A stretch of DNA of 64,000 nt from an uncultured delta proteobacterium (GTDB taxonomy: Bacteria; Desulfobacterota; Desulfomonilia; UBA1062). Positions 1 through 64,000 of this stretch are shown here, one piece after another. Both the position numbers and the translations under genes were made by a program. Numbering within the stretch: position 1 is the stretch's first letter; each line of letters starts with the position of its first letter. The stretch lies in assembly GCA_963785235.1 (NCBI GenBank), contig CAWAUM010000005.1:352001-416000 (forward strand). Reading direction: 5' to 3'. The notes beneath the pieces are model-generated. The model saw only the letters and a program-made list of their open reading frames with translations. It was not told the origin of the DNA and searched no databases.

Positions 1-1
1 G

Positions 2-139
2 AGTAGTTTGATCCCTTTGCAAGACAGCTGGCTTGAAAAATTCAAATCAGATGCATCCTTGAACAAACATTACCCAGCCGCCTTTTTAGGAGAATCACCC
101 GATAATCTTATCCAATGGCTTGGTACACCAGCGGGATGA
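2..139 (+). CDS. 3' end of a CDS entering from the left edge (unknown product)
   Basis: Open frame from base 2 (SSLIPLQDSWLEKF...WLGTPAG) to TGA at 137-139, convergent with the next gene. Confidence 0.4.
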   Translation, partial: SSLIPLQDSWLEKFKSDASLNKHYPAAFLGESPDNLIQWLGTPAG

Positions 140-187
140 TTGCCAAATAAAATCGCTTTTGTTTCTCATGATTCATGAAATCAGGCT

Positions 188-577
188 TTAATCAGTGAGG
201 GGAATATCATATGTTCTACTGGCGCTTACACCTTGTCCATAACTATGCTCCTGATAACCCTCCAGATGATCAACATAGATTGTGACATATACCGTGTCTA
301 CGCCATCACCAAGGAGTCTGGCAAATAAATAGAGGTGTGTGCCCCCCGCAGCAGTGAACGTGTAGATCCAGGGTTTATCATGGGTGTTCACGTTGGTAAT
401 TTCTTGGTCAATACCGTTTTCATCACGGTATACAATAGTTGCATCCTGGGTCGAGGTATAAACCTCATATTTTACGTTATGCATTCCTGGAGGGAGTTCA
501 TTATCTCCACCACTGTCAGAACTGCATCCGAGCAGCATCAGCATGATTAGAATTAGAATTGTCAGATGCAGTCTCAT
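188..577 (-). CDS. Hypothetical lipoprotein
   Basis: Hydrophobic signal ending in lipobox LLGC; 129 aa. Confidence 0.7.
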   Translation of the reverse strand: MRLHLTILILIMLMLLGCSSDSGGDNELPPGMHNVKYEVYTSTQDATIVYRDENGIDQEITNVNTHDKPWIYTFTAAGGTHLYLFARLLGDGVDTVYVTIYVDHLEGYQEHSYGQGVSASRTYDIPLTD

Positions 578-658
578 ATGCTTAACCTATTATTATTATA
601 ATATAAATAATATTATTTTACAAGAGGATTAGAATACGTGAGGTATATAGATAAAAAA

Positions 659-745
659 TGGTGCCGGGAACAGGACTTGAACCTGCACGAGCTTGCACCC
701 ACTAGAACCTGAATCTAGCGCGTCTGCCAATTCCGCCATCCCGGC
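659..745 (-). tRNA. tRNA-Leu (anticodon CAG)
   Basis: Reverse complement GCCGGGATGGCGGAATTGGCAGACGCG-CTAGA-TTCAGGT-TCTAG-long variable arm-GCAGGTTCAAGTCCTGT-TCCCGGCACCA; 87 nt; encoded CCA. Confidence 0.97.
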
Positions 746-817
746 ATGCTTTAGCTTGAAAACATTAAGTGTTTCCCCTATAGTTTGGAACCGAATAAAA
801 GTCAAGGATGGATGTGA

Positions 818-1772
818 ATGCAAGTATTCAGTGGCACTGATGCTATCAGCTAAGGATATGTTGAAAAAGCCTGTGATCACTATCGGTAATTTTGACGGAT
901 GCCACAAAGGCCATCAGGAGATATTCCGCAGGACACGAACCCATGCATCACGCATTGGAGGAGTCTCCGTGGTTTATACATTTAATCCCCATCCTGCTTC
1001 GGTTATCAAAGGTATCACCCCCCAGCTTATCTTTACCCTGGATGAAAAGATCAAGGCCATTGAATCACAAGGCATGGACTGTCTCATCATTGCACCCTTC
1101 ACCAAAGAGTATTCAGAAACCCAGCCAGAGGTGTTTCTGAAGGAGACCATTGTACGCAGGATCGGGGCATCCGGCATTGTGGTGGGGCATGATTTTTCTT
1201 TTGGCAAAAAGGCACTGGGAGATATCTCTTTCCTCAAACGCATGGGGTCCAAGATGGGTTTTTTTGTAGAGTGCGTAGACCCGGTAATTTTACATGGAGA
1301 GGTGATATCAAGTACACGGATCAGGAAAATGATTCAATCGGGAGATGTGTCAGGCGCTGCCGGACTCATGCTTCATCCCTACCGCATCAACGGTCCGGTC
1401 ATCCATGGTATGGCAAGGGGGAGAGGACTTGGGTATCCCACAGCGAATATCGAGCCCAATAAGGCCTTGCTGCCGGCATATGGGGTTTATGCCGTACGGG
1501 TGTACAATAAAAATCAAGCATGGGATGCCATCGTGAATATCGGAAACAATCCCACCTTTGGTGATATAAACACATCTATCGAGGCATTTATTTTTGACTT
1601 TGAAGGAGATCTTTACAATAGAGACATCACTATTGAATTCATCGAGCATATCCGTGGCGAAATCAAGTTTGCCGACAAGCGGTATCTTATTGAGCAGATC
1701 GAGGCCGATTGCCTCAAGGCCAGAGAGATCCTGAAGAAAAGGCATACAATTGAAGATATTCGCCATATCTGA
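818..1772 (+). CDS. ribF: Bifunctional riboflavin kinase/FAD synthetase (probable 1-nt frameshift near 851)
   Basis: TIGNFDGCHKGH, GHDFSFG, ISSTRIR, GRGLGYPTAN motifs; ATG818 gives a RibF-like N-terminus MQVFSGTDAIS in a different frame; otherwise the start is ATG840 or ATG858. Confidence 0.93.
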
Positions 1773-2460
1773 TCTCCACCTCTCGTTCCATGCGGACAAA
1801 CCCATGGACATCTTTGGTTCACACTGGGAGGATCATCCCAAACGACTTAGAAATGCCTGGTGTGAATCGGTCAAACAGAGCGATATTGTACTTATCCCGG
1901 GAGATATCTCCTGGTCCATGAAACTTCATGATGCTGCAGCAGACCTTGAGTTCATAGACTCCTTGCCCGGCACGAAGGTGATTATAAAAGGAAACCATGA
2001 CTACTGGTGGAGTTCTTTAAGCAAGGTGAAGCAGGTTATGCCCAAATCAATAATCCCCCTTCAAAACACGGCAGTCATGTTCGGTCATGTCGGCATTGCC
2101 GGCTCACGACTCTGGATCGATCCGGACCTGATGCTGGAAGTAGCAACCGATGAAGACCGAAAGATCCATCAACGCGAACTAGGAAGATTTTCCCTTTCCC
2201 TTAAGGCATTAAACGATGATGCACATATAAGAATTATTATGACGCATTTTCCGCCCATCTCCTTAGAGGGGAAGCCGGGCAATGCCCTCAAAATAGCTTC
2301 CCCATTCAGGTGTTCTCTCTGGGTCTTCGGTCATATGCATTTGGGTGCTCTCAACTACAACGGATTTAAGCGTACTATAGGTGCAACAAGGTTCGAGTTT
2401 GTATCGGCAGACTTCCTCGACTTTTGTCCGAAACTTATCTATGATACTGATAATCCTTGA
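1750..2460 (+). CDS. Calcineurin-like metallophosphoesterase
   Basis: DLH, GD, GNHD, THFPP and GHMH motifs. Confidence 0.9.
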   Translation: MKIFAISDLHLSFHADKPMDIFGSHWEDHPKRLRNAWCESVKQSDIVLIPGDISWSMKLHDAAADLEFIDSLPGTKVIIKGNHDYWWSSLSKVKQVMPKSIIPLQNTAVMFGHVGIAGSRLWIDPDLMLEVATDEDRKIHQRELGRFSLSLKALNDDAHIRIIMTHFPPISLEGKPGNALKIASPFRCSLWVFGHMHLGALNYNGFKRTIGATRFEFVSADFLDFCPKLIYDTDNP

Positions 2461-2549
2461 AGTTAATACTTGTTTTCCACGATCATATGGGTATAATTTA
2501 ATATGTTATGAACATTATACTAGTACATACAATGATTTGAGGAGATGAA

Positions 2550-3299
2550 ATGGATAAGAAATTAAAGATGCCCGGGCTCTCACGCATAGAGAAATCCCCT
2601 GATATACCGACACTGGTCATGAATCAGATTATAGAGCTCATATCACAAGGAAAGCTCAAGATCGGTGATAAATTGCCTTCAGAACAGGAGATGACCGAGC
2701 TCTTCGGGATCAGCAGGATCTCGTTGAGAGAAGCCATGAAACTTCTTGAGGCCAAAGGTTATATCGAATCAAAAGACAGGAAAGGTAAGTTTGTCAAATC
2801 GCTGACCGACAAAGTGAAATCCTCCATAGAAGACCTTATATCCATTGATCACGAAAAAATCTGGGAACTGCTTGCGGTCCGCAGGCTTATCGACTCAGAG
2901 GCGGCTTATCTTGCTGCCAAGAATGTCTCAAAAGAACAGAAGAATCGTTTTAAGAAGATTATGACCGTTCTCGATAAGGTCGGTGCTGATAAGATACTCA
3001 CCTCCAAAGAAGGGGGCATACTTTATTCTGACTTCTTTGATATCATGACAGACTCCACCAGGAATACCATATTCTTGCACCTGAGAAAATCCGTTACTAC
3101 AATATTAACAGGCGCCTTTCCCTACAGCAGGAAGCAGTTATCCACTGTACCAGGCAGTTCCAAGGACATCACCAAACAACTGATGAAGATTTATGATGCC
3201 ATCGAGAATAGAGACTCCGATGCCGCCAAAGCTGCAACCATCGAACACATCGACTACATCGAGAAGTCATTGCGAAGGGCTTTAAAGGAAGAAAAATAA
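2550..3299 (+). CDS. FadR/GntR-family transcriptional regulator
   Basis: wHTH GDKLPSEQEMTELFGISRISLREA plus FCD-like C-terminal domain; GGAG RBS. Confidence 0.9.
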   Translation: MDKKLKMPGLSRIEKSPDIPTLVMNQIIELISQGKLKIGDKLPSEQEMTELFGISRISLREAMKLLEAKGYIESKDRKGKFVKSLTDKVKSSIEDLISIDHEKIWELLAVRRLIDSEAAYLAAKNVSKEQKNRFKKIMTVLDKVGADKILTSKEGGILYSDFFDIMTDSTRNTIFLHLRKSVTTILTGAFPYSRKQLSTVPGSSKDITKQLMKIYDAIENRDSDAAKAATIEHIDYIEKSLRRALKEEK

Positions 3300-3387
3300 T
3301 TCATTCTCGTCATTCGTTCTTGTATTGACATTGCAAGATGTGACCTTATCAAGGGATTACTGATAAAATTTCCCTTGGAGGTTATGC

Positions 3388-3837
3388 ATGATAACTATTG
3401 GCGAAAAAGTTGGAGATTTCACCCTTAAGGATCAGCATGGCAAGGACTTCACTCTCTCGGAGTATGCCGGTAAAAAGGTGCTGCTCTCATTTCATCCTTT
3501 GGCATGGACAAGCATTTGCGCCAAACAGATGCAGTCTCTTGAAGAGAAGAGAGGGTTTTTTGAAAAGAAAAACACTATCGCAGTTGGTGTAAGCGTGGAC
3601 AGCACACCTTGCAAGAAGGCCTGGGCGAAAGAGCTGAAAATAGAAAACACCTGCTTACTATCCGATTTCTGGCCCCATGGGGGGCTGGCAAATAAGCTCG
3701 GTATTTTCAGGGATAAAGAAGGCATCTCCGAACGTGCAAACATTATCATTGATGAAAAGGGTCATGCAGAGTTCATCAAGGTATACCCTATCAAAGAGCT
3801 TCCCGATATCAATGAGATCCTGTCTGCCTTGGAGTAG
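3388..3837 (+). CDS. Peroxiredoxin (AhpC/TSA, AhpE-like)
   Basis: PxxxTxxC motif (PLAWTSIC), LLSDFWPHG. Confidence 0.88.
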   Translation: MITIGEKVGDFTLKDQHGKDFTLSEYAGKKVLLSFHPLAWTSICAKQMQSLEEKRGFFEKKNTIAVGVSVDSTPCKKAWAKELKIENTCLLSDFWPHGGLANKLGIFRDKEGISERANIIIDEKGHAEFIKVYPIKELPDINEILSALE

Positions 3838-3897
3838 GACTAATTCGAGAACCTATAAACACATGATCTTCTTGCATTTGTTTATCACATGAACTAA

Positions 3898-5166
3898 GTG
3901 CAGCCAATGATTGATAGCATGCCCCATCTGGTTTTTGCAGACTGCAATGGCAGCATAATGGATTTTCCAGGACTCGCTATGCTGGGCCGCAGCGGGGATT
4001 ATTTCCTGCCTGTAACTGAACCGGATACAATCCCTTTACCCAAAGGGGCGCAACTCTATGTGCTCCCAGACAGGCACCCAATAGGGTTGGACCGCGAAAC
4101 AGGTGAGATCGTTATCCTGAAGGATAATCCCTATGATGGTTCATGCCCCATTTATGCCGTTGCCGCCTTTCTTCCGGCAGCCCATACACAGACATATATT
4201 GCTGCATGGGAGCGCTCACAAAGTGCCTCTGAACTCCCCTTGTTCGCCTACACCGCCCTGGGCTGGAATGACGGCTTCGTGACCACAGCGATGCGTACAG
4301 ACCTATCCCGAAGGCAGGACCCTGACATGTTCGACCAGGAAAAGGTGAGGAAAGGGGTTACGCAATGGAAGGCCGATTTTCCACAAAACAGACTTGTCGA
4401 GCACCTCAGCAACTGCGCCTTGTGTTATGGATGTCCGGCAGCGCTCAATCTCTTCCAGGGAAGAGAGGAGGCCCCCCTGCCCACATCGCCTTCATGTAAT
4501 GCCTCCTGTGTGGGGTGCATATCAAAACAGGGCAGTGATAGACCTCCTTCGCCCCAGGACCGCATCCGTTTCGTACCGAGCTCCGAAGAAATCTCAGAAG
4601 TTGCCTTAAAACATATAGACTCAGTCTTGGACCCTGTTGTGAGCTTTGGCCAGGGGTGCGAGGGCGAGCCGCTCATGGTAGCCGACACCATAAGAGATGC
4701 AATAGTGCTTATCAGGAAAAAGACATCTCGCGGTACAATAAATCTGAACACCAATGCGAGCCTGCCTCAGAAGGTTGCAGAGCTTGCCGATGCAGGGCTT
4801 GACAGTATGCGTATCAGCATGAACTCACCAAGGGAAAACACCTATAAAGCCTATTTCCGGCAAACGTACCCCTTTGAAGCCCTGGCCATGAGTGCCTTGG
4901 AGATGAAAAAAAGGAACCGTTTTGTATCTTTGAATCTGTTCGTGTTCCCCGGCCTCACGGATGCCCCGAAAGAGGTAGAGTCACTGAGACGTTTCATCGA
5001 CTCTACCGGCATAGACATGATCCAGTGGCGCAATCTCAATATGGACCCCGATGTATACCTGGAAAAAATTGGTCAGAAACTCCCTTCGGGTATCGGCATC
5101 AAGCCACTCATCGAGAGCATCCCGCTGAGAAGGGGTTATTTCAATCCGTATTTAGGTGCGAAATAA
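3898..5166 (+). CDS. Radical SAM protein of unknown function
   Basis: CNASCVGC (CX3CX2C), SFGQGCEGEP, LNTN; extra CALCYGC upstream. Confidence 0.88.
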   Translation: MQPMIDSMPHLVFADCNGSIMDFPGLAMLGRSGDYFLPVTEPDTIPLPKGAQLYVLPDRHPIGLDRETGEIVILKDNPYDGSCPIYAVAAFLPAAHTQTYIAAWERSQSASELPLFAYTALGWNDGFVTTAMRTDLSRRQDPDMFDQEKVRKGVTQWKADFPQNRLVEHLSNCALCYGCPAALNLFQGREEAPLPTSPSCNASCVGCISKQGSDRPPSPQDRIRFVPSSEEISEVALKHIDSVLDPVVSFGQGCEGEPLMVADTIRDAIVLIRKKTSRGTINLNTNASLPQKVAELADAGLDSMRISMNSPRENTYKAYFRQTYPFEALAMSALEMKKRNRFVSLNLFVFPGLTDAPKEVESLRRFIDSTGIDMIQWRNLNMDPDVYLEKIGQKLPSGIGIKPLIESIPLRRGYFNPYLGAK

Positions 5167-5169
5167 CAC

Positions 5170-6855
5170 TCAGAACTCCACAAACCCGCCACCGGCATCC
5201 TCCTCATCTGCCTGGATTTCAGTGGTGCTCGCCTCTTCCCAGAATTCCAGCAGCATGACCGTGAAGTCGTCATCAAGGGCCTCTTTGCAGTTAAACGACC
5301 GTACGTCTGCCTCTATAACCTCAATGACCGCGTTTCCCCGCATGGTCTGGATAGCGTTATGGAAGCACTGGATCAGCCTATCCTTGCCGTACTGCTCAGC
5401 TTGATCGTTCTCGGTCTCCAGGATACAGTCAGTGTACATGAGCAGTGCATCGCCTATCTCTATGTTGTTCTCACATTTTTCTTCATATCCTCCATCCTCA
5501 AAGGAACCGAGGAAGAAACCGTCTGTATCGAGTTCAAGGATCTTTCCCGTGGCTCTCTTAAAAAGCAGCGGGGTAGGGTGGCCTGCATTGGAGTAGGTGA
5601 TGGACTTGGCATGACGGTCTGTTAATACAAAGAACGCTGTTATGTAGTCCTCATCCAGCACGGGTTTCAGTTCACCGTTGAGCATGTGCATGAGAATTGT
5701 AGGGCTTGCCACGGTCGCGGCCAGGGCGTGAAAGCTCATCTTGAACATGGAAGAGATAAGGGCGGCAGCCACGCCATGGCCGGAGACATCGGCAATAATA
5801 AAACCCGTCTGACCGCCTCCCAGGTTGACGACATCGTAAAGGTCCCCTCCGATATGGATTGAAGGGATATATTTACAGGTAAAGCTCACCCCATTCATGT
5901 TTTCAAACGTATCCGGCAACAGACTCTTCTGGAGCCTGGCAGCCATTTCGAGCTCATCGATCATCCGTTGGTTCTGTGCACGGATGATCTCATTTTTCTC
6001 CTCCATCCCAGCCAGTGTAATAGTGAGATGAGCCGCCTGCTCCTCCATGAGGTCTTTGGTCTCTGCACTCTCCATGAGAAGCCGTTCCATGTCATCTTTC
6101 TGTCTGACGGACTCTGTCACGTCGGTAAAGAGAATAGCCGTATACTTGCCGCCTCCCTTAGGTTCAACCGTGTGTGTGGTTTTTTCAAGATAACGCTGAT
6201 CAAAATCGCCAAGATCAAGGGTTATTTGTTTATCTTTTGGTGAGAACAGGTTCTTAACGATTTCGGGGACGTTGTCCATAGTTTTCCCCAGGACGTCTGA
6301 AGACTTGATGGATGTTATTTTTTGAGCCGTTTTATTCCAGAGTATGACCTCGCTTTTATCAGAGATGACAAGGAGGCCTGATGGAAATGATTTTAAGAGC
6401 TGTACGATGAATTCGTCACGAATAATACGTGCAGGGGTCCATTGCTTTGACTTGCTTACCTTGTTTTTCCGGTATACGAGTCGCACACTGTTTCCACTTC
6501 CTTCGTATCTTACCTCATTGAAAAAGGTCTTGGCTATCTGAATACCAAGGCCGCTGCCTATGTGGGCATTGGGGTCAGGGTTAAATTCTTTTTTATAATC
6601 AAAACCTTCACCCTCGTCTATGACATGATACTCTAAAGAGTTCTGGTCCATGTGGATATGAAGAGTTACCATCCGCTCGACATATTTTGGACTATTGATT
6701 CTCTGCTTAACCAGGTCTTCAAATGAGCCCTTTTTAACTGCCTTTGCCTTTTCCTCCATGGTGATACCCAGGTTGCCATGTTCTATTGAATTGAGAACGA
6801 TTTCTCCGAGTCGCCATCTTGAGCATCTCAGTATCTTCACAGACCCTTCTTGCAT
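5170..6855 (-). CDS. C-terminal part (HATPase_c anti-sigma kinase + PAS + coiled coil + SpoIIE/PP2C phosphatase) of a frameshifted multidomain gene
   Basis: EIVLNSIEHGN, DEGEGF, GLGI; GGDLYD, ADVSGHG, NAGHP, YTD, DDDFT; true reading frame joins the upstream ORF at about 6811. Confidence 0.88.
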   Translation of the reverse strand: MQEGSVKILRCSRWRLGEIVLNSIEHGNLGITMEEKAKAVKKGSFEDLVKQRINSPKYVERMVTLHIHMDQNSLEYHVIDEGEGFDYKKEFNPDPNAHIGSGLGIQIAKTFFNEVRYEGSGNSVRLVYRKNKVSKSKQWTPARIIRDEFIVQLLKSFPSGLLVISDKSEVILWNKTAQKITSIKSSDVLGKTMDNVPEIVKNLFSPKDKQITLDLGDFDQRYLEKTTHTVEPKGGGKYTAILFTDVTESVRQKDDMERLLMESAETKDLMEEQAAHLTITLAGMEEKNEIIRAQNQRMIDELEMAARLQKSLLPDTFENMNGVSFTCKYIPSIHIGGDLYDVVNLGGGQTGFIIADVSGHGVAAALISSMFKMSFHALAATVASPTILMHMLNGELKPVLDEDYITAFFVLTDRHAKSITYSNAGHPTPLLFKRATGKILELDTDGFFLGSFEDGGYEEKCENNIEIGDALLMYTDCILETENDQAEQYGKDRLIQCFHNAIQTMRGNAVIEVIEADVRSFNCKEALDDDFTVMLLEFWEEASTTEIQADEEDAGGGFVEF

Positions 6856-7339
6856 TTAGTACAGCCTGATTTATGATATAAGGGATTCTCTCAGGATCAT
6901 TCCCGAAGACAAGGGTTTTATCTTCGCTGATAACACTGTGGCCATCAGGCTCAATGCCCAGGCAGAGAAACCGCTGATGATTCAGTACCCGCTGTATCGA
7001 TTCAAGGAGTGCTGTTATGTTTATTGGTTTGATAAGATAATCCAAGACCCCAAGTCTCATACATTGAAGGGCTAAAAAACCATCGACTTTTTCTGATGAG
7101 ACAATAACCATGGATTTAGGACTGGCCTGGGATATCTGGGTCAGGACCGTGAGACCTGATTCATCAGCAGGGTCTACTGACAGGATAACAAGATCTGGTT
7201 TATCCTGAATGACCTTTGCTATTCCATCATCCGGAGAAAAGGCAAACTTGGCATTAAACCCTTTTCGGGAAAGCTTTTTGACAAGGTCCCGTGAAGCCCT
7301 GTCCGGATCAATGATAAGTACATTCTGAATCAACTTCAT
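6734..7339 (-). CDS. N-terminal atypical receiver domain of the same gene (frameshift at about 6811)
   Basis: VLIIDPD...PDLVILS...DYLIKP receiver fold; removing one base gives EMLKMA-LGEIVLNSIEHGN. Confidence 0.8.
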   Translation of the reverse strand: MKLIQNVLIIDPDRASRDLVKKLSRKGFNAKFAFSPDDGIAKVIQDKPDLVILSVDPADESGLTVLTQISQASPKSMVIVSSEKVDGFLALQCMRLGVLDYLIKPINITALLESIQRVLNHQRFLCLGIEPDGHSVISEDKTLVFGNDPERIPYIINQAVLNARRVCEDTEMLKMATRRNRSQFNRTWQPGYHHGGKGKGS

Positions 7340-7385
7340 AACATCCCGCCCTTTATCATGAACTGTTCGTAGATCTTAGATCGCC

Positions 7386-8465
7386 TCATGATCCTTTATC
7401 ATGCTTGCTCAAGTTCATGATAAATCCGGGTATCGATAGCAATGGGAGGACTTTGGCAACACCCCCCATCTCGATGGCAACCTTGGGCATGCCGAAAACA
7501 ACGCAGCTGTCTTCATCCTGTGCAATGGTGAATGCACCTGCTTGTTTCATCTCGCGCATGCCGCGTGCCCCGTCATCACCCATGCCGGTGAGGATGATGC
7601 CCAGGGCGTTAGGTCCAAGGGTATTGGCTGCTGACCTGAACAATACATCAACGGAAGGTATATGTCGGTTAACAGGCGGCCCATCCTTTACCCTTACAAA
7701 GTAGCCCTTTGGGCCCTTGTTTACAATCATGTGCTTACCTCCGGGTGCAATAAGGGCAAGACCTGTTCTGAGCTCATCGTTGTCTTTTGCCTCAACGACG
7801 GTCATAGCTGATAATCCATTCACTCTCTTGGCAAAAGAGTTTGTAAATACCGGAGGCATATGCTGCACGATTAATGTTGGCGGCGCATTTGCCGGGAGCT
7901 TGTTGAGAATCTGCTCAAGTGCCACTGTTCCTCCAGTGGAGGCACCGATAACAAAAATCGGCTGACCATCAATAACTGGCGCGGACTTCTCGGCCTTTAT
8001 TATTACATCCATGCCCAGCTTTGGAGGGACCTCAAGATTTGTAGGCGCGACAGCCTTTTTCAGCTTGGCAGTAGAGGCAGCCTTGACTTTTGAGCAGAGG
8101 TCTATCCTCAGATCCTCGATGCCTTCACTGATTTTGATCCTGGGCTTTGTCATGAAATCAATGGCGCCCAGGGACAGGGCCTTCATTGTGGCGTCTGCGC
8201 CCTGTTCGGTGAGAGATGAAAACATTACAACAGGCATGGGGAATGATCGCATGAGCCTTGAGAGGAAGGTCAGACCGTCCATCTTTGGCATCTCGATATC
8301 AAGGGTAAGCACATCGGGCTTAAGATCTTTAATCTTTCGTATGGCAATCAGCGGGTCAGGGGCAGTACCGACAATCTCGATATGAGGGTCTGACTCGAGG
8401 ATATCCTTCAGAAGCTTTCTCACAAGTGCCGAATCATCAATGATGAGTACTTTTACTTTATCCAT
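7386..8465 (-). CDS. cheB: Chemotaxis response regulator protein-glutamate methylesterase
   Basis: REC plus GASTGG, QHMP, PSVDVLF, LTGMGDDGA. Confidence 0.97.
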   Translation of the reverse strand: MDKVKVLIIDDSALVRKLLKDILESDPHIEIVGTAPDPLIAIRKIKDLKPDVLTLDIEMPKMDGLTFLSRLMRSFPMPVVMFSSLTEQGADATMKALSLGAIDFMTKPRIKISEGIEDLRIDLCSKVKAASTAKLKKAVAPTNLEVPPKLGMDVIIKAEKSAPVIDGQPIFVIGASTGGTVALEQILNKLPANAPPTLIVQHMPPVFTNSFAKRVNGLSAMTVVEAKDNDELRTGLALIAPGGKHMIVNKGPKGYFVRVKDGPPVNRHIPSVDVLFRSAANTLGPNALGIILTGMGDDGARGMREMKQAGAFTIAQDEDSCVVFGMPKVAIEMGGVAKVLPLLSIPGFIMNLSKHDKGS

Positions 8466-8475
8466 ATTCGTCTCA

Positions 8476-9069
8476 TTAGAAGATCGTTAGTTCTCCACCC
8501 TCAACCTGAAGCTTTTCCTTTTCATGGAAAAGCTTTGTCTTATATGCCTGCTCTGCTTCAATGATTTTAGAGTCTACCGTTGACTTGAGTCTCTTGAGAA
8601 GGACCTTGCCGGTGTCGGGAAAGAAGAGGACCTTTCTCCCGGTATACCCACCTACATCCTCCTTTATGATCTCTATCTGTTCCATCTTTAAGAAAGCCCT
8701 TACAAAATCGATGTTTGATTCAGGAACATTACCGTCAGTCTTTCTGAAATTCAATACATGTCCGCCCCCGAACACCTTTGCCTGAAAGTGTTTCTGTAAT
8801 CCACCCCGTTTGAGCATATCATTAATAAGCTGCTCCATGGCGAACATACCGTACTTTGCAGATGCCGAGAGGAAAATGTCCTCGGAACGGACATCACCGG
8901 GCAGCATGAAGTGGTTCATACCGCCGATGCCAGTCTTAGTATCCTTTATACAAACAGAGATACAGGAACCTAAGACCGTAGCAATGACATCGTTCGGGCT
9001 CACATAGAATTCCCCGGGATAGATGATCACCATGGTGCGGTTGAATTTCGGGCTGTGCTTTTTATACAT
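8476..9069 (-). CDS. cheD: Chemoreceptor glutamine deamidase
   Basis: TVLGSCISVC, GGMNHFMLP, AKVFGG, EDVGG. Confidence 0.95.
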   Translation of the reverse strand: MYKKHSPKFNRTMVIIYPGEFYVSPNDVIATVLGSCISVCIKDTKTGIGGMNHFMLPGDVRSEDIFLSASAKYGMFAMEQLINDMLKRGGLQKHFQAKVFGGGHVLNFRKTDGNVPESNIDFVRAFLKMEQIEIIKEDVGGYTGRKVLFFPDTGKVLLKRLKSTVDSKIIEAEQAYKTKLFHEKEKLQVEGGELTIF

Positions 9070-9070
9070 G

Positions 9071-9916
9071 CTACACCTTTATGTAAACAGTATGTTTAAG
9101 AAACTTGAAGAGGTGCTTCATGTACATGAGAGACTCCGAGTGTCCGACAAACATATAGCCCATATCACTGAGATGATTGTGATATTTTTTTACAAGATCC
9201 TTTCTGGTTTCTTCATCAAAATAGATCATCACATTCCTGCAGAATATGATGTCAAAGGGTTTTTTCATGGGGAATGAAGGGTCCATAAGGTTAAGCTTCC
9301 TGAAGGCGATCATGGCTTTAATCTGTGGGCTTACCTCGTAACCTTGAGATGTCCTGACAAAATATTTCGACAGATAATCTATGGGCACCGGTGTAATCTG
9401 CTGGCTTGAATAGACACCTTTGGCTGCCTTCATAAGGATATCCGTATCAAGGTCCGTAGCGAGGATCTTCAGGTCCCAGCCTCGTTCGTCCTTGAAGAAA
9501 TCAGAAACTGTCATGGCGATGCTGTAGGGTTCTTCTCCGGAAGAACATCCGGCGGACCATATCCTTAATCGTCTCATTCCACTTTTTCTTGCCGTATCGA
9601 TAAAAGAAGGGAAGATCTCGTTTACCAAAAAGTCAAAATGATGTTTTTCTCGAAAAAAGTCCGTTTTATTCGTAGTGATTCGGTTGATGAGGTTATTGAG
9701 TTCATCCGATGCATTCGAGCTTGTATTGAGGTATTCGTAATACTCGGAAAAATTTGAAAGATTAAGTGCCCTGAGTCTCTTTGAAAGACGTGCGACAACC
9801 AGGTTCCTCTTCTTTTCGGTCATCTGGATGCCGGTTTGACGGTAAATGATGTCCTGAAAGAGGTGGAATTCCTTTTCTGTGATGGAGAATGATTGTGCGC
9901 ACAGTGTCGGTGTCAT
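9071..9916 (-). CDS. cheR: Chemotaxis protein methyltransferase
   Basis: TTNKTDFFRE, IWSAGCSSGEEPYS, IFCRNVMIYFD, GHSESL. Confidence 0.97.
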   Translation of the reverse strand: MTPTLCAQSFSITEKEFHLFQDIIYRQTGIQMTEKKRNLVVARLSKRLRALNLSNFSEYYEYLNTSSNASDELNNLINRITTNKTDFFREKHHFDFLVNEIFPSFIDTARKSGMRRLRIWSAGCSSGEEPYSIAMTVSDFFKDERGWDLKILATDLDTDILMKAAKGVYSSQQITPVPIDYLSKYFVRTSQGYEVSPQIKAMIAFRKLNLMDPSFPMKKPFDIIFCRNVMIYFDEETRKDLVKKYHNHLSDMGYMFVGHSESLMYMKHLFKFLKHTVYIKV

Positions 9917-10404
9917 ACACCATCGACCATATTCAACTCGTTATCCGAGAGCAGTTTGTCTACATTCAGGAGGATGATGAATTTTTTATCTTTGATTCCC
10001 ATCCCGGAGATGAATTCAGTGCTGATCCCTGTAGAAAAATGAGGCCGTGGTTTGATATCTTCACTGTTCAGTGTAAGGACATCGCTTACCGCATCCACCA
10101 CTAGCCCCATAATCCTGCCTGACACATCAAGGATCATGATGACGGTAAACTGATCGTATTCCTTCAGTTCCATGCTGAATCTTTCCCTAAGATCAATGAC
10201 AGGCACCACGATACCCCTGAGATTAAGCACACCCTTAATGAAACTCGGTACATTCGGTATAGTTGTACAGCTCTGGTATGCAATAATCTCATTAAGCTTG
10301 AGGATGGATATACCATAGGTTTCCGCCCCCAGCTGGAAGGTTACAAACTGGTTGGTCAGCTTCTTTTCCGTATCATTTGTTTTTGAAATAGGTTCACTTT
10401 TCAT
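9913..10404 (-). CDS. cheW: Chemotaxis coupling protein
   Basis: GVLNLRGIVVPVIDLR, GLVVDAVSDV. Confidence 0.96.
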   Translation of the reverse strand: MKSEPISKTNDTEKKLTNQFVTFQLGAETYGISILKLNEIIAYQSCTTIPNVPSFIKGVLNLRGIVVPVIDLRERFSMELKEYDQFTVIMILDVSGRIMGLVVDAVSDVLTLNSEDIKPRPHFSTGISTEFISGMGIKDKKFIILLNVDKLLSDNELNMVDGV

Positions 10405-12044
10405 TAGAATTCCTCAAAATCATCTTCGAAATCTGTAGCGGCCGGCTTTATGGGCGAAGCTTTTGCTTTAACAGGCTGCTGTTTTTTCACGACGCTTTTT
10501 TTACCCTTGGATGTCTTCTCATCCTTAGATACCTTGAACCGTGCTACGGTTTCGGAAAGGTCATTGGCCTCGTTACTGAGGTTGTCCGAGGTACTCGCAA
10601 GCTCCTCTACCGTGGATGCATTCTGCTGGGTAGTGGTATCGATCTGTGAAACAGCACGGTTCAGCTCGTCCACACCGCTCGCCTGCTCGCTGCTTGCCGC
10701 TGCTATCTCCTCCATAACCTGAGAGAGGTCCTGGATGTGTTTTATGATCAGATCGAGAGACTCGCCTGATTTTTTTACCATGATGTCTCCGGCACTTATC
10801 TTCCCCACCGTGTCTTCGATCAAGGCCTTGATCTGACGTGATGCATCGGCCGACCTCTGAGCCAAAGCCCTTACTTCTTCGGCCACAACAGCGAATCCCT
10901 TGCCGTGTTCTCCCGCTCTTGCAGCCTCAACTGCTGCGTTTAGGGCCAAAAGGTTGGTCTGGAAGGCCACCTCGTTGACCGTGACGATGATGTCACCGAT
11001 CTTCTTGGATGCCGCTGATATCTCACTCATGCCCCTGACAAGCTCTTGAGCGGCATCGCCGCTTTGAGAGGCCATGCGCACCATGTCGGAAGCCTTCTGG
11101 CGGCCGTCGGTTGCATTCTCTGCATTGTGTTTGATGGACGAGGTCATCTGTTCGATGGTTGCAGCAACTTCCTCGATGGCGGACGCCTGCTCCTGAGTTG
11201 CCTGAGAGAGACCCTGTGCCCCTGCCGAAACCTCCTGTGTGGCTGTGCCTACCTGTATTGAAGAGTGTTTCACCTTAGTGATCACCTCTTCTAGGTTCCC
11301 TACAAAGGTATTGAACCAGGATGCGATCTCACCAATCTCATCGGTAGAAACCACAGGAAGCCTTTTTGAAAGGTCGGCCTCACCCTGGGCGATATCCATC
11401 ATGCTGGCGGAAATATCCCTTGCCCTCCGGGCGATCTTGCCCGCTACTACGGCTCCGATTAAAGCCACAACCAAGCAAGAGACAAAAAGGAATATATACA
11501 TCTGGATCTGCATGGAGCGGACATTGGCAAGTATCTCAGTAGAAGGTACACCAGCCCACAGGACCCAGTTTAAAGGCTTGACATGGGCCAGATAACTTAT
11601 CTTGTCAACGCCATCGAAGGAATACTTGTTTACGCCTTGCTTCTGGTTAACTGCTTTGCGTACCCAGTCATAGGTGTCATAGAGGGTCTTGTTGTTACGG
11701 AATTCGGCCTTGGGATGGTAGATGCAAGTACCATCAGGGGCGAAAATTGCAAGGTAGCCCGTCTCGAAGTACTTCTCTTTTGACGCCTCGTTGATGAGGT
11801 CGGTCTTGAGGGACTTCATGAGCTGATCCTTGATGATATCAAGGTTACCCTCGATGGATGCACTACGAACCTCAGCCATCCTGGCAAAGGATTCAACCTT
11901 AACTTTCAGGTAGTCGAGAGCTTGCTTTTGCATGAAGCTGCTGGTGCTGATACCAACATAGATGATAGCGGCAAGAAGCGGAATCAGACCGGAGCAAACG
12001 ACAAGGGCAATCAGCCGACCTCGGAGTTTCCATTTGAGCGCCAT
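10404..12044 (-). CDS. Methyl-accepting chemotaxis protein (Cache sensor, HAMP, C-terminal pentapeptide DFEEF)
   Basis: Two TM segments, HAMP, hairpin QTNLLALNAAVEAARAGEHGKGFAVVAEEVR. Confidence 0.96.
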   Translation of the reverse strand: MALKWKLRGRLIALVVCSGLIPLLAAIIYVGISTSSFMQKQALDYLKVKVESFARMAEVRSASIEGNLDIIKDQLMKSLKTDLINEASKEKYFETGYLAIFAPDGTCIYHPKAEFRNNKTLYDTYDWVRKAVNQKQGVNKYSFDGVDKISYLAHVKPLNWVLWAGVPSTEILANVRSMQIQMYIFLFVSCLVVALIGAVVAGKIARRARDISASMMDIAQGEADLSKRLPVVSTDEIGEIASWFNTFVGNLEEVITKVKHSSIQVGTATQEVSAGAQGLSQATQEQASAIEEVAATIEQMTSSIKHNAENATDGRQKASDMVRMASQSGDAAQELVRGMSEISAASKKIGDIIVTVNEVAFQTNLLALNAAVEAARAGEHGKGFAVVAEEVRALAQRSADASRQIKALIEDTVGKISAGDIMVKKSGESLDLIIKHIQDLSQVMEEIAAASSEQASGVDELNRAVSQIDTTTQQNASTVEELASTSDNLSNEANDLSETVARFKVSKDEKTSKGKKSVVKKQQPVKAKASPIKPAATDFEDDFEEF

Positions 12045-12155
12045 ATATACTCCTTTACATCTATAATTTCTTAATAATTCACTTTTATGTTAAATGTTTC
12101 CATCACGCATACTCTCGTAAAAGCAGAATCAATCAAATATTTCAGACGTCACTCC

Positions 12156-14246
12156 TTAACGGAACGCCATACGCTCAATACTATATACGTCTAAAATCAA
12201 TGAAACCTTGCCATTGCCGAGAATCGTGGCCCCGGATGTGCCCTCGATCTTTTTGAAATTCTTATCAATGCTCTTGACAACAGCCTGCATCTGACCGAGC
12301 ACGTCATCAACCAGGATGCCGAACCTGTTCTGCTCGCCATGAAGGACGACCACAAGGGCCTCGGTAGGGTCTATCTTGACGGAAGGGAGGTTAAAGAGCT
12401 GATAGAGGCGGACCAGAGGGAGGTAGTCCCCTCTGATATCAACAAGCTCGCCTTTTCCTTCAACGGTCTTGATCTCGGCCTTTGATGGACGCACAGATTT
12501 ATCTATAACAGAAAGTGGAATAGTCAGTACTTCAGTGCCCACCTTTACCATCATGCCGTCTATGATGGCCAGCGTCAAAGGTAGCTTGATCCTGAATCTG
12601 GAACCGTTGCCTTCCTCTGAAGTGATTTCGACGCTGCCCCTGAGGTCCTCTATATTCCTTTTCACAACGTCCATGCCGACGCCCCTGCCCGAGAGTTCGC
12701 TGACATTTTCAGAAGTGGAAAGGCCCGGGGCAAAGAGCATATCGAAGATCTCCTTGTCGGAATATGACTTGCCGGACTCGGCCTGACCCTTTTCAATAGC
12801 CTTGGCCAGTACCCTTTTCTTGTCTATGCCTTTGCCGTCATCTGATATTTCGATATAGATGTTACCCTCGCGCTGAAATGCCTTAAGCCAAATGGTACCG
12901 ATCTCAGACTTTCCGATCCGGCGCCTTTCTTCAGGCATTTCAATGCCATGGTCTATTGAATTTCGGATCATGTGTTTTAAGGGATCACTAATCTGTTCTA
13001 TAACGTTTTTATCCAGCTCGGTCTCGGTCCCTGACATTTTGATTTCAATCTTCTTTCCCAACTCGAAAGAAAGGTCCCTGACCACCCTGCGGAAGCGGTT
13101 AAACGTGCCTTCCACCGGGACCATACGGACCCGCATGACCTGCTCCTGAAGATCACGCGAGATGCGCTCAAGGGCTGATATGGCGCCTTGCAATGATCGT
13201 GAAAGTGCCGTATCCGCAATATCGCTGGCACATTGTGACATACGGGCAACAGATATAACCATCTCGCCAACAAGATTAACAAGCTTATCAAGCTTGTCCG
13301 TATCGACCCTGATAGTGGAAGATTTGGCGATCTTCCTGCTCTGGGATTGGGCCAGGGCCATTTTCTCCACAGCATCCCGTGATACCTTGCCCTTTTCCAC
13401 AAGGGCCTGACCTGTGGTCTTATGTTCCATGAGGGCTTCTTCGACATCATTCTGAGTGACAAGGCCCTTTTCTACAAGGATCTCACCGATGGGTTTTTCC
13501 GCAAGCGAGAGGTCAATGCCCTCTTTATATTGAGATGATATATCGGCAACTGAAATCTCGTTTTCATCCATAACAAAGATGAAGACATTGTTGACATCGG
13601 AAACGGGACGATTCGTCCGCATTATGATATCCCATGATGTGTAACATGTAGTAGGAACAAGATTGTATAAGTCCGGAATGGCATCAACATAAACCCGTGA
13701 TTCGATAATTTCTCCAAGATCTTTCAATTCCTGGATAAGCATAATGGGGTCTTGACCTGTTGCGAGGATGTCAGGCCTGAATTTCATCATGACTGAAATT
13801 ATCTTTTCTCCTGACATATCTTTCAATTTCGACAGTTCACCTTGGGTATCACCAGCGGATTTTGCAGCCCTGGAAAAACGTTTGAGTGACTGTATAGACT
13901 GCTCAATCTCTTTTTCATCTATCTCTTCACCATCACTGCCGGCTGCAATCATACGCTTCAAAAAGTCAACCGAGGCAAGCATCGTGGAAATGAGCTTTTT
14001 CGTGATGGTCAGGTCCTTTTTGCGAATCCTGTCGAGGATATTTTCTAGGGTATGGGTATAAATGCTGACACTGTCGAATCCTACAAGACCTGCAGACCCT
14101 TTTATCGTATGGGCTGCTCGAAAGACCCTGTTGATTGTGTCTTCATCATTTTTATCTTCTTCGAGCCTGATGAGACCGGATTCCAGCTCACGAATCTCAT
14201 CCTCACTCTCTTCCATGAATACCTTGACTAATTCATCCATTGCCAT
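12156..14246 (-). CDS. cheA: Chemotaxis histidine kinase
   Basis: Hpt FRAAHTIKG, IRVDTDKLDKLVNLVGE, HMIRNSIDHG, SGRGVGMDVV, CheW domain. Confidence 0.97.
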   Translation of the reverse strand: MAMDELVKVFMEESEDEIRELESGLIRLEEDKNDEDTINRVFRAAHTIKGSAGLVGFDSVSIYTHTLENILDRIRKKDLTITKKLISTMLASVDFLKRMIAAGSDGEEIDEKEIEQSIQSLKRFSRAAKSAGDTQGELSKLKDMSGEKIISVMMKFRPDILATGQDPIMLIQELKDLGEIIESRVYVDAIPDLYNLVPTTCYTSWDIIMRTNRPVSDVNNVFIFVMDENEISVADISSQYKEGIDLSLAEKPIGEILVEKGLVTQNDVEEALMEHKTTGQALVEKGKVSRDAVEKMALAQSQSRKIAKSSTIRVDTDKLDKLVNLVGEMVISVARMSQCASDIADTALSRSLQGAISALERISRDLQEQVMRVRMVPVEGTFNRFRRVVRDLSFELGKKIEIKMSGTETELDKNVIEQISDPLKHMIRNSIDHGIEMPEERRRIGKSEIGTIWLKAFQREGNIYIEISDDGKGIDKKRVLAKAIEKGQAESGKSYSDKEIFDMLFAPGLSTSENVSELSGRGVGMDVVKRNIEDLRGSVEITSEEGNGSRFRIKLPLTLAIIDGMMVKVGTEVLTIPLSVIDKSVRPSKAEIKTVEGKGELVDIRGDYLPLVRLYQLFNLPSVKIDPTEALVVVLHGEQNRFGILVDDVLGQMQAVVKSIDKNFKKIEGTSGATILGNGKVSLILDVYSIERMAFR

Positions 14247-14254
14247 GGTTAGGT

Positions 14255-14632
14255 TTACCTCATGAATTTTTTTGTGACATATACAAGCTGCTCCGGTTTA
14301 AAAGGTTTAACGAGCCAGCCGGAAGCCCCTGCCTGCTTGCCCTTAAGCTTCATATCATCCTGTGACTCGGTGGTGAGAACAAGGATTGGTAAAAATTTAA
14401 AAGGCGTCTTTTTAACTTCCTTGATGAAGGTGATCCCATCCATAATCGGCATGTTAATGTCACTGATGATCATTCCGATCTGGTCACCTTGCTTGTGGGC
14501 TTCAGTAAGCTTCTCTAACCCATCGGCCCCATTGACGGCGTTGATTGTCTCAAATCCAGCTGATTTCAGTGTATAATTTACCGATGCCCGCAGTGTTGCA
14601 GAATCATCGACCACAAGGATCTTCTTTTTCAT
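14255..14632 (-). CDS. cheY: CheY-like response regulator
   Basis: VVDDS, SDINMP, LTTES, WLVKPF. Confidence 0.92.
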   Translation of the reverse strand: MKKKILVVDDSATLRASVNYTLKSAGFETINAVNGADGLEKLTEAHKQGDQIGMIISDINMPIMDGITFIKEVKKTPFKFLPILVLTTESQDDMKLKGKQAGASGWLVKPFKPEQLVYVTKKFMR

Positions 14633-14934
14633 GGGAGGGTCTCCTTCAAGGGAACATTAAACCCCGAGAGGTCGATGATATCTCTGATGGATTGGTTTAT
14701 CGCAAGTATGTGCAACGCTCCATCGTTCTCAAAGGTCTTCTTGAGAGAATACAGGAGTTGCAGGCCTGCAATATCAATTTCATCCACCTGGCTGAGGTCA
14801 AGGGTAATATTCCGTGAGGAATCCTCAAGAAAAGACTCGATTTCAGAATGTATCGACTCTATGTTTGTTACAACAAGATTGCCCTTGAGGATAATTGTTC
14901 CCTGGTCATCAGTACTAATTTCCATCTTTCTCAC
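14629..14934 (-). CDS. STAS-domain protein
   Basis: LDLSQVDEIDIAGLQLL. Confidence 0.88.
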   Translation of the reverse strand: MRKMEISTDDQGTIILKGNLVVTNIESIHSEIESFLEDSSRNITLDLSQVDEIDIAGLQLLYSLKKTFENDGALHILAINQSIRDIIDLSGFNVPLKETLP

Positions 14935-15239
14935 CTCATGGATATGGGAAAGAGCTTGTCCAGTTTCACTGCCTTGAAAATGTTATAGAGGTTTTCATGG
15001 ATTCCTTTAATCTCGAAACCCGCCTTTGCGCTGTCAAGACTTTTAAAGAACATGAGTATCTTGCCGATGCCGGAAGATCCCATGGTGGGAACCATTGAGA
15101 GGTCCATAACTACTTTTTTCGGTCTCTGGCCGGCAATCTTATTCAGCTCAGACCTGAGTATCTCCGCAGCGCCGGTATCTACAGCACCGGAAACCTTAAC
15201 AATCAAGGTATCACCATTAACTTTTGTTGCCACATCCAT
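14931..15239 (-). CDS. STAS-domain anti-sigma factor antagonist
   Basis: MDLSMVPTMGSSGIG with the phospho-acceptor Ser position; AAGGAGG RBS. Confidence 0.88.
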   Translation of the reverse strand: MDVATKVNGDTLIVKVSGAVDTGAAEILRSELNKIAGQRPKKVVMDLSMVPTMGSSGIGKILMFFKSLDSAKAGFEIKGIHENLYNIFKAVKLDKLFPISMR

Positions 15240-15303
15240 GTAAGGCCTCCTTTATTAGGGTAATTCTTGCTAATAAATCGGATATGCTCATCCTTGTTAA
15301 TAC

Positions 15304-15331
15304 CATTCGGAAAATCAGATCCTAATCTTTA
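15304..15331 (-). promoter_or_regulatory. Possible sigma-28-type promoter of the che operon
   Basis: Minus strand TAAAGATT-N12-TCCGAATG versus consensus TAAAGTTT-N11-GCCGATAA. Confidence 0.3.
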
Positions 15332-15551
15332 TGGTATTGCAACAATAGTAAGACAGATCAAAAAATTATCAAGCTACAAGACTACAAACAGCAGGTAATT
15401 AAAGGGACACAAGCACATTGACAGACGCCTCAATGAGATATATCTAGATCCGACGGGCAGGGGGTATTTACGTGATGAAGATCGGGCATTACCGGAAGGT
15501 TTGCTTAATATCCACTGATAATGCGATTATGGGTAAAGTCTGGATGGTTTC

Positions 15552-16421
15552 ATGAAACACGCCTTTATCCTTGTGATCACAGGTTTGTCCGGCTCAGGGA
15601 AGTCAACAGCACTCAAGGCCATTGAGGATGAGGGCTTTTTCTGTATGGACAACATGCCTATAGACCTTATGGATAAATTTTTAGAGCTTTATGACTCGGC
15701 CTCATTCAATATCCATAAAGTATGTATCTGTATGGATGTGAGGGCTGGGGCGCCGTCATTTGCAGAAAAGGCACCCTGGATTATATCCAGATTGAGGTCC
15801 TTTGCCGATAATGTCAGGCTTATCTTCCTGGAATCAAGTAAAGAAAATCTTCTCAACCGGTATAAGGAAACAAGAAGGAGGCATCCTTTAAGTGATTCCT
15901 ACCCGAACCTTCTGGATGCCATTGAGGCGGAGATAGATCTCATGGCGCCTCTGAGGGGAATGGCGGACCTCAGTGTGAACACCTCACAAATGAATGTCCA
16001 TGAACTTGTAAGTAAGATCAAGGAAATCATTTCCACGGAAGACAAATCGCGGGATATGTATATTGAAGTGTGCTCCTTTGGATTCAAGAAAGGACTTCCC
16101 ATGGATTCTGATATTGTCATGGATGTAAGGTTTTTGCCAAATCCATATTTTGTAGAAACGCTCAAGGAAAAAACCGGATCCGACAAAGAGGTTAAAGAGT
16201 ATTTGAGCTCCTTTGATAGCTACGCCCAGTTTATGCATAAATTCAAGGAACTGATTACATTCATCCTCCCGCTATGCAAGAAAGAAGGAAGAGCATATCT
16301 GAATATTGCCATCGGCTGTACAGGCGGCAGACACAGATCCGTGGCAATTGCGGAAGAGATCAAGGAAGTGATAGAAACCGCCGGATACCCGAGCAGGTTG
16401 AAGCATCGTGATGTAACCTGA
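15552..16421 (+). CDS. rapZ: RNase adapter RapZ (YvcJ family)
   Basis: GLSGSGKS, ETRRRHPL, SFGFK, DVRFLPNP, GCTGGRHRSV. Confidence 0.96.
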   Translation: MKHAFILVITGLSGSGKSTALKAIEDEGFFCMDNMPIDLMDKFLELYDSASFNIHKVCICMDVRAGAPSFAEKAPWIISRLRSFADNVRLIFLESSKENLLNRYKETRRRHPLSDSYPNLLDAIEAEIDLMAPLRGMADLSVNTSQMNVHELVSKIKEIISTEDKSRDMYIEVCSFGFKKGLPMDSDIVMDVRFLPNPYFVETLKEKTGSDKEVKEYLSSFDSYAQFMHKFKELITFILPLCKKEGRAYLNIAIGCTGGRHRSVAIAEEIKEVIETAGYPSRLKHRDVT

Positions 16422-16435
16422 GGAGGTCTTGTTTT

Positions 16436-16849
16436 ATGGTCGGAATTATTGTTGTTGCACACGGAGAACTTGCGCGCGCTTTTGAAGAAACAGCCCAGAT
16501 GATCGTTGGGCCTGCTGAGGCATTCAAGACGTGCTCCTTTGTTCAGGGGAGCGATGTTGACAGCCTTCGTAAGATGCTCAAATCGTCAATCAAGGAAGTA
16601 AATAGGGGTGATGGCGTCATTATACTCACGGATATGTTCGGAGGCACACCGTCGAATATAAGCCTATCTTTCCTTGAAAAAGGAAAGATTGAGGTTATCA
16701 CCGGTGTCAATCTCCCCATGGTAATCACTGCGCTCACAAAGCGAACAGGAAAAGAGATAGGAGAACTGGCGAGGATGCTGAAGGAGGGAGGGGCAAAGAA
16801 CATACATATAGCTTCTGAGATCCTCGCAACAAACGTGACTGAAAAATGA
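16436..16849 (+). CDS. PTS mannose/fructose-family IIA component
   Basis: VVAHGELA, LTDMFGGTPSN, GVNLPM. Confidence 0.93.
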   Translation: MVGIIVVAHGELARAFEETAQMIVGPAEAFKTCSFVQGSDVDSLRKMLKSSIKEVNRGDGVIILTDMFGGTPSNISLSFLEKGKIEVITGVNLPMVITALTKRTGKEIGELARMLKEGGAKNIHIASEILATNVTEK

Positions 16850-17334
16850 ATGTAGTGCTGGTAAGGGTGGATGACAGGTTTATTCATGGACAAATTCTTG
16901 AGTCCTGGATACCACATTTGAAAGCCCAGGGTGTCATTGTAGCCAATGACGGCCTTGCCGGTGATCAGATTCAAAAGACCATCATGTCCATGGCTATTCC
17001 CGACAGGATCAAACTGAAGATCGTGAGTCTGGTAGATGCAGAGCGTCTCATTGATGACTGCGAATTTCATGGGAAACGTTGCCTGGTGATCGTATCCAAT
17101 ATCAAGGATGCATGCCGGTTGTTTTCCAAGGGTTTCATATTCACCAAACTTAATATTGGGAACAACAAGGCTGCAGTGCCATCAAAACAGCTCTCCTTTT
17201 CCGTATGGGTGGACCAGGAAGAACTTGATATGGTCAAGTCACTCATGGACAAAGGTATCGAAGTTACCCTGCAATCCGTTCCGCGAGAACGCCTTATTGA
17301 CATGAAATCCATTATTGATATGGTAGATATATGA
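16846..17334 (+). CDS. PTS mannose/sorbose-family IIB component
   Basis: RVDDRFIHGQ, LNIGN. Confidence 0.92.
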   Translation: MNVVLVRVDDRFIHGQILESWIPHLKAQGVIVANDGLAGDQIQKTIMSMAIPDRIKLKIVSLVDAERLIDDCEFHGKRCLVIVSNIKDACRLFSKGFIFTKLNIGNNKAAVPSKQLSFSVWVDQEELDMVKSLMDKGIEVTLQSVPRERLIDMKSIIDMVDI

Positions 17335-18005
17335 TAATAGAAGGCTTCTTGGGGGTACTTACAGGTTCGCTGCTCTGGCTGGATAGGGTTTATATATTCC
17401 AACTCATGATAAGCCGTCCCATGATCATGGGACCGATTATTGGATTTGTCATGGGTGATGTAAAGATCGGGATACTCATTGGGGCATCATGTGAGCTCCT
17501 CTGGCTCAATGCCCCGCCGGTGGGGAGTTATCTTCCCAACGATGAAAGTTTTTGTACTGCAGTTGCCGTACCTGTAGCTGTAATTGCAAGCGCATCCATG
17601 GACAATATGGCCGCGTCTGGTTTATCCATTTTATTGAGTTTGCCGACTGCCCTTGTGGGCAGATCTCTTGATACGCGCTTGCGAACGTTAAATGAAGGAC
17701 TCCTCCCCGTAGGTTCACAGGTTATGGAAAATGATTTTTCAATAGCTATGAGAAAAGCTATAGCAAGGGCTTTTTTTCTTGCATTTATTGTGATTTCTGT
17801 CTGTGTCATTTTACTCGGGACCATTACCTTTTTTATTAAGGCCGGTATCCCTGAAGGAATACTTGCAGCACTGAAGTTCATGCCCTTTGCGTGTGTGATC
17901 ATAGGTCTTGCCGCCCTTATCTCCAAGGAACTGCCAAGTAAAGCACATGCAAGTGTCTTCATCCTGGGCATGACCCTTGTGCTTCTGCTCACATGGATCC
18001 TGTAG
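17331..18005 (+). CDS. PTS mannose-family IIC component
   Basis: Q(L)MISRP, ELLWL..PVGSYLP, multiple TM helices. Confidence 0.85.
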   Translation: MIIEGFLGVLTGSLLWLDRVYIFQLMISRPMIMGPIIGFVMGDVKIGILIGASCELLWLNAPPVGSYLPNDESFCTAVAVPVAVIASASMDNMAASGLSILLSLPTALVGRSLDTRLRTLNEGLLPVGSQVMENDFSIAMRKAIARAFFLAFIVISVCVILLGTITFFIKAGIPEGILAALKFMPFACVIIGLAALISKELPSKAHASVFILGMTLVLLLTWIL

Positions 18006-19204
18006 TCATCCTTCTGGCAACCTCGGAGCATGTCAGGGAAATTGTTGCTATAGAATGCATGTCTTTTCCATCCCCATGGGATGAGGAAACTTTTATTGTT
18101 ACCCTGGAAGATACAAGGTGCAACTCATTTGTAGCAATTGAAGATGGGTTGGTTGTAGGTTACTGTCTCGCGCTGAACCTTGAAAACATGTTCCACATCC
18201 TCAATCTGGCGGTACATCCTGAATATAGAAGGCGTGGTATAGCCAGACAGCTCGTGAAAGAAATCCTTATGGACGCGGCAATAAAAGACAAGGTATATGC
18301 CGTATTAGAGGTGAGAAAAACCAATGTGCCTGCACGATCACTCTATTCATCCATGGGGTTTTCCCACATGAGCACATGGAGCAGATATTATAATGATAAT
18401 AATGAGGATGCAGCAATTATGGTGAAGGATTTACGATCCGGTATGGTTCAAGATGTGGAGTGCACTGTTATCAGAAATGTCGAGGTTGCAAACCAAACCT
18501 ATCATATTATACTTGAAGGCGAGCTGCCGTTTTCTGCACCGGGCCAGTTTTTTATGGTACAGATAAACAATGGTATGGAACCTTTTCTCAGGAGGCCATT
18601 GGCGATTCTCGGGCAAAAAAGCAACTATCAGGAGTTGCTTTATCGAATCAGGGGTGAAGGCACAAGAATCCTATCAGAGAAGAAGGAGGGAGAAACTCTC
18701 AAGGTGCTTGGCCCTCTGGGCAAAGGGTTCACACGACATGATGGGAAAAAGATAGTCTATATTGCCGGAGGAACCGGGTTTCCACCGGTTCTCTCACTTG
18801 CAGAACGAATCAAATCAGGCCATTTTATCATCGGCGCAAAGAACCGGTATGACCTGCCGTTGCTTGAGCGGATACAGGCAATCCCGAACACCGAGATTAT
18901 TATAATGACCGAGGATGGATCTCTCGGCAATAAGGGACTGGCAACGGATATTATAAGTAATGTTTTAAGGGATGGAGAGAACGGTGAAGACACCATCATT
19001 TACGCCTGCGGGCCTGTAGGCATGCTGAAGGCGGTATCAAGGCTGGCAGTCAAGACCGGCATCCTTTGTGAGATATCACTTGAAGAACGAATGTCATGCG
19101 GTTTCGGCGCCTGCACAGGCTGCGTAGTCCGGACCATAAAGGGCAACATGAGGGTCTGCAGGGAAGGGCCGGTGTTTAATGCCCTTGATATCATCTGGGA
19201 TTGA
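17993..19204 (+). CDS. rimI: Fusion of ribosomal-protein-alanine N-acetyltransferase RimI and dihydroorotate dehydrogenase electron transfer subunit PyrK
   Basis: N-terminal HILNLAVHPEYRRRGIA, LEVRKTN, YY..EDA; C-terminal LRRP, GPLGKGF, GGTG, CGP, MSCGFGACTGC...VCREGPVF. Confidence 0.9.
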   Translation: MDPVVILLATSEHVREIVAIECMSFPSPWDEETFIVTLEDTRCNSFVAIEDGLVVGYCLALNLENMFHILNLAVHPEYRRRGIARQLVKEILMDAAIKDKVYAVLEVRKTNVPARSLYSSMGFSHMSTWSRYYNDNNEDAAIMVKDLRSGMVQDVECTVIRNVEVANQTYHIILEGELPFSAPGQFFMVQINNGMEPFLRRPLAILGQKSNYQELLYRIRGEGTRILSEKKEGETLKVLGPLGKGFTRHDGKKIVYIAGGTGFPPVLSLAERIKSGHFIIGAKNRYDLPLLERIQAIPNTEIIIMTEDGSLGNKGLATDIISNVLRDGENGEDTIIYACGPVGMLKAVSRLAVKTGILCEISLEERMSCGFGACTGCVVRTIKGNMRVCREGPVFNALDIIWD

Positions 19205-20115
19205 ACGTGAATACCTCAGTAGAAATTACTCCCGGTCTTATCTTGAAGAACCCTCTCATGAGTGCTTCAGGCACCTTTGCCTATGGAGAGGAGTTTTCTG
19301 AACTTTTTGATCTGGGTATTCTTGGCGGCCTTGTTACGAAAGGGCTTTCCCTTGCCCCAAAGGAAGGCAACCCTACACCGCGGATCGTAGAGACGCACTG
19401 CGGCATGATTAATTCCATCGGGCTTGAAAATATTGGTATCCCCAGATTTATTGAGGAAAAGCTCCCGTTCCTGATGGAATATGATACCCATACAATCGTA
19501 AACTTTTTCGGCACTACTGAAGATGAGTATGTGCGAGCAGCCCAATCCCTTGACAGGCAAGGCATATCTGCCCTGGAAATGAATGTTTCATGCCCCAATG
19601 TGAAAAAGGGGGGCATCGAGTTCGGAAGAGACCCGGAAGGGCTCCATGCCCTGGTAAAAAAGGTTCGTGATGTTTGCGGAAAACCCCTGATCGTAAAGCT
19701 CTCCCCCATGGTCACTGATATCTCAGGGATTGCGCTCGCCGTTCAGGAGGCTCGCGCAGACGCCATAACCTGCATCAATACCCTGCCTGCCATGGCAATC
19801 GATGAAAAGACCCGTAGGCCTGTCCTCGGCAATATAACGGGGGGGCTTTCTGGCCCCGCCATCAAGCCGGTTGCATTGAAGATAGTCTGGGATGTGTCAC
19901 GTATCGTACATATACCCATTATAGCATCCGGCGGCATCACTTCAACCCGCGATGTCATTCAGTTCATGCTGGCTGGCGCTACGGCAGTGCAGATCGGCAG
20001 CGCAGCTCTACGAGACCCGTTCTGCTATATTGAAATCATTGATGGAATCCATGCTTATATGGAAGAATTTCATATTGAATCTGTATCAGAACTCATTGGC
20101 GCCATTGAAGCTTGA
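19201..20115 (+). CDS. pyrD: Dihydroorotate dehydrogenase (class 1B) catalytic subunit
   Basis: ASGTF, GNPTPRI, NSIGLEN, NVSCPNV, KLSP, GGLSGPAIKP. Confidence 0.96.
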   Translation: MNVNTSVEITPGLILKNPLMSASGTFAYGEEFSELFDLGILGGLVTKGLSLAPKEGNPTPRIVETHCGMINSIGLENIGIPRFIEEKLPFLMEYDTHTIVNFFGTTEDEYVRAAQSLDRQGISALEMNVSCPNVKKGGIEFGRDPEGLHALVKKVRDVCGKPLIVKLSPMVTDISGIALAVQEARADAITCINTLPAMAIDEKTRRPVLGNITGGLSGPAIKPVALKIVWDVSRIVHIPIIASGGITSTRDVIQFMLAGATAVQIGSAALRDPFCYIEIIDGIHAYMEEFHIESVSELIGAIEA

Positions 20116-20252
20116 TATAAACCTTCCTTTGTAACAGGCATAGGACTTCATGAAGGATCTCCCTTATATGGATATCCTTTTGATGGACTTTTTTACTCAT
20201 GCCATCAGACAGAAAAGAATGGAATGGATTGTATTGGGAGAGAGGTCTCAAA

Positions 20253-22538
20253 ATGCTCAGCGATATCGGCAGATCAAACCCTCTTGTTATCGTATTCGTC
20301 TCGCTCTGTAGCGGAATTCTCTTTTGGCTGCATGACTTCCCTGCGCTGATTTTAAGTGTAATTATCCTTTCCAGTCTCATCTCAAGGTCAAGGATCATAC
20401 ATACTGTCATAGGGATAATACTAGGTGTTGTATCAATATGGCTTGCCCCTTCATGGGTGGATCTTGACGAAGGCCTGCATACCATTGACGGGGTTGTGTC
20501 CTCATCCGAGTTTGGGGAAGGCACGTACAGGATGATTCTGAAAAATGTCATAGTGGATGGAAGAAAAGTGAGTGGGCATGCCCAGTTGAGTGTCTACCGG
20601 GAAGTAGTTGATCTAGCCTCTGGTTCAGTTGTGAGAGCTGTCGCACGGTTCAAGGCTCGCATGGGATTCGGCAATCAAGATGAGTTTGACTATAAACGAT
20701 TTCTCCTGTCCAAAGGCATTGTGATGAAGGGTATTGTAATAAGCCCTTATGACCTTACCATAAAGCGATATCTCAATCCATACGGTCTTAAACACAAAGT
20801 AAACACGTCATTATCAAAGCTTGCGAGTCCTGAGGCCGAGGTATTGAAAGCCATGCTTACCGGAGATACATCCGGCATAACAGATTCCATACAGGACAGC
20901 TTCAATTCTCTTGGCATCTCCCACCTTATCGCCATTTCCGGGCTCAATATGGCCATCATCATGATTATTGGTTACACAATTATCTTCAGCCTCTTGAGGA
21001 TTATTCCCCCTGTGGCTCTGCGGCTAGATGCCCCTCTTATAGCACAGGTCGGAGCCGTTATGGCTGTTGTCATCTATACCCTGTTCGTAGGACCTAATAT
21101 CCCGACATTACGGGCTGCGATCATGGCCTGTTGTGTAATTTTAAGTTTCTTCCTGCACCGGAAACCTCAAGTCCTTGAAAGCCTAGCATTTGCCGGTATC
21201 ATCATCCTTATTTTCTGGCCTTATTCTCTCTATTCAGCCAGTTTCTTACTCACGTTTGCAGCGGTCCTGGGGATTATCGGAACAATCCAAAAGGGTGCAG
21301 CGTTGCCGCAATGGTCAACTCTCATTACCATACCTATCATTGTTGCCGTATTCACCATGCCCATCATCATCTACCTTTTCGGGTTCATCTCCTGGACAGG
21401 TATCATTGTAAACATTCTCATAGTACCCTTCTTCAGTATCGCAATTATGCCCCTCGGGATAGCGGGACTCTTCGTTTTTCCTTTTTCGAGTCCATGTGCT
21501 TCCTATTTGTTCTCGCTTGCCAACCATGCCATTGGTATTTTGATTATGATGAGCCATAGCTTAGGCACCTTGATCGCTATTCCGAGACCTCCGATCTATT
21601 GGGTTTATTCCTGTTATGGAGGTCTTATCATTGCTTTTTTTGCTGCAAAATCCTCCCTACGAACCTTATTGCTGATAGCATTTTGCCTTGCAATTGTGTT
21701 CATACCAATAATTCAACACCGCATTGACATAGAAAGATCCCTTTGTTTTGATTTCATCAGCGTAGGCCAGGGTGATAGTATTCTTGTAACCAAAGGGCCC
21801 CATGCAGCGCTCATAGATGCCGGCCCGGCACAAACAGGGTTTGACATGGGAAGGCACGTTGTAACCCCGCACCTGCTTCGAAGGGGTATTGCCGCACTGG
21901 ATCTGGTAATCATCACCCATATGCACCCTGACCACTCAGGCGGTATTCCGTATATGCTTGAGAGATTCCCCATTAAAGAGGTATGGACAAATGCTTCTCA
22001 GATTGACAATCCCAATTTTCAGGAAATTTTGCGTATAACGAATGAAAAATCCATTCCCATGAAAAGTGTCTGTCTTGGAGATAACCTCCATCTGGGAAGC
22101 CTGGCTATTGATGTCCTGAATCCTCTGACACGGCTTGATACCCCAAAGGGGAAACTGGATATGAACATGCAATCTGTTGTGGTACTGGCAAGCGATGGAA
22201 ACATGAAGGGACTCTTCATGGGTGATGCGGACATGTTCGGCGAACTGATTGTTTCGCATCTGCAAATGGACATTAATGCCGACGTGCTCAAGGTTTCCCA
22301 CCATGGCGGAGAGAGGTCATGCCTTGATCCGTTTCTGGATAAAGTCAAGCCTAAAATTGCTGTTATCTCCTGCGGCCTGAATAATGTATATGGTGATCCA
22401 TCCCCTGAATCCATAAAACGGCTTGAAAAACGGAGGATAAAAACGTACAGGACAGACCAGCAGGGAGAGATAATGATTACATCTTTGTCACAGGGATTCA
22501 ATGTTAAGTCAGGCCATCCACTTGCCGATAATCAATAG
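20253..22538 (+). CDS. comEC: DNA internalization competence protein ComEC/Rec2
   Basis: GISHLIAISGLN competence domain, VGQGDS, THMHPDHSGG metallo-beta-lactamase, YRTDQQG; ATG20253 follows a GAGAGG RBS. Confidence 0.94.
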   Translation: MLSDIGRSNPLVIVFVSLCSGILFWLHDFPALILSVIILSSLISRSRIIHTVIGIILGVVSIWLAPSWVDLDEGLHTIDGVVSSSEFGEGTYRMILKNVIVDGRKVSGHAQLSVYREVVDLASGSVVRAVARFKARMGFGNQDEFDYKRFLLSKGIVMKGIVISPYDLTIKRYLNPYGLKHKVNTSLSKLASPEAEVLKAMLTGDTSGITDSIQDSFNSLGISHLIAISGLNMAIIMIIGYTIIFSLLRIIPPVALRLDAPLIAQVGAVMAVVIYTLFVGPNIPTLRAAIMACCVILSFFLHRKPQVLESLAFAGIIILIFWPYSLYSASFLLTFAAVLGIIGTIQKGAALPQWSTLITIPIIVAVFTMPIIIYLFGFISWTGIIVNILIVPFFSIAIMPLGIAGLFVFPFSSPCASYLFSLANHAIGILIMMSHSLGTLIAIPRPPIYWVYSCYGGLIIAFFAAKSSLRTLLLIAFCLAIVFIPIIQHRIDIERSLCFDFISVGQGDSILVTKGPHAALIDAGPAQTGFDMGRHVVTPHLLRRGIAALDLVIITHMHPDHSGGIPYMLERFPIKEVWTNASQIDNPNFQEILRITNEKSIPMKSVCLGDNLHLGSLAIDVLNPLTRLDTPKGKLDMNMQSVVVLASDGNMKGLFMGDADMFGELIVSHLQMDINADVLKVSHHGGERSCLDPFLDKVKPKIAVISCGLNNVYGDPSPESIKRLEKRRIKTYRTDQQGEIMITSLSQGFNVKSGHPLADNQ
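22505..22531 (+). promoter_or_regulatory. Sigma-28 (FliA)-type promoter upstream of the minor pilin operon
   Basis: TAAG-N15-GCCGATAA; perfect -10 octamer with canonical spacing, about 30 nt before the first pilin gene. Confidence 0.6.
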
Positions 22539-22559
22539 GAAGGACTAGGGGGGCTTGGA

Positions 22560-23057
22560 TTGTACAAAAAATGTTGTCAGAATAAGCCATCAAACAACAA
22601 AGCAGGGTTCACCCTTCTTGAGCTGATGGTAGTGATAGTAATCATCGGTATCGCTGTTGCCGTAGCCATACCCAGCATGAGCGGCTGGTTTGGCAAGAAA
22701 GATCTTGATTCCATATCACGGCAAATCTTCACCGATTTCCAACGAGCGAAGAACGAGGCTATAACCACTGGTAGAACGATACAGATCCAGGTTCATATGG
22801 ATCCAGACTGGTACAGAGTATTATATACGAGCAGTGGTGCTGATATTGACATTGTTTCACAGACGAATATGCCGCAGGGCATTACTATCGATAGCACTAC
22901 TTTCCCCCTAAGTGCGATAGGTAATACAACAGGTATAACACCGAGGGGTTTCGCAACTCAACAAGGCACTGTAACTATACGCAGCGATAATGCCCCTACA
23001 GCCAACAGAGATAGGACTATAACCCTTACACGCGGTGGTGTGGTGAGTATTGAATAA
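22560..23057 (+). CDS. fimT: Type IV minor pilin, FimT/FimU (GspH-like)
   Basis: Class III signal AG|FTLLELMVV. Confidence 0.85.
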   Translation: MYKKCCQNKPSNNKAGFTLLELMVVIVIIGIAVAVAIPSMSGWFGKKDLDSISRQIFTDFQRAKNEAITTGRTIQIQVHMDPDWYRVLYTSSGADIDIVSQTNMPQGITIDSTTFPLSAIGNTTGITPRGFATQQGTVTIRSDNAPTANRDRTITLTRGGVVSIE

Positions 23058-23680
23058 TGATGAAAACTCTCCTGTTATCAGACAATAAAGGCCTTACGCT
23101 CGTAGAGCTCATGGTCGTTATGGTCCTGTCGCTTCTGCTCATGGCGGCAGTGTATATGACCTACCAGCTTCAGCACGCATCAGGTCAGTCCCAGACACAG
23201 GTGACAGCCACTCAGCAGGACTTAAGGGCTGCAATGGATATTATATCCCATGATATCATGCATGCCGGATTAAACCCGACCTTCGCTACTATTCAGGGCA
23301 TACCTGCCAACACAAGTGGGGCAGCATTGCTTGAGAGTGTGATGGATCTGAACAGTAATGGTGCGACAAATGGTATTGCAAATGCCGGTGAACATATCCG
23401 TTACCAAATTAATGCAAATAGACAACTAGAGCGTGTTGACATCAATGCCGGTGTCACCCAGGTCATTGCAAATAATGTAACCCAGCTTGCATTTTCCTAC
23501 TTTGGAACACAATATACGGTCATCAATCCAACAGGCCCAGGGGGTACACTCAACAACAATGAAGCGAACTCAGTGAGATATGTCAATTTGACCATCACAA
23601 AGGAAAGTGATCAAATTGACTCGCAGACAGGCCTCCCCATTACCAGAGCCCTTCAGAGAACTATTTGCAGGCGAAATTAG
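23057..23680 (+). CDS. pilW: Type IV minor pilin, PilW-like
   Basis: KG|LTLVELMV, QQDLRAAMD..DIMHAG, C-terminal RN. Confidence 0.82.
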   Translation: MMKTLLLSDNKGLTLVELMVVMVLSLLLMAAVYMTYQLQHASGQSQTQVTATQQDLRAAMDIISHDIMHAGLNPTFATIQGIPANTSGAALLESVMDLNSNGATNGIANAGEHIRYQINANRQLERVDINAGVTQVIANNVTQLAFSYFGTQYTVINPTGPGGTLNNNEANSVRYVNLTITKESDQIDSQTGLPITRALQRTICRRN

Positions 23681-23697
23681 CTATCGAGACGACACAT

Positions 23698-24105
23698 ATG
23701 AATAATGATAAAATTCATCCCGAACCTAAAAAATCAGGCGGTTTCAGCCTTATTGAACTCGTTGTTGCCATACTTGTGTTTTCCATCGGCATAGTAGGTA
23801 TCATGAAGATGCACCAGGCTTCAGTTCAGTCAAATGCCTACAGCATGCAGCTTACCCAGGCGTTGAACGTAGCAGACAGTGAACTCGAGTTCCTCCGGGG
23901 ACTTCCTTTTACCCACAGTTCCATGTCCATAGGTGCTCATAATCCGCCGGTACCTGTTACCTTGATGGGTGTCCCATATAACGTGTCATGGGTAGTCACA
24001 TTACAGGCAGGTAATCTTGCAAGGGACGTGAATCTCCTGGTGACATGGCAGGAAAAGGCCATAGCTCACCAGCTCAATATACCGGCATCATTGACCGAGT
24101 TCTGA
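23698..24105 (+). CDS. pilV: Type IV minor pilin, PilV-like
   Basis: GG|FSLIELVVAILVFSIGIVG, VTW. Confidence 0.82.
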   Translation: MNNDKIHPEPKKSGGFSLIELVVAILVFSIGIVGIMKMHQASVQSNAYSMQLTQALNVADSELEFLRGLPFTHSSMSIGAHNPPVPVTLMGVPYNVSWVVTLQAGNLARDVNLLVTWQEKAIAHQLNIPASLTEF

Positions 24106-24133
24106 TTATGGGACAAACCAGGGAGCCATTGAT

Positions 24134-24571
24134 ATGATAAAAAATGTCTTGAAAGATGAAAAAGGCATGGTTCTCGTACTCGTGCTCATTGTCCTGGTTG
24201 CCTCGATCATTATGGGTGTCATGATCATCCGGAGTGCATCCCTGGAGTCGAGGATGGCCGGTAACGAACGCAGGTACCTCGAAAATTTTGCAGATATTGA
24301 AAGCGCCATGAACCTTGCCCTGGTTCAGAACACGGCATCACTGGCAGCAGTTTCCGATATTATAAACAGTTCCTATGTCAATACTTCCGGTTATCTGCCT
24401 TCAGGGACAAGGGTCACCATAACACTTACCAATATTAAGAAGCCACCAGTGGGGAAAGGTTTCGACCCTTCCCAACGGGCCAGGTATTATAACTTCCAGG
24501 CAACTGACAGTGAAGATGAACAGCGTGTTACTGTTGGAGCTTACAAGGTCTTCCCACCGACCACTCAATAG
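24134..24571 (+). CDS. pilX: Type IV minor pilin, PilX-like
   Basis: KG|MVLVLVL without Glu5, LESRMAGNER. Confidence 0.82.
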   Translation: MIKNVLKDEKGMVLVLVLIVLVASIIMGVMIIRSASLESRMAGNERRYLENFADIESAMNLALVQNTASLAAVSDIINSSYVNTSGYLPSGTRVTITLTNIKKPPVGKGFDPSQRARYYNFQATDSEDEQRVTVGAYKVFPPTTQ

Positions 24572-24605
24572 GGAGTGAGCACGATCAATAAAAAGGAGTG
24601 GTGAT

Positions 24606-25235
24606 ATGCTTAAAAGAGCCCTCACATTCGGCATCGCCTGTTTCATAGTTTCTTTCTTTGGTACTGTCCATGCTGAAGATACCGAGATCTTCGGCGGTGG
24701 TGCAATAAATATTCCGCCGAACGTTCTCATCATCTTCGACACTTCTGGAAGTATGGATGAATATGTGACCGTCCAGGGGTCCAGTGACCCGTATGACCCG
24801 AACATTGCTTATTCGGGCAGTTACAGCCGCAGGTGGCTCTATAGAACGGACGATGGTAATTGGTGGTACCAGGACATCTACATAGGGACCAATGAAGATG
24901 TGGATTCAGATGAGATCGCCTGTCAGGAAGTCAGGGATATCCTCAATACCCAGGGACACTGGCTGGGTACGATCAATACCAGAAATACGTATTCCTGCAC
25001 CGGTACTAGGATGCGCGACAGGCACTGGAGAACCGGCAATTATCGCAATTATCTCCAGAGCCAGGGTCCTCAATCCAGGAAAAAGATCAATGTGGCCAAG
25101 GATACCATCAAGAACCTTATCGATACCACCACCGGAGTGTCCGCTTCGGACTTATGGTCTTCAACTACAGTGAGGGCGGACATTTGGTGGCCCCGTGCGC
25201 TGACCGGAATACACAGGCACAGAAGGACGCTCTGA
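24606..25235 (+). CDS. pilY1: PilY1-like adhesin, N-terminal fragment (frameshift at about 25137-25140)
   Basis: Signal peptide, PNVLIIFDTSGSM vWA MIDAS motif; corrected frame reads TGVRFGLMVFN. Confidence 0.8.
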   Translation: MLKRALTFGIACFIVSFFGTVHAEDTEIFGGGAINIPPNVLIIFDTSGSMDEYVTVQGSSDPYDPNIAYSGSYSRRWLYRTDDGNWWYQDIYIGTNEDVDSDEIACQEVRDILNTQGHWLGTINTRNTYSCTGTRMRDRHWRTGNYRNYLQSQGPQSRKKINVAKDTIKNLIDTTTGVSASDLWSSTTVRADIWWPRALTGIHRHRRTL

Positions 25236-27568
25236 AGAGTATCATCGATGGATTCAGTGCTAGCGGATGGACCCCCCTTGCAGAGACCCTGGCTGAGGCG
25301 GGTCTATATTTTGCGCGGCAGCCCTCCTGGTTCGATACGAATGTGGATTACTCCGACCCCAGCGACTTCGGAGGTACCGAACACGCTGTCTTGTGGAGAT
25401 GCCAGAAGAACTATGTCATTGTCATGACTGACGGTGAATCAACACAGGACAGAAACTCCATCCTTACAGCAGCGAATTATATGTATAACAAATCCATTGG
25501 TGATTATGATCAGGATGTGGGTGCACTCGCTGATGGGAAACATACAAGCGAGTACTACTGGATGGACAGCGCCACCCACCAGACTGCATACTCCGATAGC
25601 GGCAGCGATTACCTTGATGACGTGGCCAAGTTCCTCAATGTCAACGACCTTCTCCCTGCGAGTGTTCACGACTCGAGTGGCGTCTCTTTCGACCACAGCG
25701 ATTTTCCTGAGCAGAACATCAAGACCTACACCATCGGATTCGATATCGACCACAAACTGCTCAGTGACACCGGTATTAACGGCCAGGGCAACTACTACAC
25801 CACGGGTGGCACTGTCAGCCTCTCAGATATTTTTGAAAGGATCATCAGCGGCATCCTTGCGGTCAATTCCCAGTTCGTATCACCGGTTGTTCCGGTGAAC
25901 AGGATTAACCGTACCTATGCCGACAACGGGTTATATCTGGGTATTTTCGCACCCGACAACAACTTCAACGGCCTCTGGAAAGGGAATATCAAGAAGTTCG
26001 GGTTCAGCAAGGATGGAGTAATCCTCGATCGGGATGGAAATCCAGCGACAAACTCGACAGGAACCATCATGGATGTTGCCAATTCCGCCTGGGTGGATAT
26101 TAGCGGAAACGAGGGAATGCAGGTGGACATAGGTGGAGTCGGACAGGTTCTCAAGACCCAGACCACGAGGTACTTCAAGACATTCAAGCCTGGTACCGGT
26201 GCAGGCACGGGAGACATCACCTTCGGCTCATCAACCATCCTGCCGTCAGACCTCGGGTTGTGCTCCTCTGCGGATGATACGCTTGCCGACAACATCAACA
26301 GGCGTAACGACCTCATGGGTTTTGTCACAGCAAGCGGCATCTATGCCCCGAATGGAACCAAGCCCCGGTCGTGGATACTGGGCGACATCATTCATTCCCA
26401 GCCGGCTATCCTCTACGACCGGCCAAACAACAGGAACGTGCTCTTCGTAGGTGCCAATGACGGATTCCTGCACTGCTTTGTGGACTGGGACAAGGGAATT
26501 CCCTCTGGAGCGACACAAAACGACCTATCGGATGATGAGGTGAGTGAGGCCTGGGCCTTTGTCCCTTGGGATCTCCTGCCGAATCTCCAATACCTGCCTT
26601 CATCTTCCGATCCATCCACAAACCTGATAACAGGAGACACCATTCATGATTATTTTGTGGATGGCTCTCCGGAGGTGTACAAGATAGACACTTCCACATA
26701 CTTGGCATTCGGGCTCAGACGAGGTGGCAGAAACATAACAACGGGTACGGAGTTTCAGAACCAGTATTTCATCCTCAATATCACTAATTACAGCACACCA
26801 AGTTATGTATCGGGTATTTCAAAGAGTATCCTGGGTACGGAGATGCTCGGTCAGTCCTGGGCCCAACCCTATTTCTGCACCATAAAGACCGGTACCGGTG
26901 AGAGTGACAAGGCAAAGGTCCTCCTTTTAACAGGCGGTTACGACACTAATCAGGACAATGACGACCCAGGGGTCAGTGACAGCAAGGGGCGGGCCGTTTT
27001 TGCAGTAAATGCCTCCAGTGGATCCCTCATGACAAGCCTGAATTTCAACAACAACAACTACACTAAGATGAAGTACAGTATGGTGGATCTTAAGTCATAT
27101 GATGACAACGATGACGGCTGTGACGATGTCATTTACGCACCCTCTCTGGGAGGAGACCTCTTTGTTTTCGACGATGCAAAGACAGGTGCGGTCAACAATG
27201 GCGTCTGGTCGAACAGACTTCTCTTCCAGGCTGCGAAACAGGATGGAAGCACCAGTAAACTGAGGAAGTTCTTTTATTCGCCCGGAATCGCTCAGGAGAT
27301 CTGGGGGGACTATGTCTACATCGGAAGCGGAGATCGCGAGAACCCCCCAAGTACAACCGTGATTAACCGGTTTTATGCCATTAAAAACACATGGCCTGAG
27401 ACCTGGAATGACAACAGCCCCATCACCGACACAAACCTCACTGATGTCACGGCTGATGTCCTCCAGGGGACTGTTCCCAGCCCATCTGCAATGACGGAAG
27501 AAGAAAAATCAACGTACCGTTCAGACCTTAAACTTGTCTACCAATCCGGGATGGTATATCGATCTTGA
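25154..27568 (+). CDS. pilY1: PilY1-like adhesin, central fragment
   Basis: TPLAETLAEA, MTDGE, LGDIIHSQP, GANDGFLH, VDGSP, Ca-binding DDNDDGCDD, GSGDRE. Confidence 0.88.
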   Translation: MVFNYSEGGHLVAPCADRNTQAQKDALKSIIDGFSASGWTPLAETLAEAGLYFARQPSWFDTNVDYSDPSDFGGTEHAVLWRCQKNYVIVMTDGESTQDRNSILTAANYMYNKSIGDYDQDVGALADGKHTSEYYWMDSATHQTAYSDSGSDYLDDVAKFLNVNDLLPASVHDSSGVSFDHSDFPEQNIKTYTIGFDIDHKLLSDTGINGQGNYYTTGGTVSLSDIFERIISGILAVNSQFVSPVVPVNRINRTYADNGLYLGIFAPDNNFNGLWKGNIKKFGFSKDGVILDRDGNPATNSTGTIMDVANSAWVDISGNEGMQVDIGGVGQVLKTQTTRYFKTFKPGTGAGTGDITFGSSTILPSDLGLCSSADDTLADNINRRNDLMGFVTASGIYAPNGTKPRSWILGDIIHSQPAILYDRPNNRNVLFVGANDGFLHCFVDWDKGIPSGATQNDLSDDEVSEAWAFVPWDLLPNLQYLPSSSDPSTNLITGDTIHDYFVDGSPEVYKIDTSTYLAFGLRRGGRNITTGTEFQNQYFILNITNYSTPSYVSGISKSILGTEMLGQSWAQPYFCTIKTGTGESDKAKVLLLTGGYDTNQDNDDPGVSDSKGRAVFAVNASSGSLMTSLNFNNNNYTKMKYSMVDLKSYDDNDDGCDDVIYAPSLGGDLFVFDDAKTGAVNNGVWSNRLLFQAAKQDGSTSKLRKFFYSPGIAQEIWGDYVYIGSGDRENPPSTTVINRFYAIKNTWPETWNDNSPITDTNLTDVTADVLQGTVPSPSAMTEEEKSTYRSDLKLVYQSGMVYRS

Positions 27569-27941
27569 AGGTTCCGGTGAAAAGGTCGTTTCATCCCCCC
27601 TCGTGTACAACAAGGTGGTCTATTTTACCACATTTGTACCGACCACCTCTGCGTTAACAGGCGAGGATAAATGCGCCGGCGGGACAGGTTCGGGAGAGGG
27701 AAGACTCTACGCCGTCGATTACCTGACCGGTGAAGCGGTATTCAACTACTTCGACGGGATCAATGAAAAGCTCACGAAGGAGGACAGGTTTGTTAGTCTC
27801 GGTAGCGGCATCCCGTCACAGCCATCACTTGTCGTCACCGAACGTGGAACATTCATAGTCGTTGGTACGGAAAAGGGGACAAGCTCATTCAATACCAACG
27901 ATAAGAGTACTATTACCCGGTTCTTCTGGCAGAAACAGTAG
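27534..27941 (+). CDS. pilY1: PilY1-like adhesin, C-terminal fragment (frameshift at about 27530-27532)
   Basis: GWYIDL, GEKVVSSP, VYFTTFVP, GIPS, C-terminal WQKQ. Confidence 0.82.
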   Translation: MSTNPGWYIDLEGSGEKVVSSPLVYNKVVYFTTFVPTTSALTGEDKCAGGTGSGEGRLYAVDYLTGEAVFNYFDGINEKLTKEDRFVSLGSGIPSQPSLVVTERGTFIVVGTEKGTSSFNTNDKSTITRFFWQKQ

Positions 27942-27952
27942 CGAAAGGGGGA

Positions 27953-28399
27953 ATGAACATGATAATTGTCAATAATATTAATAAATTAATTGGGATATCC
28001 CTGATGTTTTTCATTGCCTGTATGATATCCTTTTCCTCTGCATATGCAGATACCCTTTCCCAAGCCCTGACTGCTTGGGATCCTGCAGTGATCCATGGAC
28101 GCATTATGGAAGTAGGATCTGACTATATTATCATACAGGAAAAAAAGGTTGTCATCCTTGACACAAGCATCTCGGGAAAGAAGATCAAAACCAGCATCAC
28201 TGATGGCAAGGGTAAGATGCTTGAAAAACAGGATCTGAAAAAGGGGATACTTGTATTTTCCAAAGGATCTATGTCCTTTGATGATAAAATTAAAGGAGAT
28301 GTACTCTTGGCAACAGATATCTATGTTGTCCCACGCCTGCTCAAACCAGAAGACGCTAATGAATATAAAGGAATTATGGAACCTGCAAAGCAGTGGTAG
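27953..28399 (+). CDS. Hypothetical exported protein, last gene of the pilin operon
   Basis: Signal peptide ending AYA; GGGGG RBS; followed by a terminator. Confidence 0.7.
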   Translation: MNMIIVNNINKLIGISLMFFIACMISFSSAYADTLSQALTAWDPAVIHGRIMEVGSDYIIIQEKKVVILDTSISGKKIKTSITDGKGKMLEKQDLKKGILVFSKGSMSFDDKIKGDVLLATDIYVVPRLLKPEDANEYKGIMEPAKQW

Positions 28400-28420
28400 T
28401 TTTCAATTTTAATAATGTGG

Positions 28421-28455
28421 AAAAGGCTCTGGACTTTATACCCGGAGCCTTTTTT
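28421..28455. terminator. Bidirectional intrinsic terminator
   Basis: AAAAGGCTCTGG-loop-CCGGAGCCTTTTTT between convergent genes. Confidence 0.8.
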
Positions 28456-28500
28456 ATATGCTTAAGAGATTCGTAGATTTCCTCAATTTAAAAAAAGGTT

Positions 28501-29613
28501 TTACAGATTAAGGAGGCGTATTGACGCCACATCGCCATCAACCACCATGTCCGCCTGGGTGATCTGTTTTTGTTTGAGACCGTCAAGGATGTCCTGGAGG
28601 CTGCCCTTGATCTGGAGGGTATGGCAGATGGTATGCCCCTGAATGCGGGAGACCGCAATCTTTGTGACCGTGTCCATTGAGCGCAGGGCAGTGAACAAGG
28701 ACTGGTAGGTATCATATTCCTTGACGCCTTCAATGCACAGCTCTTTTTCCCTTAAAACAGGGGTTATAACAGCAACCTTCTTGGTAATTTCTGATCTTAT
28801 CTGGTCAAGAACCGCTGTGATCAAAAGATCGTTCATGGTTTTCACATCGATTGTACCTTTGAGCGTAATGGTTGAATTGAAGATGCGCTGCCTGGTTTTG
28901 ACGTCTATTAATGAGATATCCATGCGGGAATCAAGGCTGAGCGCATCAGAGGATCTATGCGTTATTGTCCCTGTTATGACAAGTTGTGCCCCTGAGTTAG
29001 CTGCCATGGCAACTGTCCGATCAGGCCCTGCAGGCAGCGCCGCGATGTGCTGAGGTACTTCGGATACATTCTCGCCTGCATTCTTGAGCCTCAGTGCAAG
29101 CTGTGTCTCAAAGGGCGAATATCCCTTGGATTTAGCCGCAGACCACCACTCATAACGCTCAGATGCGCCCGGGCCACGGGTTGTTATGGCAAGAAGGATC
29201 AGGGGCCTCAGTCCGAGTGGCGTTGTAAAGGCTTGAGACTGGAGCCATTCTTTCAAGGGTACATCGTTAACTTTTAGATCCAGACTCAGGATAAGAATAT
29301 TCTCCTGCTGTGAACGTGACACAATCTGATATTGGATGATGTCCTGGGTTCCGCGTGAAGCAACAAATCCTTTCAGCTTCTGGGCAAGGTCAACTGCAGA
29401 GCTTGCAGGTACCTGCTTGAGGGCCAGGTCAAGATATGCCTTGTAAAAGGCATCATCATAAGCAATTTTTTCTGCTTGAGATATGTTGCTTCCGGTTATG
29501 GCGCTTATGCCTGAAACTACCAGCGATACTTCAGCACGTGCGGGGCTGAGGCTGATAAATTGCATCAGGATCAGCCAGAAAACCCCGCACGTACTGAGGC
29601 GGGAAATGCTCAT
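28501..29613 (-). CDS. Hypothetical exported protein (possibly DUF2066-like)
   Basis: 370 aa, signal peptide ending ARA, translationally coupled to hfq. Confidence 0.7.
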   Translation of the reverse strand: MSISRLSTCGVFWLILMQFISLSPARAEVSLVVSGISAITGSNISQAEKIAYDDAFYKAYLDLALKQVPASSAVDLAQKLKGFVASRGTQDIIQYQIVSRSQQENILILSLDLKVNDVPLKEWLQSQAFTTPLGLRPLILLAITTRGPGASERYEWWSAAKSKGYSPFETQLALRLKNAGENVSEVPQHIAALPAGPDRTVAMAANSGAQLVITGTITHRSSDALSLDSRMDISLIDVKTRQRIFNSTITLKGTIDVKTMNDLLITAVLDQIRSEITKKVAVITPVLREKELCIEGVKEYDTYQSLFTALRSMDTVTKIAVSRIQGHTICHTLQIKGSLQDILDGLKQKQITQADMVVDGDVASIRLLNL

Positions 29614-29846
29614 CCTGCGAGGAAGTCCTTCAGTTTGGAATTAATCTCAGTTGGTTCAATCCGACCCACTGCATGCTTATAAATTAGGATCGGCTTCTCG
29701 GTCTGGATTAAGATACAGAAGGGGTCGAAACTCTTCACAAAACCTTCAACCTTGGTGTTGTCTACGAGGGTAACAATGATCGGAACCCTTTCCTTGCGTG
29801 CCTGATTCAGAAACTGATCCTGCACGTTAAACACAACTTTTCCCAT
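29610..29846 (-). CDS. hfq: RNA chaperone Hfq
   Basis: NVQDQFLNQARKE, VKSFD, LIYKHAV; AAGGAGG RBS before ATG29846. Confidence 0.93.
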   Translation of the reverse strand: MGKVVFNVQDQFLNQARKERVPIIVTLVDNTKVEGFVKSFDPFCILIQTEKPILIYKHAVGRIEPTEINSKLKDFLAG

Positions 29847-29995
29847 TACAACCTCCTTATGGCGAGGGATCAACTGTTATTACAATCGTTTGTATGTTGT
29901 GCTTGTATTCCTAACGATTTTCCTTATTGCTATATCTATTAATCATAATATTCTATAGATCAAGTCTTTTTTATGTTAGAGCACGATTTTTATAA

Positions 29996-32074
<2,079 letters not shown>

Positions 32075-32078
32075 TACT

Positions 32079-32354
32079 ATGAAGGCCCTCCACCTGATGA
32101 TTCGAGGCAGGGTACAAGGCGTTTGGTTCAGGGCATCAACGCAGGAAACTGCCCGTCAGCTCAGAATTAAGGGATGGGTTCGCAACACACCTGAAGGCCA
32201 TGTTGAAGCGCACATTCAGGGAGATGAGTCGTCTGTTGAGAAAATGCTTTCATGGTGCTCACAGGGCCCACCGGGCGCAAGCGTGGAAGGTATCGATGTC
32301 AGCGAAACAAGTCCGAACGAAGAGTTTAAGGCTTTTAATATACGCTATTATTGA
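32079..32354 (+). CDS. acyP: Acylphosphatase
   Basis: GRVQGVWFR, GWVRN, GPP. Confidence 0.95.
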   Translation: MKALHLMIRGRVQGVWFRASTQETARQLRIKGWVRNTPEGHVEAHIQGDESSVEKMLSWCSQGPPGASVEGIDVSETSPNEEFKAFNIRYY

Positions 32355-32402
32355 TTGTATTTCATGCTTGCATATGAAATCCCTTTGGTATAAGAACTTT
32401 TC

Positions 32403-32443
32403 GCTCCTTGCTCCTTAATTGGGGCTACAAATCCACAAGGAGG
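32403..32443 (+). promoter_or_regulatory. S6:S18-binding ribosomal leader structure
   Basis: CTCCTTG (32404-32410) pairs with CAAGGAG (32436-32442, the SD); inner hairpin; unpaired CCA just before the SD strand. Confidence 0.65.
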
Positions 32444-32448
32444 ATTTC

Positions 32449-32832
32449 ATGAATCTTTACGAGATTATGTTCGTCTTGAATCCCGACATAGGGGAAGATG
32501 AACGGGAAAAGGCAACTACCCGCCTGAAGAACACTATCAGCAAGAACAACGGTGACATCATCCGCTTCGACGACATGGGCTTCAAGAGTCTTACATACAA
32601 GATCAAGAAAAAATCCCGGGGCCACTTTTTCCTGATCAACCTGGAAGGTCCTGGCTCTATGGTCGCCGAGATCGAACGATTTCTGCGTCTAGATGAAAAT
32701 GTCATACGATTCGTCGTTGTAAGGCTTGATAAGCACGTGACAAGACAGGATCTCGAGCCGAAGGTTGAACCTCAACCCGAGGCGTCTCCGGCACCGGCGC
32801 CGGCACCAGAACAGGGGGAGGTAGGAGCTTAA
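32449..32832 (+). CDS. rpsF: 30S ribosomal protein S6
   Basis: [21 protein letters not shown]. Confidence 0.96.
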
Positions 32833-32833
32833 C

Positions 32834-33091
32834 ATGCAGGATAGACCGCCAAGAACTTCATCAGGCAGCAAAAAGCCGTACTATAAGAGAAAGACATGCA
32901 GGTTCTGTGAAGAGAAGACACTGCCCATAGACTACAAGGCACCGCATGTGCTTAAGGACTTTATCACTGAACGAGGCAAGATCTTGCCGAGACGCATCAC
33001 AGGCACCTGTTCGCACCACCAGAAGAAACTGGCCACGGAGATAAAGAGGGCAAGGATCATGGCCCTTATTCCATTCACCGTGCACGACTAG
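32834..33091 (+). CDS. rpsR: 30S ribosomal protein S18
   Basis: [25 protein letters not shown]. Confidence 0.97.
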
Positions 33092-33095
33092 AGAC

Positions 33096-34016
33096 ATGCC
33101 CCTTATGGGTGGAGACAGGAGGACCCTGTGGATTATCATGGGGGCCTTCTTTATTTTTTGTGTCTTGATAGTCACGGCAACTGAGTTGGCATTGCCTGCT
33201 GCAATGATATTCCCTGCTGCATACTATATGTATGCAGAACGGATACCGTACAGATGGCAGGGGCTTCTAGCTTGTGCACCGCTTACGCTTTCACTGATCC
33301 CGGCATTCTCCTTTGGCGCCATGATATACGCTGCTCTTCTGGCAACAGCTCTTATGATGCACTATTTATTAAAGAGGGCAGACATCGGGCTTGCTGTTGC
33401 AGCGCCATCCATTCTGATCTTTGCTTTTGTGGCAGCGAGCATTTTTTTTGTATCTTATAATAGCGGCAATACTATTGAAGAACTGTTGACCAAATGGGCA
33501 GCACAGGTGGTAGGTGAGATGATGAAGGTTTCTGAAAGTGCGCTCTCTTCGAGCGAACAATCGGAATTCAAACAGAACCTCCAAACCTTCCAGGTAATGA
33601 TCGTCACACTTTTTCCATCAATAATCATATCAAGTTTAGCAGTTATCATGTGGATAAATCTGCTCATTATAACCTGGAAAATCAAGACGATATCTGTAAA
33701 AGAATGGAAAAGCCCGGACTGGATTGTTGCATTTTTCATCCTTGCAGGATTGTTTACCCTGCTTGAGCATAAAATTCTCCAGACAATAGGGCTCAATCTC
33801 TTGGTCCTTGTAGGGCAGGTCTACTTTTTTCAGGGCCTCGCAATTGTCTCGGTTTTCATGGATGAACGCAAGTGGCCCGGCATGATTCGGTGGCCTATTT
33901 ACATTTTAATCTTGATCCAGATATATATGATGATTATTGTAGCCGGATTCGGTTTGTTTGACACCTGGTTTGACTTCAGGAAAAGGATACGAACACCAAA
34001 AGGAGATATACAATGA
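33096..34016 (+). CDS. DUF2232/YybS-family membrane protein
   Basis: Multi-TM, YFFQGLAIV, GLFDTWFDFRKR; conserved position between rpsR and rplI. Confidence 0.85.
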   Translation: MPLMGGDRRTLWIIMGAFFIFCVLIVTATELALPAAMIFPAAYYMYAERIPYRWQGLLACAPLTLSLIPAFSFGAMIYAALLATALMMHYLLKRADIGLAVAAPSILIFAFVAASIFFVSYNSGNTIEELLTKWAAQVVGEMMKVSESALSSSEQSEFKQNLQTFQVMIVTLFPSIIISSLAVIMWINLLIITWKIKTISVKEWKSPDWIVAFFILAGLFTLLEHKILQTIGLNLLVLVGQVYFFQGLAIVSVFMDERKWPGMIRWPIYILILIQIYMMIIVAGFGLFDTWFDFRKRIRTPKGDIQ

Positions 34017-34468
34017 AGGTAGTACTCTTAGAGACGATCGATGGTCTGGGCAGCGTGGGCCAGGAGGTAAAGGTTAAAGATGGCTATGCCAGGAACTATC
34101 TTATCCCCAAGGGATTGGGACTTCTGGCGACCGATTCCAACATTAAGGCCTTTCATGGCAAGATACAGGCGCGCATCAAGTCTGAGGCCAAATCAAAGGA
34201 ACATGCTGCTAAACTCGCTAGTGAGTTATCTGCTGTTACCTTACAATTCAAGGTCAAGACCGGTCAGGAAGGAAAGCTGTTCGGGTCTGTCACCAATGCC
34301 GATATCTTTGATGCCCTCAAAGAGAAGGGATTTGAGGTAGACAAAAAAAAGATTATCCTGACAGACGCCATCAAGCATGTGGGTACGCATGAAGTCGCAG
34401 TCCGCCTCTTTCCGGAAGTGATGGCGCACATAAAAGTGGAGGTGATACCAGAGCCACAAGGCGAATAA
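34013..34468 (+). CDS. rplI: 50S ribosomal protein L9
   Basis: MKVVLL, VKDGYARNYLIP, GKLFGSVT. Confidence 0.97.
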   Translation: MKVVLLETIDGLGSVGQEVKVKDGYARNYLIPKGLGLLATDSNIKAFHGKIQARIKSEAKSKEHAAKLASELSAVTLQFKVKTGQEGKLFGSVTNADIFDALKEKGFEVDKKKIILTDAIKHVGTHEVAVRLFPEVMAHIKVEVIPEPQGE

Positions 34469-34469
34469 G

Positions 34470-35819
34470 ATGGATTCTTCGCCGATCTCTCCTCCCCACA
34501 ACAGGGAAGCAGAAGAATATATACTCGGAGGGGTTCTCATGGAGAACTCCTCATTCGATACTGTATCGGAGATTCTCTCTCCAGCTGATTTCTATGCAGA
34601 GCGGAACAGGATTATCTTTGAGGAGATGATCCGACTCATGGATAAAGGCCTGCCTATCGATCTTGTATCGCTTACAGAGGCTGTCGAGGCAAGAGGGAGG
34701 CTTGATAAGGTTGGCGGCGCATCGTATATTTCTCAACTCTCAGATAACATCCCAACCACCGCGAACATTGAATATTACGCACGGCTTGTAAGGGAAAAGT
34801 GCATACTCAGGTCATTAATCACTGGAGCCGGCGAGATAATCAAGTCAGCAAGGTCGCCTGCCGGAGAGGTCTCTGATGTACTGGACTCTGCAGAGCAGAT
34901 TATTTATGCCATCAATAAACAGGTCAAGGACAGGAAAGGCGGCCTTACCAGGATCGGCGTTCCTCTGCATGACCTGTATCATAACCTGAGCCGAATGGCC
35001 AAAGGAGAGATTGATCAGGGCGTAGTCCCTTCGGGATTCAGCGAGCTTGACAGCCAATTGCTTGGAGGCCTCCACAAATCCGACCTCATAATAGTTGCAG
35101 GCAGGCCTTCAATGGGCAAGACCTCGCTGGCAATAAACATTGCCCAGTATGTTGCGGTAACCGAACAACTTCCCGTTGCAGTTTTTTCTCTTGAAATGGG
35201 TATCGAACAGCTCGTGCTAAGGATGTTGGCCTCAGAGGCATGGATAAACCAGAGCCATGTGCGCTCCGCCACGGCACTTTCCATGCTTAAGAAAGAGGAT
35301 TGGAGCAAACTGCTGGAGGCTTCGGGAAAACTCTCGGAGGCGCCCCTGTATATTGACGACACTCCAGGCATATCACCCATGGAGATCAGAGCCAAGATCC
35401 GCAGGCTCATATCCCAGACAGATGTGCGCATGGTAGTGGTGGATTATCTTCAGCTCATGACTATCAAAGGCCGGTCTGACTCCAGAGAACAGGAGATATC
35501 TGAGATATCCAGGACACTGAAGGCTATAGCCAAGGAATTCAACATACCAGTCGTAGCACTCAGCCAGCTCAATAGAAGGGTAGAGGAGCGCGGCGATAAG
35601 AGGCCTATGATGTCGGATCTCAGGGAATCCGGTGCCATTGAGCAGGATGCAGACGTTATCTGCTTTATTTATCGAGATGATGTATATAATTCAGAAAGCC
35701 TGGAGAAAGGCATTGCCGAGATTATCGTGGCTAAACACAGGAATGGGCCTACTGGTACCATAAAACTGAAATGGATACCGGAATATACAAAATTCTGGGA
35801 GCTTGACTTAAGGCATTAA
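34470..35819 (+). CDS. dnaB: Replicative DNA helicase
   Basis: GRPSMGKT, FSLEM, VDYLQL, LSQLNR, DLRESGAIEQDAD, KHRNGP. Confidence 0.98.
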   Translation: MDSSPISPPHNREAEEYILGGVLMENSSFDTVSEILSPADFYAERNRIIFEEMIRLMDKGLPIDLVSLTEAVEARGRLDKVGGASYISQLSDNIPTTANIEYYARLVREKCILRSLITGAGEIIKSARSPAGEVSDVLDSAEQIIYAINKQVKDRKGGLTRIGVPLHDLYHNLSRMAKGEIDQGVVPSGFSELDSQLLGGLHKSDLIIVAGRPSMGKTSLAINIAQYVAVTEQLPVAVFSLEMGIEQLVLRMLASEAWINQSHVRSATALSMLKKEDWSKLLEASGKLSEAPLYIDDTPGISPMEIRAKIRRLISQTDVRMVVVDYLQLMTIKGRSDSREQEISEISRTLKAIAKEFNIPVVALSQLNRRVEERGDKRPMMSDLRESGAIEQDADVICFIYRDDVYNSESLEKGIAEIIVAKHRNGPTGTIKLKWIPEYTKFWELDLRH

Positions 35820-35842
35820 GAGCTTAGCCTTAATCCCAGATA

Positions 35843-36601
35843 TCAAATCTTTTTCCTTCGCATGGGATATTCGTGTCCTATATGGACGTCTTCAGCAAGG
35901 ATTGAGTTGTGTTTTTCAATGGCAGCCTTGATCCGTTGCAGGGATCTCAACTCAATTTGTCGTACACGCTCCCTGGTCACCCCGATCAGGTTAGCTATGT
36001 CCTTGAGAGTGGCCGGCGGGTCACAGAAGAATCTCTTTTCAATGATGAATACTTCCCGATTGCTCAGGATGGGTGGATCTGAACGCAAGAGGTTAAGCAG
36101 GTAGGCATGTCTCTCCTTGATTGAGTAGAAATCATCCGGATCTGGTCCCTCATAGAGAATGTGATCCATGAGACTTTCTTCATTCTGGGACTCTCCGGCA
36201 ATAATGCAATCCAGAGATACAAGGCCTTTGGCATGGGTGAGCCTGCCTGTATGCACCTGGTAGCTTTTGTGGATGAAATTCTTGATATAGGCCTTTATCC
36301 ACCATATGGCATAGCAGATGAATCTTACCCCCATATCAGGATCAAAACGGGTTAGGGCCTTAACAAGACCCATATTCCCCTCCTGCACTATCTCGAGAGG
36401 ACCATAACCAAGGTAAAAATACGGTCGGCCGATTTTTAATACAAAACGCAAATTAGAAGTGATAATCTTCTTCCCGGCATCTATGTCGCCCTGCTTATAC
36501 TTTCGAGCAAGATCCTGCTCTTCTTCTGGGGTGAGGATGGAATAGTCTTTGATCTTCCGGGTATAGTTTTCAAAATCCGAAGACGGATATCTGCTCCCCA
36601 T
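35843..36601 (-). CDS. Sigma-70-family (RpoH-like) RNA polymerase sigma factor
   Basis: SNLRFV, QEGNMGLVKA..FDP, YAIWWIKA, TLKDIA..GVTRERVRQIE. Confidence 0.88.
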   Translation of the reverse strand: MGSRYPSSDFENYTRKIKDYSILTPEEEQDLARKYKQGDIDAGKKIITSNLRFVLKIGRPYFYLGYGPLEIVQEGNMGLVKALTRFDPDMGVRFICYAIWWIKAYIKNFIHKSYQVHTGRLTHAKGLVSLDCIIAGESQNEESLMDHILYEGPDPDDFYSIKERHAYLLNLLRSDPPILSNREVFIIEKRFFCDPPATLKDIANLIGVTRERVRQIELRSLQRIKAAIEKHNSILAEDVHIGHEYPMRRKKI

Positions 36602-36997
36602 AGACCCTCCCCAAATTTCGGATATTTTAGAATAGCTTATATCTTACACAAAATCAAGAGGCATAATATGTAAAAGATATGCAAACAAAAAAGGACAATA
36701 AATAAGGCATATTGAACAACGCTGATAAAATACAAAACTTGCTAACATTTCACATACATTGAGAGCTCATTCAATAATTATCATTTTATGTTTTTACATC
36801 ATTGATTATAGATCTCTTTTTAAAAAAATGGATATAGACAATAAAAACAACCTTCATGCTGCCAACTACTGCAATAAAAGCACGGATTACATCATCATGA
36901 GGAAAGTATAGAGTACCTCAAAAATCATTGCAATAATTCAATACCGGAGATACATAGACCTCGGGTCACAATCTTTTTAATTCCAAGGAATAAAGGT

Positions 36998-38290
36998 ATG
37001 GAAGACGGATATTTCACCCTGCAGATCGAATCCATGGCTTATGGAGGCAGCGGAGTTGGCCGGAGAAAGGATGGTAAGGTGGTTTTCATACCCCGGGTTA
37101 TCCCTGGAGAGAAGGTTGCCGCAGCTATTAGAAAAGAACATAAGAATTATATAGAAGCCGAAGTTAAGGAACTCCTGGAGGCATCGCCTTGCCGGGTAAC
37201 ACCACCATGTCCGCATTTTTATGACTGTGGCGGATGTGACTGGCAGCATATCATGTATAGAGAACAGATTGCGCTTAAACAGGAAATTCTGAAGGCGCAG
37301 ATAGTTGCAAAAATTCCAAAAACGGACGTGCTCTTTGACAATCCGGAGATATCGTCAAAAGAATTTGAATATCGCTGTCATGCAGTTGTGCAATGTACGC
37401 ATAAAAACGGATTTGACATAGGGTTCTTCCGAAAACAGACAAATACTATTACCCCGTTTGACCGGTGCTTTATACTCAATAAACGTTGTCAGAAAGTGCT
37501 TAATCAGATCAGGGAGATGTTGAGAGACCATCTGATTGCAGGACTCGACTTCATTGAGATCCATGCACCCATGGACGAGGTTCTCGTACGGGTCTTTTTG
37601 AAAGGGCCGCTTTCAAGAGATGCCCTGGATTTTTTTCATGGTGTTTATAGGGTTATAGCCCTGAGCGGCTTATCGATTTTTTCCAAGGACAACCTGTGGC
37701 ATGAACATGTCTTTGGCAAGCGCTTCTGTTTTTATGACATCACTGTGCATGGCAGGAAAGTCATGCTTGCAGGCAGTTTCGGTGGATTCATCCAGGCAAA
37801 CATGTATATGAATCAGAGACTTGTTGAATATGTTCATAATAGTACAAAAGGATCAAAGAAGCTGATCGATCTTTATAGCGGCGCTGGAAACTTCAGCATA
37901 CCGTTGTCTTTCCAGGCAGATGAGGTGCTTGCCGTGGAGCAGGACGAAGGACTGGTAAAGTCAGGGGCAGATCTTGCCCGTAAAAACGGATGTAGAAACC
38001 TACGGTTCATAAACGAAAAGGCTGCCCGAACATTAAAATGGCTGGAAAAGGAAGGTGTTTCGTTTGATGCGGTAGTCATGGACCCACCCAGGGAAGGAGC
38101 CCAGGAAATCGTTCACATTATTCCAAGAATGAAGATCAACAAGGTTGTGTATATATCCTGTAATCCATCCACCCTTGCCCGGGACCTTGCCATTCTCATA
38201 AAAGAAGGATTCAAATTAAAGAGTGCACGTTTTTTCGATATGTTTCCACAGACCTTTCATATCGAATCGGTTTCAGTGCTCGAACGTTAA
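36998..38290 (+). CDS. rlmD: 23S rRNA (uracil-5)-methyltransferase, RlmD/TrmA family
   Basis: TRAM domain, CPHFYDCGGCDWQH, DLYSGAG, DPPREG, YISCNP, DMFPQTFHIE. Confidence 0.92.
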   Translation: MEDGYFTLQIESMAYGGSGVGRRKDGKVVFIPRVIPGEKVAAAIRKEHKNYIEAEVKELLEASPCRVTPPCPHFYDCGGCDWQHIMYREQIALKQEILKAQIVAKIPKTDVLFDNPEISSKEFEYRCHAVVQCTHKNGFDIGFFRKQTNTITPFDRCFILNKRCQKVLNQIREMLRDHLIAGLDFIEIHAPMDEVLVRVFLKGPLSRDALDFFHGVYRVIALSGLSIFSKDNLWHEHVFGKRFCFYDITVHGRKVMLAGSFGGFIQANMYMNQRLVEYVHNSTKGSKKLIDLYSGAGNFSIPLSFQADEVLAVEQDEGLVKSGADLARKNGCRNLRFINEKAARTLKWLEKEGVSFDAVVMDPPREGAQEIVHIIPRMKINKVVYISCNPSTLARDLAILIKEGFKLKSARFFDMFPQTFHIESVSVLER

Positions 38291-38378
38291 AATCCACCCC
38301 TTTTTAATGTAATATCTCTAGAAGGCAATTCAGTTTTTAACTAGACAAAGGAATGAACCGGCTTGTATATGAATCCTG

Positions 38379-39227
38379 ATGATCGTCGGGATCATAAGCA
38401 AAGAGGATAACCCAGAAGCCCTTGCCCTTTCCAAGCGGGTTGTCCGCTGGATGCAAGATGCAGGATTACTTTGTCTTATCGAAAACCATATCGCCGATTA
38501 CCTCAAAATTGAGCATACTGATGACGCATGGACTAATTCGGAAGTCCTTATTGCCATTGGCGGTGATGGAACTTTTCTGAGGGCCATACGTATGGCTGCA
38601 CCCCGGGAAATACCTGTTCTCGGAATTCATATGGGCAACCTGGGGTTCCTTACCGAGGTCATGGAAGACGAAGTATTTAAAGCCCTGGATGCCCTGAAAA
38701 GCGGTCAATACATAAGGGATGAGCGAACCATGTTTGAGGTAACCCTCTTAAGGGGCGATGTAACCATTGCCTCACAGCATGTGCTCAACGATGTTGTTAT
38801 CAACAAGGGAGCTCTGGCACGCATTATAGACATTGAGGTGTGGACCGACTCCTCTTTCATCACCTGTTATCGAGCAGACGGCCTCATCATATCCACCCCT
38901 ACCGGATCAACAGCTTATAACCTTGCTGCAGGCGGACCTATAGTACACCCGCATGTTGATGCAATCATTCTCAATCCCATATGTCCGCATGTTCTTTCCA
39001 ACAGGAGCCTCGTACTTCCTGATTCCCAGGAGGTTATCATTGTAGTCAAATCCAGCAAGGCCTCGGATAATATTTATCTTACCCTTGACGGACAGAAAGG
39101 ACACCCTCTTCAGGCAGGGGACCGGCTTAGTATCAAGAAGGGGCCCAGAAAGGCCATAATGTTGAGATTCCCGCAGAGGGATTATTTCGAAATTCTCAGA
39201 AGCAAACTCAAGTGGCAGGAGAGATGA
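38379..39227 (+). CDS. nadK: NAD kinase
   Basis: GGDGT, GNLGFL, LND, TPTGSTAYNLAAGGP. Confidence 0.96.
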   Translation: MIVGIISKEDNPEALALSKRVVRWMQDAGLLCLIENHIADYLKIEHTDDAWTNSEVLIAIGGDGTFLRAIRMAAPREIPVLGIHMGNLGFLTEVMEDEVFKALDALKSGQYIRDERTMFEVTLLRGDVTIASQHVLNDVVINKGALARIIDIEVWTDSSFITCYRADGLIISTPTGSTAYNLAAGGPIVHPHVDAIILNPICPHVLSNRSLVLPDSQEVIIVVKSSKASDNIYLTLDGQKGHPLQAGDRLSIKKGPRKAIMLRFPQRDYFEILRSKLKWQER

Positions 39228-40885
39228 TCGATTTTTTAAAGATCTCTTCCATGGCGATCTTTGATGAGATCGAGATTGATTTCACATCAGGGCTCAACTG
39301 TATCACGGGAGAGACCGGTGCGGGAAAATCTCTGATACTTGACGCCCTGACCCTGCTCATGGGCGCAAGGGCAGGCCGTGAGATGATACGGCCGGGATGC
39401 GACAAAACCATTGTCGAGGCGCTTTTTACGGTTTCAGGCAGTGAGCTGGTCCTGCGAAGGGAGCTTTATCCTACAGGCAGCAGCCGGTGTTACGTTAATG
39501 GCAAGCTTACAACCTCTGCCGGTCTCGTTGAAATGTCTTCAGGGCTTATACACATTTACGGTCAGCATGATTATCAGGACCTGTTGAACCCCAGGCAGCA
39601 TATGAAGATACTTGAAGATTATGCAGGCATAAGCAGGGACAATGTGGAAGCATTATATAAGGAATATATCCTGGCAGAAGAGGCCTACAAAGAACTTGAA
39701 CGCCTGATCGATTCATTCATGCAGGAAAAAGAATATCTGGAACATTGCCTTAAGGAATTGACTGCCGCGAGCATCCAGGAAGGAATGGAGGAAAGACTCA
39801 CACAGGAACTCCAGACAGCACAAAAAGCCTCAGAGCTCAAACAGACGGCATTGACTGCCCAGGAGCTTATCTACACAGGAACCCCATCCATTACAGACCT
39901 CACTGCCGAAGCCCGTCAGCAGATACACCGTATAGTGGTTCATGATCCCTCCATGGAAAAACTGGTTCATTCAATGGACGAGATCAAGGCTCAGCTTGAG
40001 GACATGCATGTGGAGCTCAGAAGCAGGATCGATGCTTATGAATATGACCCCCAGCGCATTGAAGACCTTGAAGAACAGCTCAATACCTTGCGTGAGATCA
40101 AGAGAAAACACCGCACAGATGAGACAGGACTCATCAGGCTCACAGCAGAGATGCAGCAGAAGCTCAGCATGCTCGATGAATCGGGAAACAATACCACAAA
40201 CGCAAAAAGAAAGGTGGATGAAACCCGCAGCAGATATCAGGAAACGGCCAAGACCTTCCTGGAAAAGAGATGGCGTGCTGCAAAAAGACTATGTAAGAGA
40301 ATCAACGCAGATCTTAAAGACCTCGGCATGCCGGGTACCGATTTCAGGGTATCGCAGCTGATGCCTGAGGATTTTGATAAGGCATTCATTGATATTGGGG
40401 GTAGGGCTGTTTCACCTAATATCCTCATGAAAGGCGACTTCCTTATCTCCACAAATGTCGGTCAGAATATTTTACCGCTGGCCAAGATTGCATCGGGTGG
40501 GGAATTGAGCCGCATCATGCTTGCAATAAAGGTCTCGCAGAAGGCCTCGTCTGAAGCAACCCTGATATTTGATGAGATAGATGCAGGTATCAGCGGGCAG
40601 ACCGCCATTGCCATTGCCCATAAGCTCAAGGAGCTTTCCGGGCATGCCCAGGCCATAGTGGTCACACACCTCCATCAGGTGGCATCTGTCGCTGATTCAC
40701 ATTTTGTTATCACCAAGACAGTCAGGGACAGGACTACATCATCAGCCCTTCAAAAGGTGAGAAACACGGACAGGGTCAATGAACTTGCCCGTATGATGGG
40801 CGGCGACTCCCCGAGCCTAAATGTTATCGAGCATGCAAAGGAGCTGGTAAGATCGCACGAAGGGCGACCCTTGCTGGAAAATTAG
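39224..40885 (+). CDS. recN: DNA repair protein RecN
   Basis: TGETGAGKS, ASGGELSR, IFDEIDAG, THLHQVA; ATGA overlap with the nadK stop. Confidence 0.96.
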   Translation: MIDFLKISSMAIFDEIEIDFTSGLNCITGETGAGKSLILDALTLLMGARAGREMIRPGCDKTIVEALFTVSGSELVLRRELYPTGSSRCYVNGKLTTSAGLVEMSSGLIHIYGQHDYQDLLNPRQHMKILEDYAGISRDNVEALYKEYILAEEAYKELERLIDSFMQEKEYLEHCLKELTAASIQEGMEERLTQELQTAQKASELKQTALTAQELIYTGTPSITDLTAEARQQIHRIVVHDPSMEKLVHSMDEIKAQLEDMHVELRSRIDAYEYDPQRIEDLEEQLNTLREIKRKHRTDETGLIRLTAEMQQKLSMLDESGNNTTNAKRKVDETRSRYQETAKTFLEKRWRAAKRLCKRINADLKDLGMPGTDFRVSQLMPEDFDKAFIDIGGRAVSPNILMKGDFLISTNVGQNILPLAKIASGGELSRIMLAIKVSQKASSEATLIFDEIDAGISGQTAIAIAHKLKELSGHAQAIVVTHLHQVASVADSHFVITKTVRDRTTSSALQKVRNTDRVNELARMMGGDSPSLNVIEHAKELVRSHEGRPLLEN

Positions 40886-40960
40886 GCTTTTGATTTGCAT
40901 TTGACTTTTCAAGACCTTGGTGGTCTATGTAGGAAAATTTGCTTCGATGGATATTGTTGC

Positions 40961-41419
40961 ATGATACGAAAACCAGCCATAGCTGAAGCAGCTGAGATAA
41001 GAAATCTTATAGACCCTTTTGTGAAGGAAGGCTTAATCCTCCCAAGATCTCTCCACTCGGTGTATACTTCTATCAGAGATTTTTGGGTATATACAAATGA
41101 AGAGGACACTACTCTCATCAAGGGTTGCTGCGCGCTCCACATCTCTTGGGCTGATATTGCCGAAATCAGGACACTAGCTGTACGCAGGGATTGCCAGGGA
41201 AAGGGTGATGGTGCCGGGCTTGTAGAAGCATGTCTCCAGGAGGCCCGGAACCTTGGACTGAAGAAGGTATTCACACTGACCTATGTACCGGATTTTTTTA
41301 AAAAACTCGGCTTTATCGAGGTTGACAAGGCAAAACTGCCTAACAAGATTTGGGCTGACTGCATCCACTGTCAGTATTTTCCGGACTGCAGGGAGATTGC
41401 ACTCATATATGATCTTTAA
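40961..41419 (+). CDS. argA: Short ArgA-like GNAT N-acetyltransferase (amino-acid acetyltransferase)
   Basis: MIRK..LPRS..IRDF, AEIRTLAV, VFTLTY, LPNKIWADCIHC..FPDCRE. Confidence 0.75.
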   Translation: MIRKPAIAEAAEIRNLIDPFVKEGLILPRSLHSVYTSIRDFWVYTNEEDTTLIKGCCALHISWADIAEIRTLAVRRDCQGKGDGAGLVEACLQEARNLGLKKVFTLTYVPDFFKKLGFIEVDKAKLPNKIWADCIHCQYFPDCREIALIYDL

Positions 41420-41422
41420 GAG

Positions 41423-42754
41423 GTGAGCGTGGGACTTGTAGAAACGATGGAAAGGGCATGTGCCCTGCTCAGAAAAAAAACAATAAAAGATTTCGAAGTA
41501 TTCGGGATTTTTTCCGACGCTATCCGGGCGGAATCAAAACATGGAGAAGTTGATTTTCTCAACCGTTCATCTGAAAGCGGTATCAGCATACGGGTGCTCA
41601 TGGATGGCGCCATAGGCTTTTCTTATGGGAAAGATGCGGATGATGCACTGATCGATGCAGCAATAACTTCAGCCAGATATCAGTTTAAAGACAAACACAA
41701 CCAGTTTCCAAGCCTTATAGGCGGATATCCGGGTATCGATGCATTTGATCAGAATATAGCCTCACTGAGCCCGGATGATTGCATAATGAGATCCATAGAA
41801 CTGGAACAATCTGCAAGGGAGGCGGATCCGCGTGTGGAGAATATTAGAAAGGCATCATTCTCGCGCTCATCTGCGAATATTCAGATCCTCAATTCCCATG
41901 GCATACAATCATCTTATTCAGTAACATCCATAGCTGCCTCCCTCATGGTCACTGTAAGGCAGGACAGTGATGTGCAGTCAGGCTATGATTTCGACTTCAG
42001 CCATTCATTATCAGGCTTCGATGTCGTCAGAATAGGCAGATCCGCCGTATCACGCGCTGCCCGGATGCTGGGCGCAAGGCAGCTAAAGACTATGAAGATA
42101 CCTGTTCTCTTCGACCGGGACACAACCTCAGAGATGATCGAGTTTATCTCCGATGCCTTTTTAGGGGAGAATGTCATGAAGGGCAAGTCTGCACTTAAGG
42201 AAAAGCTTGGCAAGAAATGTTTCTCTAAATGTATCAAGATATCAGATAATCCCTTGGACACTCGCTCAGCAGATTCCTGCCCCTTTGATGGAGAAGGGGT
42301 TCCTTCACAAGAAACCATTTTGGTCAATGATGGGTCCGTGGTTGCATTTCTCTATGACACTTATTGGGCAACTCTAGCCGGCAAACAGTCTACAGGCAAT
42401 TCAGTGCGGGGCGGATATCGGTCGTGGCCGCAGCTGGGCATACGGCACATATGCCTTGAACCTGGCTTAATACCGATATCCAAGCAACTTGAGGAACTAC
42501 CTCTTGCGCTGAAAGTAACTGACATAATGGGTATGCATACGGCAAATCCCATAACTGGCGAGCTATCTGTTGGTATAAACGGAATCCTCCTGGAAAAAGG
42601 GATTCCGGCTTATCCCGTTCGTGAGGCAGCCTTATCGGGTAACATCTATGATATGTTCACCCGCGTAGTGGCGATTGGGGACGATCCGAGAGGTTTCGGG
42701 CATGTCCTTTGCCCTTCGATCCTTGTGGATACCGTAGACATAAGCTCCCAGTGA
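41423..42754 (+). CDS. pmbA: TldD/PmbA-family protein (PmbA/TldE-like)
   Basis: PFDGEGVP, STGN, MGMHTANPITGELS; no HExxxH motif. Confidence 0.85.
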   Translation: MSVGLVETMERACALLRKKTIKDFEVFGIFSDAIRAESKHGEVDFLNRSSESGISIRVLMDGAIGFSYGKDADDALIDAAITSARYQFKDKHNQFPSLIGGYPGIDAFDQNIASLSPDDCIMRSIELEQSAREADPRVENIRKASFSRSSANIQILNSHGIQSSYSVTSIAASLMVTVRQDSDVQSGYDFDFSHSLSGFDVVRIGRSAVSRAARMLGARQLKTMKIPVLFDRDTTSEMIEFISDAFLGENVMKGKSALKEKLGKKCFSKCIKISDNPLDTRSADSCPFDGEGVPSQETILVNDGSVVAFLYDTYWATLAGKQSTGNSVRGGYRSWPQLGIRHICLEPGLIPISKQLEELPLALKVTDIMGMHTANPITGELSVGINGILLEKGIPAYPVREAALSGNIYDMFTRVVAIGDDPRGFGHVLCPSILVDTVDISSQ

Positions 42755-42862
42755 GATATTTTTCGCGGTATACAATCAAAGATAGCTGTTGAAATGAATT
42801 CCTTGCTATCCTATGTATCTTAACAAGAATAATCCTTTATGACGCAATAGGGACCAACAAAT

Positions 42863-45499
42863 ATGTTAGAATGGCTGATCAAAATATTCGGCAGCAAAAA
42901 TGAACGTGAGCTTAAAAGACTTGCCCCTCTTGTAGAGAAGATAAACTCTCTTGAAGAAGGTATGCGTGCCAAGAGTGATTCCGATCTCAAGGCCATGACG
43001 CCATATCTGAAAGAGAAACTTGATAACGGGGCGAGTCTCGATGATATCCTTCCAGAGGCCTTTGCTGTTGTCCGGGAAGCATCCATCAGAACATTGGGTA
43101 TGAGGCCCTTTGATGTCCAGCTCCTTGGCGGCATAGTCCTTCATGAAGGGAAGATCGCCGAGATGAAGACAGGTGAGGGAAAGACCCTGGTTGCCACCAT
43201 GCCTGTATATCTCAATGCCCTTGCAGGCAAAGGGGTGCATGTTGTCACGGTGAATGACTACCTTGCCCACAGGGATGCTGAATGGATGGGCGCCATCTAC
43301 CGTTTCCTTGGGCTTGAGGTGGGTGTCATAGTCCATGGCCTGGATGATAACCAGCGCAAGAAGAACTATAATGCTGATATCACTTACGGAACCAATAACG
43401 AGTTTGGGTTTGACTACCTGCGCGATAACATGAAGTTTGCCTTTGAAGACTATGTGCAGCGAGACTTTTTCTATTCAATAGTTGATGAGGTAGACTCCAT
43501 CCTCATCGATGAGGCAAGGACCCCGCTCATCATTTCAGGCCCTGCCGAGGAGTCCACATCAAAATACTATGATGCAAACAATGCCATTAAGGACCTGCTC
43601 AAGCAGAAGGATGCAGAAGGTGGGCTCTATGTGAAGGATGAGAAGACCAACAGTGTCGTTCTCACGGAAGAGGGCATTGAGTTCATGCAGAAACGCCTTG
43701 GTAAGGCCAACCTCTATGACCCTGGTGAATTCGAGACCGTTCACCACCTTAATCAGGCCCTCAAGGCACATTTGCTCTTTTCAAGGGATGTGCACTATGT
43801 GGTCAGTGAAGAAGGCGAGGTGGTTATCGTAGATGAGTTCACAGGCAGGCTAATGCCTGGGAGACGCTATTCCGAAGGCCTACATCAGGCGCTGGAGGCT
43901 AAGGAAGGTGTAAAGGTTGCCAATGAGAACCAGACGCTTGCCTCCATAACATTCCAGAACTACTTCCGCATGTATGATAAACTCGCCGGCATGACAGGCA
44001 CGGCCGAGACCGAGGCATTAGAGTTTAAAAACATTTACGGACTTGATGTTATGGTGATTCCTACAAATATGTCCATGATCAGGATAGATAACCCTGATGT
44101 GATTTATAAGTCGGAAAAAGAAAAGTACAATGCCGTTATAAGACAGATTATCGAATGCTATGAAAAGGGCCAGCCGGTTTTGGTAGGAACGAGCTCTATT
44201 GAGAACTCAGAGAAGGTGGCAAACCTCCTCAAACGCAAAGGTACCCCCCATAATATCCTCAATGCCAAGCACCATGAACGTGAGGCTGAAATCATAGCCC
44301 AGGCCGGAAGAAAAGGAGGCGTTACCATAGCAACCAACATGGCAGGCAGGGGTACAGACATAAAACTCGGGGGCAACCCTGAATACTTAACAAGACAGCG
44401 TATCAATCCTGGTGATGATAACTATAAAGAAATATTTAACAAATTTACTTTGCAATGCGAGAAGGAGCATAAGGAAGTAGTCGATGCCGGAGGGCTTTTC
44501 ATCTTGGGAACCGAGCGTCATGAAAGCAGGCGTATTGATAACCAGCTCAGGGGAAGGTCGGGCAGGCAAGGGGACCCTGGTGAATCGCGATTTTACCTCA
44601 GCCTTGAAGACAACCTCATGCGTATATTCGGTTCCGAACGTATTGGCACGATCATGGATAAGCTCGGGGTAAAAGATGACGAGCCCATCGAACATAATCT
44701 CATCAGCAAGAGCATTGAAGGTGCCCAGAAAAAGGTTGAGGGAAGAAACTTTGAAATCCGCAAACATCTTCTTGAATATGACGATGTGATGAATAAACAA
44801 AGAGAGGTAATATACTCAACACGTAGAAGGATACTCTCAGAAGGGAATCTGAAAGACCTTGTAGAAGAGATGATCGGTGAGGTCCTTGAAGAAACCTATG
44901 ATATCTACATACCCAAGAAGGGGGCAGTGTCTGAATGGGACATTGAAGGCTTCACGAACTGGGTGAAGAACATCTTTGACATTACCATAGATCTCACTGT
45001 TGAAAAGGGAACCACTCGTGATCAGCTTCATGAGAAGATAAGTAGTGCCATATTGGAGTATTATAACCTGCGTGAACAGGAGTTTACCCCTGATGTGATG
45101 CGTATGGTGGAAAGGCATTTCCTTTTGTTGACCCTTGATACGCTCTGGAAAGACCATCTCTTGTCCATGGACCACCTTAAGGAAGGGATAGGTCTGCGCG
45201 GATATGGCCAGAAGAATCCCTTGAGGGAGTACCAGAAAGAAGGCTTTGATATGTTTGTTTCCACACTATCACGGGTCAGGGAGCTCTCTTTGGAGAGGGT
45301 CTTCAAGGTCCAGATCCAGCGGCAGGAGGATGTTGAAAAGGTATCACAGAGGGAGCGCCGGCAGCGTATTCAACTGGGCAGGGGGCCTGGTGATAAACCG
45401 CCCACTGTCAAGAGAATAAACAAAAAGGTGGGCAGGAACGACCCATGCCCCTGTGGCTCAGGCAAAAAATATAAGCAATGTTGTGGAATTGAGGCATGA
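42863..45499 (+). CDS. secA: Preprotein translocase ATPase SecA
   Basis: [60 protein letters not shown]. Confidence 0.99.
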
Positions 45500-46644
45500 T
45501 TCCCAGGGGATTCAGTTTTTCGGCAGTAAATGTCGGGATTAAAGCACCTGCTTATGAGGGTCTCGACTTAGGGCTCATATCGTGTTCAACCCAGGCTGTC
45601 CTTTCAGGTGTTTTCACACGCAACCTTATTAAGGCAGCGCCCGTTCTGATTGGTATGGATCTGGTCAAGAATGGAACGGCTAGGGCGATAATCGCCAATG
45701 CCGGTAATGCAAATGCATGTACCGGCCAGCAGGGTCTGGATGACGCACATGCGATCCAGGAGGCAGCAGCGAGTCGGCTTGGTGTCATGATTGATGACGT
45801 GATTCCCATGTCCACCGGGACCATCGGTGTTAAGATGCCTGTAGATAGGATTCTCCAGAAGATCCCACAACTTGTGAAGTATTTGTCCTATGATACAGAT
45901 AGTTTTGCCCGTTCCATAATGACCACTGACACCTTTCCTAAAGTTGTTTCCAAGCGGGCAGGGGAGGCTTGCGTGTTAGGTTTTGCAAAAGGGGCAGGTA
46001 TGATTGCGCCTAATATGGCAACAACCCTTGCCGTAGTAATTACTGATGCTATAATTGACAAGCAACAACTTGATATTATTATTAAAAATGCTATTGAACA
46101 GACATTTAATGCTATCACTATTGACGGTGATATGTCTACCAACGATACTCTGATCGCGCTTTCATCAGGACTTGTGCAGGCTGACTTGGAAGAGGTCAGC
46201 CTTGCAATCACCACGGTTATCAGGGAACTTTCCTTGATGATAGTTCATGATGGTGAAGGAGCAACAAAGTTTGTCACCATCATGGTATCAGGGGCAAACA
46301 CCAGTAGCGATGCGCGAACAATAGCCATGGCTGTTGCAAATTCATTATTGGTGAAGACCGCACTGTTTGGTGCCGATCCCAATTGGGGTCGGATAGTTGC
46401 TGCCGTAGGTTATGCAGGCGTGCACATAGACCCAACTAAAATATCTATCCACATCCAGGGGCTTAAGGTGATTGAAAACACAATGGAATCCTCCACGTTC
46501 ACAGAGGAAGACCTTCATCAGGCACTGGCCGAAAAAGAGATAACCATTCAAATCAATGTTGGGAATGGCCCAGGAAGTTTCACGGCATGGACCACGGACC
46601 TGACTTATCGCTATGTTGAAATCAATGCCCAGTACCGGACCTGA
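45496..46644 (+). CDS. argJ: Bifunctional ornithine acetyltransferase/N-acetylglutamate synthase
   Basis: [46 protein letters not shown]. Confidence 0.97.
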
Positions 46645-46694
46645 TTTTTCATAAAGGAACAAGGGACATTCGAGACCGACAACCTAATTGTAAT

Positions 46695-46722
46695 AAAGCC
46701 GATAATATATGTTATGTTAAAT
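46695..46722 (+). other. dif site (XerCD chromosome dimer resolution site)
   Basis: AAAGCCGATAA-TATATG-TTATGTTAAAT: XerD arm identical to E. coli dif, 6-bp spacer, XerC arm ending ATAA; intergenic. Confidence 0.9.
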
Positions 46723-47236
46723 AAGATATTTGTCAGTTGTCCTTTGCTGATGCTGACCAGTCTCAACGCCAGAACTTCGGCCGGGTGTTAAACATTTTAT
46801 CCTATAATTTATTTCGCACCTTTGTGGTTAAGCCAATATTATAACAAGCCCCCTCTTTCTCGAATTATCCAAAACTCTATTTTGAACAGATCGAATTTTT
46901 ACTCATCATAAACACAAAATTCCTGTTCAATAGCAAAAAACCTCTAAACCGACAAAAAAATGATGGTCTAACTGGTTTTAGGACATAGGAACACCTTGCC
47001 CTCCATCATAAAATGCGATACAGGGCAAATTATGAAGACACTTTGCGAAACCTCATGAATCCATGGTTTGCAGGGTAGATTGCTCTAAGTTTCATCTTAT
47101 TGATATATTCAAATCCTAACTCTCCAATAAACCCATACCATAACTATGGTCTTTGTGATAAATTCATAACTAAAGATATTTTTGTTTGAGAATCCTCAGA
47201 ACTAAAGGCAAAAAGCGCTATTGATGCATAAATTTT

Positions 47237-48418
47237 ATGGAAAAATATGATGTAATTATTGTTGGAGGTGGTCCAGCCGGATCTACCGCTGGATACATCC
47301 TTGGAACCCTTGGGATTCACACCCTACTAATAGATAAAAGTGTGTTTCCGCGGAAAAAACTCTGCGGGGGTGTATTAACACATAAGACGCTCAAGCTCTT
47401 GGACCGGGTGTTTAAAGAAACTGATAAAACCATAGAACATGCTGGTGTCATTAATTATTTAACAAATGGGTATGATATATATTTCAAAGATACCTTGATG
47501 TCCCATGGAACTTCGAAATACCCATTTATATTTGTAGACAGATACGTCTATGATAATTTTCTTCTACAAAAGGTTAAGGATGCCGGAGTCAAGGTAATTG
47601 AAGGTGATAAGGTAAAAAATATTGATCCTGAGCGTAATACTTTAACAACTTCATCAGGGAAGACCTATAATGCACAATTCATCATCGGCGCTGATGGTGT
47701 TCATAGTGTCGTGCGCAGATATCTGCCAAGGCATTATATTCACAATAGAAAATGGGAATATAACCTAGCAACAGCATTAGAAATTACTGTTCCTCGAAAC
47801 GAATTCCAGCAATATATAAAATATCCGATCATTCAATTTGGATATATAGACTGGGGGTATTCTTGGATATTCCCCAACAAGGATGAGATTATTGTAGGAC
47901 TGGGTGGGTTGAACAGAAAAAATAATAAACAAATCAAAAAGATTTGCTATGAATATATCTCTGCTGTAGCTCCCTCTTTTATAAAGAAAAACCACCAGGC
48001 TATAAAGATTTGCGGACATCCGGTGCCAAGCGGAAATTACCTTTCAAAGCCTGTCTATAGAAATGCTATGCTTGTTGGAGACGCTGCCGGGTTCTCTGAC
48101 CCCATATCCGGTGAAGGTATCTACCAGGCACAAAGAAGTGCAGAAATTGCCTCACTGAGTATATACAACTCATTGAAAAATGAGGTATCGCTCGAAAAGA
48201 CATATGTACGGCTCCTTAAAAAACATGTCTTCCCTGATCTCTTCTATGCAAAGATCTTAAGATGGTTTATTTTCAAAGCATTAAATAATCTGAATCTTGG
48301 TCACATTGAACTGTTGATAAAACGTGGTGAAGATAAGGCAATCGATCTTGTCCATGGCTTAAGAACATATAAATTCTTACGAAAAATTGAAGGGATACAT
48401 GATGATGTTGTTGTATAG
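47237..48418 (+). CDS. Geranylgeranyl reductase-family FAD oxidoreductase
   Basis: GGGPAG, FPRKKLCGG, GADG, GYSWIFP, LVGDAAG..DPISGEGI. Confidence 0.9.
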   Translation: MEKYDVIIVGGGPAGSTAGYILGTLGIHTLLIDKSVFPRKKLCGGVLTHKTLKLLDRVFKETDKTIEHAGVINYLTNGYDIYFKDTLMSHGTSKYPFIFVDRYVYDNFLLQKVKDAGVKVIEGDKVKNIDPERNTLTTSSGKTYNAQFIIGADGVHSVVRRYLPRHYIHNRKWEYNLATALEITVPRNEFQQYIKYPIIQFGYIDWGYSWIFPNKDEIIVGLGGLNRKNNKQIKKICYEYISAVAPSFIKKNHQAIKICGHPVPSGNYLSKPVYRNAMLVGDAAGFSDPISGEGIYQAQRSAEIASLSIYNSLKNEVSLEKTYVRLLKKHVFPDLFYAKILRWFIFKALNNLNLGHIELLIKRGEDKAIDLVHGLRTYKFLRKIEGIHDDVVV

Positions 48419-48451
48419 ATCAATAGCCCTTGTTATTCAAGGGGTGCAGGG

Positions 48452-49030
48452 ATGAAGACAATGCAAAGCATACTCTTTGAAAAACCTGGTGATCTGAATA
48501 CCGATGTTTGCATCGATACGGTTAAGCAATATATAAAAGAGCATGGTAAGACCTATGTAGTGGTGGCCTCTACAACCGGAAAAACAGCCCTATCCTTTTA
48601 CAAAAACTTGAAAGAAACATCGGCAAGACTTGTAATTGTTACCCATAGCGTAGGTTTCAAGGAACCTGGCAAAGACGAATTCGATCAAGATTCAAGAAAA
48701 TACCTGGTTGAAAAAGGTGTACCCCTCTATACCGGAACCATACTCACACACTCTCTTGAGAAGTCCCTGATGGATAATTTTCACGGCATTTATCCAGGCT
48801 ATATCATTGCTAATACCCTTCGCAGATTTGGTGAAGGAACTAAAGTTGCAGTCGAAATTGTCATGGAGGCAAGTGACGCCGGTCTTGTACCAGAGGATGC
48901 CGAAGTCCTTGCCGTGGCTGGTACAGGCTATGGTGCAGACACGGTGTTGCTCATCAAGGCCAAACCATCAAAGCGCTTCCTGAACCTGGAGGTACTGGAG
49001 ATAATGGCCAGGCCAAGGGGCAGAAAATAA
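48452..49030 (+). CDS. Pyruvate kinase C-terminal-like alpha/beta protein
   Basis: VVASTTGKTA, VTH, IANTLRRFGEGTKVAVEI..DAG, GTGYGADT. Confidence 0.8.
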   Translation: MKTMQSILFEKPGDLNTDVCIDTVKQYIKEHGKTYVVVASTTGKTALSFYKNLKETSARLVIVTHSVGFKEPGKDEFDQDSRKYLVEKGVPLYTGTILTHSLEKSLMDNFHGIYPGYIIANTLRRFGEGTKVAVEIVMEASDAGLVPEDAEVLAVAGTGYGADTVLLIKAKPSKRFLNLEVLEIMARPRGRK

Positions 49031-49063
49031 ATAAGTTATTGCAAAGAACAATGATCAGTGTAA

Positions 49064-49897
49064 ATGAAGATAATGAGAATGAATAAAATTGCATTCATCG
49101 TACTTATGATAACTGTAGTCCTCTTACTCCCTTTATTGGAGAAGACCGTTTCTGCAGCCAACACAGACACCCCTGATAAACATAAAATATCAAGGATTAT
49201 TATTGATCCCGGTCACGGGGGGAAGGATCCTGGGGCTATAGGGCCGGCAGGGGAGAAAGAGAAAAATATTACCCTGGACGTGAGCAAAGAACTTGCAGCA
49301 CGATTGCATGAAGTTGGCTTTGAGATCTTTCTCACACGAAAAGATGACACCTTTATACCCCTTGAAGAACGTACAGCATTTGCAAACAAGAAAAAGGCGG
49401 ATCTTTTTATCTCAGTTCACGTGAATGCAAACGAGAAAGTGTCATTGAGAGGTGTTGAGACATATTTTCTCAATCTGACAACAGATGCCTCCGCCCTCAA
49501 GGTGGCAGACAGGGAAAACGCCATAGCATCCAAGTCAATGAATGCGCTCCAGTTTATCATCAAGGACTTAACGCTTAATGCCAGGATTAATGAATCATCA
49601 CGGTTTGCCTCATCCATACAGAAATCAATTATCTCATCTCTCGGTAAGGCTGGTCATGTGAATAAAGATCATGGCGTAAAGCAGGCGCCATTTTATGTCC
49701 TGATGGGTGCCCAGATGCCTTCCATACTTATCGAGACCGGCTTCATCACCAATGCGACTGAAAGCAAGCTCCTGCAAAAAAAATCTTATCAAAACAGTAT
49801 TGTAAAAGGGATTATCAGCGGGATCAATTTATATGTCTCAAATTCGATCGTTGCCTTTAACAACAGAAACTTATTGAGAGTGAAAGGCCTTAACTAA
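49064..49897 (+). CDS. N-acetylmuramoyl-L-alanine amidase (Amidase_3)
   Basis: IDPGHGGKDPGA, EK, FISVHVN, ILIETGF. Confidence 0.93.
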   Translation: MKIMRMNKIAFIVLMITVVLLLPLLEKTVSAANTDTPDKHKISRIIIDPGHGGKDPGAIGPAGEKEKNITLDVSKELAARLHEVGFEIFLTRKDDTFIPLEERTAFANKKKADLFISVHVNANEKVSLRGVETYFLNLTTDASALKVADRENAIASKSMNALQFIIKDLTLNARINESSRFASSIQKSIISSLGKAGHVNKDHGVKQAPFYVLMGAQMPSILIETGFITNATESKLLQKKSYQNSIVKGIISGINLYVSNSIVAFNNRNLLRVKGLN

Positions 49898-49949
49898 ATC
49901 TTCTATCATTTATTTCATAAAGATCAATGCCAAGATATAGGACCATGCT

Positions 49950-50723
49950 ATGCACAGATATAAATCATTAACTTATTATATTTCAGCCTTTATCCTTGTT
50001 TGCTCATTCAGCCTGATTGGGTGGCATTGCGCCCTGGCTGCTGATCAGAAGGTCTTTGCTCTCTGTTATCATTCCTTTCTCGGCAACAAAAGCTTTGCAG
50101 GGGATGTATCCATGCAGGAACTCAGGGGGCAGATGGATTTTCTCAAGGACAAGGGATTTCAATTTGTCTCACTCTCGGACTTTCTCAAAGGTACGGTAAA
50201 AGGATCACATAACATTCTCATCGTCATCGACGATGGAAATGAAAGTGTGTACCGGGCCTATTATGACATATTCAAACCGAGACATATCAAACCTGTTCTC
50301 GCCATCTATCCCGGCATTATCGGAAAGAAGTCCTACGCCCTGACCTGGGAGCAACTCAAAGGGCTTTCACAAGATGGCTGTGACATAGCTTCCCATGGTT
50401 TTTACCACCTGCACCTGAACCAGAATCTTTACGATAAGGACAAGACTGCATTCATCAAGGAGATCAATGGTTCAAAAGAGTTCCTGGAGAAAAAACTGGA
50501 TCTCAAGATCCTTGCCATGGCTTATCCCAACGGCATCCATTCGGAGATCACGAGAAAAACACTGAAAGAGGCAGGCTACAAATGCGCATTTACCATAAAG
50601 TGGGGCGCCCTACTCTCTCCCCTTTCTGCCAACAAAGACCCCTTTGAGCTTCCCCGGTATATGATCTATCAGAATAACTGGGGCATGATCTCCAATTCTC
50701 TCGTAAAAGCAGCGGGCAATTAA
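49950..50723 (+). CDS. Polysaccharide deacetylase-family protein
   Basis: LCYH, IDDG, IASHGFYH, AYPNG, LPR. Confidence 0.88.
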   Translation: MHRYKSLTYYISAFILVCSFSLIGWHCALAADQKVFALCYHSFLGNKSFAGDVSMQELRGQMDFLKDKGFQFVSLSDFLKGTVKGSHNILIVIDDGNESVYRAYYDIFKPRHIKPVLAIYPGIIGKKSYALTWEQLKGLSQDGCDIASHGFYHLHLNQNLYDKDKTAFIKEINGSKEFLEKKLDLKILAMAYPNGIHSEITRKTLKEAGYKCAFTIKWGALLSPLSANKDPFELPRYMIYQNNWGMISNSLVKAAGN

Positions 50724-50734
50724 ATTCTTCTGTT

Positions 50735-50795
50735 TCCACTCCAGAGTTGCTCGAATCTTATCAGCCAAGGCTTTCAAAGAAAACGGGGTTTGCAT
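50735..50795 (-). pseudogene. Remnant of the C-terminal end of a receiver domain (hybrid kinase type)
   Basis: Translates as MQTPFSLKALADKIRATLE, similar to the LMKPFEIEDLAKTIRKVLD end of the 60966-63431 kinase. Confidence 0.5.
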
Positions 50796-50811
50796 GGTCA
50801 GATCCCTATTG

Positions 50812-51390
50812 TTAGTCATTATCACTGACAAGTTTTTGCCCTAATTCTTCCGCCTTTATCATCAAGGCCTTGTTTGCCTCGATTTCGCCTGCCCCCATGG
50901 CGCTACCATAAACCATGCCCACAATGCTTGCCCCAACGAAACCGAATGAATCCTGGAATGTCCTGAGCGCATTGACGCATCCAGAGTCAAAAGGGTCTTC
51001 CCCGCCATAACTCATTGCAATGGCGATCCGTTTTCCTGAAAACGGGTCAATTCCATGCGCGGGCAATGCAAAACACCTGTCCATCCAGATCTTGGTCTGG
51101 GCAGACATGTTAAACCAGTACACAGGGCTGGCAACAACCCAGGCATGAGCCCCTAACATGTTATTATAGAGTTTCTGCATGTCATCTTTGATAGAACAGC
51201 CCTTGCTGCCGGGTTTCTGACAGGCATAGCAGGATTTGCACGGGGATATATTCAGGCCATGGAGAAAGACTGTCTCAACCTTTGCACCTGCTGATCTGGC
51301 GCCCTTGGCTATCTGCTCAGCCAGTAATGCACTGTTTCCCTTTTTCCGTGGACTGCCTAAAATCACCAGGACCTTCTTCTTATCCGTCAT
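50812..51390 (-). CDS. Iron-sulfur flavoprotein / flavodoxin family (FMN_red)
   Basis: GSPRKKGNS, CKSCYAC...C, SPVYWFNMSAQTK. Confidence 0.9.
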   Translation of the reverse strand: MTDKKKVLVILGSPRKKGNSALLAEQIAKGARSAGAKVETVFLHGLNISPCKSCYACQKPGSKGCSIKDDMQKLYNNMLGAHAWVVASPVYWFNMSAQTKIWMDRCFALPAHGIDPFSGKRIAIAMSYGGEDPFDSGCVNALRTFQDSFGFVGASIVGMVYGSAMGAGEIEANKALMIKAEELGQKLVSDND

Positions 51391-51480
51391 GATGGTTCTC
51401 CTTAAGAAATAATTACCCAAGAAATAGTTATCTGCTTTTATCAGGGCTGAATCAGGGCACTCATTTTCTCTTTATCCTTA

Positions 51481-51882
51481 CTATTTCTTATCTTTCAACA
51501 TGCTAGCCAGTTTTGCAAAAGGATTATGGGTCATGGTATCAGTCTGATCTTGCAATTGTTCCGTTCCATCACCATCGTTGTCATACCTCCCATGCTCATT
51601 GTCATGGCAGTACACACACAGGTTCTCCCAGTTGCTGCCGTCAGACGGGTTGTTGTCATGGTTGTGGTCCTTGTGGTGTACAGTGAGCATGTTCAGGTTC
51701 TTGATGGTAAAGTGCCTGCCGCAGCGGGCACATACCCATGGATGAATCTTCAAGGACTGTTCGCGGTAGCCCTTCAAGCGCTCGGCATTGAGCCGACGGG
51801 CCTTAGCCACGAACTGATCCATCTCCTCTTTTGTTAACTTGGTTGCTCCTGTCTTGCCGGGCTTTGAGCTTTTGAAATCCAT
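51481..51882 (-). CDS. yajD: YajD-family HNH nuclease
   Basis: GYREQSLKIHPWVCARCGR, LTVHHKDHNHDNNPSDGSNWENLCVYCHDNEH, THNPFA. Confidence 0.9.
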   Translation of the reverse strand: MDFKSSKPGKTGATKLTKEEMDQFVAKARRLNAERLKGYREQSLKIHPWVCARCGRHFTIKNLNMLTVHHKDHNHDNNPSDGSNWENLCVYCHDNEHGRYDNDGDGTEQLQDQTDTMTHNPFAKLASMLKDKK

Positions 51883-51936
51883 GTTCAAATCTCCCAAAAA
51901 AGTCTGTTCATTTATAGAAAAAGACCAATAATATTT

Positions 51937-52338
51937 CTAAGTCTTCGATGCAGTTACATGATAACCGATCTTCTTGTCTTCCTCTACGGTATGACGAGCA
52001 AACCAACCCTCCAGAAATCGGATTACGTCGTCAATGGTACCTTTATCATTCAGAAAGTTCTGCATGCGTTTTGAATATTCATCCAACAGAGCTGCATGTG
52101 CCTGCTGCTGACGCTCAATTTCAGGATATTTGGTCAGAAACATGATGTTTTCTTCACTCGCAAAATGGTATTCTATGTATTTACCGAGCTCGGTCAATAA
52201 ACGCACGGCAATTGCCTTCTTGTTGCCATATTCTTGAACGATGTTGAGGCGGTTGATCAGTTTTACAAAATCTTTATGTTGACTGTCGATTTCTTCTATA
52301 TCAGTAAAATATTCATCTTTCCATTCGATCTGATGCAT
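51937..52338 (-). CDS. Bacteriohemerythrin
   Basis: IDSQH, HFASEE, W..RH..EED; GGAGG RBS. Confidence 0.88.
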   Translation of the reverse strand: MHQIEWKDEYFTDIEEIDSQHKDFVKLINRLNIVQEYGNKKAIAVRLLTELGKYIEYHFASEENIMFLTKYPEIERQQQAHAALLDEYSKRMQNFLNDKGTIDDVIRFLEGWFARHTVEEDKKIGYHVTASKT

Positions 52339-52486
52339 ATTTCCACCTCCCGTCCTATGCATCATAGTGCATATTCCTCATGGACCTGGCAAGGGGTCAA
52401 ATGAAGATATAAATCATCTACGGTCCATACTTCAATGAGGAGGGGTTGATAGAGAAACCGCTCTTTCTCTTGAGCAGTGCTTATGG

Positions 52487-53650
52487 TTATTTTTTCTTGC
52501 CTCCGAAGAGTCCTTGAAGCGTACTCCCCGCACCCTTTACTACCCCTGCAGCCGCATCCACACCCTCTTTCCCAAGGGAAGCTGCTCCTTTGGCAACCCC
52601 GATGATACTAATATTGAGGAGATCGGCCATGGAGAAGGCAATCCGTTGCTTCATGGTCTCGTTCAGCGAGAACGTGGGATTGTTGATGTCACCTTCCAGG
52701 ACAAAGTCCAGGGTAATACTGTTTCCTTTGTCCTTCAGGAATGTCAGCACAGCATCACGGGGGACTCCCATGAAGGTGCCCATAATACCTTTTGACGGGG
52801 CGAGTGTCAGGTTTGAGATGGTCATCCTCCCGGGTGCCTTCAGCCTGTTCTTGCGCACATCCGATTGCAGATCAAGGTCGAAGGTGCCCTTATTAACACC
52901 CGTATCATTTGCCTTTATGAGATAAGGTTCTATGGCCTTCATATCCACTTTTCTGAGCTGCAGCTTAACGGAGGAATCTTTGGTAGAGAGATCAGCCCAT
53001 CCTGAGATATCAACACGGCCATCCTGATGAATCCCTTTCACTACCCCCTTGATAGTAAACTTGCTCCTGGCATTCAGTGCCGGGGCGACCATGTCATCTA
53101 TAGTTACCTGGATTTTTTCCAGCCTTATCTTCAAAGGATGCCGAGCTACTGTGGCATCAAAGAATTCCACTATGCCATCTTTCAGTATGATGTTTCCAAT
53201 AATCACTTTATAAGGGGAAACAGCCGGTGTCAAAGTCCTTTCAGGGTTAACTTTTTTAGACAACAGGCTTGGGAGCATAAGCAGCTTACCTGCCTTGGTC
53301 CGATAGAGAGAAATATAGGGGTTTGCTACAGTTATGGAATGGATACGATACTGCCCGGAAAACAAGCTTCGAAAACTGGGGACTATGGTTACACGATCTG
53401 CCCGAATCGTATCGGTTGCAGGCCAGCTGCTCGATCCCTTTATTCGAAGTCCGTCGATAACTACAGCGGTCCAGCCCACCCGGATATCATGAATCTCACT
53501 GTCAGGGCCCAGGGCACCAACGACCTTTCCCTTCAGGATTCCCAGTGAAACCCGAAAGCCGACAATGCCGCCAACTATCAGTATGATGAGAGTCAACAGG
53601 CCGAGCAACCACCAACGATTTCCTTTTTTGTCAGACATGGATATACCCAT
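52487..53650 (-). CDS. DUF748/AsmA-like membrane-anchored protein
   Basis: N-terminal TM, beta-rich body, LEGDINNPTFSL. Confidence 0.75.
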   Translation of the reverse strand: MGISMSDKKGNRWWLLGLLTLIILIVGGIVGFRVSLGILKGKVVGALGPDSEIHDIRVGWTAVVIDGLRIKGSSSWPATDTIRADRVTIVPSFRSLFSGQYRIHSITVANPYISLYRTKAGKLLMLPSLLSKKVNPERTLTPAVSPYKVIIGNIILKDGIVEFFDATVARHPLKIRLEKIQVTIDDMVAPALNARSKFTIKGVVKGIHQDGRVDISGWADLSTKDSSVKLQLRKVDMKAIEPYLIKANDTGVNKGTFDLDLQSDVRKNRLKAPGRMTISNLTLAPSKGIMGTFMGVPRDAVLTFLKDKGNSITLDFVLEGDINNPTFSLNETMKQRIAFSMADLLNISIIGVAKGAASLGKEGVDAAAGVVKGAGSTLQGLFGGKKK

Positions 53651-53708
53651 TATTATAGTAGGATCTTGCCAATAAAATACAAGTAGTCAGTTTTATCAAG
53701 ATAAGGGC

Positions 53709-55016
53709 CTACTTCAGACATTGAAAAATGTCCATGCACCAGAGACACACAGCACAGGGCTCGTTGTTGATGTAACAGTCCTGGCTGAAATCCTCTCCAT
53801 CCACATAATCACACAGGGCAAAGTTACAGTTGAAACAGAACGGATAATCGTATTTAAGGACATTACGCCTGAAGTTATTGAAGTCCTTGCCGTTCCAAAT
53901 ATCCAGGATCATTCTGTCATTTAGACTTCCGAACGACTTCGGCCCTACCGCTTTCTGAAGTCCGTTGATAAAACACCTGTATTGATGCCAAAGGAAGTAA
54001 CATGGATGAATGAGACCATCCACTGATATAAAAACACATCCCTCTTCCATAAAATCACACCTGCGGGCACTCTTGGGAACAACCCCGGGGAGCTTTAAAT
54101 CAAGCCCGGTCAGAGAGGCTGACTCACGGGCCTTTTGAAAGATTGCCTCGGTTTCTTCCACCCATGAGTGCTCCATGTAAAAAAGTTTCTGGATGTTCAA
54201 TGTCACGCCTCTGCTGACTGCGTCAACCATCATGGAGTCCACCAGTTCGATTATCTGCTTGTCTTCAGGGCTCTTTTCATACTTCATATAAACATCGTGG
54301 TAACGCCTGATATCCAAGCCCTTTCTTTCTGCCTGCTGCTGATATTCGAAGAAGACAGCAACTGACTCGTCTAGATTTGCATTATAGACTGTCTGAGAAA
54401 CAAGGTCGGGATGGTATGGAAAGAGATGTGTTACAAGAGCGAAGTCCACACCCATGGATCCTGCCCATAGGATAGTATCAGGTAGCTCTTCTATGTTATC
54501 TCTTCTCAGCACGAACTCGATACCGATTTCCAAGACGGCGTTATGTTGGATCCTTGCAAGACGCAATGACTGCAGGGCATTGTGGACACCTGAAAGTTCC
54601 CCGCCTTTTCGGATGAGTCTGAACCCTTCAGGATCAACGGCGTCTATAGACAGGCAGATCTTGTCCAACCCTGCATTGATGAGATCCCGAGCAATCTTGT
54701 CGTCGATCAAGAGGCCGTTTGTCTGGAAGCCAACCCAGCTTCCCGGGGGCATTTTTTTCTTTGCCATCCGGATGAATTTGTTCAGGTCAGGATGGAGCAA
54801 CGGCTCGCCTATGCCATTGAGTATCAGGACCTCCGCAGTAGGTAAAGCCGGGAGCAGGGCATTAAATAAATCAAGGGTCATGTCTTGTTCGCAAAAGGAA
54901 TCTTTGCAGATGTTTTTCAAACACATGGGACATTGCAGGTTGCAGCGTGTCGTAATTTCAACGATCAGTTTAGTTGGGTGTGGTTTAAGCGCAGGAGATT
55001 CGTCAAAAGTCGTCAA
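53709..55016 (-). CDS. Radical SAM/SPASM putative metalloenzyme maturase
   Basis: CNLQCPMC, GIGEPLLHP, SPASM-like region and Cys-rich tail CFNC..C..C..CAVCLWC..C. Confidence 0.88.
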   Translation of the reverse strand: MTTFDESPALKPHPTKLIVEITTRCNLQCPMCLKNICKDSFCEQDMTLDLFNALLPALPTAEVLILNGIGEPLLHPDLNKFIRMAKKKMPPGSWVGFQTNGLLIDDKIARDLINAGLDKICLSIDAVDPEGFRLIRKGGELSGVHNALQSLRLARIQHNAVLEIGIEFVLRRDNIEELPDTILWAGSMGVDFALVTHLFPYHPDLVSQTVYNANLDESVAVFFEYQQQAERKGLDIRRYHDVYMKYEKSPEDKQIIELVDSMMVDAVSRGVTLNIQKLFYMEHSWVEETEAIFQKARESASLTGLDLKLPGVVPKSARRCDFMEEGCVFISVDGLIHPCYFLWHQYRCFINGLQKAVGPKSFGSLNDRMILDIWNGKDFNNFRRNVLKYDYPFCFNCNFALCDYVDGEDFSQDCYINNEPCAVCLWCMDIFQCLK

Positions 55017-55019
55017 AAA

Positions 55020-55844
55020 TCATTCCTCGATGCTCATATCAACGATCTCCAGATCAAAGAGATTAATGGACAGGAGCCTTCCCCGCAGCGTTGTCCCTTC
55101 ACCCAGAAGAACCTTTACGGCCTCAGCCACTTGGATGCTTGCCACCAGTGCCGGCGAAAAGCAAGGATTGCCCAGTTCTGCTTCAACACCCTTTTCCGAG
55201 GTGTATCCGCTGTAAAGCTTCTGCAAGGTCCTGTCCCCGGGATACTGTGTAGTCACCTGGCCGTACCAGCCGGCTATGCTCCCGTGAATCAATGGTATGT
55301 TCATGGATTCGCAGACATCGGCAAGGACCAGCCGCATTGGGATGCTGTCCAGGGCGTCCATCACAACCTGGGCCTGATTTAGAAGGTCTGCGCCGTTATC
55401 CTTGGAAAAGGCCTTTTGAAGGGGGATGACCGTGACAGCAGGGTTTATCTCCCCTACCCTTTGGGCCGCTGCTGCTACCTTTGATCCCCCCAGAGTTGTT
55501 AGAGTGGCATAGAGCTGGCGATTCAGGTTGTGTTCCTCAAAGACATCAGGGTCAATACAGATAATCCTTCCTATACCGATACGGGCCAGTTCTTCGATGA
55601 TGTACCCGCCAAGCCCACCGCAGCCAATCACTGCTGCACAACTTTTGAAAAGCCTCATTTGCTGTTGCCCGGATATGGTTTTCTGATTTTTTTTATAGCG
55701 TTCAGGAAGCAAATCCATGGAGAGAATCACTTCCTCCACCTGGATAAAGGAGAGGCCGAATTTCATGACAGCAGCTTCCTGATTGGAAAAAGTAATGAAA
55801 CCCTCTGCGGCATGGGTGCGTAGGAAGTCATGAAGCAGTTTCAT
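55020..55844 (-). CDS. moeB: HesA/MoeB/ThiF-family adenylyltransferase
   Basis: GCGGLGG, DPDVFEEHNLNRQ, ALDS. Confidence 0.85.
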   Translation of the reverse strand: MKLLHDFLRTHAAEGFITFSNQEAAVMKFGLSFIQVEEVILSMDLLPERYKKNQKTISGQQQMRLFKSCAAVIGCGGLGGYIIEELARIGIGRIICIDPDVFEEHNLNRQLYATLTTLGGSKVAAAAQRVGEINPAVTVIPLQKAFSKDNGADLLNQAQVVMDALDSIPMRLVLADVCESMNIPLIHGSIAGWYGQVTTQYPGDRTLQKLYSGYTSEKGVEAELGNPCFSPALVASIQVAEAVKVLLGEGTTLRGRLLSINLFDLEIVDMSIEE

Positions 55845-56068
55845 CAGCCGCCTCCCACAGGCGGGAATATGGCAAGGGTATCCCCTTCCTTCAAAACAGT
55901 TTCAAAATCAGCGTGTCTGCTGTTGACAAAAATAATGGCAGCCTCTTTTTCAAGGATGTTCAGCACGGCTACAACATGGCGGACCACCATGCCTTCATCT
56001 CCCTCCATTACCTTCTGGTCAAAGCGTCCGTGGCGGAGTGTTGTAAAGAGTTTTACTGTTATCTTCAT
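55844..56068 (-). CDS. moaD: MoaD/ThiS sulfur carrier
   Basis: Ubiquitin-like, ends FPPVGGG. Confidence 0.9.
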   Translation of the reverse strand: MKITVKLFTTLRHGRFDQKVMEGDEGMVVRHVVAVLNILEKEAAIIFVNSRHADFETVLKEGDTLAIFPPVGGG

Positions 56069-56093
56069 CTTTTAAGGTCATGTGTACAATAAT

Positions 56094-56143
56094 AAGGCCG
56101 TGCCCGGACGGTGCAATTATGCTCATCGACCCGGCACGGCCTT
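56094..56143 (-). terminator. Long stem-loop after aor (terminator or mRNA stabiliser)
   Basis: AAGGCCGTGCC (56094-56104) and GGCACGGCCTT (56133-56143) form a perfect 11-bp inverted repeat with further imperfect pairing inside. Confidence 0.65.
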
Positions 56144-56151
56144 GAAGTTCA

Positions 56152-57888
56152 TTACCAGTTAAACAAAGAGTCCATTTCCTCATCCTTTACCTGGAAGGTT
56201 ATGTTATGCGGCCCCACAGGATCAGTGTAGAAAAATCGTGGAAGCCGGTCGTCCTCCTTTGTGAAACCTGCCTTGGCATTGAAATCGCGTTCCATCTTAA
56301 GCACTTTCTTGCCCAGGGCCGTTACATCATCGCCCGTGAGGTTCCAGCCATAGAAGGCATTCAGGAGGTCGATGAGGGCCTGGAAGGTTTCAGGCTGGTC
56401 AAGAACGGCAAAGGCGATGAACAGGCACATACCTGTAGAGTCGATGGCAGCGGTTGCTATCTGGAGGTTCCGGGACAGCTCCACCTGTCCTTCCGGTTTC
56501 AGCGGATCAACAAACCCGCCGTTCTTCAGGATGTTGGTTGCAATTGCATACCCGGCGGTATGGTCTGCGCCCATAGGTGTAGTGGCATACGTCACACCGA
56601 TGCCCTGGATGGCCCTGGGATCATAGGCCGGAAGCGCCTGGTTCTTCACAACCGGCACCTTCTCAACGCCAAACACCTTGCCAGCCACTGCAGCGCCGCT
56701 GCCCAGAATCTTGCCCAGTGGTGTGCCCTTGCCGACTTCCTTGATGAGCTCAATGGCAGCCTTGGCATCGCCGAACTTGGCAATACCCGCCTGCATGGCG
56801 ACTCCGATGGTTACCCCCATTTCGATTGTGTCCAACCCGAAGTTGTCATCCATGAAGTCCATCTGGGCAATGGCATCCGGGTCATCGATGCCGCAGTTGC
56901 CGCCATGGGCCCACACCGTCTCATATTCGGGCTGCTTGGTGACAAAGTGCCCGTCCTTGTCAACAAAGGTGCCGGAGCATCGGATCACGCAACCGCGGTG
57001 GCAGGCGTGCGTGGCATTGCCGCCGCGTTTGGTTTCCATGTCGGCAAAGGTCTCGCCGCTTATCTTGGATGCCCCTGCAAACTGACCGTCTTTAAAGTTG
57101 TAGCCGGGGTAACCGCCTGCCTCGTTGATGATGTTGGTGAGAACATTGGTACCGTATGCAGGCAGGGCCTGGCCGGTGACTGCGTGAGAGGTAAGCCCTG
57201 CCACAAACACCTTGTTAGCGGCACGAAACTTTTCAGGATCTTTGGGCTCGCGGTTCTTGAGACCCGTATCGTCCAGCACGATAACTTTGACTCGCTTGGC
57301 CCCCATCACAGCCCCAACACCGCCTCGTCCTGCATGACGTGAAGGGCGAACCTCCATGTCTGTTATGGCTATTGAAGATGCCGCGAGCTTCATCTCTCCA
57401 GCCGGACCGATAGAGATGCAGGTGATCTTGTCACCATAGGCCTGCTTCATCTTGTCCACCAGGTCGTAATTGGGGAGCAGCTTCAGGTCATTATCCTTCT
57501 CGATCTTCACGCCATCTTTGTTGATAATGACCTTGTAGAGATCGTCACCTTCGGGTTTGCCTTCGAAGATGATAGCTGCATAACCCAGACGAGCCAGGAC
57601 CTGGGCACCCTGCCCGCCCGAATTGGCCTCCTTGATGCCGCCTGTGAGCGGGCTTTTGCATCCAACCGAGATGCGCCCCGACATGGATGCGGCTGTGCCG
57701 CTGAGAAAACCTGGCGCAATGACCAGCTTGTTCTCTTTGCCTAAGGGGTGGCACAGCGGCGGAACCTCTTTGGAGATGACGCATGAGGTCATGGCCCTGC
57801 CCCCCAGGCCTGCATATTCGCCAAGCCCTTCAACCTTGAACTGCGGGCCCCCCTTGGACCCCATATCAATCCTCAGTATCTTATCCAT
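56152..57888 (-). CDS. aor: Aldehyde:ferredoxin oxidoreductase (tungsten/molybdopterin)
   Basis: KSPLTGGIKEANSGG, GRGGVGAVMGAK, CHRGCVIRC, PEYET, GLDTIE, YDPR, GADHT. Confidence 0.95.
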   Translation of the reverse strand: MDKILRIDMGSKGGPQFKVEGLGEYAGLGGRAMTSCVISKEVPPLCHPLGKENKLVIAPGFLSGTAASMSGRISVGCKSPLTGGIKEANSGGQGAQVLARLGYAAIIFEGKPEGDDLYKVIINKDGVKIEKDNDLKLLPNYDLVDKMKQAYGDKITCISIGPAGEMKLAASSIAITDMEVRPSRHAGRGGVGAVMGAKRVKVIVLDDTGLKNREPKDPEKFRAANKVFVAGLTSHAVTGQALPAYGTNVLTNIINEAGGYPGYNFKDGQFAGASKISGETFADMETKRGGNATHACHRGCVIRCSGTFVDKDGHFVTKQPEYETVWAHGGNCGIDDPDAIAQMDFMDDNFGLDTIEMGVTIGVAMQAGIAKFGDAKAAIELIKEVGKGTPLGKILGSGAAVAGKVFGVEKVPVVKNQALPAYDPRAIQGIGVTYATTPMGADHTAGYAIATNILKNGGFVDPLKPEGQVELSRNLQIATAAIDSTGMCLFIAFAVLDQPETFQALIDLLNAFYGWNLTGDDVTALGKKVLKMERDFNAKAGFTKEDDRLPRFFYTDPVGPHNITFQVKDEEMDSLFNW

Positions 57889-58191
57889 GTGACCCTCCTT
57901 TTTTATGCAGCCTAACTAGTTAAAATATAAGGGTCTGACCAGGTTGAGTCAATGGGCAGTAGGTGGCTAACAGACGAATAATATTATAAATATGCAATTG
58001 AAAGCATATTAATGCTATACTGGTTCGTCTGGGTAAAAAGCAAAACACACGCTCAAAATGTCTAGAAGCGCTATTTTACAGTTCGCAGCAAACCATCAGT
58101 AAGGTAGGGCCGATGAAAAATCCCCTTTGCATGAAAAAATGCAAACCATTTGTCCACTTTATTTTGTAAACTGCATTCCTATCCGTAATGC

Positions 58192-59322
58192 CTACCCCTC
58201 CAATGCCGCCTTCAGGTCGGCAATGATGTCGCCAGCATGCTCAATGCCCACGGAGAGTCTGAACAGGGTCTCGGTAATGCCGATGCGGATCCGCTCTTCC
58301 GCAGACATAGTAGAGTGCGAGGTGAGAGAAGGAGAGGTGATGGTGGTCTCAACGCCACCCAGGCTCACCGCAGGCTTGATAAGCTTGAGGTTCCTCACGA
58401 ACCGGTTCGGGTCAAGCTTCTCAGGGTTAATGTCAAAGGAGAGCATGGCCCCATAACCGCTCATCTGCTTTTTGGCAATGTCATGGCCGGTAAAGCCCGG
58501 CAGGCCAGGGTAGTTTACCCACATTACTTCATTGCATCCCTCAAGAAACTCGGCAATTTTCTGGGCATTGGCTGACTGGCGCTCCACGCGCAGAGACAAG
58601 GTCTTGAGACTCCTCTCCAGGAGGTAGCAGTCTTGTGCATTCAGGGTCCCGCCCAGGTGACGCGCCAGCATACGAACGGACTCAGCCTTGTCCCTTGAGG
58701 CAAGCACGGCACCGCAGCAAAGGTCACTGTGCCCGCCCAGGTACTTGGTGCCGCTGTGCACCACAATGTCGATTCCCAGCGAAATGGGGTTCTGGAGTAT
58801 GGGCGAGGCAAAGGTGTTGTCAATGATGGTAATGATGCCTTTCGCCCTGGCGAACTCCGCTACCTTCCTTATGTCTATGATACTGAGTAATGGGTTGGTG
58901 GGCGATTCGATGACTATCACCCGGGTATCTTTGGTGGCTGCCCTGCACAAGGCATCGGCATCCGTTGCGGCAAAGGTATGGCTGATGCCCAGGTTCTTGA
59001 AATCGTCCGTGGCAAAGGAGTGGGTCCCTCCATAGAGCTCGTCCATGAGCACCACATGATCTCCTGCCCTGGCAAAGGCCAGGATGGCCGTGCTCATGGC
59101 CGCCATGCCCGAGCTGAACAAAACCCCTGCCTGTGCTCCCTCCAGGGCGCAGAGCTTGCTCACCACCGCCTCCTGGTTAGGGGTGTTAAAATAGCGCGGA
59201 TATGGAGCCTTTTCCCTGTCAAGGTAGGAGGTGGCAGACGAGGTGAAGATGGGGGTGTTTATGCCGCCCGTAATGTCGTCCCTGTATGTCCCGCTATGCA
59301 CGCAAAGGGTTTCTTTTTTCAT
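58192..59322 (-). CDS. PLP-dependent trans-sulfuration enzyme (cystathionine gamma-lyase/beta-lyase family)
   Basis: SSGMAA, YGGT, ESPTNP, DNTFASP, HSGTKYLGGHSD, SLGGVET, RLSVGIE. Confidence 0.93.
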   Translation of the reverse strand: MKKETLCVHSGTYRDDITGGINTPIFTSSATSYLDREKAPYPRYFNTPNQEAVVSKLCALEGAQAGVLFSSGMAAMSTAILAFARAGDHVVLMDELYGGTHSFATDDFKNLGISHTFAATDADALCRAATKDTRVIVIESPTNPLLSIIDIRKVAEFARAKGIITIIDNTFASPILQNPISLGIDIVVHSGTKYLGGHSDLCCGAVLASRDKAESVRMLARHLGGTLNAQDCYLLERSLKTLSLRVERQSANAQKIAEFLEGCNEVMWVNYPGLPGFTGHDIAKKQMSGYGAMLSFDINPEKLDPNRFVRNLKLIKPAVSLGGVETTITSPSLTSHSTMSAEERIRIGITETLFRLSVGIEHAGDIIADLKAALEG

Positions 59323-59366
59323 GATTCGCATCCTTCCGAAAGTACAAGACATGAAGTGTCAGCAGG

Positions 59367-59741
59367 TCATTTGGCCGGTGATGCCTTGCAGTCATTGCCC
59401 TCATGGCTCCACGATGTGATTGTTCCGGTTTGATCCAGAACAAAACTGGTTTTACACCACAAGATCTTCTTATAAATATCCGGGGTATCAATGTAATTTT
59501 CAGGTAATATGGATAAATACGGCTCCCCGACATTTTTTTCCACGACACGGTACCTGCTGTATTCAATTACTGTTCTCCCATCCGGAAGGTTATAGCTTTT
59601 GTTCGGTTGTCCAAAAACCAATACCAGGTCTTCTTCATTTGAACCGATCAAGGCATTCAACGCCTTTTCATAATTTCTGGTGGTTGCACACCCTGATACA
59701 AGTATCAATAAGATGAGAATTATTCTCTGCCATCCCCTCAT
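59367..59741 (-). CDS. Hypothetical lipoprotein
   Basis: Lipobox VSGC; GGAGAGG RBS. Confidence 0.75.
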   Translation of the reverse strand: MRGWQRIILILLILVSGCATTRNYEKALNALIGSNEEDLVLVFGQPNKSYNLPDGRTVIEYSRYRVVEKNVGEPYLSILPENYIDTPDIYKKILWCKTSFVLDQTGTITSWSHEGNDCKASPAK

Positions 59742-60390
59742 GTGTCCATGTCCTCTCCAGCTTGCATATTACTAAAATATTGTTGTGCCTGCCTTTGTCA
59801 AGGGGAAGCATAACCAGGATTATGTGGAGATATCACATGAAGTGGCCTGTCTTGCATTACGGAAAAATTGTCTTAGTATATGCCTAGGAGGAAAAAGTGG
59901 AGTTTATGGAAAGCATTATTGTTCAACATCCATAAATTGAGCGATATCAGAAAAAAATATTTCTCACTTTTTACCGTTTGCATTATGGATATAGAAAGGA
60001 AGCCGATTGCGTCTGATGTTGATCTGTTTCCTGGCCCGCCATTTTATCATAATGATAAAGATAGGCCATCAGGGACTTCCTACTCCATCGACCTGAAGAT
60101 TTAATTGATATATTCGTATTTATTAAAAGATAATAGTGACATATTTTTTCTGAAGCTATACAAGATGCTGCACATGTACAGCAAGTCATGTGCATGTACT
60201 GGATTAACCATCTATCTGAATCTGGCGGCGGGTGAAGGGAAATGTCAGCATCTGATTACAGAATGCAACTGGATTTCAAGACTTGGATCGCCGTATCTGG
60301 GACATTATTTTCATGGAACCAGGCGTGATCAATTAATGAATAATCAGCACATGGTTGCGATAGAAACGTTTTATTCATAGGAGACCACAA

Positions 60391-60876
60391 ATGGATAATC
60401 TTATTATCCGTCAAGTAGAATCATCTGATTATCAACCCATTATCTCTGTGCTTAATGATTGGTGGGGTGGCCGGAATATGAGCGACATGCTCCCAAAGCT
60501 CTTTTTTGTCCACTTCCGGAACACAAGCTTTGTGTCTGAATGTAATGGAAAGATAGTGGGTTTTCTCATCGGATTCTTATCACAAACTTTTCCAAACCAG
60601 GCTTATATCCACTTTGCAGGGGTTCAACCTGATTGTCGGAGGAAAGGACTTGCGGGCAATATCTACAGACATTTTTTTGAAATTGCCCGGGAACATGGCT
60701 GTAAATTTGTCCGCAGTGTTACCTCGCCGGTTAACAAAGTATCCATTGCATTTCATCTTCGCCTGGGTTTCAGCATTGAGCCGGGTGACAAGTTCATAGA
60801 AGGTATTTCAGTGACTGAGAACTATGATGGGCAAGGCAGTGACCGGGTTCTGTTTGTAAAATCCCTCAGTGCATAA
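60391..60876 (+). CDS. GNAT-family N-acetyltransferase
   Basis: AYIHFAGVQPDCRRKGLA, VTSPVNKVSIAFHLRLGF; AGGAG RBS. Confidence 0.9.
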   Translation: MDNLIIRQVESSDYQPIISVLNDWWGGRNMSDMLPKLFFVHFRNTSFVSECNGKIVGFLIGFLSQTFPNQAYIHFAGVQPDCRRKGLAGNIYRHFFEIAREHGCKFVRSVTSPVNKVSIAFHLRLGFSIEPGDKFIEGISVTENYDGQGSDRVLFVKSLSA

Positions 60877-60965
60877 CAAACGCATCCAGATTGTCGCAAG
60901 GGAAATCGGGGATAGGTTCACAATGAACTTACCCTATCTTTTTGAAATATAAACCACTTTTACGG

Positions 60966-63431
60966 TTACTTCCCATCCAGCACTTTTCTGATGGTTTTTG
61001 CCAGGTCTTCGATTTCAAAGGGCTTCATTAGAAATTCTCGAATGCCAAGCTCCTTTGCTTTCTCTTCTGTCATATGCTCACTATACCCGGTGCACAGGAT
61101 AATCGGGATGTCCGGGCGTATTTTCATAAATTCCTGGGCAAGCTTGTCACCTGTCATGACCGGCATGATAATGTCTGTAATTACAAGATCAAACTGGTCG
61201 GGGTGTTTCTGAAAATGATCAAGGGCCTCGATACTGCTTGTCCTTGTAACAACACGGTATCCCAGGTATCTCAGGCGCTCTTTCGTTGCCTTTACAAGAA
61301 TCTGTTCATCATCAATGAACAGTATCCGTTCGGTTCCATTCAGGGAAGGAGTCTCGGCCCGGGATGTCACTGCCTCTTTTTTGAATTCAATTTCCGGTAG
61401 ATATATCTCAAAGGTGGTTCCTTCTCCGGGCAAGCTCTTACAAGTGATAGTCCCTTTATGGCTTTTCACAATCCCATGCACAACCGACAAACCTAGGCCA
61501 GTACCCCGGCCTTTTTCTTTTGTAGTAAAGTAAGGATCAAAGATCCGCTCCAAGATATCAGCGGGCATGCCATGTCCTGAATCAATTATGGAAAGCCTTA
61601 AATAAGGTCCGGGTGGCAGACCCAGGGTAAGGGACTCGGACCCCTCATGTATTTCACATTTATTCAAGATGATTTCCAGTAACCCACTCTTGTCACCAAT
61701 TGCTTGAGCTGCATTGGAGCAGAGGTTCATCATCACCTGGTGAATCTGGGTGGAGTCGGCCATGACACGGCCACTTGCAAGAAAGTTCTGACGGATCTCA
61801 ATGGATTTGGGCAGGAGCGCACTGAGCATCTTGAGTGAATCCTTGATGGTGGCATCAAGCTTAAGTTGAACAAATTCGTGTTTGGTCCGACGGCTGAAGG
61901 CAAGAATCTGTTTCACCAGCTCTCTCGCCCTGTTGCTTACCTTGAGTATCTCATCAATATTTTTACGCACCTTCTCAAGATCTGATACACCAAGCATTCC
62001 CCGCTCCGCGTACGCTATTATGGCTGATAGGATATTGTTGAAATCATGTGCTATTCCGCCAGCTAGTGTCCCTAGGGCCTCCATTTTGTGCGACTGGATG
62101 AGCAGGGCCTCGAGCTTCTTTCTTTCTTCTTCGGCCTGCTTGCGTTCCGTGATATCCAGTGAAACATTGGCTAGAAACAATGGCGCCCCGGTCCCCGGAT
62201 CTGTTATGGTAAATGTTATGGCATGCACGTCCGTAATGTTACCGGTTTTGAGGTTGCGGAATTGCAGGTCACCTTCCCAAGTGTCGCCTGACAACAGAGC
62301 AGGCAGGATCTCTGTCTGCACCATCTCAAGCAAATGGGAGGGTATAACATCAAGGATATTGGTATGTTGTACATTTTCAGGGTCGATACCCAGCATTTTA
62401 CTGCCTGCTTCATTGAGAAAGACCATTTTTCCGTCGAGGGAGGCCAGATTAACAAGCTCATTGCTGTACCTGACAACAGAAGCCAGTTTCTGCAGTTCTT
62501 CTTCAACCTGTTTACGCTCTGTGATATCTTCAAATGTTTCTATGGCCCCCACAAGGTCTCCTGCAGTATTCCTAATAGCGGCTGCAGTAAAACGGAGCCA
62601 TTTCTCCTTTCCCCCGAGTGAAGGAAAATAATCGGTGGCTTCATAGGCCTCATTGATCAATGGAGATTTACTGTACTTGCTGGGATACCACACGTGAATT
62701 GTATCTTCTGCACCATCAACAATAAGATCTGCCATACACGGCCTTTGGTCGTCATAAAAGGCCTTCCAGTGATCACAGGTGCCTACCATGTCTTGAAATT
62801 TCATTCCACTCAAATGCTCCAGGGCCTCATTCCAGGAAATGACCCTATGTTCCTTGTCAATGACAAAAGTAGCAATCGGGGAGCCATGAAGGATGATCTG
62901 CAGTCTCTGTTCGCTCTCTTTTAGCGCCTCTTCAGCTTGTTTACGCTCTGTTATGTCTCGAATAACACCATCATAGGCAATAAGGGTTCCAAATAGATCA
63001 TAATGGAGCACCGGTGTGTTGCTGACCCATCGGACACTACCATCCTTGCGTCTTATACGATGTTCGAGGGGGCCTATGTTTGTTCCTTCGAGAATCTTTA
63101 AGGCATGATCTCGGACCAGATCCTGGTCTTCTTCCACTACCATGTTGAACCACAGGAAAGGATCACTCTCAAACTCGAGCGCTGTGTACCCGGTCACGGG
63201 TTCACAGACTGGGGTGTGCAATGTTTTCACTACAATTCCGGCTTCTACTTCAACAGTGAAGATGTAATCGCTAATGGCCGAGGTTATCCGGCGATACCTC
63301 TCTTCACCCTCCTGTAGGGCCTCCTTTATTTGATGATTATCAGAATTTGATTTTTCTAATTCAGCTATCTCCCGACGTGCTTCTATCAACTCTGTTATGA
63401 GCTGTTCCCTTGTAACATTTTCATAATTCAC
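60966..63431 (-). CDS. Cytoplasmic multi-PAS hybrid sensor histidine kinase with C-terminal receiver
   Basis: Three PAS/PAC units, GGIAHDFNN, NAAQA, DSGHG, FDPYFTTK, GTGLGL, REC (IDDE, DIIMP, KP); GTG63431 after GGAG. Confidence 0.95.
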   Translation of the reverse strand: MNYENVTREQLITELIEARREIAELEKSNSDNHQIKEALQEGEERYRRITSAISDYIFTVEVEAGIVVKTLHTPVCEPVTGYTALEFESDPFLWFNMVVEEDQDLVRDHALKILEGTNIGPLEHRIRRKDGSVRWVSNTPVLHYDLFGTLIAYDGVIRDITERKQAEEALKESEQRLQIILHGSPIATFVIDKEHRVISWNEALEHLSGMKFQDMVGTCDHWKAFYDDQRPCMADLIVDGAEDTIHVWYPSKYSKSPLINEAYEATDYFPSLGGKEKWLRFTAAAIRNTAGDLVGAIETFEDITERKQVEEELQKLASVVRYSNELVNLASLDGKMVFLNEAGSKMLGIDPENVQHTNILDVIPSHLLEMVQTEILPALLSGDTWEGDLQFRNLKTGNITDVHAITFTITDPGTGAPLFLANVSLDITERKQAEEERKKLEALLIQSHKMEALGTLAGGIAHDFNNILSAIIAYAERGMLGVSDLEKVRKNIDEILKVSNRARELVKQILAFSRRTKHEFVQLKLDATIKDSLKMLSALLPKSIEIRQNFLASGRVMADSTQIHQVMMNLCSNAAQAIGDKSGLLEIILNKCEIHEGSESLTLGLPPGPYLRLSIIDSGHGMPADILERIFDPYFTTKEKGRGTGLGLSVVHGIVKSHKGTITCKSLPGEGTTFEIYLPEIEFKKEAVTSRAETPSLNGTERILFIDDEQILVKATKERLRYLGYRVVTRTSSIEALDHFQKHPDQFDLVITDIIMPVMTGDKLAQEFMKIRPDIPIILCTGYSEHMTEEKAKELGIREFLMKPFEIEDLAKTIRKVLDGK

Positions 63432-63842
63432 GGTTTTATCTCCCACCATGAAACCAGAAATTTGCACTTCTTGAAATCGTATTTGTTCATGAAGATTATA
63501 TTACCTCCCAGATATTATAACATGAACTTATACGAAAACCACTGTGTGCTGCTCAGGTTTGATCCATACTGCGTGCTTGTGTATAGGTGCCTATTATCAC
63601 TAATGTAATGAATACAATTGTCTTGAATATCTGGTCAAGCTCAAGCTGGTTTGATTTTGCCGGTGCCCCGACTAAGCTGGAAAGCAGTATTATGCTCAAT
63701 GCAGTCTATAATTATGTCCAAGCAGATGGGATTGCTGACTACAGGAAAGGCATTTCCATTCATATGGCAAAAATATTCCCATGCGACATGTATTATGAGC
63801 ATACAATATTGCTAACAAATTGATATTCCGACATCAATATTG

Positions 63843-63858
63843 TGGCAACCAATTTGCA
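63843..63858 (+). promoter_or_regulatory. Sigma-54 -24/-12 promoter
   Basis: TGGCAA-CCAAT-TTGCA with exact GG/GC spacing, in an intergenic region. Confidence 0.6.
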
Positions 63859-64000
63859 ATAAAAACTTAGACTCTGCACAAGAGAAATGATTTCCTTTTA
63901 ATGAAGGATGCATTTTTTTTATAGAAGCATGGTCATTTTTTTCATGGAGTTCTACATGGGGATTGCTAGGTCAAGGAAGACCTGCGGGTTTTCTTTGTTT

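Follow-up and report, generated by a model that had tools for sequence, protein, structure and literature searches.

The window analysed here, a stretch of 64,000 nucleotides from the genome of an uncultured member of the Desulfomonilia, carries on its minus strand a chemosensory operon headed by two genes for STAS anti-sigma-factor antagonists (14629-15239, the individual genes at 14629-14934 and 14931-15239; Pfam PF01740). These are followed by genes for a CheY-like receiver (14255-14632; PF00072), CheA (12156-14246; Hpt, H-kinase_dim, HATPase_c and CheW domains in Pfam), a methyl-accepting chemotaxis protein (MCP) of Cache-HAMP type (10404-12044), CheW (9913-10404; PF01584), a CheR methyltransferase with a short loop in its beta-subdomain, as judged by alignment with 1af7 and 1bc5 (9071-9916; PF01739 and PF03705), CheD (8476-9069; PF03975) and the methylesterase CheB (7386-8465; PF01339 and PF00072). 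The last gene encodes a phosphatase with REC, HATPase_c_2, PAS and SpoIIE domains, and the Pfam matches along the operon confirm an earlier sequence-only reading of this DNA, according to which this gene closes the che operon. Against the NCBIfam model TIGR00377 the STAS pair scores 52.5 and 36.0 bits, both below the cut-off of 53.45 bits, and the two proteins are likely to be the substrates of the kinase and phosphatase activities encoded at the other end of the operon. In the MCP a linker of about 40 residues leads to the terminal DFEEF (10407-10421), and the segment at 11148-11195 reads QEQASAIEEVAATIEQ; the signalling domain of the MCP is matched best by models of the Aer2/Tsr type, all with scores below their cut-offs. 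The orthologous MCPs of these operons all terminate in xFEEF.

The phosphatase gene is split in this assembly. An open reading frame with the receiver domain (6734-7339) and the remainder of the gene (5170-6855, 561 residues) overlap in different frames on the minus strand because of one extra base near 6810-6812. Homologs continue as ...LKMALGEIVLN... without interruption across this site, and at 6810/6812 one base is missing from four contigs of three public runs; at most 43% of the sampled words matched in these runs, and the contigs, which come from close relatives, were used for the one-base question alone. The frameshift is specific to this assembly, and its interpretation as programmed or otherwise real was rejected as the main reading on account of the near-identical public contigs that lack the base. 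Two further genes are split in the same assembly, one for CheA on contig C1 and one for an MCP on contig C5.

From the N-terminus, the protein comprises a receiver domain (6995-7321; PF00072, E 4.8e-15), an RsbW/RsbT-like serine kinase domain of the HATPase_c_2 type (6475-6910; PF13581, E 1.7e-9), a PAS domain (6121-6411; PF00989, E 4.7e-5 over residues 149-193, with the AF2 fold extending to about residue 245), a linker predicted by AF2 to be a single long helix (5926-6117, residues 247-310) and the PP2C/SpoIIE phosphatase domain (5242-5817; PF07228, E 1e-39, residues 347-538, above the cut-off). The kinase domain is the one broken by the frameshift: its match begins at profile position 36, and its first part sits in the frame of the receiver ORF. 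After the PP2C domain, which closes with ...LLEF, the alignment and pLDDT values (below 50 in two AF2 models) define an acidic, variable and disordered linker (5188-5241), and the protein, which there reads ...WEEASTTEIQADEEDAGG, finishes with the pentapeptide GFVEF (codons at 5173-5187, residues 557-561), directly followed by a TGA stop at 5170-5172. Within the long helix, positions 5998-6045 encode EEQAAHLTITLAGMEE (residues 271-286). The sequence-only reading had singled out the pentapeptide, this segment and the MCP segment at 11148-11195, all of which are exact in letters and position. With its SpoIIE/PP2C catalytic domain, a helical linker N-terminal to it, and STAS proteins and an RsbW/RsbT-like kinase alongside, the protein has the features of the PPM/PP2C partner-switch phosphatases.

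In the C-terminal tail the sequence-only reading had seen an acidic linker followed by GFVEF, with the same xFxxF pattern as the DFEEF of the MCP, and this likeness stands. GFVEF fits the form xZxxZ (Z being F, W or Y), as do the tails of 94 homologs, although here the motif follows a SpoIIE/PP2C domain and not the signalling (MA) domain of an MCP. A Z..Z ending was found in 94 of the 120 homologs listed, and the stricter xF[VIE][EDS]F in 93 of the 94 closest (P0004-P0097) and in P0100. The one tail-less protein among the 94 closest, P0088, has an aberrant C-terminus, and 25 of the 26 more distant proteins listed are without such a tail. In the 94 tail-bearing sequences F2 and F5 never vary and E4 hardly does, whereas the linker that precedes them (16-24 residues, median 19, with 27% D+E and 4% K+R) retains a pairwise identity of only about 16%. 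Since F-x-[ED]-F has been kept in homologs with overall identities down to about 44% behind so divergent a linker, the comparison indicates that the tail is real and that its last five residues are under strong purifying selection. Two types of tail, GF[VI]EF and EFEEF, correspond to two clades; the phosphatases of the latter end almost identically to the xFEEF of the MCPs of the same operons. A covariation of tail type with residues of CheR or CheB was rejected as evidence, because with two types that are two clades any clade-specific change would correlate. Within the window's genome, where Z..Z endings occur in 24 of about 4000 crudely called genes, the combination of such an ending with an acidic linker is found only in three MCPs and in the phosphatase.

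Within the searches made, the tail is confined to a clade of phosphatases embedded in che operons. It was found in none of 90 SpoIIE ORFs from 81 distant loci, and in five of the best 150 representatives of 50%-identity clusters (drawn from 1.84 billion proteins), all five from this clade. Of the 38 distinct tail-bearing sequences in the loci fetched, 35 follow immediately on the same che operon, with a CheB ortholog upstream on the same strand, and the other three loci end upstream before the position of CheB. This linkage spans four gene architectures (about 720 residues fused; about 298 + 420; about 180 + 552; and 598 residues), and the fused forms retain the tail. The sequence-only reading had put forward specificity for che-linked copies as a check on both the tail and the helix: for the tail it holds in these searches, and for the helix it does not, as set out below. 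Because all the tail-bearing genes are orthologs from one bacterial family (43 of the 51 genomes of family f1 gave a match), the tail and its che linkage share one line of descent, and finding them together does not count as independent statistical evidence. Five control genomes matched the SpoIIE family, none of them from Vibrio, Pseudomonas or Shewanella. One lineage, genus g2 (G071, G072), does without the tail: its operon is the same and includes an MCP that ends in DEFEEF, but the phosphatase stops just after the PP2C domain.

We infer all of the binding partners of the tail, and its functional consequences, and the reading that we tentatively prefer, at somewhat less than even confidence, is that the tail docks onto the same partner as the tail of the receptor, namely the CheR and/or CheB of the operon, and that the helix is a coiled-coil linker. 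The phosphatase would form the output of a chemosensory pathway that does not serve motility, and would most likely act as a partner switch on the STAS pair encoded by the first two genes of the operon. Its tail, in which about 19 acidic, disordered residues lead to xFxEF, would be a docking motif of the same kind as the DFEEF of the MCP, which could couple the output phosphatase to the adaptation machinery or make it compete for that machinery. The helix in front of the PP2C domain would then be a regulatory coiled-coil linker of the sort generally used by bacterial PP2C phosphatases, and not a site of methylation. The sequence-only reading had proposed that the phosphatase is a substrate or scaffold of CheR, CheB and CheD; of this, the tether half holds as a hypothesis in view of the selection on the tail, its restriction to the clade and the predicted docking, and the methylation half is not supported.

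To our knowledge, pentapeptide tethers have been found on chemoreceptors alone, where they locally concentrate CheR and CheB and help to keep parallel pathways separate. A chemoreceptor-type tail on a protein that is not a receptor would be new, as a variant of a known tether with a putative binding function. If so, it would represent a second, unreported use of the tether, on the output phosphatase of the pathway, where it could draw in the adaptation enzymes or sequester them and link adaptation directly to the partner switch, which presumably controls gene expression. The tail shares with the tethers of chemoreceptors (NWETF in Tar and Tsr, GWEEF in McpB/Aer2 of Pseudomonas aeruginosa and EFEKF in the class 34H MCPs of Geobacter; PMC7390727, PMC2577667, PMC7184735) a C-terminal xZxxZ of net negative charge, an unstructured linker and a che cluster with both CheR and CheB. 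It differs from them in its carrier, a PP2C phosphatase instead of an MCP, in the form of the cognate CheR, and in a linker of about 19 residues, compared with about 35 in Tar and Tsr and about 40 in the MCP of the operon.

Evidence on the partner comes from structure prediction and from the CheR sequence. A complex of CheR with NWETF has been solved (1BC5), and modelling such a complex for the tail had been suggested together with the sequence-only reading; the outcome lends weak support to docking of the tail on the CheR of the operon. Using our own alignments, the predicted complex reached an ipSAE of 0.40 (0.42, 0.39 and 0.40 in the individual runs), compared with 0.02 for the best of three controls; the runs share at least 42% of their contacts and the partner pLDDT is at least 38. 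Among 80 solved complexes, 58 pass the same mark, as do 2 of 110 mismatched pairs, and passes at an ipSAE of 0.60 or below comprise just 7 of the 80 solved complexes together with both of the mismatches. Since a like complex has been solved, the pass may reflect the memory of the model. As for CheR itself, the available text of PMC2577667 gives Q182, R187, G188, G190, G194 and R197 as the pentapeptide contacts of the Salmonella enzyme; in the alignment with 1af7 and 1bc5 only R187 of these six has a counterpart in the CheR of the operon, and the loop is four residues shorter. The long beta-loop, R197 and the glycines of pentapeptide-dependent CheRs are likewise absent from its orthologs, the short loop being common to all 17 examined, whereas the CheR paralog of the other che cluster in the genome has a long loop and an equivalent of R197. 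A long loop with R197 has been associated with pentapeptide binding and a short loop with non-binding (PMC5907407, in the part available). For CheB, no signature of pentapeptide binding is available (PMC7698151).

The departure of this CheR from the known binders agrees with another interpretation, which we regard as possible though doubtful, in which the tail docks onto a different partner (the STAS substrates, CheA, CheW or CheY, a separate REC-kinase half, or the second subunit of a phosphatase dimer) and has come to resemble the MCP tail by convergence. Motifs of this acidic-aromatic sort are common at C-termini, the docking on CheR is weak and open to the objection of memory just mentioned, and the protein is split in many genomes, so that its halves must have a conserved interaction. 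Docking in cis is not predicted by two AF2 monomer models, of the window ORF and of an intact ortholog, the tail having a pLDDT below 50 in both; these models are compatible with docking in trans within a dimer. On the other hand, the fused forms, which need no docking between halves, retain the tail, and its invariants (F2, F5 and an acidic position 4) coincide with what is decisive for the binding of xZxxZ peptides, described in the available text of PMC7390727 as the aromatic residues at positions 2 and 5 and net negative charge. That MCPs are the only other proteins of the genome with such an ending behind an acidic linker, and that the EFEEF tails of one subclade almost match the MCP tails of their own operons, also argue for a partner shared with the receptor.

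The linker helix is conserved. Its hydrophobic residues are spaced, by our reading of the sequence, in heptads, and the clade shows almost no variation in ETKDLMEEQAA..LAE[VM][DE]EKN, D268, E271, Q273 and A274 being invariant among 37 sequences and E272 and A275 conserved in at least 90% of them. The sequence-only reading had aligned this segment in register with the first methylation helix of the MCP, a correspondence that proved to be no better than chance and appears only as the second hhalign hit, with an E-value of 0.42. The best profile alignment is with the second methylation helix (MCP residues 425-482), with a score of 23.3 (P 0.0065) and an hhalign probability of 5.8%; this score was reached by none of 150 full column shuffles and by one of 150 shuffles that preserved the heptads. 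Counted back 38 residues from the Q of Q..LLP, EEQ[AS] stands in register in 6 of the 25 homologs that lack a tail. Four of them (P0101, P0103, P0105 and P0107) fall outside the clade, and the related hE.Q[AS] occupies this register in several more tail-less relatives. A distant locus, L030, has the helix motif and no che genes. The helix and the tail are also found separately in che-linked copies: the tail-less genus g2 keeps MEEQAG, with DK at the second site, and L011/P0100, as two separate sequences and not through a frameshift, keeps the tail with a helix segment rich in Gly and Pro. By these observations the helix, although conserved, is not specific to che-linked proteins, and it has the look of an ordinary regulatory linker. 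Where a coiled-coil linker precedes a PPM domain, it relays signals from sensor domains, PAS and REC among them, and the junction of sensor and linker is where partner proteins bind, for example the kinase RsbT (PMC12143880, eLife 2025, in the part available). The protein resembles the RsbU/RsbP-type phosphatases treated there in its PAS sensor, long helix, PPM domain, STAS substrates and RsbT/RsbW-like kinase domain, and differs from them in having the kinase and receiver domains fused or adjacent, its input from CheA and a C-terminal tail.

It is against this background that we consider it unlikely that CheR, CheB and CheD, tethered by the tail, introduce covalent modifications into the phosphatase, be it in the linker helix or at other sites. 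In its specific form, which we find equally improbable, the tethered enzymes would methylate, demethylate or deamidate Glu and Gln residues of the helix (MEEQAA ... [DE]EK), and the loss of charge would tune the coiled coil and with it the phosphatase activity. Several observations speak for such a modification: the polar positions of the helix are nearly invariant, beyond the needs of plain coiled-coil packing; MEEQAA...VDEKN of the phosphatase resembles MEEIAA...VDELN of the second MCP methylation helix, in the alignment that only one heptad-preserving shuffle equalled; E272 and E286, 14 residues apart, lie by our reading on the same helical face; and the helix could be within reach of an enzyme tethered through a linker of about 19 residues. 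The consensus for MCP methylation sites is [ASTG]2-x2-[EQ]2-x2-[ASTG]2. The first candidate site, KD-LM-EE-QA-AK, agrees with it at one of the four flanking positions, and the second pair, AG-M-EE-KN-EI, does not conform either. Neither site shows an interchange of E and Q among 93 homologs. Together with the low hhalign probability, the motif in tail-less relatives and in a locus without che genes, and the separability of helix and tail in both directions, this leaves the identification of the helix as a methylation site, made in the sequence-only reading, without support. There is a precedent in Bacillus cereus, where the kinase RsbK, which acts upstream of a PP2C/STAS/sigma-B partner switch, is methylated on its signalling helix by RsbM (PMC4574943), so that a methylated helix in a non-receptor had in fact been described; no pentapeptide on a non-receptor was found in the available parts of the literature, and to that extent the supposed lack of a known example stands. 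In that system the substrate is a histidine kinase and not a phosphatase, and RsbM is an orphan with no paired esterase and, in the accessible text of PMC4574943, no pentapeptide tether. Were covalent modification to prove true, methylation would bear directly on the output of a chemosensory pathway as well as on its receptor. The similar look of the acidic coiled-coil linkers of PP2C phosphatases calls in any case for caution in naming 'methylation helices' from sequence alone. Least probable by far is that the tail has no function and resembles the MCP tail by accident, for even if xZxxZ endings arise by chance in about 0.6% of genes and one lineage lacks the tail, a chance ending is hard to reconcile with its retention in 94 homologs behind a linker that has itself diverged.

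The domain order of the phosphatase, REC-kinase-PAS-PP2C, is unlike that of CrsR of Shewanella oneidensis, which is receiver-phosphatase-kinase. CrsR and CrsA belong to the che1 locus of that organism (PMC9855816), and a similar cluster, termed 'stage 1 F7', contains an anti-sigma antagonist, cheY, cheA, cheW, aer2, cheR, cheD, cheB and a serine phosphatase (PMC7184735). In the available parts of these two sources there is no mention of a pentapeptide on the phosphatase. The gene content of the present operon matches that of these systems as described there, with STAS proteins, cheY, cheA, cheW, an Aer2/Tsr-like MCP, cheR, cheD, cheB and a serine phosphatase or anti-sigma regulator. Compared with the F7 stage 1 cluster, the order and copy numbers differ, since there is here a single cheW, both STAS genes lie at the 5' end and there is no mcpA-like gene. 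The F7 stage 1 and che1 systems are gammaproteobacterial, whereas the present operon comes from the Desulfomonilia.

The C-terminal pentapeptide of the operon's output phosphatase is real, clade-specific and under selection, and of the chemoreceptor-tether type. Pfam assignments place, all on the minus strand, two STAS genes (14931-15239 and 14629-14934), CheY (14255-14632), CheA (12156-14246), a Cache-HAMP MCP (10404-12044), CheW (9913-10404), CheR (9071-9916), CheD (8476-9069), CheB (7386-8465), a REC fragment (6734-7339) and a HATPase_c_2-PAS-SpoIIE ORF of 561 aa (5170-6855), which is the operon's last gene, as the sequence-only reading had it, because position 5166 is already the end of a radical-SAM gene that runs convergently. 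The phosphatase ORF ends in ...LLEFWEEASTTEIQADEEDAGGGFVEF before its stop codon, with GFVEF encoded at 5173-5187 (minus strand), and the MCP ends in ...ATDFEDDFEEF; translation of both confirms the strings and coordinates reported earlier, together with the proposed xFxxF likeness of the two C-termini, GFVEF and DFEEF. Outside the window but on its own contig, the genome (G000) has two more STAS genes (C5:160288-160593 and C5:566584-566889), both with 71% identity to the first STAS protein of the operon.

The REC and phosphatase ORFs overlap in different frames. In homologs one protein of 720-722 aa continues uninterrupted across the frame change (...EDTDMLKMALGEIVLNAIEHGNLG...), so that the window has one extra base at 6810-6812, and all four covering public contigs among those placed on 6400-7300 are one base shorter there, at 6810 or 6812 (three runs from three studies; one contig matches at 99% identity across 347 bases). 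The extra base is most simply read as an assembly indel particular to the window's assembly, and the C-terminal features, tail and linker, are unaffected by it. A CheA (499 + 227 aa; C1:254485-256597) and an MCP (437 + 159 aa; C5:493529-495218) of G000, both outside the window, are also split into two ORFs, which suggests an assembly with several indel errors.

We compared 120 relatives listed when 5.8 billion proteins were searched. Of the 94 closest (P0004-P0097), 93 carry the ending xF[VIE][EDS]F, the sole exception (P0088) having an aberrant C-terminus; of the 26 more distant proteins P0100 alone bears the tail, and the other 25 stop directly after the PP2C domain. The ending is GFVEF in 60 of the 94 tail-bearing homologs, EFEEF in 18, GFIEF in 10, and one of six further forms, each found once, in the rest. 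The linker from PP2C domain to tail is 16-24 residues long (median 19), acidic (D+E 27%, K+R 4%) and only about 16% identical between pairs. An invariant terminal motif behind a hypervariable spacer is the hallmark of short linear docking motifs, and it resembles chemoreceptor pentapeptides, described as xZxxZ (Z = F, W or Y) behind an unstructured linker, in which the aromatic residues 2 and 5 are decisive and the charge is mostly negative (PMC7390727, excerpt). In a search of 1.84 billion 50%-identity clusters, the tail occurs in five of the best 150 representatives, all from this clade, and the score falls from 466 to 330 bits right after it; none of 90 distant SpoIIE ORFs on 81 fetched loci has the tail. 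Within G000, Z..Z endings occur in 24 of some 4000 genes from a crude gene call, and an acidic linker with such an ending is found only in this phosphatase and three MCPs (DFEEF, DFEQY, DFEKY).

In fetched loci, 35 of 38 distinct tail-bearing sequences have the CheB ortholog upstream of them in the same orientation, the remaining three loci (L006, L012, L014) stopping too early upstream to judge, and the whole operon keeps the same order wherever there is enough DNA. The tail is retained in four che-linked architectures: a fused protein of ~720 aa, a REC-kinase of ~298 aa with a PAS-PP2C of ~420 aa, a kinase of ~180 aa with a REC-PAS-PP2C of 552 aa, and a kinase-PAS-PP2C of 598 aa without REC. 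Natural splits of the output protein fall at domain boundaries that differ by lineage (loci L007-L011, L079-L088, L115-L138). All MCPs of tail-bearing operons end in xFEEF, and in the subclade with EFEEF phosphatases the two tails are nearly identical. Many orthologous operons (L004, L007, L079-L081, L084, L086, L142) have two tandem MCP genes, both ending in xFEEF, against the window's one. Since the tail-bearing genes are one orthologous group of one Desulfomonilia family (f1, with a match in 43 of 51 genomes; the sister family has distant PP2Cs only), and not independent cases, tail and che linkage were inherited together. Genus g2 (G071, L112; G072:C44, L141; P0098/P0099) is an exception: it has a complete operon with an MCP ending in DEFEEF and a phosphatase that terminates at ...ALLIEF, without linker or tail, a natural tail deletion.

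Our leading reading, held tentatively, is that the tail docks CheR and/or CheB, with the helix as a generic linker. The parsimonious candidate partners are CheR, CheB or both, because the strictly conserved MCP tail needs a reader. Complex prediction of the operon CheR with residues 532-561, using alignments built in this analysis, scored 0.40 (runs 0.42, 0.39 and 0.40) against 0.02 for the best of three controls, with contact agreement of at least 42% and partner pLDDT of at least 38. In the tool's calibration, 58 of the 80 solved complexes reached the mark, as did 2 of the 110 mismatched pairs, and scores up to 0.60 comprise only seven of the 80 solved complexes and both passing mismatches. 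The prediction lends weak support to docking on CheR, and may reflect the model's memory, because a CheR-pentapeptide complex has already been solved. The CheR sequence itself speaks against CheR as the tail binder: compared with Salmonella CheR (1af7/1bc5) it has a four-residue gap in the beta-subdomain loop, a short loop shared by 17 of 17 orthologous CheRs, and of the Salmonella contacts Q182, R187, G188, G190, G194 and R197 (PMC2577667, excerpt) it keeps R187 only. A long loop and R197 have been tied to pentapeptide binding and a short loop to non-binding (PMC5907407, excerpt). These rules derive from W-type pentapeptides; a distinct Geobacter CheR group has been proposed to pair with F-type EFEKF tails (PMC2577667, excerpt). 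CheB has no known sequence signature for pentapeptide binding, according to the excerpted PMC7698151. Docking on another partner, which the short CheR loop would accommodate, we consider less likely. No docking in cis was predicted in two AF2 monomer models, of the window ORF and the intact ortholog P0004, in which the tail is disordered (pLDDT <50). In total, G000 encodes three MCPs with a tail, and its CheRs show two loop types: a second che cluster (C1:254485-264417) encodes a CheR with a long Salmonella-like beta-loop (...RSKDPKNKTVRV...) and an MCP ending in DFEQY, and the third MCP, ending in DFEKY, adjoins CheW at C5:492908-495218.

Carried by an output phosphatase, the tail is a new variation on a known device, with CheR and/or CheB as putative binding partners. 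In the excerpted literature the described carriers of pentapeptide tethers are MCPs only, unlike the output phosphatase here. Described che clusters that combine STAS proteins with a serine phosphatase include 'stage 1 F7' (PMC7184735, excerpt) and Shewanella che1 with CrsR/CrsA (PMC9855816, excerpt). The earlier remark that no described example was known stands for a pentapeptide on a non-receptor, of which we found no report among the literature matches listed, but not for helix methylation: B. cereus RsbK/RsbM is a described case, in which the methylated signalling helix belongs to a non-receptor and acts upstream of a partner switch (PMC4574943, excerpt).

The helix, EEQAAHLTITLAGMEE (5998-6045, minus strand; residues 271-286), had been aligned with QEQASAIEEVAATIEQ in the MCP's first methylation helix (11148-11195) and read as a methylation helix. 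Its pattern ETKDLMEEQAA.L...LAE[VM][DE]EKN.II is nearly invariant across the clade, conserved at the level of the catalytic core and above the PAS domain, and residues 247-310 are predicted by AF2 as one long helix whose hydrophobic spacing reads as heptads. The first MCP helix is not the best match (E 0.42); the second scores higher (MCP 425-482, MEEIAA...GVDELN versus MEEQAA...EVDEKN; score 23.3, P 0.0065, probability 5.8%), a score that none of 150 full column shuffles reached and that one of 150 heptad-preserving shuffles did. The likeness is a weak resemblance of acidic coiled coils and not evidence of homology. The helix agrees with the MCP methylation-site consensus at one of four flanking positions, and no E/Q interchange was seen at the candidate sites across the clade homologs. 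Nor is it specific to che-linked copies: EEQ[AS] occurs at the same register in 6 of 25 tail-less relatives with a recognisable PP2C start, four of them outside the clade (P0101, P0103, P0105, P0107), and hE.Q[AS] in several more; the motif also occurs at a distant locus, L030, that is devoid of che genes; and the tail-less g2 orthologs keep MEEQAG with DK at the second 'site'. Conversely, che-linked L011 (10356-11669)/P0100 keeps the tail as GFVSF and has a Gly/Pro-rich stretch for MEEQAA, in two separate sequences with other frames closed. These comparisons go against a che-specific role, and we regard the phosphatase as a methylation substrate as improbable, the RsbK precedent and the helix's conservation notwithstanding. 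Coiled-coil linkers N-terminal to PPM domains relay the signals of sensor domains, PAS and REC among them, and their junction with the sensor is where partners bind, including the RsbW-like kinase RsbT (PMC12143880, excerpt); with an RsbT/RsbW-like kinase domain fused or adjoining, the linker is expected to present a conserved docking surface. The best reading of the 'methylation helix' is that it is the regulatory linker of the phosphatase.
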